A DNA stretch of 62,843 nucleotides from assembly GCF_006345805.1 (NCBI RefSeq), contig NW_021832009.1, positions 1-62,843 on the forward strand, read 5' to 3'. The stretch is from Octopus sinensis (lineage: Eukaryota). Made by a program: the position numbers and the translations under genes. Positions 1 to 62,843 of this stretch are shown here, in pieces (the stretch's first letter is position 1; every line of letters starts with the position of its first letter). The notes under the pieces were generated by a model that was not told the DNA's origin, made no database searches, and saw nothing but the letters and a program-made list of their open reading frames with translations.

Positions 1-794
1 GCAACTTTGATGGGATGGGGCATGTCGATCATATCGACTCCAATAATATGACTGGTAATGGAATGAAGGGCAAAGCTGATCTCTGTGCAATTTGAACTCA
101 GAACATAAAGAGTCGGAAAAAATACTGCTAAATATTTTTGTCCGACATGCTAACGCTTCTTAACAGATTAAAGGTAATTCGAAGATAGATTTGTAACCGA
201 ATGTGCATAGAATCGAATTAACCTCTAAAGACAACCAACGGCCTACGAATATGATGCTAGATACGTTATGTTCGGCATATTACCATTCAAATTTTTACAA
301 AAGTCAATAACCTGTACCTAAGAGTTCAATCTAAATATGGATTTACAAAAGTCAACATGATTATATATTTGTCTTCAAATATATTTTCCTAAAATTTAAT
401 CAATCACTAAAATAAAACTTGCACAATTTATGTAACTACCATCTTGTACTTCAGATCAATCACTTTTAATAACTATTCCTGTAAGAGAAAAATTGATAGA
501 CCACAGGAATTATGATGCCATTGTGACATAGTCCAGTGTCAACAGTGAGAAGTACTTTCGACTGAAAACATAACAAGGTACGCTGATGGAACTAACACGG
601 GTGAATACAGCAAGGATGAGATTGCGTCTTTAAATCGAAACAACAGACCATGATGCACATTAAATATGGGCTAGATTATTCAAGGATCTTGCAAGCATGC
701 GAAAGATTACCCTTCTAGACATTTTGATTACGAGAAAATATGGACGTATGTTTATTTGTATTTATACACACGCACACACATATATGTATATATG

Positions 795-1000
795 TAGAGA
801 ATTCACGAAAAAACAAAAACAAAAGACAAAGACAAGTGGTGTAGAAAACAAACAGATGTATTAGTATAACACTCAGGAATTGAAAAAGTCTTTTACGTTT
901 CGAGCCTACACTCTTCTACAGAAAGGTACACAGAAAGAAACAAGGAGAGAAACAAGGGAGAAAAAAATGTGTGTAGTGGCTAACGATCTATCATGGCAAC
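795..1000 (-). mobile_element. Short PLE-derived element, hammerhead family H1 (copy A)
   Basis: Minus strand: pyrimidine-rich 5' part, hammerhead fold at 890-925, downstream CCTGAGTG..TAATAC motif, 3' end runs into TA/CA repeats. Aligns by eye with 3030-3164, 39441-39531 and 60880-61068. Confidence 0.7.
890..925 (-). ncRNA. Minimal type I hammerhead ribozyme motif, variant core CUGUAGA
   Basis: Sense CTTT-CTGTAGA-A-GAGT(GTAG)GCTC-GAAA-C-GTA-AAAG. Stem I CUUU/AAAG, stem II 4 bp with one wobble, loopless palindromic stem III (ACGU), GUA triplet. Confidence 0.65.
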
Positions 1001-1450
1001 TGCCGGTATGTCTCTTCTATTTTATAATTGTTATAAGCCTTCCACTGAGGAGGAAACCGGTTTCCAACAAAGACGCAAGACTCCATCTTTGGGATGTATG
1101 TGTGCATGTATGTATGTATGTATGATATAAACAGTTGTACATTTTTTACGAAGTTTGGTATTCTTGGATACGAGTTTGTGCGTGTATGTGTGTGTTTGAG
1201 TATATATAGTTGAGTGTATCTGTATATATGTAATATATATATATATATATGTGTGTGTGTATGTATATAGATATATGTGTGTGTGTATATATATATATAT
1301 ATACATCTTTATAAATATATAAGTATGTGAGTACATGCATATATATATGTATATATATATTTAATACAATTATGCATGCACATACATCTGTGTCAATATA
1401 TGAATATGTATAAACACACTTACATATGGATGTATATATATATGTATATG

Positions 1451-1494
<44 letters not shown>

Positions 1495-3029
1495 AATATG
1501 TACATATTTATTTATATATTTATGTATCTACGTAAACAAAGATTAAGTATAGTATTTGACACGCTCTACTTTATCGTTAGATGCCTGAGGTATGTTAATC
1601 CAATCATGGTCTACTTGAATCTAGAAAATACCACAAACATCGAATTGTTCTCATTTTATTCGCGCACAAAATATATAGTATTGAACTATGGGAGCACATA
1701 ACACTGTAAAATCACGTTGTCGTAAGCAATTCGACGGAGGCCATCCTAGAGCAGCTCGCCAATTGAATACCGTTATATACAAACGTGTGTATATTACTTA
1801 ATGTTTTGTATTTTTGTTTTAACAAAATTCCCAGTGATAATTATAAATGAAGTATTTTCAAGCGCTATGGTAAACTCTGCATAATTACATTAGCATATCT
1901 TCTTATATATGACAGCGTAAGAACAATACTATATTCGTTTTGAATGGAAGAAATTATAAATATACGAGCTTTTGCAAAGAGGGATTCAGAAGGGGTTAGT
2001 AATCCATGTGTAATCCAAGATTTCTGCGCACATATGAAACAGATTCAAGCCTACGATATGTGTATATTACCCATTATTTTTGTCTTATAATATAGCGCAT
2101 TGTTCTGTGATGCTAATATCAAAAAAATATCTATCTTGTGACAGTTATATATTATTCAATAAACAGAATATATGCTTTTAGCTATGTATGCCATGTGGGT
2201 AGTGCCTGATGATTGTGCTAGGGCACTAGATTGTTAAAATATTGCCAGGCATGCTCTCAGAACATGAAACTACTAGTAGTACATGAAAACATATATTTTA
2301 TTTATTAGATTATGTATATATATATTATATATATGTATGTGTGTGTGTGTGATTGGGTGGTGTTGGCATGCTGGTTGTGTATGTGTTTGTGTATGTATAT
2401 GTATATATATACATTCAATTGTATTTAAGCAAACTACATAGCGAAAATGAAATTAAGTACGGTATTAAAGCGCGGATTTTACAATTTTATGTGTCTTACT
2501 TCCCTTCAGAATATTATCACTTATATGCGTACAGCGTTTGAAATAAAAATGTATCAATATTCGAAGAAAACCCTCTACCAATAGCGGATTCACTAAGCCG
2601 TCGTTCGACCGGAAGTCTAGCAACTGGTTAGCTGCCTGAAACTTCGAAGTTACTATCAAAAAGTTTCTTGCATAAAAATGATAAATTTGTACATATAAAA
2701 ACATGGAGTCTTCCACCATATTAATGTGAAATTGTTTTTATTATAACAACATAAAAACACGCATCGATATACATATATACATATATATAGCGTCGTAAAT
2801 GTATTGACTACTATTTCCACTAAACTTTCGTGCCTTGTACCATGACTGTATTTTTATTCTTCTACATTTACGGTGCTTTATTTTACTGGAAAGTAATACA
2901 TTTGTATTGCAATAATATTTTTTTTCATTGGCACTTTTTTCACTGTTCCCGGTCTGTTAACGGCTAGGCGTTTAGGCGAGTATACCGGCATTGATGTAGC
3001 AGCATTTGAAATATTGCCCAGGTAAAACA

Positions 3030-3164
3030 CACACAAACCTTTCTGCCGAAGATCGTAGGGTCGAAACGTCAAAGCCTTTTCTATTATTCCCGAGCGACAA
3101 ACTCATATACTTAGATGTCGTTCCCTCACCTCTCCGTCTTTCATTTTCTATAAATTTAAACTAT
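3030..3164 (+). mobile_element. Short PLE-derived element, family H1 (copy B)
   Basis: Hammerhead fold, then CCCGAGCG..TATAC motif and 3' end ..TAAATTTAAACTAT adjoining (CT)n/(TA)n. Similar to copy F. Confidence 0.65.
3039..3074 (+). ncRNA. Minimal type I hammerhead motif, variant core CUGCCGA
   Basis: CTTT-CTGCCGA-A-GATC(GTAG)GGTC-GAAA-C-GTC-AAAG. All stems pair; GUC triplet. Confidence 0.65.
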
Positions 3165-3200
3165 CTCTCTCTCCCTCTTTCTCCCTCTGTATATATATAT

Positions 3201-3262
<62 letters not shown>

Positions 3263-4849
3263 TAGTATGTATGTATGTACGTATATACATTGTATGTTGA
3301 GGTATCACTACGATGAATTCTCATTTGTTCTGTTGATGTAGATCTCTAAATAGCGTTACGAACGAATATAATGAAGAGTCTCTATTTAGAAGGTGAAGAA
3401 GAGAAAGACAAAAAAAAAAACAAAAAAGAAAAAAAATCAAATCATAAATAAAACTTATCTCCGCATAGATAGTCAAAGCATAAACAAGAAAAGAATTCTA
3501 GCAGAGAGAAGAATTAAGAACAATAAATACTTAATATTTTGTAACTGGTCAGGTGGAAATAAGACGCTGTGTATGAAATCTGTTTGTGTGTATGTTTGTA
3601 TGTATGTATGTATGTATGTATGTATGTATGTATGAATGTATGTATGTATGTATGTATGTATGTATGTATGTATGTATGCATGTATGTTTGTGTGTTTGTA
3701 TGTATGCGTCTATGAGGATGTATATGTATAAATCGAAAGGTGTGTCTATGCATATTTTACATAAGTATTTATACGTATGTGTATGTGTGTGTTTGTGTGT
3801 ATGTGTGCGCGTATGTGTATGTGTGGGTATACTTGGAAATGTTTGTGTGTATATATACACGTATAAAAGAAGAAATGTATTTTGATGATAAAGCAATTAT
3901 GTTGAAAACAAAATATATCAACAAAAAAATATTAGTATTAATACTCTCCTCTAAAGCAGTAACCTGGCCCAATCGTTAACACCCTCGGTAAAATGCTCAT
4001 CGGCATTTCGACCGTCTTTACGTTCGGAGTTCGCATTCCGTCCACGTTATATATATATATTTTATTTGATTTAGTACGAAAGGATTGTAGTATATATTTC
4101 AGGGTCGATAAAATAAATAATAAAATGACGAGAAACATTATTTTGTCAGAAAAATATATATTGGACCAAAGATTATTCACCCATATTCGATTTGTTGTCG
4201 ATTGCAATACTTGAAAATTTGTCACAGACTGCACCAGATCAATTTTCATATGAAGAAAAGTGGTATTCAAATTTATTCCCGCGCAAAAGCAGTTTTCATG
4301 TTTTCAATATCATGACCATAGAATACACGTGAGCAAAGAAAACTGTTACTGTTTCAATTTTGCTGTATATCGGAATATTTATTTATAAATATATTGCTTT
4401 TTCCCTCATTATTTAGAAAATAACCTAATTTGACATTTTGGTAATTAGAAAAAAAATCACCATTAAATAGCAATGTGTGTGTTTGCAAAATTTACCAATT
4501 CTGACATATTTTCAAAATTGCAAGATAAAAATCACATTTTTTCCTACATTTATCTAGGAGACGCGTGCACACAGATGGACTAATGGATTTCGTGATTTCT
4601 ATCTTAACGTTCTTTAAACTCCACATATTTCTGGAGAGTGAAGTAGTAAAACATTTTATTAAGTGTCTGAATATATGCATATGTTTCAAGGTTTATTTTT
4701 TTCACACGATGTTTTACGTACACTAGATAGCTTACTTTCACGGTTAGATGTAAATGGGGCCTTACCCGGTTGAAAGAAGCTTTTAGAAGCATATGTATCT
4801 GCTAAATGCTTTTACAGCCCTGAGCCGAGTAATTACATTATGATCGAAT

Positions 4850-5135
4850 TCCTTAAACGGAAACTATGTAGAAGTCTGTCGTAGATGTGTGTGAGTGCGT
4901 GCGTGCGTACGTGGTTGTGTTTGCTTTACGTTGGTGTTTGTTCTCCAGCACTGCATATTAACCAGTTTTGGTTTGTTTACGTCCGCATAACATACTGTTT
5001 AATCAAAATACCAATAGTATAAGCACGAGATTTAAAAGAAAAACGGTGAGTATTTGTGTCGTTCTGATCGACTAAATACTTCATGATAGTACCTTAGCTG
5101 GCCTCGGTCCGATGACTGAGACAAGTAAATGATAA
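4850..5135 (+). mobile_element. Degenerate SINE group A fragment
   Basis: Remnants of ACGGAAACT..GTTTACGTCC..ATGACTGAGACAAGTAA match the intact copy at 50967-51392. Confidence 0.55.
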
Positions 5136-6964
5136 AAATATATGATACACGAAAAAAATTACATATGTTGTTAGTAGTTTCTTCTTCATCTTATGACGAA
5201 GAAAAAAATATATAACTTTGAACGTCATTTGAGGTTTGCCACACCAATATTAATAATATAATGGAATCGAATTGGAATCAACAAAGACGCGAAACCGTTT
5301 TGTAAAGTTGGTTTCGACTAACAATTTACTTCTTGTCGTATAAGACACATACACACAACAAAGAACCTAATAAAATTAAATGTGCTAATATTACTAAGAT
5401 GATTCGGCGTTTCGCAAGTGAGAATTTTGCTTAATATGAAGTACAAAAGACAAAAATTATTGTTGATCAGTGACCAACAGCTAATCTTGTGTAAAAGCTT
5501 TCTTTTCTTTCTATTTGAGAACTTCTGAGCAAAAGAGAATATCATTCTTTTGTGTTGAAAATACATATAACAGACAGTCATTTAAGATTTGTGCAACCAA
5601 CTGGATGGTAAGATCAGACAGGAAGGGAAATTAACCAAACCAAAAGAACGAAAACAGATTAACAGACAATAAAATAGAATAATTAATTAATCTTGGTTAA
5701 TCATCTCATTATTGCTGATATTATTATTAAAAAGTTTTCGGTCTTTAAGATTTTTGAGGTATTCACCTTGTGGGCTTAATTAGTCCTCGCGTAGCTATAG
5801 CTAGTTGTACGAAAATATGGTGTGCTATGGTGTGGCAACTGCTTTCATTAAAAATAAGGCGGAAAGTGAGAATACCATCAAAGACTCAACTTCACAGAAG
5901 CAAACCGGAATTGGTATCACTCGTTGTCAATCAAAATGTGAGCAATTTAAATCAAAGTAGAACGGACAAGAGCTAAATGAAGAGAGAATGCGATAAAGAA
6001 ATAGAGATTGAGATATAGAATGGACGCAAGAAAGACACTCAGAGAAGAGAGAGAACGATGAAGAGCGAGATCAAGAGAGATAGGGAAAAAGGAAAGCAAG
6101 AAAAAGAAAGCAAGAGAGAGAGACAGAGAGGAGATGAAGAGAAAATAGTGGTAGAGAACGAAAGAGATGGAAAAGTACACGAATACATATTAAAGAGGGA
6201 AAAGAAAGACTGTGAAGAATTAGTAAGAAGAAAAGAACAGCTCAATAAATTAAGCTACTATTTGATAAAGAAAAGAACGGCACAAGGGGACTATGAAATA
6301 AAATGAATGGCTATGAGCAAATGGGTGGATTATTTTCTAAGAAATTTGGCAGAGTATTACAGGCAGACAATATAAAAACTGAAGTGGTTGGGTATGGAGG
6401 TATACGTAAACTGGAAACGAAGATGTTTGTGTGTATGTGTGAGTGTGTTAGAGTATATGTGATTGTGTGAAATAGAGGAAGGTGCAGAAACTCTTTACAT
6501 GTGTGTATGTGTGTTGTGACGGGGGTGATCTTCTTGGTAGAAATGTCACTATTTTTATGCTTCAGAAGACTGAACTGCCGGACTAATCAGTCTTAGTATA
6601 CGGCAAAAAGACGAAAGGAAATAGTAGAATAGTTATCCTTGGTATGAACAATAACACTAAAGCTGGGTTTTGGACCTTTCACCTAATTTCCGGTGTATGA
6701 ATCCATGCATGGAAGAATATTGAAGAGAGAAAATAACGAAAACAAACAAAAAAATAAAAAATAACAAAACAAACAAAAAAAAACGTTAAACAACAATACC
6801 TCATAATAAAAACACAAAACAAAAGGAGACAACATCAAAATGGAAAGAAACAATAAAAAAAAAACAAAAATAATAATATTCTTCCTATTAAATCCCGAAA
6901 TGAGGAGATCAGGTCACAAAATTTAAATTTAGAAGCCGCCAAAGGAATTACATGAAATACGAGG

Positions 6965-7002
<38 letters not shown>

Positions 7003-7689
7003 TAATAATAATAATAATAATAATAATGATGATGATGATAATAATAGAAGGTAATACTGCCCAAAGATTGTACCCAATTTTGGGAACCAATTTTGGCGCG
7101 GTCCTTTGATATATTTCAAGAAATTGCTCAATAGCTTGAATACATAACAGTTAATACATTAAATGACTCTCTTTGTCAATATTGTTCATTATAAAAGAAA
7201 ATTGTTGTGGAAGTCCTTTTATTTTGTCTTGGCCTTGTTCTGTGGTCTTTGTGTCGTTTTATTGCTCGTTTCTGTTCGTAACTACTTTGGCCACAAGCAA
7301 TAACTTGTGAGATCTTCTACGAGAATATCTGCACGGTTATATTAAATGCTAGAAATAGTAGCTAAATCTTCGTCAATATTCTCTAGATCCTAAAGAAAAG
7401 GGAATCATGCATATGAATTTGTTCTCGTTATTGAGAAAAAAATTATAGCATTTATGGCTATAAAAGATTTTCTCGGTTATGTTTGATTTGGGGCTAAACA
7501 GCAGCAACAACAGCAACATTATAATATAATTCCTCATATATTCTTTCAATTGCTTAGTACATGTCACACACGTATATGCAGCGAAACCTCCCGGAATTAT
7601 AATACCCTTAATATGTTATAACCATTACGAGGATTAGAATCTTAACGAAGGACGACCACACAATTTGGACATATGTTATAATGGTTTCA

Positions 7690-8101
7690 AATTTTTCTAC
7701 AAGGGCAACATTTTTGGGGTGGGGATGAGTCGATTGTATCGACCCCAGTGTTTAACAAGTACTTAACTTATGGACTTCGAAAGAATGACAGGCAAAGTCG
7801 ACCTCGGTGCAATTTGAACTCAGAAAGTAGCGACGGGGGAAATACAGCTAAGCATTTCGTCCAGCGTGCTAACGATTCTTATTTCTTTATTGCCCACAAG
7901 GGGCTAAATATAGAGGGGACGAACAAGGACAGACAAAGGGATTAAGTCGATTACATCGAGCCCAGTGCGTAACTGGTACTTAATTTATCGACCCCGAGGC
8001 AAAATCGACCTCGGCGGAATTTGAACTCAGAACGTAACGGCAGACGAAATACTGCTAAGCATTTCGCCCAGCGTGCTGACGTTTCTGCCCGCTCACCGCC
8101 T
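7690..8101 (-). mobile_element. tRNA-derived SINE group B, dimeric copy
   Basis: Reverse complement of GGCGGTGAGC..GAGTTCAAATTCCGCCGAGGTCG (A/B-box head) followed by a second internal unit. Same family as 20299-20930. Confidence 0.85.
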
Positions 8102-10874
8102 TAATATATGTTACAATATAAACAGCAAAGCCATCATAAACTAAGAAACTAGTTAAACCTAAAAAGGTTTAACGCTACAACAATTACGATGTTAACTTCT
8201 AAACCGCAAGAACACAGATACAAATGGTTCACGGTCAGCGACAGAGACGAAATAATGTAGCATACCGGAGGACGGATACCATTATGGCTTTGGCGTCTCG
8301 GCCATATCAGTCAATCGCCTTCCATTAGTCGAGAAAGGTAGGCAGCTTTCATTCGTTTGGTAGCTATGGTAAAACAGATTTTATAGTAGATATGGTAGAA
8401 ATAGCTGAAAGCACACACTTTTCTCCATGGCCAAGCTTGCGTGAAATTGTGGATGGAGAGGGAGGTTCTGCACATACAGCGCGAAGTATTTGAAATTTGC
8501 GCGAAAATAGTGTGAGCATACTTTGAGCATGCGCCCTTTTACATGTGCACAACAAGTGATGTAAATATTTTTTATGGGTCTTCAGTGCCATTGAGATTCT
8601 TTGTGGGGTTTCTATTATTGACTCTAAATACTTCCCCCTTTTGCAGTTGTTACACCTTTTACACTACATAAGCAATCCACGCCACCATATCTATATTTCG
8701 TCCATTTTTGTTTTCTGTCTTTGCTTGTCTTTCTGGCCTTGAAGAGTAAGCAGAATCGTTATATTGCCGAACATAAACCATTAGCGAGATTTCTTGCTGT
8801 ATTACATTCTTAGTTGAAATTGCGCCGTAGTTGTCATCGCCTTTCATTCATACGGGGCCGATACAATGTACCAATAACACACTGAGGTCGATATAATCGA
8901 CTAATTCGCTCACCCAAAATTTCATGTCTCGTGCTTATAACAGTAGTAGTTATTATTTTGTTATTATTATGGATTGTTGAATTGCTTACAATTGCTTTCA
9001 TATAACTCTTAAATTTTTTGGTATTTATAAAGTACAGCGTCATACATGATTAATTCGTTTGAAATTAATTTCCATAGGGTGAATTCTTCAGTAAACTCTC
9101 CGTGTGCTCGTACAGGGATTCAGAGGGAAAGCAAGTTACTCTATTGCAGTTGTTATAGCAGCATGGTTGCAACTCCAGAACAAAGGCATTGTTTCGTTCC
9201 TTATTCCGTGAACTGGCGAGTATTCTGGGTGGAAATCCAATCACGAATTACAGAGCTTACCACCGGCCACAGTCATGGACACCAACAAATCTTATGAAGA
9301 TGGTACAGAAAGTGACCCGGAATAACAGATGGCTGGGGATTAAAGTAGGAGGAAAAAATTCGAAGTAATGACTAGTCCGTAATATAAAAACCCGCAAACA
9401 TCACAACGTAAGACAGTATAAGAAGAGCTGAATCTACTGAAGAAGATAAAGGATGGCAAAGGAATAATGAGCTGACTGAGAAGGGGTTATGCTCAGAATT
9501 TGTTTTACTTTTAAATATTAGACTTCTAATAAAATCACATCAGTAGTCTTATTTAATTTTAAATATCGAAAAGATGCTGACGAGTATACATCCGTTTCGT
9601 CACCAAAGCTGTACCCAATGAAAGTTTCCATGATTAGATTATGATGTGTGATTGGGTTCGTAGCGTGAACTGATTTAACCAATGTGGCGTTCACCTGTTA
9701 TTTGTGTGTGTTGACGTGACCATATTTCTTTTTTTTTCTTCTAAATAAACAGCCAGTTATTTAAATCTATATGTGTTTGTCACATTTCTATATATTATAC
9801 GTGGATTAAATATTGATAGTACCACCATTGAAAAGTTCAGTGTATGTCGGCGCACCGAATGAATTGCGATGACATGTCTGTGAGTATGTGTGTGTGTGTG
9901 TGTGTGTGCGTGTGTATGTGTAAACGTCTGCTCACTCACACTCATATAGAAATATATTTGAGTGCGTTTATATTCAAATATCTATATCTATATATCTATA
10001 TATATCTATATATATACATACATACATACATATATATATATATATATGTGTGTGTGTGTATGTGTGTGTGTGTGTGTGTGAGTGTGTGTGTGTGTGTGTA
10101 TGTATATGTATGATATGTATGTATGTATGTATGAGTTTGTATATGAGTGAATGTATACGCACAGAGAGATACACGTATACAAATTTCTCTTTTGCGTAAT
10201 TCAAAATAAAGCAAACGCCAAAATGAAGATAAGTAGGTGTCTCCGACACTGTTTAATTTTCCACTTCACTTAACCACATTTAAACTTTAAAGTGTCTGCA
10301 GAATATTGATAGTATATACTGACCACCACAAACAGTTTAAGACATAATTTAGGCCTTCTTACAGTTTCTTTATTTTTTTACACATTCATTTTATTTTACA
10401 GTATTTCTTTTCATTATTTGCTTTGTTATACAGCGGGGAAATGGTTAAAAAAGTTCATGCATAAACGTCTAGAGACGAAAAATAATATCCTACGAAAATG
10501 ATTAATAAATATAAATGATGTCCTTTGACTTCAATATAAATATATTTATCACCATGGGAACGAAACAAATTTTCAAAGAAATATAATTTTATATTGTTCT
10601 TATAAAATATTTGTTCTTCTTTTATTTTATGGTTCTAACAGTCTAATTTGTTCGTATATTTGGTGTAATTTGTGCTTGCAGTGTTTTCAGAACTGGTGGC
10701 AATTTTTAACGGTGTACAGTTGCCACTACTATCATTCGTTTCATACTTACCTATATATATATATATATATATACGCATACGTATACAAAATTTGACATTA
10801 TGCCGTGCTTGAGAAGTTCGATCAAACCAAGAAATGCGCAGTCGTAACAGATACTAGTGTCAAGCAAATGACAC

Positions 10875-11043
10875 CCTTCCCGGTGGCACGTAAAAGCACA
10901 CATCAAACTCTCGGAGTGATTGGCGTTAAGAAGGGCATCCAGCCTTAGAAACCATGCCAAATCAGACTGGAGACTGGTCCCTGGTCAAACCGTCGAGTCC
11001 ATGCCAGCATAGACAACGTACTTTAAATGATGATGATGATGAT
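10875..11043 (+). mobile_element. SINE/LINE 3' tail fragment ending in (GAT)n
   Basis: GGTGGCACGTAAAAGCAC..TTGGCGTTAAGAAGGGCATCCAGCC..CCATGCCAGCAT..TTAAATGATGATGATGAT, a typical retroposon tail. Confidence 0.6.
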
Positions 11044-11092
11044 ATACATACACACACACACACACGCCTATATATATATATATATATGCGTG

Positions 11093-11272
11093 TTTGACAG
11101 AAATGCTGAAACTAATAAAGAGGGGTGGATCCAAAACAATGCCTTGTCTGACTGCACTAATGACTCCTGCCGAGCGTGATCGAACACCATCGATCACCAG
11201 ATGTCGATGTAAGAAGCTGTCAATCTGCTTTTATACTTTCCCTAGGAATCCATGTTGAATAGATTCTTACAA
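11093..11272 (-). mobile_element. CR1/L2-like LINE reverse-transcriptase fragment (decayed)
   Basis: Translates GFLGKV*KQIDSFLHRHLVIDGVRSRSAGVISAVRQGIVLDPPLFI, resembling the RT motif V.SGVPQGSVLGPLLF. Confidence 0.75.
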
Positions 11273-11342
11273 GCACAAGCGCACACATACGCATGTTATA
11301 TATATACATATGTACATATATTATATATATATATATATATAT

Positions 11343-11685
11343 TGTATAAAATCCGTTCTGTCTGTCTGTGTGTCTTCTAGGATCTCGGGCATCCTTCATC
11401 CGATGGCGCCCAAATTTGACATGTAGATGTCGACGGTATCAGGGCATGTATAATTCTTGAAAAAATTACAAAAATCGATACCAGGGGAGAATGCCATCGA
11501 TAAAGCATTCTTTAGAATAGAAAAAGTTCTATCTTTATTTCTTCTTTTTGCTGATGTCTCAAATTTAGGTTAAATGAGTGTTTCTCAAAGGAGAGGCCTA
11601 TGGAACGGTCGGATAGGTTGTTTTGAAAAAATTTCGTTCAAATGGTTGACAACTCAGCCCCGTTAATTGGACGGGGGCCATTTTG

Positions 11686-11690
<5 letters not shown>
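11343..11690 (+). mobile_element. Probable non-autonomous Helitron 5' portion
   Basis: Begins in (TA)n with TATAAAA..(TCTG)n..ATCTC..CATCCGAT..CCAAATTTG, the layout of Lep1-like helitron 5' ends. No 3' CTAG end seen. Confidence 0.45.
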
Positions 11691-11720
<30 letters not shown>

Positions 11721-12232
11721 TGGAAGAACGAGTGGGACAGAGAGGAACTAAGAGACGGAGATAATCATTTAAAAAGACAGATAGACCTACAATGTGTGAA
11801 ACACAGAAATATATTACGAAGTTTCATTCTTTCTTAGAGTTTCAATCAATATGTATACATCACTATGCGGACGCTCGTGTGCATTTTTATACAGATGGGT
11901 ATGTATGTATGTATGTATGTATGTATGTATGTATCTATGAGACAGTCTATACGCTCGTATGAATATTCGTTAGTGAAGAGACTGCTGAAGTGTGTGTATC
12001 TCGTACACATACGGCTAACATAATTGTCTTCTTTTATTTCCAGTTGTGGATCTTTCGAAGCAAATCAATTTTATAACATTTCAATACATTGTAATAAACG
12101 GAAGAAACGGAAATAAAACTAGAAATCCGTTGAGGTGGAAATATTTCAGCAAGGAAATATTAATTCCATTAAACACTCAACACTATCTAGATTATGCATT
12201 GATACATCTGTGCGTATATACATACATGTATG

Positions 12233-12272
<40 letters not shown>

Positions 12273-12484
12273 TATAATATGTATATATATATATATAAAC
12301 ATATACATATATATATATATACATATACGTACACACATATACAGATATACATACATATATAAATATATATATATATATATGTATATATATACATATATAT
12401 ATATATACATATATATGTGTATATATGTATATATAAATATATATATATATATATAATTATAAATATATATAATATATATATATA

Positions 12485-12523
<39 letters not shown>

Positions 12524-12704
12524 GAAGAAGTCCTTACGTATAATTAACGTACGTAAGTATAATGCGTAATGTGAAATTCGAATAACAAGACGTAAGGTGC
12601 CAGCTGCTATGAATGCATACACAAACTACATACATGAATATACATATATATACACACTAGTATAAACTCTTCTTTATTATAAACACACACGCACATATTA
12701 TATG

Positions 12705-12735
<31 letters not shown>

Positions 12736-12763
12736 TTACATATATATATATATATATATATTT

Positions 12764-12853
<90 letters not shown>

Positions 12854-13389
12854 GGTAAATATGTCATATATGCTATTAAATACAACAGTATTGACAGAAA
12901 TACAATCAGAAAGTACGTTTTAGAGTGAAATATATGCGTTTCGATATAAACATAAGCGCGCGCATTACTGTGTACATATAATTATTGAGCTATACCAGTA
13001 TACATCTACTTTTACGTAATAATAAATTATACTTAGTTTTACTTGTAATCATATTCATTCATTGTATTTATAATTAGGTATGTATTTGATATAGTTTTAT
13101 ATGATAGATGTATATGTGTATGCTGACTTCTCTGTTAATGTACCTCCATCTTTACCCTACCATCTCTCTATGTATCGATTTCTCTATATGCATATATATG
13201 TACATATATATATATGTGTGTGTGTGTGTGTCTGTGTGTATACCTATATATACATACATACATATATATATATATATACTACATACATATATAACATATA
13301 TATATATATTATATTATATATAATATATATATATATATATACATGCATATATTGCATATATGTGTGTATGCTTGTGTGTTTGTGTTGTG

Positions 13390-13421
<32 letters not shown>

Positions 13422-13514
13422 GAGAGATGAGAGAGAGAGAGAGAGAGAAACAGGATTACATAAATGTGTGTTTATAGAGGTTCATCATATATATGTATAT
13501 GCATATATATATCC

Positions 13515-13584
<70 letters not shown>

Positions 13585-14305
13585 CATATATATATACAGG
13601 TATATGCGTAGATGTATGGGTGTATATATATATGTACGTATCTATGTTCCTCATTATTTCATATATATATATTATATATATATATACCTGTATAAGGTTA
13701 TGTATTATTAAATATATAATTACGTCCATGTATCTCATAGATATATGCATATATTTTGCGTATGTATGTATGTATGTATGTATGTATGTATGTATGTATG
13801 CATGTGCATCTTTGAGTGTGTAGGTGTGTGGCTGTGAGTATATTTGTGTATAGGTGTGTGTCTGCATTTTACACGCGCATTGTATTATTTGCATCTGTCT
13901 AACGTGTTGCCAACTTCCGCGATAACAATAGAAAGAAATAGAGCAATACTTCGCCCAATTGTGAAACGCTAACGAAATTTTAGCAAGGTTTTTGGCGGGA
14001 AGACACCATGAAACTAGATTATGATGGCAAATCTATACACTCAGAAATATTCATCAACAACAACAAAAACGCTGAGAAGATACTATGTAAATTGTAATGT
14101 AGTTTTTATTTTCGGGTCTTATTTTCATTGGAATTATATCAAGTCTTTCTATAAATCAATTTTTGCATCTCCTCTTCCCGTCTATGGAACACTTTAGATT
14201 AGATTAGCGTTGAAAAGATAGATATTTCAAATTTAGATGTCTTCCGATTCTTCACAATAATTCTCTTAAGGCCAGACGAAATGCAACACATACAGGAGGT
14301 TGTAA

Positions 14306-14375
<70 letters not shown>

Positions 14376-14376
14376 G

Positions 14377-14407
<31 letters not shown>

Positions 14408-14472
14408 CTATCTATCTCTATCTATCTATCTCTATCTATCTATTAATCTATCTATCTATCTATCGATCTATC

Positions 14473-14528
<56 letters not shown>

Positions 14529-14640
14529 GATCTATCTATCTATCTCTAATCTATATATCTCTATCTATCTATGTATCTATCTCTCCTGCTCCATCTATCT
14601 GTGTATCTATGTATATATATATATCTATCTACCTATCTGG
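14306..14640. repeat. (TATC)n tetranucleotide microsatellite
   Basis: Long, partly degenerate TATC array. Similar arrays at about 17578-17690, 33280-33390 and 35965-36165. Confidence 0.95.
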
Positions 14641-14982
14641 ATATCTAGCTGTCTATCAATTGTCGATGCTATAGTATTGTATATATTTACTTAACTTCTT
14701 ACTCATATGTACATCGACTCTATTCAACTTCTCTGTAACTCTCTCTTTCTCTCTCTCTCTATGTATGTATGTGTCTATCTATCTATCTTTCGATTTATCC
14801 ATCTACATAGCTTTATGTATATGCATATATAATGGTAACAGATATCTATATATCTATGTATAAACGTGCGTGTGGATTGTCGGGTGGGAAAATATCTCTT
14901 TCTCTTCCGTTCACGTTAGCAGACTTAGACACATATCAGACATTCGTGTGGTGTGCGTCTCTCTCCCTCTCTCTCTCTATCT

Positions 14983-15095
<113 letters not shown>

Positions 15096-15469
15096 TCAAT
15101 GTATATATACATGCATATATATGTATATATGTTATCATGTGTATTTATAAATATATGAATGTATGTATGTATACATACACATATGCTTACATATATATGT
15201 ATATATGTGTGTGCGTGTGTGCATGTTTGTGTTGTTTTATAAGAATCGTAGATTATATATATTTTTAAATATATGCATATATGTATGTATTCATATACAA
15301 CAGTTAAATTGTTCTTTCGGGTAAAAGCAACTAGTAGCTACTGCGTATAGCGGCTTACGTTTCGACAGCTTTCCACTCGCTCTTAATTCAGATTATAAGA
15401 TATGTTGGCTGCGCAATTCTCGCCAATATACAGGACATGCGCAAGCGCCATTTTTAATCTTCTCTTTTT

Positions 15470-15715
15470 ATACTTTGTCCTTGACTTGCTTCAGTCATTG
15501 GACTGTGGTTACTCTGAGGCAATGCATTTGGCTGAAGAAATCAGTCTTCGACATCCCTTTTTAAAATAATTCTTGTTTTATTTTATCTTACAGTTATTCC
15601 AGCAGACACCCTTGGCGGACTACAAAATTACGGGAAGTAGAGAAATAAAAGTGGTTCACAAAACAGCAAGGTCTCTTAAAAGACGCAATCACAAAGACAT
15701 AGACACACGCACACG

Positions 15716-15757
<42 letters not shown>

Positions 15758-15900
15758 ACACACACACACACACACAGACACACACAGATATATGCGACGG
15801 TAATTTTTCAGTCTACGTGTAACAGGGTTCGAATCAGCTAGCGGCTATTATAGAAAGCACTTGGCCAAGGAGCTACTCATTAGGACTCAACCCAAAGCCA
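15470..15900 (-). mobile_element. Degenerate SINE group A with expanded internal (CA)n
   Basis: ACTTGCTTCAGTCATTGGACTGTGG.. and GCACTTGGCCAAGG remnants flank a (CA)n tract. Confidence 0.5.
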
Positions 15901-16224
15901 TGTGCGTGGTTATTTTTATTCACTTTCGCAAGTCCACTCTGTATTGTTTTCTTTACTCTCGACCCTATATTCTGCGCAACTTTCGCGGGCACCACCAATA
16001 CGGGAAGTTCTTACTCTTATCAGTGAAGGTTGATGCCTGATGAAGAATTAGGGAACTTCTATGTCTATCTCTCGTCTGGTTGTACACAGAGTACACGTTG
16101 TATGTGTTTTTCCGCCGTCGTTGTTTATTCGCCGTAATTTTTATCTCATTTATCAAGTAATAGAACACAACGCATTCAAACATATGCATATATATAAATA
16201 TGTAAATATGTATATCTACATATG

Positions 16225-16625
16225 CTCTCTTTTACTTGTTTCAGTCATTTGACTGTGACCATGCTGAAGCACCACCTTTAGTCGAGGAAATCGACCCTAG
16301 GACATATTTTTTGTAAGCCTAGTACTTATTCTATCGGACTCTTCTGCCGAACCGCTCCGTTACGGGGACGTAAATACACAAGCATCGGTTTTCAAGCGAT
16401 GTTGACGGGGAGACAAATACAGACACACAAACACACACATATATATGCATATACATAAATACGACGGGTTTCTTTCAGTTTCCGTCTACCAAATCCATTC
16501 ATAACGCTTTGGTCGGCCCTGAGGTTTTAGTAAAAGACACTTGCCCAACATGCCACGCAGTGGAACTGAACCCATAACCACGTGGTTGGCAAGCAAGGTA
16601 CTTACCACACAGCTACTCCTGCGCC
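16225..16625 (-). mobile_element. tRNA-derived SINE group A, full length
   Basis: Reverse complement of GGCGCAGGAGTAGCTGTGTGGTAAG..GGTTCAGTTCC..TTGGGCAAGTGTCTT..ATGACTGAAACAAGTAAAAGAG. Confidence 0.9.
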
Positions 16626-16943
16626 TATATACATGCATATATATATATATATATATATATAAAGTGAGATAGGGGTTATGATTGTAACCCACTGTGGGAT
16701 ATCAGTTATCCAATATACTGCTGGTGAAGCACCCAAATGGCAAATACATAAATGCTTATAATTGCAATGCAATTAATTCATTTATTGTATTAGATGGGCG
16801 AAGGTAAAATATTTAACCTAAAATTCATAATACAAATAAGAAAATGGAAGAACAGATTCATTTCAATATGAATCGGTAATATCTGTAAGTCGATGATTGA
16901 AACGAATCTGTTCCTCCATTTTCTTATTTGTATATATATATAA

Positions 16944-16983
<40 letters not shown>

Positions 16984-17582
16984 CACATTCAGCATATACA
17001 ACGCTTTGGCGCGTATTCGCCACTATATACAAAACTAAGAAGTAACATCTATGTGCCATCGCTAAATTTATGCACAAGACAAGGCACATCATTTAACAGG
17101 CACAAAGTTTGACACTGACAGGATTATTACTTAGCAGCCATCTATAATTTTTCCCAATGTCCACTGTCTTCAAATTATACGTCTGTACATGGAGAGATTC
17201 ACAAGGAATTGATTTTAAACGGCTATAAAACTCAGCTAAAATTTCTATTGGGATAATCTGTAACAAAAGACAAAATAGAGTTGTATTCATTACCCTATGA
17301 CTATCATACTATTTATATGCCCCACAGTTTTTCTCTTTGTCATATATGTATGCTGTCCTCTTATTTATCAACCGATACCATCTCTTGTTTCTCTCTATTT
17401 TTCAATCATGGCTTATTCACACATCATCGTGTCATTACTAAATATCTCAAGTCCGTTTTCTATAGTTCTCTGTATGTCTGTTGGGATGTTCCTTAAACAT
17501 TCTCTTACTATCTGTTATTCTCCGTTCACACTCTCTTTCGCTTTCTGTCCCTCTTACATGTTTGTACATATATCTGAATCTA

Positions 17583-17660
<78 letters not shown>

Positions 17661-17762
17661 ACTATCTATCTATCTATTTATCTATCTATCAATCTATCTC
17701 TCTCTCTGCCTCTCTCTCTCTGCCTCTCTCTCTCTCTGCCTCTCTCTCTCTCTCTCTCTGTG

Positions 17763-17801
<39 letters not shown>

Positions 17802-19419
17802 TATATATATATATATATACACACACATGTGTGCGTATATGTGCGTCCTTTTCTATATGCATTTTCTAATTAACATCTCTCTCTCTCTCTGCCTCTGATT
17901 CTCACACATATTTTTGTCATCTATTTCTATTAACTACGATACTTGTCTCCTTTATTTTATCGCTTTTTTCTAACTCCACGTTTCATTCGTTGACAACAAT
18001 ATTATATCAACAAAACAACATGCAAGCGAAAAATAAACATTTGAATTACAAAACTTATGTATCAAAATAACACTAAATAACTTTCCCAATACAGAGTCGG
18101 GTTCTCCTTCCCTATTTTTAAGTGCTTTGCTCTCCCGTATATAACTTTCACTCACTATTCTGTATTTTGCTGATCGTTCCATTCTTCTCTACGCATGTCT
18201 TTGTATCTCCTCTCTCTCCCTCTTCGTATCTCTCTGCCATTTTCTCACGTGATTGACACATTTCCAGCAGCCTGAGTACTGCCAAATTTTATGAGCATCT
18301 TTCTATTATACAAACCACTAACATAAACTAGGCTTCTCTCCCCCCCTCTCTCTATCTCTCTCTCTCTCACACACACAAACACACATGCCAACACACACAC
18401 ACACGAACATAGGCTCATATGCATCGACATAACACGTATTCGCAAAATCTGGAGTTAGAATAGTGTTCTATTCTGAAATCTAGAGCCCTGCAACTCCATT
18501 TTCTCATCAACAGCAATAATAAGACGAATATACACGCATCCATGTATGCGTATATATGTATATCTCATTCCCTGTCTCTCTCCATATATATATACATGTG
18601 TGTGTGTGTGTGTAACATGCGACAACAAAACATCTGGACAGTTAGACGATGCAAAAAAGGACAGGAAAATACAAAAACGGGTCATTTGGAGTTTTCTATT
18701 TTCAGTCGAGTACCATATCGTCGTTGCAGTTTCTGTCGATTACACGGGAGACATCTCTAATCTGGCCGGTCCCAAGAAAATCTAAGCTAAGAGAACTAGA
18801 TTGTTTGGAAGCAAGCAAACGAATGTATACGAAAACAAGGACGAAAAAAAAACGGAGAAATAGTACAGTTACAAATACAAACATCAGGACATTAACAACA
18901 GGTGCCTTTCGACTAAGGGCGAATTGCATTAAGCTGGCGTGTAAGGGCAAAAGAAAAAAAAATTCCTATACCAATATGCTTTAAAATAGACTTTAGATCG
19001 TCTAACCACATGCAATATTCCTCGCTATAAATACACTGTGTGATGAAACGAGGAAAGCAAGCTCACACAATTTTTTTAATATTCGTTATTCCCAAATCGA
19101 ACCGATTTCTGGATTAATCCACAAGGATTCTTCCTTCTTCAGCGAGAAACACGGTTAGAATAAATAGAACGTTTACATATACCTACGGAACAAGCAGAAG
19201 CAAAGTCATGTGTACATTTAAGTGCCCCAAATATATCTAAACAGAAATTCTGTAGCAAGCCTCAACACACGTGTAGACGGTATATCCTGTGATACAGCTA
19301 ATACAAACTGACCAACAGTCATGACTGTTACTACAGATATGTAAATGTTATGTCTACATAATGCTAATTCTTATTTCTTTACTCCACTTCCTCGCTTCAC
19401 TAACGTAATCTGACTCAAT

Positions 19420-19835
19420 AATGACGATAATGAAGATGATGACGACGATGATGGTGGTGGTGGTTGTGGTGTGGTGGTGACGACGATGATGACGACGACG
19501 ACGATGATGATGATGATGAGGAGGAGGAGGGGGATGATGATGATGAAAATGATGATGATCATAATGATAATGATGATAATGACGATGACGATAACGGTGA
19601 TGGTGATCGTGGTGGTGGTGGTGGTGGTGGTGTTGGTGGTGGTGGTGGTGGTGGTGGTGGTGATCGTGGTGATAATGATGAAGATGAATACGATAACAGT
19701 AAGAAGAACAGCAACAAGAACACGAGCAAAAACAATGACAAGAAGAAAAAGTGGAAGAAGAAGAAGAATAACAACAACAACAACAGTAACAAGAAGAAAG
19801 AGGAGGAGAGGTGGAGGGAGAGGAGGAGGACGTAA
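19420..19835. repeat. Compound trinucleotide microsatellite (GAT/GAC/GGT/AAC/AAG)
   Basis: Successive runs are directly visible. Confidence 0.9.
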
Positions 19836-20298
19836 ATAAGAATAATATGAGATTTATCGTTTTATCAGAGTTGCATGTTAGTTTTATAAAACTCTTAATT
19901 TAATTTGTTGTTCTTGTATTTTTATCATTAATTTCCATTCATCAGGTGGATCAATTCAAATATTTAAGTAGTTATATTCCAGAAAGCAAAGAATAATTTT
20001 TTAATCTGAAGGAAGGACTGATGTAGACTAGAACAAATAAAATAGACAAAATATGGAGGTCTAACATGGAAAGAAAACCAAGACTCAGATCTTAAAAGGT
20101 ATGTGTACAAAGTTTTCTGCCATATAACCCAAGAACATGGACCTTAACCTGAAACCTTAGAGTAAATATTGATAATTTATATACAAAGCTATTGAGAAAG
20201 AATTTTTAACATTACCTGTTGAGATTATATAACCTGGAGAGATTTTATAAACTGTTGCGGCAGTCAGCCTCCATTCGGCAGAAAAGATTACGGGAAAA

Positions 20299-20930
20299 GG
20301 CAGTGAGCTGGCAGAAACATTAGCACGCCGGGCGAAATGCTTACCGGTATTTCGTCTGTCTTTACGTTCTGAGTTCAAATTCCGCAGAGGTCAACTTTAC
20401 CTTTCATCCTTTCGGGGTCGATAAATTAAGTACGAGTTATACAATGGGGTCGCTGTAACCGACTTAATCCGTTTGTCTGTACTTGTTTGTCCCCTCTGTG
20501 TTTAGCCCCTTGTGTGTAGTAAAGAAATAGGTATTTTGTCTGCCGCTACGTTCTGAGTTCAAATTCCACCGAGGTCGACTTTGCCTTTCATCCTTTCGGG
20601 GTCGATTAAATAAGTACCAGTTACGCACTGGGGTCGATGTAATCGACTTAATACCTACGTCTGTCCTTGTTTGTCCCCACTATGTTTAGCCCCTTGTGGT
20701 TAATAAAGAAATAAGTATTTCGTCTACCTTAACATTCTGAGTTCAAATTCCGCCGAGGTCGACTTTGCCTTTCATCCATTCGGGTCGATAAATTAAGTAC
20801 CAGTTACGCACTGGGGTCTATATAATCGAGTTAATCCGTCTGCCTGTCCTTGTTTGTCCTCTCTATGTTTAGCCCCTTGTGGGTAGTAAAGAAATAGGTA
20901 TTTCGTCAGTCGTTAAGCTCTGAGTTCAAT
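20299..20930 (+). mobile_element. tRNA-derived SINE group B with internal ~183-bp tandem amplification
   Basis: One head, then units starting at about 20347, 20530, 20714 and a partial one at 20897. The full units carry GAGTTCAAATTCC and GCCTTTCATCCTTTCGGGGTCGATAAATTAAGTACCAG, which resembles the Meta-SINE central domain. Confidence 0.9.
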
Positions 20931-21682
20931 TAAAGGTATATATACATTCACACACGAGTGTGTATGCCCATGCATGTATGCATGTATTTACATGGAAGTG
21001 TTTACATGGAAATCACAGAGACGTTAGTGTTGTAGTTAGGGCTCATAACGGCGCAGCTTGTATTAAATTATTTAGTATTTTCTCCCTTCATAGTATACCA
21101 AAGATGTATAATCGAATTTTTAAGTCGTACAATATTTGTCTTCAAAAGTCGCGATGCTGCTTGTTTGTATATTTTTGGTTCTTTTGTTACTTCTCTGATC
21201 ACTGTTAAAATGCTTTATCATTTGTGACGTAGGCGTCTTAATTTTATTTAGAAGGATTAACACGTGGTGGTGTTCCTTATCTTACTTCGTATATAAGGTA
21301 TATGCTGTTATACTTATCATCAGTTATAATTCCACATTTTGCTGTACTAAATTGGCAGATTTAATTCTACATTTCTCATGATATTCAAGTCATGATCATC
21401 AACAAACACATTTTGTGTAACACATAGTAATTAGTCTTCTTAGATAATGAGTTCGAAGTTCATTCGACTGGTTATGATAATCAAACAGCATCACTGGTCG
21501 CGTTTTCCTTTCTCTCTTCCTATAAAGATATTGAATGACATTTCTCATGGCACCAGCAGCTAAAATGGAAAAGGCGTTGCCCCGAGGGAGGACGAGGTAG
21601 ATGCTCTGGAACAGACACTCTGGCTCACAGGGCTGGCGCTTGCGGAGAGCAGTTTGTGCGACGATAGAAGTTTGTAGGGTAT

Positions 21683-22110
21683 GGCCCGGTGGGATATGGG
21701 ACTAGTAGGGATATGGGTCCAGTAGGGATGTTGACTCAGTAGGGATATGGGCTCCGTAGAGATGTGGGCTCATTAGGGATAAGGGCCCAGTAGGGATTTG
21801 GGCCCAGTAGGGATTTGGGCCCAGTAGGGATGTGGATCTAGTAGGGATATGGGCCCAGTAGGGGTGTGGGCCCAGTAGGGATATATGGACCCAGTAGAGA
21901 TATGGGTCAAGTAAGGATATGGGACAAGTAGGGATGTAGGCTCATTAGGAATATGGTCCCAATAGGGATATGGTCCCAGTAGGGATAAGGGCCCAGCAGG
22001 GATGTGGGTCCAGTAGGGATATGGGGCGCAGTAAGGATGTGGGTCTAGTAGGATATGGACCCAGTAGAGATGTGTGCTCAGTTGGGATGTGGGCCCAGTA
22101 GGGATATGGC
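21683..22110. repeat. 17-bp GC-rich minisatellite (GGGATATGGGCCCAGTA)n, about 25 copies
   Basis: Head-to-tail diverged copies with no spacers. Confidence 0.95.
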
Positions 22111-22299
22111 GCGCCGATAGAGGTGAGTAGAGTTATGACTTACCTGTCAAGAACGATTCTTTATAATGCTTTAAAAGTTGCCTTAAGAATTGATGCTGAT
22201 CATAATGATGTGTAGCCTGTAGTTTAGTTCCATGTTAAACTCAACCCAGAAGTCTTTTGATCAAATGTGTTGTTTTCTTTTAGACATATTGCGTATTGT

Positions 22300-22665
22300 A
22301 TCATTTACGTTTTACCAGTTTCAGTCACTGTACAGCGACCATACTGGGGCACCAACCCGAAGAGTTTGCTCGAATAAATCAACCCCAGTGCGTAATTTTA
22401 AACCCTGGCATTTATTCTGTCGCTGTCTTTTGCCGAACCACTAGATTCATTAGCAAAGAAAGCCCGGCTGTCAGGAGAAGTTAGGAGTGGACCCAAGCTC
22501 AAAGACACACACATACACACTCACTCACACACTCACACACTCATTGTATATGACTGGTTTCCTTCAGGCTATATTGTAAGGGAGACCTGCTGTAGGTGCC
22601 ATGCAGTGCGATTGAATTCGAAACCATGTAGTTGGTAAGCAATCTTCTAATCACACTGTTACGTG
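22300..22665 (-). mobile_element. Degenerate SINE group A
   Basis: TTTTACCAGTTTCAGTCA..TTTTGCCGAACCACTA..GTGCCATGCAGTG..AACCATGTAGTTGGTAAGCAA. Confidence 0.65.
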
Positions 22666-23266
22666 TCTCCTTTTTATTTTATCGTATCGCTTAATCGCGG
22701 AAGGAACGGATGTTTCTAGAGTGCCTTTGAGCCTATGGAAGAAGTTAACCCCAGACTAAGAGTAAGGACACACCATCACCTTTCAAGCATCGTGGGTGGG
22801 TGGGGAGTCATCGCTGCTCAAGTAGCAAGATATTCCGGATTTTACTAGCCGCTTTTGTTTTCAGATGTAACGAAATCTAGATTCACGAAAACGATATTTT
22901 CTGTTTAGGACAGTGAAACATAATTTAGAGGAAGCTGACTGTTATTTCTAGCACACTGATTGACCCTGAACATGTTTCTTTAGTAGCTCGTTTCCAACCG
23001 CGTTAGCTCTCAGTAATCGTATTGAAGCTGTATCAAGTTTTGTTTGTTAACTTTGATCACAGTTAGTTCGCGTGGACCCACTGCAGCTCGCTTTGATCCT
23101 TGTTATTTCGAAATCCTATCAGTGCCAATTCAATTAGCAATGAACGCCGCATATGTTAATTTTAATTATAGATACAAATCAATAAATATTGCTATATGTC
23201 TTCAGGATTTCCAATGAGTACACTGTAAAATAATTTGTCTTTTTAACTTTTTATACGCGATGTTGT

Positions 23267-23314
<48 letters not shown>

Positions 23315-23315
23315 A

Positions 23316-23359
<44 letters not shown>

Positions 23360-23827
23360 ACTCAAGTTTCATACTGGCATTCATTTCAGAATTGTGGATG
23401 GCAGAATCATTTGAGTGGCGGACAAGTTGTCTTAAGCTTAGTCTCCTAGCGCTACAATTTCCAACTTCTACACAGATCCTTCTAGCCTTGTGGACAGGTT
23501 GGAAGTTCAGAGATCAATAAAATTATAAAATTTCTACTAAATGTCATAATAATTGTCTTCAGGTTCCACCAAAGCATTCAGCTCAGTATTATTTTATTCA
23601 GTTTTTTAATAATTTTTTTTTATTGCTAATATCATTTTATAATCGACTTACTTCTATGATGCCAACCAGAAACAGGCACCATTCTCTGACCCAGGCATAT
23701 ATTATTAGCCACTGTGATAAAACAAATCACAGACTTGGTGGTGGCTTTCACAGAATCCATTATAGAACGACCTCATTCCAATCAGTGATGTGATTTAGCT
23801 TTGGATGCGATATAAGTTAACAATATA

Positions 23828-23980
23828 GGCGTAGGAGTGTGTGTGTGATAAGTAGCTTGCTTACGAACTACATGGTTCCGGGTCCAATACCACCGCGTGG
23901 CACTTTGGACAAGTGTCTCCTACTATAGCCTCGGGCCGACCAAAGCCTTGTGAATGAATTTCGTAGACGGAAACTGAAAG

Positions 23981-24046
<66 letters not shown>

Positions 24047-24272
24047 GTGTGTGTGTGTACGTTTGTGTGACTGTGTTTGTCTCTCCAACATCGCATGACA
24101 GCCGATGCTGGTGTGTTTACGTCCCCGTAATATAGCGGTTCGGCAAAAGAGACCGATAGAATAAGTACCAGGCTTAGAAAGGATAAGCCCTGGGTTCGAT
24201 TTGCTCGTCTAAAGGCGGTGCTCCTGCATGGCCACAGTCAAATGACTGAAACAAGTAATAATAAAAAGAGTA
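23828..24272 (+). mobile_element. tRNA-derived SINE group A, full length
   Basis: GGCGTAGGAGTG..GGTTCCGGGTCCAATACC..internal (CA)/(TA)..ATGACTGAAACAAGTAA. Confidence 0.9.
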
Positions 24273-25121
24273 ATAACATATTGTTTGAAGTAATTATACC
24301 ACGCGAAGGTCGGTCGTTATTAGCAAGTCATTCATTGTAGGTCTCTTTGCTCAAAATCCGCCAAGAGTTACAACCTACTAACAGCAACAACAACAATAAC
24401 AACAACAACAACAACAACAACAAAGAAGTTGATTGTGTCGATTTTTAAAATTCTAAACAAATTTCCCATCTTCCAGTATCAGTTGAAGAATGGAATGTTT
24501 AGCATTAATTTGTATGCATAATTGTCTCTTTTAATGAACAAGGGTTAGCATTTTTAAAGGAAGATGGAAAATCGATATAATTCTACGTAACTAGTACTTT
24601 ATTTAATCTACCCATAAATATGAAACGCTAATTTGGTCTGGGCGGGATTGGAACTCACAAACAATGAGCCGGAACAAATACTGGAAGACGCTTTTTTTCG
24701 ACGCTCAAACAACACTGCTAGATTATCACCTTACTTTGTATAATCGTAAACACACACATTCACTCTTATTTCAATTTGAACGTTGTAACAGAGGCAGTGG
24801 AACACCGGATTCAATAGCTGTTAAAATTCAAAATCCTGATGCTTTCAACTTAATGTTTTGTGTCCACATCTTATCAATATCAGAAATATAATATATATAG
24901 TATTTTTCAGTCAATGATCCCCTCATCAGTGAATAAATTGAATCATTAGAGCGACAGACAATATGTCTTACTCTAATATATGTTCAGGGCATACACAGTT
25001 TATGTTCTAATGATCCGGCACTTTTGAAACCGGCTCTATTAATGTCCATTAAACGAAACGTATTTTGCAAAACGATGCTTGGAAACCTTCTTACGAAACC
25101 TTATCTGCATTATCTCTTCCC

Positions 25122-25524
25122 TACTCTTTACTCTTTTACTTGTTTCAGTCATTTGACTGCGGCCATGCTGGAGCACCGCCTTTACTCGAGCAACTCAACC
25201 CCGGGACTTATTTTTTTGTAAGCCCAGTACTTATTCTATCGGTCTCTTTTGCCGAACCGCTAAGTAACGGGGACATAAACACACAAGCATCGGTTGTCAA
25301 GCAATGCTAGGGGGACAAACACAAATACACAAACACACACACATATATATATACATATATACGAAGGGCTTCTTTCAGTTTCCGTCTACCAAATCCACTC
25401 ACAAGGCTTTGGTCGGCCCGAGGCTATAGTAGAAGACACTTTCCCAAGGTTCCACGCAGTGGGACTGAACCCGGAACCATGTGGTTGGTATACAAGCTAC
25501 TTACCACACAGCCACTCCTGCGCC
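25122..25524 (-). mobile_element. tRNA-derived SINE group A, full length
   Basis: Near-identical to the reverse complement of 50967-51392, including the (AAAGAGT)n tail. Confidence 0.92.
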
Positions 25525-25914
25525 TCTTCTATTCATCTTCGTTCAAGTTTTGGCGAGACATAGATATATATATATTTGGAATACGAAAGCACTGCAATCC
25601 TTACAAGGACTTCAGTAGCATTTACCGTTTTCATGGAGGTTTTCGTCGCATGGCACTGGCCAGGTTCCAATAATGGCACATATAAAATGCTGTAGATATA
25701 ATTGTATGCGTAAAATCATTTTAACATGTTTTTCAAGGAGAAAATTTTACTTCCTTACAATTCCAGCAGAATATTCTACTGAGATTATATATTATTAGCT
25801 CTCTCGCTTTTGCGCATGTGCAGTAACTTGGCCAACGGCGTAATGCCAGGTCGATGTTATTGCATGCTATCAGTTGAAAGCGATATTATCGGTTAAACAG
25901 TGAGTAAAGCAAAT

Positions 25915-26064
25915 TATTATTATTATTATTATTGTTATTGTTATTGTTGTTGTTGTTGTTGTGGCTGTTGTAATTATTTGATAATATTATTTAATAAGAT
26001 GAAGAAGGAGTAGGAGAAAATACCAAAAACAATGTTAATATTAATAACATTAATACTAAAAAAA

Positions 26065-26151
<87 letters not shown>

Positions 26152-26489
26152 GGTGGTGGTGGTGGTGGTATACAGATGATAGCGAGAGTAAGGACGATAA
26201 TGATGACAACGATAATGATTATGCCGATGATGATGATGATGATGAAAATGATGATGAGGAGGAATATCACCTGCAGCACCAGAAACGACATCCAAAGACA
26301 ACAACAATATCATCATCATTATCAACAACAACAACGATATTAGTACTACTACTACTAATGATGATGATGATGATGATAAATAACAATAATAATCATGATA
26401 ATAATAATAATACTAATAATAATAACAATAATAATAATAATATTCATAATAATAATAACAATAATAATAATATAAATAATAATAATAAC

Positions 26490-26541
<52 letters not shown>

Positions 26542-26593
26542 TAATAATAATAATAATAACGATAATAATAATATAAATAATAATAATAATAAC

Positions 26594-26625
<32 letters not shown>

Positions 26626-26650
26626 TAATAATAATAATAATAATAATAAG
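25915..26650. repeat. Compound trinucleotide microsatellite (TAT/TGT/CAG/TAG/TGG/GAT/AAT)
   Basis: Directly visible runs. Confidence 0.9.
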
Positions 26651-26987
26651 CAAACAAACAAACAGAAACATTTCGACAGCACTTCAAATCACGTGTGAAA
26701 TACACGAAACTTAAACACTCAGAGGCATTTCAAAAACGAGAACCACATTTTACCAGATTCATCTCCCTTAAAAACAAACAAAAATAATGATTTAAAAAAA
26801 AATTACTCATATAAAGCAAGATTTTAATTTTGCCAACGGAAATGCTCCTTATAAATATCTTTACATATTGGTTCTGTCAATCATATATTATTACTCTTGT
26901 GTAAATTGTTTCTTCTAGATTATAAATTCTTCAGAATTTAATTTTGCATTTTTAATCTCATCAAAAATGTAAGATACGAATTTATTC

Positions 26988-27028
<41 letters not shown>

Positions 27029-27208
27029 CATGCAACTATGTATGCATGTGCGCATATATATTTGTATGTCTGTATATATATGTATGTATATATGCGTATA
27101 TGCATTAATATATGTACGCATGAATGCATATACATGCATACATACACACATATATACATATAAATGTACATACATATGTGTACAAATATATGCATGCATG
27201 TATGTATA

Positions 27209-27292
<84 letters not shown>

Positions 27293-27397
27293 TAGAATGC
27301 CTGTGTATATAAATGATTAGGCGTACGAGTTTTTGAATGTGAGCATGCTTTAAGGGTGTCTATTAATATGGTAATATATACATATATGCATATATAT

Positions 27398-27449
<52 letters not shown>

Positions 27450-27477
27450 TATATATAAACACACACACACCATAGAA

Positions 27478-27560
<83 letters not shown>

Positions 27561-27904
27561 GTATGTATATGAATTCATCCTGTGGATTTAATTTTTTAAT
27601 CGGATTTATTTTATCTGAGTTTAATAAATTTTATAAGTAATCCCAAACTGCGCAATTGTAGCAGTAATACATGTGCCATATTCTCACACCATCTTCATAA
27701 ATGTTAAAATGTATTTGATTTACATTCACTTCATTTATTTCTCGCATGGATTTTTTGAAATTTATGATTTCAAACAAAGAAAAATATTTTATTTACTTAT
27801 ACCTCTTCTCTGGGTATGTGTGTGTGTCTGGGTACATGCATATTCATATATGTATATACACATGTATATATACATGATTATTTATGCATGAATATATTAT
27901 ATAT

Positions 27905-27958
<54 letters not shown>

Positions 27959-27997
27959 GGTATAGATATAGATATAGATATAGATATAGATATATAT

Positions 27998-28306
27998 ATC
28001 ATCGTGACAATGTGACCTACCAGGCTATTAGACGTTGCTACACATCGCTGATCACAAGTACTTCACATTGTTTAACCTTCATATGACGCCACCCCTCTGG
28101 CTAAGGAGGCAGGCCAACAGAAGAAAGAGTGAGAGAAATTTGTGGCGAAAGAGTACAGCAGGGATCGCCACCATCCCTTGCTGGAGCCTCGCGGAGCTTT
28201 AGGTATCTTCGCTCAATAAACACTAACAACGCCCGGTCTGGGAATCGAAACCGCGATCCTACGACTGCGAGTCCACTGCCCTAACCACTGGGCCATTGCG
28301 CCCTCC
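27998..28306 (-). mobile_element. tRNA-derived SINE group C, tail type 2
   Basis: Head GGCGCAATGGCCCAGTGGTTAGGGCAG..GGTTTCGATTCCC shared with 62185-62568. The sequences diverge after CTCTCACTCTT. Confidence 0.88.
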
Positions 28307-28456
28307 CCACACCCACACCCACACACAAATGCACACACACACACACACACATACACACATATATATATGTATACATATATATTATGTGACATCTCTGTAA
28401 TTACATGAATATGCATGTATGGAAGGACGTATATGTATCTACGCCAACATATCGAC

Positions 28457-28494
<38 letters not shown>

Positions 28495-28711
28495 GGTATT
28501 AATTCATATTGTGTAATCCTTCAATGTAATGTTGAATTATGTTTATATATACCATGACATAAATCATACATCGAAATACATGTGTAAGTAAATGTGTGCA
28601 TTTACGAATGCATATATGTGTATGTGTTTGCAATGTATTGCCAAAGAAAATGGAGGTTAATATAGATTATAGTAAATTATCAATCAGTAAATGAAAATAA
28701 ATAAAATGGGA

Positions 28712-29010
28712 TCACTTAGAGGGCGCAAACATTAACCAAGGCAACCTTCTCGACGACTTGCCAGAAATGAATTTTAAAATGAGAGTGTCTAAAATAAATT
28801 CGACTGCTCTCGCAAGCGAGAATACTAAAACTGAACCCAACTGCTCTGAAAAATTAAGTAATAAAATGATCCAGAATCCTTGTTCGATACCGGATCGATC
28901 CCAAAATCTAATCAGTTCGTTCTATCTACGAGGCCAAACATCTCTGAAAGTTTCATCCGAATCCTTCTAGCAGTTCTTAGAAACAAAGACGACTGAAAAC
29001 GATATCTTTG
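28712..29010 (+). mobile_element. Probable Helentron-associated (HINE/DINE-like) non-autonomous element
   Basis: CACTTAGAGGGCGCAAAC..CCAAGGC start; ATCCAGAATCC..GGATCGATCCCAAAATCTAATCAGTTC..AAAGTTTCATCCGAATCC body, typical of this class. Confidence 0.45.
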
Positions 29011-29200
29011 TACACAAGACCATTTCAGGATTACTATATGAATAGCAAAGAAGTACTTTGTATCTCACAATACGTCACAGATTTATAACAAATAACAAAG
29101 AGCTATCAATATCATTGACTTGCAAAACACATGTGAGCATAGGACTGATAGAAGCTAGTGATTTTATTATGTATGCAACAGTCAACTTTGCAGTAAATCA

Positions 29201-29603
29201 GGCGCTGGAGTGGCTGTGTAGGAAGTAGCTGGCTTACCAACCACATGGTTCCGGGTTCAGTCCTACTGCGTGGCACCTTGGGAAAGTGTCTTCTACTATA
29301 GCCTCGGGCCGGCCAAAACCTTGTGAGTGGATTTGGCAGACGTAAACTGAAAGAAGCACGTCGTATATATGTATGTATGTGTATATGTTCGTGTGTCAGT
29401 TTGTCCCACACTAAGAATCGCTGGATAACCGATGCTGGTGTGTTTACGTCCCCGTAACTTAGCGATTCGGCAAAAATGACCGATAGAATAAGTACTACGC
29501 TTACAAAGAATAAGTCCTGGGGTCGGTTTGCTCGAGTAAGGGCGGTGCTCCTGCATGGCCGCAGTCAAATGACTGAAACAAGTTAAAGAATAAAAATGAG
29601 TAA
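29201..29603 (+). mobile_element. tRNA-derived SINE group A, full length
   Basis: GGCGCTGGAGTGGCTGTG..GGTTCAGTCC..GCACCTTGGGAAAGTGTCTT (CORE-like segment)..ATGACTGAAACAAG. Confidence 0.9.
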
Positions 29604-30076
29604 ACCTAGTCAGTGATATCGATTAGAAAGAGGTAACTTATTATTGAACACATCTACGACGAAGGACATTCTACAGATAAACATTCTCTACGTCAGTCTG
29701 TTATGTTGAATATATCCTGTTCTAACTTTAAGACGGCATGGTGCAACATACTGCAAGGCACTCTCTAACAGACCGAGCAGCAATATAGAAGCTCTCTCGG
29801 TGGATCATTAGTTAATCAGGGTAGTTGCTTCATCTGTATAAAAAAAATATTTATATAAAGCAAAAAAACTACAAACATAGATAGTATATACTTGCCATAG
29901 ACTCTTAACGAGCAGAGCACAGAGATATTACGTGAATGCAAGGGAAAAGCCTGAAGCAATAAAAGTTTAAGCACCGAGATAGACAGATTCATGGATACGT
30001 ATATACGTATGCACAATATAATCGCAATCATTCAGTCGTTTCTTCAATCTCTTAGTCTTTCTCACACACAGGTACA

Positions 30077-30112
<36 letters not shown>

Positions 30113-30163
30113 TGAAAATATGAGTGTGTGTTGTATATATATGTATATATATATATATATAAT

Positions 30164-30216
<53 letters not shown>

Positions 30217-30373
30217 CTCACTCACATACATACACATATACATAAAACTGTCAAAACGGCTATGTGTCTGTCTGTCCTTCAGTCTATCTATCTACCTACC
30301 TGTTTATTCCACCTGTTTATATATATATATATAAATATATGTGTGTGTATCTATATATATGTATATATATACG

Positions 30374-30439
<66 letters not shown>

Positions 30440-30915
30440 TATATATATGTGTGTGTGTGCATGTATGTATGTATAAGTACGTGTATGCATATGTATATGT
30501 GTATGTATGCATACATATATAAATATGTCTGATTCTGCGTACTTAATGCATATAGGCTTATGGATAATTCTATTTGCACATTAAGGAAATTTATTTTTCT
30601 GACAGTTACGTATCACATATTTATATTTGCTGTAAAAATCTTAAAATGTTGACTCGGCATTTCTTGATAGTAAAAAGCAACACGCTGAAAACTTGGCTGA
30701 TATCATTGTTGAATGATGATTCAATATGAAGAACCATAATATAATATATTATATATATATATATACAACTATATATACATATATATACATATATATATAT
30801 ATATTATATACAACTATATATATTTATTTATTTATTTATTTATTTATGTATGCTTATGTGCGTGTATTGGAATCTAAACACGAATTACTTAATTTTATAT
30901 AAATTTTATATAATA

Positions 30916-30947
<32 letters not shown>

Positions 30948-31143
30948 TAATTTTTGTCATAACATATATTATTTATTCTTTCTTTCTAGTCATTCGACAA
31001 CAGTAACTAGAACAACATCAAGAGCAAATAACTACAACAGTAATGGAATAAGAATAACATGACGATGATAATAACTAGAAAATAATGATCATAACACTAG
31101 CAGTAGCGTTATTATTATTGTTATTATTATTATTATTATTAGA

Positions 31144-31238
<95 letters not shown>

Positions 31239-31268
31239 CAGCAGCAGCAGTAGTAGTAAAAGTAGTAA

Positions 31269-31305
<37 letters not shown>

Positions 31306-31552
31306 CGTAACTTTTGCCATTATTTTTCATTACTATAGTTCTTTTAGTTTATGATATTACTGTTTGTTTTTGTTGTTTTTTTCTTTGAAAACATTTTTGT
31401 AATTCTTACCTCTTTTGTTGGGTTTTTTTTTTCTCTCGGCTTCTCCATTAGAAATCTTCATTGCACATTTCTTCCCATGCATCTAATTTTAATGTGGTTA
31501 CATTCCATATATTCATTATCATTACATATGTGTATATATATATGTATATAAC

Positions 31553-31587
<35 letters not shown>

Positions 31588-31658
31588 CATATAAATGAAT
31601 ATATATATGTATATATATATATGCATATATGTATAAATATGTATCCATATACATATAT

Positions 31659-31728
<70 letters not shown>

Positions 31729-31733
<5 letters not shown>

Positions 31734-31910
31734 TAATCCAAACAAGAAAACAAAAAGACAACACGCGAGGATGTGGAACAAATAAAGTATTATTGGACGC
31801 TCAGGAAAAGAGGGAAGAAGGAGGGTATGACGTTTCGAGCAGAGCTCTTTGTCGGAAACATAGGAGAAAGAAAGATCCCGAGGTAGGAGGACAGAGGGAA
31901 AAAAATGCAA
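31729..31910 (-). mobile_element. Short PLE-derived element, hammerhead family H2 (copy C)
   Basis: Hammerhead-like fold at 31825-31859 (GTTT-CCGACAA-A-GAGC(TCT)GCTC-GAAA-C-GTC-ATAC), CCTGAGCG..TAATAC motif, 3' end fused to a long (TA)n. Confidence 0.65.
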
Positions 31911-32124
31911 GTGGTCTTCACGAGGTCACATACTGAAAAGGCGGAAGTGGTAAACAAGAGGGAGCAAGGTTTTCAAAGACAGGAGAGCGGAATCAAAGAA
32001 GGAATGGTAAACAACGGTGTGTGTATATATATATATACATATATATGTATATATATTTAAGTCTACATATTTGTATATATATATTTAAATGTGTGTATGT
32101 GTGTCTGTTACTTTCTATTTCTCT

Positions 32125-33130
32125 TGCTGCACCACCAACGAAATTTTACCCCATAATCCGACATTCAGCGGGTGTTGAGAGTCTATGGACCACCCGACCA
32201 CTGGGAAGCGTCCATTCCACAGAATGTGGTAATATATAACAGAGGTAACGTAACCTTCGCCTATTTTTCCCTTTCGGTCCATTTCTGGGTGAGATTAGCA
32301 ACTCTATTCGTCACTGCGTTCCAGTTCTTCACCAGGAGGTCCCGACCAAGCTAGATCCCGAGCAAGTTAACTAGTCTCTCCATCCAGCGCCACACAACGT
32401 TATTGTTCGGCATGAACCTGCTTCTCTAGGTGCCAGGGTGTAAACCCACTGGCCTTTTTGGTTAATTTTGGCGCCTGTCACAGCGTCGTATACTTGTGTA
32501 ACAGTTCCCACTAGAACTACGTATCCTGTTTTCGATACTATGGTAATGACGTCGTCTAAATATGTCAACTTGGTTCTTCTACGTTCCAGTTCGCGCAGGA
32601 CGCCTCTTAACGTCTACAATTTCTGCTGTAGTGGCTCTAGAGCCAGTAAATACAGAAGAGACGAGAGCGGAAACACTTGATGGACTGAGCACAGGATATT
32701 CAATGATCCAGATAGGTACTACCCAGTAGATGTCACTGCATGTTGCAGCGACCCGACCACGGAAAACGGGACCGAAACTATCCGCCGTGAGATTGATCCA
32801 AATTGATGAGGGCCCCACTAATGGCAGCTTCTTTACTCACCCTTTCTATATTGTATTGCATGAAATGGAGGTTGTGGAAAGACCTGCTTGGGATGTCACA
32901 TATTTGCGCATACCAATAAGTTTTTCGGTAAGTGTTAACCCGTTTTGAAACACTTTAGCCCAAATTTCGAAGTCTGCCTTCAGCATGGTGTATGGTCCCC
33001 CTTGGTTGGGTCGTTTCTGAGCAGTACCACCACTCCTCAACTCACAGAACTAGGCATTCCTTGTTCTGCTGCCAGTATCGACAGTTGAATGCTAAGAAGC
33101 AGCGAAGCAAGTCTGGCTTATAGAAGTGAA
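32125..33130 (-). mobile_element. Tx1/L1-clade LINE RT-domain fragment (frameshifted)
   Basis: Ordered remnants: PYTMLKADFEIWAKV (RPITLLNxDxKIxAK), IPSRSFHNLHFMQYNIERV..GALINLDQS, FGPVFRG, YLDDVIT (YADD), YDAVTGAKIN. Confidence 0.85.
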
Positions 33131-33226
33131 GTTTATAGGGCAGACTATTCAGTAAATCTAATTTGATTTGTTTTGATATTTGATTTGAGTTTGTGTGGCC
33201 TATATATTATATATATATATATATAG

Positions 33227-33260
<34 letters not shown>

Positions 33261-33302
33261 TATATATATAGATATATATATATAGATAGATAGTAGAGAG
33301 AT

Positions 33303-33391
<89 letters not shown>

Positions 33392-33826
33392 CGTAAAAAA
33401 ATGAATAAATATCTTGTACGGGATAATGATTTATTAGAAAGCTTTAAAAATATCATTTGTAGCTTCTTTAAATATTCATACACGAATATTGACGTCAATT
33501 CATATGTTTGTGCATATAAATGTACATCAATATACGTCTATATTTATGTCCATACACACACACACACACTGCAGATATGTTTGTATATACGAATGTATAC
33601 ATATATTTTGTTAGCTTGCATCTTGCCTTTAGTCGTTTTGATTAGCGGTTACGGCGAAACATTTTGTAGCTTCTAAAACAATCGTCACTTTCAAATATAT
33701 GCTTGCGTGTATTTATGTACGTGTATATTTGTATGGCTGTGTGTGTGTGTACTTATATCTGTGTGAGTAAAACGTAGGTCAGAGTGAGTGTGAGAATGAA
33801 ATATAACCGTGTGTGTTGGGCAAGGG

Positions 33827-33883
<57 letters not shown>

Positions 33884-34457
33884 ACAAGATAGAGAGAAGG
33901 TGAAAGAGAAAAAGTGGTAGAGAGAGAGAGAGATAGAGCTCCAAAATGAGAAAGGTGAAGCATTACATTAGTACGTGTGGAAGTTAAAATGAGTATGCAT
34001 TAACCTAAATGTACATCACTATAATAAAAACCGGTTTTTCTAAAAGAGGAAGAATAGTCTTCAAAATAAATAAACAAATAAAGAGATAACAAAAAGTAAA
34101 AATATAGCAGGGAGAGAAAAAAAACTGACTTAATTCCGTTAAAACATCGCTGATATGGGAAAATTTATGAGCGACGTCTTTTGATTGCAAATCTTTCTAC
34201 TTTTATTTATATCTTTGCAAATCCGTATTTTATACTATCCTTTTTTATCGGTTTTTTTCTTTAAACACCCCAAAAAGATCTACTCTCGCAGGTATACACA
34301 TACGGCTCTGATACACACATACATACATACGTACATACATACATACATACATACATACATACATACATACATACATACATACATACGTACATACACACAC
34401 ATGTATATATATATACATATATATATACGTATATCTATCTATCTATCTATCAATCAA

Positions 34458-34488
<31 letters not shown>

Positions 34489-34949
34489 TATATATATGTA
34501 TGTATGTATACGTATATATATATACATGTGTGTATATATATGTATATATATATGTATGTATATATAAACACACACATACAGACATATGCATATATATGTG
34601 TGTGTGTGTGAATATGTGTTAGTGTATATATGTGAGTGTTTGTGTGTATGTCTATGTGTGTGTGTGTTTGCGCGTGTGTGTGTGAGTGTGTGTGTATGAA
34701 TGTACGTTTAAATACGCCATGCATAAACGTGTAGGAAAGTATGAAATTGGCCTTTACTACTCATCGAACGAAGGGCGTGGAATTCGGTGTAAACGATTGA
34801 GAAGAGTTACTGTGTTGCTTCAATGCTATCTAAATTTGGTAATTCGCTGTATAAATCCGCTCAGTTCTCAGCATCCTATCGATATCATTTTCAGGAAGTG
34901 AGTAAACTAAATAGCAATATCGATTAATAGTGCTGATGATGTTAATAAA

Positions 34950-35810
34950 CTGGAAGAGTCGTTAGCACGTCTGACAAAATCATTAGCGGCATTGCTTCTG
35001 GCTCATTCACGTTCCGAGTTCAGATATCACTGAAGTCATCTTTGCTTTTTCCTCCTTCTTTGATTGACAAAATAAAATAATAGTCATGAATTGACGTTAA
35101 TCTTATCATTGCGGATTAACACTCCTTGTGATTAAATAGAGACGATTATCGTTGCTGATGCTAAGACAGCGATCTGGCAGAGTTTTTACCACTCCGAGAT
35201 GGCGAGCTGGTAGACTCGTTAGCGTGCCGGGCGATATGCTTGGCAAAATTTCGTCAGCCATTACGTTCTCTGTTCAAATTCCGCCGGGGTTGACTTTGCC
35301 TTTCATCCTTTCGGGGTCGATAAATTAAGTACCAGTTACGCACTGGAGTCGATGTAATCGACTTACTCCCTTTGTCTGTCTTTGTTTGTCCCCTGTATGC
35401 TTAGCTCCTTGTGGGCAATAAAGAAATAAGAAACGTTACCATGCCGGGTTAAATGCTTAGCGGTATTTCGTCTGTCTTTTTGTTCTGAGTTCAAATACCG
35501 CCGAGGTCGACTTTGCATTTTTTCCTTTGGGGATCGATAAATTAAGTAGCAGTTGCGTGCTGAGATCGATCTAATTGACTGGCCCCTCCCCAAAATTTCG
35601 GGCCTTGTGCCAAGAGGAGAAAAGATTTTTTGTCACTCCTGACAAACTGCTTAATGGCATATCTTCCGTCTTTACGTTCTGAGGTCAAATTCTGCCGTGG
35701 TCGATTTTACCTTTCACCTTTTAAGGGTCTGTTGAGTAGCTGCACGTTAAGTACTGGAATCTGTTTACACGAGTGGCTCCTTCCCTTAAAATTGTTAGCC
35801 TTGTGCCATT
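34950..35810 (+). mobile_element. Cluster of SINE group B copies of different ages
   Basis: At least four B-box plus CCTTTCATCC..GATAAATTAAGTA units. The best preserved is a dimer at 35200-35625. Confidence 0.8.
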
Positions 35811-35948
35811 ATTGACGATTTTTTAAGGTGCCGAAGAGGCAGTCTTTAATGCCTCCTGCAAAATGACTCGCATTAAGTCTTTCGATTCTTTATATTTTCA
35901 TGTCGAATTTGGTGTGCGCGTGCGAATCACTCTCTTTCTCTCTCTCCA

Positions 35949-35999
<51 letters not shown>

Positions 36000-36074
36000 A
36001 TCTATCTATCTGTCTATCGAGCCAGCTTTCTGTCTATCTATCTATCTGTCTATCGAGCCAGCTTTCTATCTATG

Positions 36075-36165
<91 letters not shown>

Positions 36166-36350
36166 ATATATATATATATTTATTCATCTACCTATAGAGC
36201 CATCAATCTGTCTATATGAGGTATACATAAGTAGATATATAGATACTAACATACGGCTTAATGGCTGCGGTATTCGGCTCACAATTTTAACGCCGTTTGT
36301 TTAATTGCTGGCGGCATAAGTATATGTATTGATAGGTTTGTATTTATATA

Positions 36351-36911
36351 TTGTCCGGAAAGTTCGAGCCGATTTTTAAAGGAAAGACAAAGGTTAATAA
36401 ATACTTGCCATAACATTTTAAATCTACCAAATGTGAACCATTTTGTTGCACAATGCGTCTCCAGCTTTCCTTTAACTTGAAAATACCCTCTTCCCAGAAT
36501 TAAGGTGGTTTCATGGCAAAGAATTCATCAAGGTATCTTTTTGCGTCATCCAATGAATTGAATTTTTTACCATTAAGATTATTCTGCAGAGACCCGAATA
36601 AGTGGAAATCCGAAGGAGCAATATCTTGTGAATATGGAGGGTGGGGTAACACACCCCACCCGAGCTGCAGCAATTTTTGTTTGGTTCCCAAAGCATTATG
36701 TGCCGAAAATGAACTTTCTTATCTTCCATTTTAAAGGGTTACAGAATTAACACAGGTTATAGGAACATAAACCTTCTTCCCCGAAAAGATAGCTTAAAAT
36801 GTGCCCTAAATGGAGGTGTAGTCAAATCCTATTTTATAAACTCAACCAAGTTCTAAAATAAGTCGAAAGGTAAGCTTCTATAAATCGGCATGAACTTTCC
36901 GGACAACCCAA
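36351..36911 (-). mobile_element. Internally deleted mariner (Tc1/mariner) DNA transposon
   Basis: TIRs TTGTCCGGAAAGTTCGAGCCGATTT / AAATCGGCATGAACTTTCCGGACAACCCAA flanked by TA. Transposase N-terminus MEDKKVHFRH is joined to C-terminus LLQLGWGVLPHPPYSQDIAPSDFHLF..FWEEGIFKLKESWRRIVQQNG (YSPDLAPSD motif). Confidence 0.93.
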
Positions 36912-38547
36912 TATTTATATATGTATTTACAAATATATATAAACATGAGTTTTGTTGCTTCTCTCTCTTTTAATAGTTCACCTAATGAATTAAATATATA
37001 AAACAATTAAGACCGAATCTTATCCAAACAAGATCAGTGTTTCGTGTAGAAATTTTCTTTACATTTGTTCCGTCACAGCAATTATGATTATAATTGTCTG
37101 ACTAAGATATTTCATCTAGTTTTATTAAAGAAACATTTCTTCTCGCTATAATCCTAACTTCAATTCATAAATTACGCTTTTATGTCTATTCAACAATTTG
37201 TGTTCCCATTCATTCAATTATTTTCAAAAAGATTTCATGTTGTAATTATGTGTTTTGTCTTTGTTAAGGATCTCTTTCTTTAAACTCATTCATAGATATC
37301 TGTTTTTTTTTTTTTATTTGCCACCCTAACCTCTGACCATTAAGAAATGAAAAAGAAAAACAAAATTAAAAATAAAATAAAAGAAAACAAGTATGTGAAT
37401 AAATTAATAAATGTTTCGCGAGGCTTTTACTTACGTGAGTATATATAATGTATGCATGTATATATAATGTATATATAATGTATATATAATGTATGCATGT
37501 ACACAGTCACTGAGGTGCATTTATCTGTCTGCTTACGTATATGTGCACATATATGTACATGCATGTATGTATAAGTATGTGTATATATCTATATATTCAG
37601 TCAAAGACACATCCGTATGTGCGTACATACACGCATATATATGAGTGTGCCTGTGCTTATGTATATATTTTTATATACACTTAGTTGAAGTTTTTGTGTG
37701 CGTGTGTGTATTACATAAAAATGTAGAAATATAAGTAAGAGTGTGTATATATATATATATATATATATAGTTAATCCAAACATATATATACACTTAGTTG
37801 ATATCTCTGTGTGCGTGTGTATACATAAAAATGTAGAAATATAAGTATGTGTATATATATATGTATGTATGTATATATGTTTGCGTGTTCTTGTGTTTCC
37901 ATGTATGTCTGTGTAAGATTATCTGCTGTGTGTATATGAGAGAGTTTATCTGGTGTATATGTGTGAGCGTCTATGTGGTGAGTGTGTGTGTGTTTGTGTG
38001 TGAGCGCGCGTTTATATCTATATAATGCGTCATGACAAGGGGACCCGATCTCCTTTGCAAAAGACGAGACATCGCCTTTGTCGAATAGAACACCAACCTT
38101 CAGCCAATGTTGATGGCTGACAAAACATTAAAAAGGTGACTAATCAGAGTTCTTTTATGAACAAATAGGCCCTAACTATCAAATTAAACATCCTAAAATC
38201 CCTTCCCTATTACTCCAAAACGCATCACCTAACTACTGTTTACCTTATTTGGTAATATATTCAGAGCGTCAGGCGTCACCTATGGGATATTAAAATGAAC
38301 ACAGATTTATGAAAGTCGGTGACAAATAAAGTATTTGCTATGAATAAACACTTGACCGTGTAGTGAAGGCGGAGGGGAATATGAAGTTGAATGGTGGAGA
38401 TATTATCTCTTGTTATCTCTAAGTCTCTCTACATGGATTCTGTAGCCAGTGGATGAGTTCTTGATCTCCTTGAAAGTGTAGCTGAAATCCCCTTCAATTT
38501 CAAACTGTCGTCTTCAAATGCTTCATGCATAATAGTTATCTAACGTA

Positions 38548-38755
38548 TATTCTTTTATTCTTTTATTCTTTTACTTGTTTCAGTCAATTTGGGTGTGGCC
38601 GTGCTGGAGCACCGCCTTTAGTCGAATAAACTGACCCAGGACTTATACTTTGTAAGCATGAAATTTATTCCATCGGTCTCTTTTACCGAACTGCTACGTT
38701 TCGGGGACAAAACACACCAGTATCGGGGATGGGGGAGGACAAACACAGAGACACA
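38548..38755 (-). mobile_element. SINE group A, 3' half
   Basis: TTTTACTTGTTTCAGTCA..GCTGGAGCACCGCCTTTAGTCG..ACACCAG..ACAAACACAG. Confidence 0.85.
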
Positions 38756-38841
38756 CATACATATACATAAACATATATATATATACATATAATACATATA
38801 ATATATATATATATATCTATATATATATATATATATATATA

Positions 38842-39088
38842 TTTCGTATTTGAATTTGGTTTGCAAGATTCTTTATATGAGTTCGTGTGTTGAAGCATAT
38901 TCTGATGTGTCTGGGGATAGTCATTTTCTTTTGTGCTTTATAATGTAACACACTCACCAGTAAAATTTCCACTTATTTCTTATTTTTATCTTCCTAAAAT
39001 TTTGGTTGCGTCTTGCAACCTTTTCAATAGTTTTGAAAAGTTGCAAGACGCAAAAATAAAATGGCTATCCCCAGACACAACAGAATAT
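38842..39088. mobile_element. PLE-like element with internal inversion, in (TA)n
   Basis: Two nested inverted-repeat pairs (about 38897-38927/39058-39088 and 39006-39027/39033-39053). Both ends abut (TA)n. Confidence 0.5.
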
Positions 39089-39115
39089 ATATATATATAT
39101 ATATATCTATATATA

Positions 39116-39277
39116 TATATTGTATACAGGGCATTATTACACATAAATGCCTCACGCTAAGAGGGACATAAGTCATTACTACCAAAATTTAACTAATCGT
39201 ACCCAAATTTTGGTAGTAATGACTTATGTCCCTCTTAGCGGAGGCATTTATGTGTATAATGCCCTCTATACAATATA
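39116..39277. repeat. Inverted repeat, ~74-bp arms, 14-nt spacer
   Basis: 39116-39190 is the near-exact reverse complement of 39205-39277. Confidence 0.9.
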
Positions 39278-39401
39278 AATTAATATTTTCAAAAGGAGAA
39301 AAATTATTTTCGAATTTTTTTCTCTTATGAGGTTTTTCACGCTAACTACCTGATAATTTCTTGTTAAGATTCCTTATTAAGAAGTTATCCTTAATTGTCA
39401 A

Positions 39402-39434
<33 letters not shown>

Positions 39435-39479
39435 TATTTACACATCCTTTATTTTCTCTCCTTGTTTCTTTTTGTGTTC

Positions 39480-39515
39480 GTTTCTGTGGAAGAACTTAGG
39501 CTCGAAACGTTAAAG
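39480..39515 (+). ncRNA. Hammerhead motif family H1 (copy D), core CUGUGGA
   Basis: GTTT-CTGTGGA-A-GAAC(TTAG)GCTC-GAAA-C-GTT-AAAG, one mismatch in stem II. Flanks 39441-39531 match copy A. Confidence 0.55.
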
Positions 39516-41435
39516 ACTTTTTCACTTCCCGGCATGAAAAACGAAAAGCCATGGCTTGGATAGGCAGATGACGTGGCATGACTGGAGCTAAGAAACATCA
39601 ACTCTATCTGCCATGAAAAGAGGAGATAGAATGATAACAACAACTTCTAATGACATCATTTTACTACAAAGATCCATGCAAAGTTTTTAAAATTTTACCT
39701 GAATAGATAACAACAAAACATTATGTTATTCACTCATTTTTCCTAAGAGAATCCCGAAGGATGTGAGAAATTTTCTCATACAAAATTAATCTTGTTTTGA
39801 ACATCAATGTCCATTTTAAACCGAGGTTCATTTCCAGTTTTTCTTGGGTCAACCGAAGTGAAACGAATTTTCACCGCAAAGAGATCATTGTCGCATATAG
39901 GCTTTATTTTTCTTAGGCAGTCGTCCCAACAACACAAGGTATCGCTTCTTAAATCGATAATACTTAAACGCATAGTCTGGTACCGATTTACATCCGAGAT
40001 AATCGTTCCGTCTCTAACAACCAAGTCTCCTTCAAATTCATATTAAATATTACGTTACCTTCTTAAATAATAAAGCCCCGTTGGAGTTCCTTGGCAATGG
40101 CATAGATGACAGACTTGTCATCATTGGAATCCCTTTGAATGTATATCTGTTCACTCAGGGTGGATTTGGGATTAAACAACAATTAAATATATTTACTGTT
40201 CAGTGGACAATTGAGAATTTGCATCACAGAGTAGGTAATTTGAAGTCGTTAGTTTCAAATTAGAGACTGATTTTGGCACAAAATTCTATCGTTCATTTTC
40301 TAAATGCAATTGGAACGTGACAAAAGAAATACCAGCTATGTGGTTAGGTTGATTTACTTGAGACGACACATCAGCCTACAAACTTACAGTGTTTGTATAC
40401 TCAATATTCGGCGGTTTTTCTGTCACCACGCCCATTTTTATTTTCGATATCCCTTTTTCTTTTCTCACTCTCTTTCCTCCAGCTGTTTATTTATCCCCCA
40501 GTTTTCGCGATCCTGATGTAAAGAAATAGAATTCTTTCTTTGACTAGCATTTCTTTGATTCTCTGATGTTTTCTCTCCCTACGTCTGAAGAAGTTACTAC
40601 TTTCACTATATAACTTACATCTACACTCACACAAGAACATACACAAACTTTCTTTACCCTTCCCCTTCTCTATCCCTCTCGTTCTCACTCTCAGAAACAT
40701 ACCTTCTCTAACGCACACAATCGGTCTCTCTCACCTCCCATTCTCTCGCTCTCTCAAACACATACACACACTCACTCCCACAAACAAACATTAACTTCCT
40801 TTATATTCACACCTCGTTCCTCCAAACTTCAGTTTCTCTTCTTATTTATTGACCAAAATCCAAACCGAAACAAAATGAAAAACTATTTGTAAGAAATAAT
40901 ATTTCATATACAACCCTACCTCATCCACATTTTCAAACTCAATACAAGTCCATTAATTATATCGTCAGTTTTGCAAATATTTTATTCCATGAAACACCAT
41001 ATTTTTTTTTTACATTTTTTCTTATTTCTTTATTTTTTAAAATTAAATTTTACTTCTCATTCTTTTCACTTTTACCTAGCGCGCTTTCACGTCCAATTAT
41101 ATGTGTTTTGTTGATTTTAAACATAAAAAATATACGTATATGTTATTCCTCAGAATACATAAATATATTTTTTTTAAATCCACAAAATGCAGTTGTTTCA
41201 TAGTGAAATTTCAATGGAGTTAGGTCTCCAATTTCCACCATTTTCTCTATTCTATTTATCACTGTCCTCATTCAAAGACAGTAGCAATCTGCCGTAATTG
41301 TTATACCAAATATCTTCGCAAAACTCATTCACTATCACTCAGTCAGATCTTTTGATCCCACCATTTCTTTTTCATAATATACTTCTTTTTGTCTGGGCGA
41401 GTACAGAATTAATATTATTATTATTATTATTATTA

Positions 41436-41875
41436 CTTTTTTTTTCTTCTTCTTTCAAATTTGCTTCCATTTCTTGCCGAGTGTCTTCCCGACTCCTAGG
41501 GCAAAGAAACTCATAGTATACATTGGTAGGCCATTAAACCAAACTCAGTAGTTCGTTAACTTAAAAAAAAAATTTTTTTTAAGTTAAATTAAAATACATG
41601 AGCAGCAATGCTCTTCTCAATACGTGTGATGTACCAGTTAAGACAATCTTTTGCACTTCTTGCAGGGATGGTAAGCCAGGGATCATTCTCATATAATTTT
41701 CGGTTCCCTTCTTGATTATTCCTAGTGCTCTTACGATCACTGGTATTGTAACCGCCTTGAGATGCCACATTTTCTCAATTTCAATGAGTAGGTCTTTATA
41801 TTTTCTGAGCTTGTCAAACTCTTTTGCTGAGATATTATGATCACAGGGAATGCTCATGTTGATCAATAAGCAAAC

Positions 41876-41877
<2 letters not shown>
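41436..41877 (-). mobile_element. Dong/R4-clade LINE, 5'-truncated 3' end
   Basis: Restriction-like-endonuclease C-terminus SIPCDHNISAKEFDKLRKYKDLLIEIEKMWHLKAVTIPVIVRALG..QKIVLTGTSHVLRRAL plus 3' UTR, with (TAA)n on both sides. Confidence 0.88.
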
Positions 41878-41912
<35 letters not shown>

Positions 41913-42116
41913 TATTATTATTATTATATTATTATTATTATTATTCATTATCATTATTATTATTATAATTATTATTATTATTATATTATTATTTTATTAT
42001 TATTATTATTAATTATTATTATTATTTATTATTATTTATTATTATTATTTTTATTATATTATTATTATCATTATTATTATTTTTATTATTATTATTAAAA
42101 TCATTATTATTAATGC

Positions 42117-42572
42117 GATAGGTAAAATATACGAATCCCAGTATACCAACCATGACCACACGTCGGATAAGAGTACATCAGGCACATGCATCACAACCGT
42201 ATGTGCGCGACATGGTGATCTCATATCTAGATAAACAGCGCATGAACTTGCACAGTTAGAATTTTCTTCAGGACGAATAGCCCATCCCCATTAAAAGGTC
42301 CCTGAATAAGTGTTCTTTAAGGATGTTGAACGAAACACCCAGGTTTCCAACGGTGAATTATCCGAACCCCAAAGAATACCCCTCAACACATGTCTATGAT
42401 GCTCCCCCACTACTTCTGCTCGTGATCAGAGATGCACAAATCGTCAGCCACTAAGGGAATATTTGCTGTAGCCCATCTTTTATACATAGACAAAACAATG
42501 TACATGATAACAATTCCAATCTGTTAAGATCAGAAGACATGAAAGCCACTGCTTGATACTGCATCAGGGCAT
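42117..42572. mobile_element. Unclassified non-coding interspersed element embedded in (TAA)n
   Basis: Complex sequence bounded by (TAT)n. Its left ~110 bp recurs at 53358-53452, also inside (TAT)n. Confidence 0.65.
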
Positions 42573-42604
42573 TTATTGTTGCTATTATTATTATTATTAT
42601 TATT

Positions 42605-42761
<157 letters not shown>

Positions 42762-42813
42762 TATTATTATTATTATTATTTTATTATTATTATTATTATT
42801 ATCATCATCATCA

Positions 42814-42869
<56 letters not shown>

Positions 42870-42870
42870 T

Positions 42871-43860
42871 ACCAACTGAATTGCATTTTATTTCACTTTC
42901 TAAAGGGATCTCAACCAGGAACTTAAGGCAAATATATATTGGATGGAGCGAAACTGACGTAGAATGGTCGCTGTTAATGCCCACACAATGTTTTGAGTTT
43001 CATAGATTGTGGATTTCTCAGGAATATTGTCAAAAAATTTGTCGGTACGTTTCTTGATCATTTCCAGTGTACCTACAACAAAACGGGTGGTTTTGGTTTC
43101 TTCTTCTTCTTCTTCTTCTTCTTGTTTGCATATGCACTCATAGGATTAGATATTTGGATAATAAAAGGTCTTAACATCGGGCTACGGCTGTTTTCTGTAG
43201 TTGTCCTAAACTGGGTTTTATGCCTATTTCCTCTATCAATATGTTTAGATCTTTAGAGATAGTTCCCAATGCACCAACATCTACTGGAATGTATTTTACC
43301 CGCTATTTACCTGCAATTCACTGGCTAGATCAATAGCTGGTACTTTGTTATTTTTTCTATACCTTTCCTATTGATTTTTTTCATGATTTGGAACTGTAAA
43401 TCAATCATCAGGCACTTTCTGGTCTCTTTACATACTACTACAAAATCAGGCCTTCTAGCTTCTATTACTCTTTCAGTTTGATTGCTAAAGTCCCTCAACA
43501 TCTTGCATTTCTTACTTACTAGTACTTTATTAGATTCATGTTCATACCATTTATTAGTGCGTTCAAATCCTAGCTTTTTACATAACCCCCAGTGGTTTAC
43601 TCTCCCTAGGTTGTCATGTCTTGTATTATTTCTGTACCAGCATGCCACATTCACTTACTCTTTGAGTAAACCCATGACCTACTTGCTTTTTGTCTATCTT
43701 GGATTTTATCGAATTAGTCCTTAATGCTTGGACTTATGCAGCTAAAACAAACTTTCTGCCTCCATTTTTAGCTTTTATTTCTGCAACCATAGCTATGTCT
43801 CACTACTACAATTTCCTGCGACTATCTTTAGGAATATACCATGCAACGCCTTCTACTACA
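42871..43860 (-). mobile_element. Dong/R4-clade LINE 3' fragment
   Basis: RHDNLGRVNHWGLCKK..KWYEH..RDFSNQTERVIEARRPDFVVVCK..CLMID and IPVDVGALGTISKDL; 3' UTR ends in (TAA)n. Confidence 0.88.
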
Positions 43861-43910
43861 AGTCAGATAATTGGTTTTTAAATTTGTTTGGGTCTTATTG
43901 TTGTAGTTGC

Positions 43911-43985
<75 letters not shown>

Positions 43986-43987
43986 TA

Positions 43988-44044
<57 letters not shown>

Positions 44045-44046
44045 TT

Positions 44047-44565
44047 CCAACTGAATTGCATTTAATTTCACTTTCTAACCGGATCTCAACCAGGAACTTA
44101 AGGCACATATATATTGGATGGAGCGAAACTGACGTAGAATGGTCGTTTGTTTTAATCGTAGGGACGTTTTATTGTGTTGCTTTTCATAAACTTTCTTCAC
44201 TATTACCTACATAGGAGTCTGTATCTACTCTAGCTAACTCCCTGCAGTCTAATACTGATTTTAACCCTCTTCCGCCTTCCTTTCTACGTAAGTATAACCT
44301 TGCTACTTCTGCCCTTGGGTGGAGTCCTCCATTCATATTGAAATTCTTCCTTGTTCTTCAGTCTAGCTTTGCTAATTCAGCTTTTATTCAATATACAAAA
44401 GCTGCTGAATATCTAAGTGATGACACTGCCCACGTATTTACAGCCTTCACTAAATTTGGACCACTTATCATTGACATCGTTAGCTTCCTCACCCTTCTAG
44501 TGTAATCCTTCTTAATTTTCTTTCTCATTTCTATAGTTAGTACTCTGACAGCTTCCAGCACTGCT
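44047..44565 (-). mobile_element. Dong/R4-clade LINE fragment (post-RT region joined to 3' UTR)
   Basis: YTRRVRKL..NLVKAVNTWAVSSLRYSAA..GGLHPRAEVARLYLRRKEGGRGL. 44047-44150 is nearly identical to 42871-42972. Confidence 0.88.
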
Positions 44566-44624
44566 TTGTTATTATTATTATTTGCATTATTATTATTATT
44601 GTTGGTTGTTGTTGTTGTTATTAC

Positions 44625-44660
<36 letters not shown>

Positions 44661-44679
44661 TATTATTATTATTATTATT

Positions 44680-44805
44680 CTGTTTGACTTTTGCTTTATA
44701 TTTGTACAAGTTGGCTCCAAGTCTCACCCAGAGACCTCAAGAGACAATAGGGTTGGAAGTTCATGTTGTTGTTATGCCTAGTGTGCCATATATTTGGGGG
44801 GTGGG
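44680..44805 (-). mobile_element. Probable Dong/R4 3' UTR stub (another family)
   Basis: Minus strand GAGGTCTCTGGGTGAGACTTGG..AAACAGAATAATAA resembles the 3'-terminal blocks of the neighbouring copies and ends in (TAA)n. Confidence 0.55.
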
Positions 44806-44892
44806 GGTGTTGTACTAATGAATGTCTAAAAAAAAGTTGTTTTTTTTGTTTGTTTTTTTAAACCGAAAATTATGTTTGTTTTAATCCTTGAG

Positions 44893-44985
<93 letters not shown>

Positions 44986-45059
44986 ATTATTATTACTTAA
45001 TCTATCAATGATGCGAACCGCTCCAAGTTAAGAGACCTCCAGTAGCAGCATCTTGGACG

Positions 45060-45430
45060 TATTACTGTAGGGGTTATTTATGCTTAGCAACGATATATTG
45101 TACTGGAAGGAGACCAGAATCTGATAACTTGAATTCTTTGAAATTTATATTTCAGTTCTGAAGGATTTTAATAGGAATCAGGCATTTTAAGCTTGATCCT
45201 ATTTTTCTAAAGATTTGGGCAGTTTCTTAGGGAACAGTAGACATTTTTGTCGTTTTGATGAGTTGGGGATGTCCTGATAGTTGAATTTATTGTTTAAGAG
45301 AGACTTCTCTTGTGGTAAACTAATATCTGATGATAACTGATACACGTATTAGTCTTTGAGGCCATATTTTCAGACCTCTATTTCAAGGCCTTTATATTTA
45401 CTTAACATTCCAATGTCTTTACAAATCTTT
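45060..45430 (-). mobile_element. Old Dong/R4-clade C-terminal fragment
   Basis: Remnants LSKYKGLEIEV and TVPKKLPKSLEKIG, in the same order as in the better-preserved copies. Confidence 0.55.
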
Positions 45431-45696
45431 TGCAGTCTTCTGCATATCTCAGAGCAGATTTATTTATTTTTTTGTCAACGTGATGTTTTTCATAAAACGT
45501 AGTTTATTGGTCTTTATTCCAAGACATATAATAATTATTATCATTACCAAAATTATTATTGCTATTGTTACTGGTAAATGTTCCTTATAATATTAGTATA
45601 ATTGTTGTTGTTGATGTTGTTGTTGTTATTCTTTTTATTATTACCATTAATATATAAGGGGTGGGGTAACTCCTCCTCGATATATAGTCAAAATTA

Positions 45697-45892
45697 AAAG
45701 AAGTGTGCCATTGTTATCTAGTGAAGGGTAATTCGACATCTTGTGTGTCTTCAACTGGTTCAAAAAATAAATTTGCGAAACTACTTCATTTTGATTAATA
45801 TATAAAGGATTCACAAATTTAATTTTTGAACCAGTTGAAGACACACAAGATGTCGAATTATCGTTCACCAGATAAAAATGGCAGTCTTCTTT
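45697..45892. repeat. Inverted repeat, ~83-bp arms, 30-nt spacer
   Basis: 45697-45779 versus 45810-45892; the central block TAATTCGACATCTTGTGTGTCTTCAACTGGTTCAAAAA is perfectly complementary. Confidence 0.9.
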
Positions 45893-45904
45893 AAACGTTG
45901 AATC

Positions 45905-45973
<69 letters not shown>

Positions 45974-46132
45974 GATTATTACTTACATCATCATCATCAT
46001 CTTACAGTAGCGTTATTTTTATCACGATTCCATTACTACACGGCAGTAAATTTTACCCCAAAATTCCTTAAGACTTTCCTTCTTTTCATCCATTTGGACA
46101 TATATTACTGCCTCGAAACATATTTATTCGGG

Positions 46133-46177
<45 letters not shown>

Positions 46178-46353
46178 ATATATATATTTATGTATATATA
46201 TGTATGTGTGTATGTATATATATGTGTGTGTGTGTGTTGTGTGTGTGTATTTACATATGCATACTTGTATACATATATATATATATATACATACATATAT
46301 GCGTCTGCATAAGTATATATATGTATGTGTATATACATATACATATATATGTT

Positions 46354-46395
<42 letters not shown>

Positions 46396-46531
46396 ACATA
46401 TATATATATGAGTTGTGTATATAATATTTGTGTGTGCGTAGTTATCTATGTATATGTAAATAAATATTTATCAATATTGATTTCTACATTTACACATATG
46501 TTTGTGTGCAGTTACAATTAAATCTATATGA

Positions 46532-46586
<55 letters not shown>

Positions 46587-47211
46587 TTTGTGTGTGTGTG
46601 CTTGTGTGTCTGTGTGAGTGTGAGTTTCTGTGTGTGTGCATGTGTGTGTATGTACGTCTTTGTGTCTCTGTGTGTTTGTTTCTCTGATTCTGTGCGGACA
46701 TACATACATACATAAATACATGCGCACGCATAGAGGGACGCATACGCTTTTGTGACAGTGTATGCCATTCGTAGAATTCATTCATTATATTTTTTCCTTG
46801 AAATTTTTTTTGTTTAAAATGAAATGAATATAATTAACAAAATTTCACTACTGAACCAATTCCAAAAATAACTCAAAGATTTCAATAACAGCAACAACAA
46901 TAACAAGAAGATGAGATATATAACACAGAAGAATATAATGGTAATACATAAAAACGAACGGGATAAAAACAAAAACAATAATACTAATAACATTAAAATA
47001 AATAATGGGGTGTATGAATGCAATTCAAAATTAATAAGATGTGTGTTATGGTGGTGGAAATTAAAGGGGGACGGATGAGGAAAATAAGGCTGCATCTTTA
47101 TATGTGTACATAGATATGTATATATATATAGTGCGCGAGTGCTTTTGTCTATATATATGTGTGTTTGTGTGTATGTGTTTGTGCGTCTGTCTGTCTGTAT
47201 AAATATACATA

Positions 47212-47249
<38 letters not shown>

Positions 47250-47326
47250 AGTGTATGTGTATATGTAGATATATGTGTACATATACGTGTACATATACAT
47301 ATATAGCTATATATATATAGATATGC

Positions 47327-47394
<68 letters not shown>

Positions 47395-47515
47395 ATATAG
47401 GGTGTGCGTTGTAAAGAAAACATATATGTGTATTTTGATATATATGTATATAAGTTAGTGCTTATATACATATATATATTATATATATATATATAATATA
47501 TATATATATATATAA

Positions 47516-47573
<58 letters not shown>

Positions 47574-48126
47574 ATGAGTGTGTGGTATAGAGAGAAAGAT
47601 AGAGTGATAGACAGAGAGAAAAATAGATATATGTACATATTTGTATACATCTATAAAAACAACTGAAGAAACATACGCGCAGAAACATATTTGTGTGTAT
47701 GTTGATATATATTTTTATATACCTACGTAGATATACACACCTACATAAACAACTCACCGAAGAGAAGGGAAATGTTTGCATCCTATTGTAGGCAGTGTAT
47801 GATGGGCGGAATGTAATAATGCGCTTGTTGTTGTAGAGGTTTTGTTTATTGTTTGTGTTGGTGGTGGTTGTTCTGGTATTATTAGTAATATTTTTGTGAG
47901 TTCTGTTGGTTCTGCGAGATATGGTAGTGGTGTGGAGTTTGTTATAGTTATGCCAGTAAAGTTTACATCGAAGAAAAATGAGTAAATAGCACGGAATTCA
48001 GAAATAAGCGAAAACATAATTGAAAAAAAAAAGAAAAACCTCTTGTCCTCACATATATACACATCTACATACATATACATATACATCATTACGTACATAC
48101 ACACACAATAATATATATGTATATAT

Positions 48127-48176
<50 letters not shown>

Positions 48177-48283
48177 ATATATATTATATATATATATATA
48201 TACATACAGATATATATATAGAGAGATAGATATACATATATACATACACACACATATATATATAATGAATATATATGTATATA

Positions 48284-48336
<53 letters not shown>

Positions 48337-48369
48337 TCTGTATATATGTGTGTATGTATATATATGTAT

Positions 48370-48403
<34 letters not shown>

Positions 48404-48487
48404 GTACACACATATATGTACATATGTTTTCATATGCTTATTGATACGTGTGTGTGCGTGTATATGTGTGTAAATGAGTGTATATCA

Positions 48488-48563
<76 letters not shown>

Positions 48564-48944
48564 CAAGAAGGCAAATAATAGCAAAAACAACAAGAGGAAC
48601 TCTATAAAAATGAAAAAAATGAATATAAAATAACATAAGAAGAACCTGATATAAGGATATAACGAGTACGTATGTTCTAGGACGGAAATGGTTGTTGTTA
48701 TTGTTTGGCGTTGTTTATGTTATTTTCAAAGAATATCCTTATATAGCTTCTTGAAGAAGAAAACAAATATAAGACAACACAAGAGGAAGAAAAGAAAAAA
48801 ACCAGAAATGTAAACAAAACAAAAACAAACTGCAATAACGATAACACGAAAGCAAGAACAATAAAAAAGCTATATCGTCACAATGTCTTTCTTATATTAG
48901 ACTAAATATTAAGAAAAAAATCACCTCTCCTTATGTATATATAG

Positions 48945-48981
<37 letters not shown>

Positions 48982-49570
48982 TATACATATATATACATAT
49001 ATATATATATACATATCTATATATATGTACATATACATATATTTATCTATATATACATATATATTTATACATAGTTATACGTATATATATATTATATATA
49101 TACACACAAAAATCTAAAGATATATATAGATATATTTACATATATAAGTATGTGTGTATATATATATATGTATATATATATGATATATATATAATATTTC
49201 ATATATATATATATATATAAATGTAGGCAGAGTTAGAGGTTGAAAGAGTGATTCATATTTGTTTTTGTGTCCTTCATTTTGATTTTGTCATTTTGATATT
49301 TTGTTGTTTTTTCAATGTGAGAGTTTTTCCCTACTTTTCTTTAATATATCGAACTCTATCAGAGTTGTATGTCTTCCCTTTAGCAGTGCGTAGTATCTCC
49401 TCTTATATTTATTTTGGTCTGTCAGAATCCGTGACAGTAGCTCTGAATCTGATCGTAGTATATTAGTTCCTACGGGCACTTATACTAGCCATGGTCAAAA
49501 TTCATCGAACTAGTGCTATTTCTCCCACCCTCTTCTGCAGTGCAAGAAAAAAAGAAATATATATATTTAT

Positions 49571-49752
49571 ATCGTCAATTCAAAAAACTCAGAGAAAAAT
49601 AAAAAATGACTAAAACGTGAGGACGTAGCATAAGCAATGTATTAACAACGCGCTCAGAGAAAGAAAAGAGTAGTAGTTTTACGTTTCAAGCTCAGCTCCT
49701 CTTCGGAAAGAGGAAAAACAGCTAAGTCTAAGAAGGTGGAAAAAATGCCAAT
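49571..49752 (-). mobile_element. Short PLE-derived element, hammerhead family H2 (copy E)
   Basis: Fold at 49676-49710, CTTT-CCGAAGA-G-GAGC(TGA)GCTT-GAAA-C-GTA-AAAC, followed by CTGAGCG..TAATAC. TA repeats on both sides. Confidence 0.6.
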
Positions 49753-49887
49753 ATATATACACACACATACACACACCCAAACAGACGCACACACACATAC
49801 ATATATCGTTATATTTCTAGAATGTTTTGTGCTTTTACCAAATAAATTTACGCACTATATACTCGTTCTTTATTCATTTATTATTGT

Positions 49888-50158
49888 ACGATCGTAAGGT
49901 TGTGAGCTCGAATCCCGGACCGGGCTGCGTGTTGTGTTCTCGAGCAAGGCACTTTATTTCACGTTGCTCCAGTTCACTCAGCTGTAGAAATGAGTTGCGA
50001 CGTCACAGGTGCCAAGCTGTATCGACCTTTGTCTTTCCCTTGGATAACACTGGTGGCGTGGAGAGGGGAGGCTGGTATGCATGGGCGACTGCTGGTCTTC
50101 CATAAACAACCTTGCCCGGACTTGTGTCTAGGAGGGTAACTTTCTAGGTGCAATCCCA
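49888..50158 (+). mobile_element. tRNA-derived SINE group D (V-domain-like), 5'-truncated
   Basis: B-box-like GAGCTCGAATCCC, then GTGTTGTGTTCTCGAGCAAGGCACTTTA..CACTCAGCTGTAGAAATGAGT. Confidence 0.7.
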
Positions 50159-50966
50159 TTGTTCTTATTTTATCTCATGTCCCTTGCCTGGAAGGTTTTC
50201 GTCACGCGCCTGAGACTTCTTCAGCGTCTCTTCCATCCGATGTTTATCCTCCTATTCTGTTTAGTCCATTCTGTCTGTTCGTGGTGTGTATCCTTATCTG
50301 CGCATGCGTTTGCGTCTGTATCTGCGTGTGTTGGGGAAGGGGAATTTTGCGTGTATGTACGCGTGTCTATGTGTTTCGTATGTGTGCTTTGTGTATTGGA
50401 TTTGCTCACTAAATGGATGTCATTATTATCATCATCATCATCGTTATCGTGACTCCCGAATGTGTGGGTAGTGGGTTAGTCCCTGTAACCTTACATATCC
50501 ACAAATTTGTAATCAGCCCTCCAATGCTCAAAACGCTTTTGATAGACTTTCCTGACACTAAAAGACAAGCATCCTGCAATCTTCATTATCCTTTTGCCTG
50601 TGTCAACACTCATATTTCTTACTGCAGTGAATATAACAGGTACAAACTTTATACACTACATTATCCATATCGTTGAAATCTCAAATTTTATTGTATTTTA
50701 TTGTTTAAAAACTTTTTGTCTGCTTTCTTCACAATCTTAGTATGAAAGATATATGACTTCATCAACATTCTGTGACGGATTTTAATTTTCTTAATTTTCT
50801 TCTTTTCTTACCTCTTAATTCCTTGGTACTACTACTGTTGCTCCGTACCCTTCCTTTTCATTTTCTATTCTCCTCTCAATCTTTCTAACCTTTAATTCCG
50901 TAATGTAAACATCTGTACGAAGTGCCCTTGCATACTTTAATAATCGTTGGGCGAAAACTTCAAACA

Positions 50967-51392
50967 GGCGCAGGAGTGGCTTTGTGTAAGTAGCTTGCTA
51001 ACCAACTACATGGTTCCGGGTTCAGTCCCACTGCGTGGCATCTTGGGCAAGTGTCTTCTGCTATAGCCCCGGGCCGACCAAAACCTTCTGAGTAGATTTG
51101 GTAGACGGAAACTGAAAGAAGCCTGTCGTATATATGTATATATATATAAGTGTGTGTGTATATGTTTGTGTGTCTGTGTTTGTCCCCCTAGCATTGCTTG
51201 ACAACCGATGCTGGTGTGTTTATGTCCCCGTCACTTAGCGGTTCGGCAAAAGAGACCGAGAGAATAAGTACTGGGCTTACAAAGAATAAGTCCCGGGGGT
51301 CGATTTGCTCGACTTAAGGCGGTGCTCCAGCATGGCCGCAGTCAAATGACTGAAACAAGTAAAAGAGTAAAAGAGTAAAAGAGTAAAGAGTA
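50967..51392 (+). mobile_element. tRNA-derived SINE group A, full length
   Basis: A/B-box head, CORE-like TTGGGCAAGTGTCTT, internal (TA)/(TG), (AAAAGAGT)n tail. Confidence 0.93.
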
Positions 51393-51899
51393 ATCCCTTT
51401 GCACCCTATATCTTCAGTCATTTCATGAAACCTATTCACTTCGGCTCACTTCTCAAGCAACATTCAGTCATACTCTGGTTTATCTCTTTTTTTTTCCAGT
51501 TTATATTTCTCCCGTTGCACTTTTAGTTTTAACCTTGATCGTGATCAGTATCTTGTTAACAACCTGCCGCAGCTTTATCACAAACGCCAGAATTACCATG
51601 GGTGATTCCTTGACTGTTGACAGTCTGTCTTCGTTAACGTAGTTATTTCGATTATTGGAATTTGACATTTTCACTCATTTTGAGGTGGCATTCAAAATGT
51701 GCAATCTACCAGAATATTGCCAACCGAGTCTTCGGGAGTCGACATCAATCTCCAAGTACAGAATATTCCATAACTGTAACACTCATGAGTTCCTCCGCCA
51801 TCGACTGATCATGGGTTTTATCAGGCAGATTGTCAATCATCATCTTCCTCACCAAAAAGGCTTTGTGGGATTGCGACTCAAGTCGCCTACGACTCGACC

Positions 51900-53320
<1,421 letters not shown>

Positions 53321-53452
53321 GAGTGAGAGAGCAGTGCATGCCATCAAAGTGACACTGGGGTAAAATATAGGAAGCCTAGTATACCCATCATGACTACCTG
53401 TCTGATAAGGGCACATGCATCACAACCAAATGTGCGCGACATGGTGATCTCA
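53321..53452. mobile_element. Terminal fragment of the (TAA)n-embedded element family seen at 42117-42572
   Basis: Shares GGTAAAATAT..CAGTATACC..CATGAC..GGCACATGCATCACAACC..TGTGCGCGACATGGTGATCTCATAT. Confidence 0.75.
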
Positions 53453-53513
<61 letters not shown>

Positions 53514-53974
53514 GTTGTTGTTATCATTATTTTGAAATTAGTTGCAGCATTCTCTCGCCAACGCTACAATCTTGTTAACCCCTCCGTCACTATGCTCAGA
53601 ATAGCGCAAAAGGACAAGTGCCTTTTTTTGTTGTTGTTGCTATTTAATGATGGTGATGATGAGGAGGAGGAATAGGAGGATGAGGAAGAGGAGGAGGATG
53701 TTGCTTTCGTATGCTGAAAGAAAAGAACACGTTCATGATAGGTATGCGGAGAATATCCATTTGAACCAGATTGAAGTAGAGTGAAAGGTTTGAAATATTC
53801 TCAAGACAAACATTAATTTTGTTTCAGATAACGGTGAAGATACGCAAACGAACGCATACTGATCCGTAAGCCAAACTAACTCAATGAAATAAGAAAGAAT
53901 AAAATGTTTCATAACGGAGTCCGGTAAAACATTAACATCGTTCAGTATAGTATGTAACAACGAAAACAACGACG

Positions 53975-54021
53975 ATGTTGTTGTTACTGCTGCTGCTGCT
54001 GCTACTACTACTGCTGCTGCA

Positions 54022-54074
<53 letters not shown>

Positions 54075-54135
54075 AACTACTACTGCTGCTGCTGCTGCTC
54101 AGCTCCTGCAGCTACTACTACTACTACTACAGCTG

Positions 54136-54181
<46 letters not shown>

Positions 54182-54539
54182 CACCACTACTACTACTACT
54201 GCTGCTGCTGCCACTACTACTACTACTACTATACTACTACTACTACTACTACTAGTACTACTACTACTAATACTGCTGCTGCTGCTACTACTACTACTAC
54301 TTACTACTTTTGTTGCTAAGGGTGCTACCGCTGTTGCTGCTGCTATTGCTATTAGTTCTGCTGCTGCAGCTGCTGCACATAATGATGATGATTATGAAGA
54401 TGATGGATGTGGTTGGTGGGTGGGGTGGGGGTGATGATGATGATGATGTTGATGAAGATGATGATGATAAGGATGATGATGATGAGGAGGAGGAGGATGG
54501 CGTAGAAAGTATTCATGGAACTAATAATATTAATAATAG

Positions 54540-54576
<37 letters not shown>

Positions 54577-54597
54577 AATAATAATAATAATAATAAT

Positions 54598-54670
<73 letters not shown>

Positions 54671-54790
54671 TAATAATAATAATAGTAATAATAATAATAA
54701 TAGTAACAACAACAACAACAACAGCAGCTGAAGCAACAATAATGATAAATCATGATAATGAAAATAATAACAATAATAATAATAATAATA
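53975..54790. repeat. Compound trinucleotide microsatellite (CTG/CTA/CCA/GAT/AAT/AAC)
   Basis: Directly visible runs. Confidence 0.9.
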
Positions 54791-55137
54791 CCAATAAAAA
54801 CATATATAATATATAGGTGTATTATGTGTAAGAGTAACGTTATTAATTTTTGTTTATTTGCAAAGAGATACTATATATTTTTCTGGCAAACAAAAAGTTT
54901 AATACACAAAACGCCTCTCCGCCATGTTCGTTCACTCTGATGTTGTATGTATATATATGCCACCATGATGAAAACCTGTGATGTGAGCCTGTGTTAAACA
55001 GATGCCATATACTTTCCGACCATTATAACGCGGTAACATCAAACATTTGCCTTGTTTATTATTCCGAATCGTCCTCCTTAATATGTTCTCTCTCTGCCAT
55101 ATTTTATTTTCTCTGATACACACGCGCTCTCTCACTT

Positions 55138-55169
<32 letters not shown>

Positions 55170-55285
55170 TCTTGCTTTATTTTGTTTTTCGTTCATATTC
55201 TGCTAATGTGTGTGAGACTGTGTGTTTGTGTATGGAAGAGAAATACTATATAGACATACATAGATACATACATGCATAAATACAT

Positions 55286-55327
<42 letters not shown>

Positions 55328-55492
55328 TTCGCTTCCATACACACACACACACAGAGGCACACATGTAGGCATATTCATATATATATATATATATACGTAT
55401 ATTAGAATATACGTACACAGAATAGCACACAGTCGTTGAAACACAGATCTATGTTCACATATACGTGTATGTTTATGTATATGTGAATATAT

Positions 55493-55527
<35 letters not shown>

Positions 55528-55547
55528 ATATATATATATATATACAT

Positions 55548-55597
<50 letters not shown>

Positions 55598-55621
55598 TAT
55601 ATGTAAACATATCTGTATATG

Positions 55622-55665
<44 letters not shown>

Positions 55666-56539
55666 CATACATTTATATTTACACACACTTCTACACACAC
55701 ACACACGCACATATATATATATAATTATACGTATAAACACTTTCAAGCATGCATATATGTATGAATGACTATACGTATCTAGTGATATGAGAAATATTTG
55801 TAGTGAAAGTCTATACTGAAATTCATCTTTACAAACAGCAGAGGGAAGAACGAGTGAGTAAGAAAAAGATAGAAAAGTGTGTACGCGATTGATAGAGAGA
55901 CACAGACAAAAAGGAGAAAGTTTGAGAGAGAGAGGAGAGAGAGAGCGAGAGTGAGAGAGAGAGAGCGAAAGGGGAGAAAATGAAAGAGAGACAGGGAGAC
56001 GGAGTTACTTAGATCTACCTTATAAAATTTTAGCCAAGTGAGCTGAGCAATCTAAAAGCCTTCTTACGTCAATATCGAAGGTATCCCCTGTGGAACATTG
56101 CAAATAGCCTTGATTGACGTGTTCGCTTGCCACCAATAATCGCTCACCATCCAGTGAAGCCAGCTACGGAATAAATGTGCTCACAAAGAGGACATTCCTA
56201 GGTGCACATAATTAAAAGTAATTTAGTGATGGAGCTATTTCCACAATATCAATGCGCATTGATTGCTGAGCTTAAGTGAAACAGTGTTGGATATTAATCA
56301 AAATGACCGTTTTTATTGTTCTCGACTCTTCAGCTTGATCGCTTTCAAACGTTAAAAGCACCTCAGCACACTATATGTTAATTTTGCAGTAAATTATATA
56401 TACAACGAATGATTTGAGGGTATAATGCACATCTCATATATGCAAACGTGTTAATGCTGAGAGAAAGAGAGAGAGGAAATGGAAAGAGAAAAAGAAAGAG
56501 AAAAAGAGTGAGGGAGAGAGAAATGGAGAAAGACAGAGA

Positions 56540-56607
56540 GAGAGAGAAAGAAATACAGAACATATTACAGATTAAGAGAACAGGACAGAGATACAGAGAA
56601 AATAGTA

Positions 56608-56639
<32 letters not shown>

Positions 56640-57012
56640 TGAGGGAGAAGAGGAGAGTCAAATGAGAGTAAGAAAGTAAGAGGGAGAGAAAAAGTAGGTG
56701 AAAAACGGAAGGAGAGAGAGAGAGAGACAGAAGGAGAGGGAGATAGAAGGAGAGAGAGATAAAAGGAGAGAGAGAGAAAGAAATATAGAACATACTACAG
56801 ATTAAGAGAACAGGACAGAGGTACAGAGAAAATAGTAAGAGAGAGAAAGAGAGAGAGTGAGAGAGAAGAGGAGAGACAAATGAGAGTAAGAAAGTAAGAG
56901 GGAGAGAAAAAGTAGGTGAGAAACGGAAGGAGAGAGAGATAGAGAGAGTCAGGAGGAGAGAGAGATAGAAGGAGAGAGAGAGATAAAAGGAGAGGGAGAG
57001 AAAGAAATACAG
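56540..57012. repeat. ~230-bp purine-rich tandem duplication
   Basis: AGAACATA.TACAGATTAAGAGAACAGGACAGAG..AAATGAGAGTAAGAAAGTAAGAGGGAGAGAAAAAGTAGGTG occurs twice, and a third unit starts near 57000. Confidence 0.9.
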
Positions 57013-57599
57013 AGCAATTTATAAACAGAGAGCGTCAGAAAGAAGAGAGAGAGAAGCAGAGAGAGAGAAGCAGAGAGACAGACAGACAGACAGACAGAAA
57101 CAGAGAGAGACAGACATACAGACAGAGAGAAGCAGAGACAGACTGGAAATAGAAACTGAATGTTTATGTCAGAGAGAGAGGGAGAGAGTGTGATGGAAAG
57201 ATGAAGATGAGAGAAGGAACAAGGCAAAAATCGAATAAATAAATAAATGTACATATATGAATAAATAGATGAATACAAATATAAATAGATAAGAAAAATC
57301 AAGAAGAAACAAAAACAATACGTAAAAATAAAGGAAAATAAGGCAGCAAAAATAAAAAGTGGTTCTTATAGTAGACATTGCTGGACTCATACATAACAAA
57401 GGAAGTTATACGGAGATCGAAAATGGCCGAAATATTCCGAAAATATTTTTGTTGCCATCACAAAATCTCATACAGATTTGCAATGCTAAAGGTACTTCAA
57501 TTTCGACGATGTTCGACTACAGAAGAAATGTATAAGTTATATGTAATATAACAAACGTATTATAGACTGATGGATAAATTACACATATACACACATGCG

Positions 57600-57652
<53 letters not shown>

Positions 57653-57840
57653 TATATATATTATATATATGTATGTATATGTATTCATACACACATATAC
57701 TTGCTTATGTATATTAATATACATTTATATATGCATTTTTAGAGATAGATAGATAGATGGATACATTTATACGTACATACATATATACATACATACATAC
57801 ATACATAAATAGATTGTCTCTAATTCTATATCTGTATTTA

Positions 57841-57877
<37 letters not shown>

Positions 57878-58424
57878 CCTTATCTATTTATCTCTTTCTT
57901 TTTCCCTCTGTCTGTCTGTCTGTATGTTGCTCTCTCTCTATATATATATATTAAGAGATAGAGAGACAGAGAAAAAGAAAGAGATAAATCGTTAGGGAGG
58001 TAAGTAGAGATGTAGAAAATATGTTAAGACTTCAATGCAAATATATTTTTATGTATCTGTATGTGTTTGTGTGTGTGTAGATGTGTACGCATGTAAGCGT
58101 GTGGATGTGATTCTATATATGTCATGTATAAATGCATAAATATGTGTGTGTGTGTGTGTGTGAGAGAGTCTAAATATGAACTATTATATAACATGGATAC
58201 ATATACATACATCTATCCATCTATCAATTTATCCTTCTATCTATATATCTGTCTGCTTGTCTGTCTATTTATCCCTTTATATATATATGTATGCATATAA
58301 ATATTGATATACATGATTTCATATATATACGTATGTATGTATATATTATTTATTATATTATATTACATGTATATTTATATACATTTATATAAGTATAGCT
58401 ATATAAAAATATATATGTATATGT

Positions 58425-58462
<38 letters not shown>

Positions 58463-58655
58463 GTATATTTATGAATGTATGAATGAATGTTTGTAGTATA
58501 TGTATATGTATAATCAGAATCATTAAATCGTCGAAGCATAAACTTCCAGAAAATGAATGTACAGTCGTAAAATCTCACCTTCCATATTAAAAAGAATGGA
58601 AACTCTCACGCACTCACAATTGCTCATAAACACAACACACCACCCCACGCGCATT

Positions 58656-58700
<45 letters not shown>

Positions 58701-58740
58701 CACACATATATATATATATATAATATATATATATATATAT

Positions 58741-58794
<54 letters not shown>

Positions 58795-58796
<2 letters not shown>

Positions 58797-58992
58797 ACAT
58801 ACGTACCCGTCCGTGTGTGCGTGTACATATGTTTAGATATGTGTATGACGCATAAGATCATATGTGTGTACATATATATGTGTATATTATATATATATAT
58901 ATATATACATACGTACCCGTTCGTGTGTGTGTGTATGTGTACATATGTATAGACATGTGTGTGACGCATAATATCATGTGTGTGTGTATATA
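58795..58992. repeat. ~110-bp tandem duplication within microsatellite DNA
   Basis: ATACATACGTACCCGT..GTACATATG..TGACGCATAA.ATCAT occurs twice. Confidence 0.8.
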
Positions 58993-59438
58993 TACACATC
59001 GTACCTGCTAAAAAATGTAGATCGAGTTATTCATGAAATCTATAGAATCTCTGTTGAGTACCATTGATGAAAATAATTGTCTTTCGTTGGTTTCTATGGA
59101 GGAGACCGAGAAAGCAACTTACAGGTCGCAATTGAGGATCCTATGGTGACAAATATAATAGAATTCTTTTTTAATAGCACATCAGAAGACATATTCATCT
59201 CGTAATTAATATAGAAATTGCAATCTGTAGACTTTTCCAAAAATATTTCTTTGAAAAATTTGCTACGGAATTACGGGAGATCGTATTCGAATAAACTACA
59301 ATATCATGAGTAAATGTATTTTACCATAGATCGAAACGTTGGTCACAAAATCTGAAAGAAGATCACAGTGACAAATGCTTGTTTGGCTCTCATTATTTGT
59401 GTACTCGTTTGGCTGTCATTCTTTGAAACCACCAAATA

Positions 59439-59727
59439 GTGGTCAGAGCAGCGGACTAGTGTTCGAGGAATCGCGGGTTCGAATCTCAGACTGGGCGATG
59501 TATGTTTTTATGAGCGAAACACCTAAGCTCTACGCGGCTCCAGCAGAAGGTAATGGCGAACATCTGCTGACTCTTTCGCCACAACATTCTCTCACTCTTT
59601 CCTCCTGCATCTTGCAGCTCACCTGCGACGGACCTGCATTCCGTCCAGGTGGGGAACCTATAGGTCAAGGAAACCGGGAAACTGGCCCTTATGAGCCAGA
59701 CTTAGCCCGAGAAGGAACAATCAACAA
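59439..59727 (+). mobile_element. tRNA-derived SINE group C, tail type 3
   Basis: GTGGTCAGAGCAGCGGACT..GGTTCGAATCTC..GAGCGAAACACCTAAGCTC..CTCTCACTCTT, then a third distinct tail. Confidence 0.8.
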
Positions 59728-60261
59728 GCAGAGTGCTTGAAGTAGAATAATTTTGAAAATGAATGGTTGATATCAGTTTTAATCTGACAGGAAAACCAAG
59801 GTAGAATTTCAAGATGATGAAATTTTGTTTTCTCAGAAAGAACACAGAGAAACTTCCTTAGTGTGAGGAGTATGGATTAATGAAATATGGGGTAAAGGAA
59901 ATAGACATTAAAACGATCGAAGCGTAACAAATCAATGGTTTAGAAATATGATACAATTTTAACAATTCAGACGGTGAAATGTTGCATACTGACTTTTCGG
60001 AATTTAATCTTTTATCACACAAAAAAGTGAAGCTAAAAAACCTGAGAGCTAGAAATACTGCGATTATAAAATAAACAGCAGGAGGAGAAATAAGGAATGG
60101 TCTGCTCTATAAACAAACGAGGACAAACAGAATACGACTTAAAATCCTCTTTTGTATCCTTCTTCTAACTGTATTTATTCACTTCCACACAGAAAAATAA
60201 AACCTTCTTCATTGCTCTTGCCATTAAACTTGATTCAAGGTCACCATTATTTTACTTTTAT

Positions 60262-60400
60262 CTTTCAAATTCCGCCGATGTTGGCTTTGCCTTTCATCTT
60301 TTCGTGGTCGATAAATTAAGTAGCAGTGAGAAACTGGGGTCCAAGCAATCGACTCCCCTCCAGCCCCAAATTTCAGGCCTTGTGCCTATATTAGAAAGGA
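60262..60400 (+). mobile_element. SINE group B 3' fragment
   Basis: TTCAAATTCCGCCGA..GCCTTTCATC..GTCGATAAATTAAGTA..GGCCTTGTGCCTAT. Confidence 0.75.
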
Positions 60401-60879
60401 CTGTTTTTTTTATCTCTCTGCTTTTCTCTCTCTCTCTCTCTTTCTGTCTTTCTTTCTATCTTGCTCTATTTCTTTCTCCCTCTCCCTATCTCCCATTCTC
60501 TCTCTCCCTCCCTCCCTCTTAAACATACACCCCCTCCCTCACGGCCTCACATACAAGTTTCACATGAGCGACCCAACGGAAATTCACACGCACCAACTTC
60601 CGCCCGACCCAGTTACTTTTCAACGCCATGACACCGCACACACGTACGCTCATTTATACACCATCTTTTATCTTATACATGTTTCAGTCACTCGACTGCG
60701 GCCATACTAGAATATTGCATTGAAGAACTTTTAGTCAAATGAGTCGCCCTTGGACTTATGTCTTTTAAAAGACGGGTACATATTCTATCGGTCCTTTATC
60801 ACGAACCACCAATATTTTATTATTATCTCCCCTTCTTCCTAGCTCTCCTGTCAAACTATTTTCTCCCAACCAGTCGCAA

Positions 60880-61065
60880 TGATTGATCACTAAATCCACA
60901 ATCTTTTTATTCTCTCTGTTTATTTCCTCATATTCCTTTCTGTTGAAGAGAGTAAGCTGAAAACGTAAAAGACTTCCCCTCTTTTCCGAGCGACAATCTA
61001 ATACACCTTAATTGTTGTTCATACACTTGCCTACGTCTTTTTACGAAATTTCTGTAAATTTCAAC

Positions 61066-61068
<3 letters not shown>
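60880..61068 (+). mobile_element. Short PLE-derived element, family H1 (copy F, degenerate hammerhead)
   Basis: 60936-60971 CTTT-CTGTTGA-A-GAGA(GTAA)GCTG-AAAA-C-GTA-AAAG; CCGAGCG..CTAATAC motif; 3' end TAAATTTCAACTAT joined to (TA)n. Confidence 0.6.
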
Positions 61069-61116
<48 letters not shown>

Positions 61117-61523
61117 CATGTATATATAGCATGTATATATACATGTAGATGTAGGTACGTACATATATGTTTGTATGTATGCATATATTTTATTTATTAC
61201 ACTATTGTATGACTGAGCGCCTTCGCGTCGATTCAATTCGATTCGTTTGGTTTCATTTCTTCTCCTTCTCTAATCTGGTTTATATATAATTATATATATA
61301 ATATATATACTATATATCTATATAACTAAATAATAATATAAATAAATATTAGGGAATAAATCCAAATTACAAGAAAAATCAGATTTAAGATTGAATCCAA
61401 TTTTATAATAAATATTATATTATATCAAATTAGAGACAAACCCACTATTATGCAAATCAAACAAAGAAAGACTTAAGCCAATACATAAAATAATTTATAT
61501 AAATTAAAATTTAACATATGAAT

Positions 61524-61574
61524 AACCACTACGATCGTTTCGTGTCAGCACATCTTAGAATTCTTCAGGTGGTT
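61524..61574 (-). ncRNA. Type I hammerhead motif, canonical core (left arm, 1-nt deletion in stem II)
   Basis: Sense AACCAC-CTGAAGA-ATTC..GACAC-GAAA-CGATCG-TA-GTGGTT. Confidence 0.65.
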
Positions 61575-61626
61575 TCAAAACCTTCTTAGCGAGTTTTAAA
61601 TTATGAACTCGCTAAGAGGGTTTTGA

Positions 61627-61678
61627 AACCACCTGAAGAATGTCTAAGATGTGCTGACACGAAACGATCGTAGTGGTT
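61627..61678 (+). ncRNA. Type I hammerhead ribozyme motif, canonical core
   Basis: AACCAC-CTGAAGA-ATGTC(TAAGATGTGCT)GACAC-GAAA-CGATCG-TA-GTGGTT. Stem I 6 bp, stem II 4 bp with an A-C mismatch at its base, palindromic stem III ACGATCGT, GUA triplet. Confidence 0.78.
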
Positions 61679-61777
61679 ATTCAATATGTTAAATTTTAAT
61701 TTATATAAATTATTTTATGTATTGGCTTAAGTCTTTCTTTGTTTGATTTGCATAATAGTGGTTTTGTCTCTAATTTG

Positions 61778-61824
<47 letters not shown>

Positions 61825-62184
61825 ATATAAACGACGAGCTTACTTCAGTTTCCGTCCACCAAAACTACTCAGAAGAATTTGGTCAGTCCGACTTTATGGC
61901 AAACTTGCCTAAGGTGCCAACACTGTGGGATCGAACAAAAAGTTGCCGGCGCCTACAAACTAAACATAAACGTCCACTGCTTGCACTTTCTCGAACTACA
62001 AACATAGATACACCACGGCATATAAATATAAACCCCTGCGTTTTCCTCTCTTTCTAACAACCCCATACAATAATATTCCCGAACCCAATGCCAATTTACT
62101 GTGTTAAAGTGTCCGACCGCTTCAGTGTTCGTTTTATGTATTCAAAACATTTTCGACTCTACCAATGCCTCTTTGCTTTTATAT

Positions 62185-62568
62185 GTGGAAGCACTCCGTC
62201 GGTTACGACGATGAGGGTTCCGGTTGATCCGATCAACGGAACAGCCTGCTCGTGAAATTAACGTGTAAGTGGCTGAGCACTCCACAGACACGTGTACCCT
62301 TAACGTAGTTCTCGGGGATATTCAGCGTGACACAGAGAGTGACAAGGCCGGCCCCTTGAAATACAGGTACAACAGAAACAGGAAGTAAGAGTGAGAGAAA
62401 GTTGTGGTGAAAGAGTACAGCAGGGATCACCACCATCACCTGCCGGAGCCTCGTGGAGTTTTATGTGTTTTCGCTCAATAAACACTCACAACGCCCGGTC
62501 TGGGAATCGAAACCGCGATCCTACGACCGTGAGTCCGCTGCCCTAACCACTGGGCCATTGCGCCTCCA
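62185..62568 (-). mobile_element. tRNA-derived SINE group C, tail type 1, full length with TSD
   Basis: Intact A/B-box head and a perfect 14-bp TSD CTTTGCTTTTATAT at 62171-62184 and 62569-62582. Confidence 0.93.
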
Positions 62569-62783
62569 CTTTGCTTTTATATATATTGGTGTTGAATAAT
62601 TTACATGATGAAGAACAAACTAAAACAAGGGACGTAATTAACAGCGATAAATGTTATAAATTTGCTTAAACAAAATTTAAAGGTGCTCTTATAAATATCG
62701 AATTAAACCAAATATTAATCTATTGAAGTTTCCTTTTCATTCCTCCGGAAATAAGAGATAATTCAGTCTCTACGTTAGATCCC

Positions 62784-62823
<40 letters not shown>

Positions 62824-62843
62824 CACTCCCCACTCTCTCTCTC

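Follow-up and report, generated by a model that had tools for sequence, protein, structure and literature searches.

The described systems closest to the repeat studied here include the minimal hammerhead ribozymes (min-HHRs) of Penelope-like elements (PLEs). According to the available text of Cervera and De la Pena (2014, PMC4209133), the PLE min-HHR consensus combines a U-rich flank, the box CUGANGAH, a G10.1-C11.1 pair, GAAAN, a palindromic 15.2-16.2, an NUH site and a short helix I; most PLE min-HHRs are single dispersed copies of low activity, and a U3-A8 core variant is described. The metazoan rows in the available part of its supplement all have A6. Hydra and Naiad families of PLEs, including families from Octopus, target (TA)n (Craig 2021, PMC8557442). 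The Hydra ribozyme lies about 100 nt from the 3' end of the element (e.g., at position 2403 of 2507; PMC8557442 supplement), and Naiad PLEs reach very high copy numbers without canonical hammerheads, as far as the text available of the same source goes. Non-LTR retrozymes, which are 170-400 nt non-coding units with a type I hammerhead, have been proposed to be non-autonomous PLE derivatives (available text of PMC7229834 and bioRxiv 10.64898/2026.07.22.740005). Position 6 is regarded as an invariant A, and the descriptors used for counting hammerheads have it built in.

The window, by which we mean the whole 62.8-kb stretch of DNA analysed here, is AT-rich, microsatellite-rich non-coding DNA. 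The original prediction placed four copies of a hammerhead-like motif in it, and all four 36-mers are present at the expected sites: copy A at 890..925 on the minus strand, and copies B, C and D at 3039..3074, 39480-39515 and 60936-60971 on the plus strand. Position 6 is a pyrimidine in each (U, C, U and U in copies A to D), position 7 is A, C, G and U, and position 17 is A, C, U and A, all as described. The sequence pattern proposed for the four copies is fully matched by A and B; C is damaged, and D departs from the pattern at G12 and in stem II. Copy A (position 6 at 918, position 7 at 917, position 17 at 894, minus strand) has a 4-bp stem I, the core CUG-U-A-GA, an extra A, a 4-bp stem II with a GUAG loop, and GAAA-C-GU-A. 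Its element, of about 200 nt (797..997, minus strand), consists of a 5' segment, a U-rich tract, the motif and a 3' segment of about 95 nt ending on a TA-rich microsatellite. A separate repeat of lower depth lies just upstream, at window 1030-1100. Copy B has the core CUG-C-C-GA and both stems intact; the 3' family segment extends to about 3189, followed by (TA)n, and its 5' flank is unlike that of the other copies. The element around copy C (39436..39558, plus strand) begins at a (TA)n run and is truncated in its 3' part; stems I and II of its motif, which has the core CUG-U-G-GA, each contain one mismatch. A self-complementary stretch of about 170 nt (39113-39280, 89%) lies just upstream of copy C. 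Copy D, in an element at 60875..61066 (plus strand) that ends on (TA)n, has the core CUG-U-U-GA, with G12 lost and the first stem II pair broken.

These copies represent one dispersed repeat of 150-200 nt, most copies of which end on (TA)n. Any two of copies A to D differ at 5-9 of 36 bases, and all other sites in the window are more than 13 mismatches away from each of the four 36-mers. The alignment of A with C extends over 77 nt at 88% (E 1e-22). The predicted number of copies proved too low, as two real members, E and F, had been missed. A five-copy profile search of the window returned a sixth member (E 1e-10) and the six-copy profile returned no more, for a total of six in 62.8 kb. Copy E (31825..31859, minus strand) has C4, keeps A6, has G8 changed to A and a 3-nt loop II, and continues into the family 3' segment to about 31733 and then (TA)n. 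Copy F (49676..49710, minus strand), whose element at about 49570-49750 lies between TA-rich runs, has the core CCG-A-A-GA and also a 3-nt loop II. Together, E and F form a sister branch, seen in two copies, with a CCG-A-N-GA core (U4C) and the shorter loop. None of the six window members has the canonical CUGA (four differ at position 6 and two at position 4), and the fold is intact in only two, A and B. The motif is the best conserved part of the repeat, with 22-31 of 35-36 bases identical between copies, compared with about 33-66% identity downstream of it and 19-77% upstream. Another abundant dispersed repeat in the window is SINE-like, 200-300 nt long with 70-90% identity, and has copies at 25127-25525, 29200-29589, 50986-51371, 16228-16454 and 60664-60807.

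A minimal-hammerhead descriptor with one core mismatch permitted was run at three stringencies, with 400 block-shuffled windows as controls. In the real window it recovered A and B at the strict setting and C only at the loosest, and missed D, while the shuffled windows gave no match at any of the three stringencies. We consider it very improbable that the repeat is a SINE with a Pol III B-box-like element and that its hammerhead likeness arose by chance. Short size and high copy number are as expected for a SINE, and the 3' strand of stem II together with GAAAC resembles what we take to be the B-box consensus at eight of nine positions. However, this explanation leaves unaccounted for the upstream CUG-N-N-GA box, both stems, the extra A and the free positions 7 and 17, and the empty shuffles argue against it. 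Similarly, ARAGORN predicted no tRNA genes in the window (decayed heads can escape it), and neither T-arm pairing nor a clear A box is visible by eye.

The architecture agrees with the published PLE min-HHR consensus except at position 6, as had been claimed. Shared with metazoan PLE min-HHRs (PMC4209133, available text) are the U-rich 5' flank, a 4-bp helix I, the extra nucleotide after A9, G10.1-C11.1, a loopless palindromic helix III (C15.2-G16.2), the NUH site and the mostly dispersed single copies. Unlike them, the repeat has U6 family-wide, C4 in the sister branch, a short helix II (4 bp) and no linked ORF among the frames scanned. The extra base between 9 and 10.1 is present in all six copies; G10.1-C11.1 is G-C in four, G.U in one and broken in one; and the GAAA box, palindromic 15.2-16.2 and NUH site occur together in five (D is without G12). 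In place of a CUGANGA box with invariant A6, the repeat has a U6 consensus.

Microsatellite insertion and a motif close to the 3' end are both found in the repeat. Insertion into (TA)n is shared with the (TA)n-targeting Hydra, Naiad and Neptune PLEs, and, as in Hydra, the motif lies about 100 nt from the 3' end (PMC8557442, available text): position 17 is 99-119 nt from the (TA) run in five of six copies, the exception being the truncated copy C. Hydra hammerheads differ from the motif in having canonical cores and a helix III of 3-4 bp (PMC8557442), and an 11-nt signature of the repeat did not occur in the available part of that paper's supplement, where a line break could hide one. With non-LTR retrozymes the repeat has in common the size and non-coding nature of the unit, the type I hammerhead and the proposed descent from PLEs, whereas retrozymes have canonical cores, are arranged in tandem and form circular RNAs, and the repeat occurs as dispersed (TA)n monomers with a variant core (PMC7229834; bioRxiv 10.64898/2026.07.22.740005, available text). 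No head-to-tail units of the retrozyme kind are found in the window, where the six copies are single, and the 5' loose ends of contigs are TA-rich. Given that no same-strand tandem pair occurs among the six dispersed copies in the window, a dimer, if any, would have to bring together two separate RNAs or arise within a multimeric intermediate.

A Pfam scan covered 225 of the 306 complex frames of at least 40 aa in the window (all 75 near copies and the 150 longest others). It gave no reverse transcriptase (RT) or GIY-YIG match in those 225, and five of them had weak matches, all under curated cut-offs. The link to PLEs rests on architecture, given that there is no PLE ORF remnant near any copy. 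In the proposal of a non-autonomous PLE carrying an A6-substituted hammerhead, the architecture and U6 stand, and both the link to a PLE ORF and use as a ribozyme are putative. Hammerhead ancestry of the repeat is very likely. The window also holds a broken non-LTR retrotransposon at 41582-41911 (minus strand), a 110-aa frame with 57-73% identity to 16 longer proteins, five of them with an RT domain, and related fragments near 43328-43654 and 44215-44723.

Variation at the level of the family was read from contigs of four of 24 runs, with three organism labels, aligned at 80% likeness or more to the 251-nt stretch 850-1100 around copy A, which includes other repeated parts. The contigs numbered 14733 in X1 (organism A, possibly the window's own source), 15940 in X8 and 1287 in X5 (both organism B), and 5111 in X13 (organism E). 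Differences were listed from 5% upward, and the shares given below, weighted by contig word depth, are approximate and biased to the reference letter; summed depth is not copy number. Copies of the E and F type are probably too unlike A to align across the core. The 5' edge of A-type copies near 997 shows as a fall in depth across two bins, 7-fold in X13 and about 40-fold in the other three runs, and loose contig ends at 997 are TA-rich in all four runs.

At position 6 (918), in a deeply covered bin, no letter other than U reaches 5% in any of the four runs, so every other letter, A included, is below 5% and U is at least 85%. This holds for A6 also in X5, which we took to be RNA by guess. The same absence of alternatives at 5% or above, again in four of four runs, is seen at C3, G5, G8, A9, G10.1, C11.1 and G12, and at A13-A15.1, G16.2 and U16.1. 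Position 7, in contrast, is U in 12-41%, G in 8-37% and C in 10-15% across runs, and position 17 is U in 1-48%, C in 0.3-6% and G in less than 5%. Given that U6 has no such alternative while the neighbouring position takes all four bases, CUGUNGA is the family consensus and not a product of decay, and variation is concentrated where the hammerhead leaves positions free. Five of the nine variant rows in the motif (910 excluded) fall on positions 7 and 17 (P 7e-6; P 3e-3 with one row per site dropped; P 6e-4 with loop II counted as free). The others are at 890 in stem I (G to U, 2-9%, partner unchanged), 897 (C15.2, 1.5-7%), 909 in the loop (5-26%) and 920 (U4 to A, 6.8%, X13 only). At row 910 copy A is itself the odd one out, as 85-98% of the aligned depth has C there.

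The consensus is therefore U6, not A6, in each of the four runs. The predicted core CUGYNGA was right about the substitution of A6, but at the family level the base is U rather than Y, with C below 5%. G17 below 5% in all four runs is in keeping with the expected conservation of H17, though this is a weak test because C17 is rare too. Loop II is conserved nearly as well as the core, so part of the motif's conservation may be owed to common descent or to the 80% likeness filter. The loose ends at 926 resemble the 5' flank of copy D, which indicates that more than one subfamily was sampled across position 6; the 30-90% of non-reference letters at position 7 indicates that the likeness filter does not hide single changes there. 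These limits of the method have little effect on the contrast among the neighbouring positions 6, 7 and 8. Low variation at the C11.1-G12 CpG was rejected as a sign of selection, since unchanged copies may be favoured by seeding and the depth is highest at that site.

The same data largely refute the idea that the consensus is A6 and that the copies decayed one by one, which we regard as hardly credible. Such decay does happen elsewhere, as in a metagenome contig described below, and two window members (E and F) keep A6. However, those two belong to a different branch that has C4, and A6 is below 5% in four runs for contigs that match copy A at 80% or more.

Outside the window, the first family pattern gave no match in viral contigs and none in metagenome contigs; a single match in a prokaryote genome (L001) was rejected as chance, as it lies inside a 321-aa ORF and has G at position 17. 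A looser U6 pattern also gave no match in viral contigs and found eight metagenome loci. Six of the eight were dismissed as chance, being on contigs of 52-73% GC, with long ORFs and without GUH plus stem I. The locus L008 was rejected as a relative of the family: its U6 motif (68-108, plus strand) is a decayed member of a family with A6 and has a CUGAUGA sister about 1 kb away (1042-1082, plus strand), and the repeat there is a PLE-type hammerhead with a small palindromic helix III. The other, L006 (1490-1533, minus strand), is a U6 motif with all parts of the minimal hammerhead, including a 6-bp stem I and a GUC site, and is present as a single copy with no sister in AT-rich non-coding DNA of another organism; it may be a decayed A6 copy. 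Neither L006 nor L008 extends the family.

Support for the fold was sought in the stems. In the six-copy alignment, 42 of 48 stem cells are paired (87.5%), compared with 23-50% when the alignment is slid. Two pairs show two-sided change, and the covariation score was reached by 86 of 500 shuffles. The four-run contig alignments contain no compensatory variant rows in stems I or II. Pairing is indeed kept (U.G) by the stem II changes reported for A and B, of which the one in A is private to that copy. The case for the structure is therefore made by its fit to the descriptor and by which positions vary freely, and not by covariation. No consistent extension of stem I was found in the six copies. 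Minimum-energy folds of the monomers and of A and B dimers did not include a hammerhead, and the folding z-scores of the seven motifs, one of them canonical, all lay between -1.3 and +1.4; since the canonical motif scores no differently, minimum-energy folding is uninformative here.

That a CUGANGA search would overlook the family was confirmed, in that the descriptor with CUGANGA misses these copies. Rfam reported no hammerhead among the 150 of 234 whole-window matches listed, nor in 28 matches over 60800-61900 (copy D) or three over 810-1010 (copy A). Rfam is blind to these forms, as it also missed a canonical pair at 61.5-61.7 kb. That pair lies in an inverted duplication centred near 61600 and consists of two type I hammerheads, at 61627-61678 (plus strand) and about 61524-61574 (minus strand), with CUGAAGA, a 6-bp stem I, a 4-bp palindromic helix III and a GUA site. 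The copy at 61627-61678 is followed, about 105 nt downstream, by a (TA)n run, a layout like that of Hydra-clade PLE ribozymes. Thus, ordinary A6 motifs coexist with the repeat in the same genome.

Natural and engineered changes in the CUGA turn suggest what U6 could mean for activity. The hammerhead of phage Bcep176, with a natural A6C, cleaves at less than 0.1 per min (Perreault 2011, PMC3088659) and prefers Mn2+, with about 0.3 per min at 1 mM and a range of 0.2-0.4 (Naghdi 2020, PMC7151607), according to the text available of these papers. It shares a natural change at position 6 with our repeat, but it is one phage sequence, with C rather than U and a full helix III, and its activity is measured, whereas the high-copy animal repeat is known here from sequence. 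A viroid U4C hammerhead, which has C4 as copies E and F do, is slower in vitro and sufficient in vivo, where it supports infection (cited in the available text of PMC3088659); the viroid has tertiary contacts, in contrast to the minimal genomic motif. In a pairwise mutational scan of a type III hammerhead, single and double CUGA-turn mutants had low activity, except for a C3:G8 swap, and no second mutation rescued CUGA-turn changes in the portion of that report available (PMC9901934). For PLEs, the Anolis hammerhead is cut only with its protein, uncut RNA is the main template in vitro, and cleavage is dispensable for insertion in vitro (PMC11167929, available text). Published changes at position 6 are harmful but not always fatal. 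No family-wide A6U hammerhead was found in the literature consulted, as far as its available text extends (including PMC6765202, PMC13282606 and PMC8967140), and "A6U" beside "hammerhead" in PMC11662667 refers to twister. The repeat was not found described as a ribozyme in the same literature. Lunse et al. 2017, which reportedly covers about 150,000 PLE-associated hammerhead variants, may bear on novelty, as may repeat libraries.

Taken together, the repeat is a real family with a U6 consensus and the anatomy of a PLE min-HHR in which one defining core base fails. We suspect, with a probability of roughly 55%, that it is a non-autonomous PLE derivative with an attenuated hammerhead that depends on dimerization and probably on protein. 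This reading draws on the slow A6C ribozyme, the U4C viroid, the low-activity CUGA-turn mutants and the protein-dependent Anolis PLE hammerhead. In this scenario, the high-copy family would derive from the terminal repeat (pLTR) of a PLE that inserts into (TA)n, and the founding master copy would have exchanged A6 for a U that was then kept as subfamilies diverged. The element would be transcribed, an autonomous PLE would supply the RT/GIY-YIG protein that copies it in trans, and two RNAs could pair via the ACGU palindrome to form helix III. The A6U change would weaken the CUGA turn, such that cleavage after GUH would be slow and need the PLE protein or particular ions. Selection may keep the fold and the catalytic guanines and tolerate or even favour low activity, given that uncut RNA could serve as template. 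In the C4 sister branch the same turn would have been weakened a second time and independently, and genomic copies C, D and E may have decayed since.

Ranked second, and to our minds a less probable though serious possibility, is that A6U in the founder killed the ribozyme, that the element could spread all the same because it can do without cleavage, and that the motif persists only as a PLE-protein binding site or template landmark, or through recent common descent. The low activity of CUGA-turn mutants (PMC9901934), PLE insertion in vitro with no need of cleavage (PMC11167929) and the great abundance of Naiad PLEs (PMC8557442), each on the available text, would all be compatible with a dead relic, as would conservation of loop II and covariation no higher than in shuffles. 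However, variation at positions 7 and 17 is the pattern expected from catalytic constraint, and G8, which adjoins position 7, stays fixed; the low share of G17 is in keeping with this, weakly so as C17 is also rare. Last of the three, and improbable in our view, is a fully active core in which U6 would be compensated by a contact between the GUAG loop II and the U-rich 5' flank or by a metal ion, with rates like those of A6 PLEs. The invariance of U6, like that of catalytic positions, next to a saturated position 7 would suit this explanation, and so would A6C cleavage at about 0.2-0.4 per min in Mn2+ (PMC7151607, available text). On the other hand, the pairwise scan, made on another hammerhead, found no CUGA-turn rescue (PMC9901934, available text), minimal PLE hammerheads that have A6 are themselves slow (PMC4209133, available text), and the lack of consistent stem I extension in six copies does not favour it.

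Only tentatively, and against our expectation, would we class CUGUNGA and CCGANGA as natural hammerhead subclasses that cleave efficiently with a rebuilt CUGA turn, in a repeat that is among the most abundant of the lineage. If they do, animal hammerhead counts based on CUGANGA would be far too low, and some PLE clades said to be without hammerheads may carry variant ones. With U6 fixed, the rest of the core kept and positions 7 and 17 varying, the family is a natural experiment on the purpose of PLE hammerheads, seeing that insertion in vitro can proceed without cleavage. If the repeat cleaves, the consensus for hammerheads has to be broadened, and a very large class of copies in genomes has gone unseen; should it not cleave, the fold would be kept for something besides catalysis.
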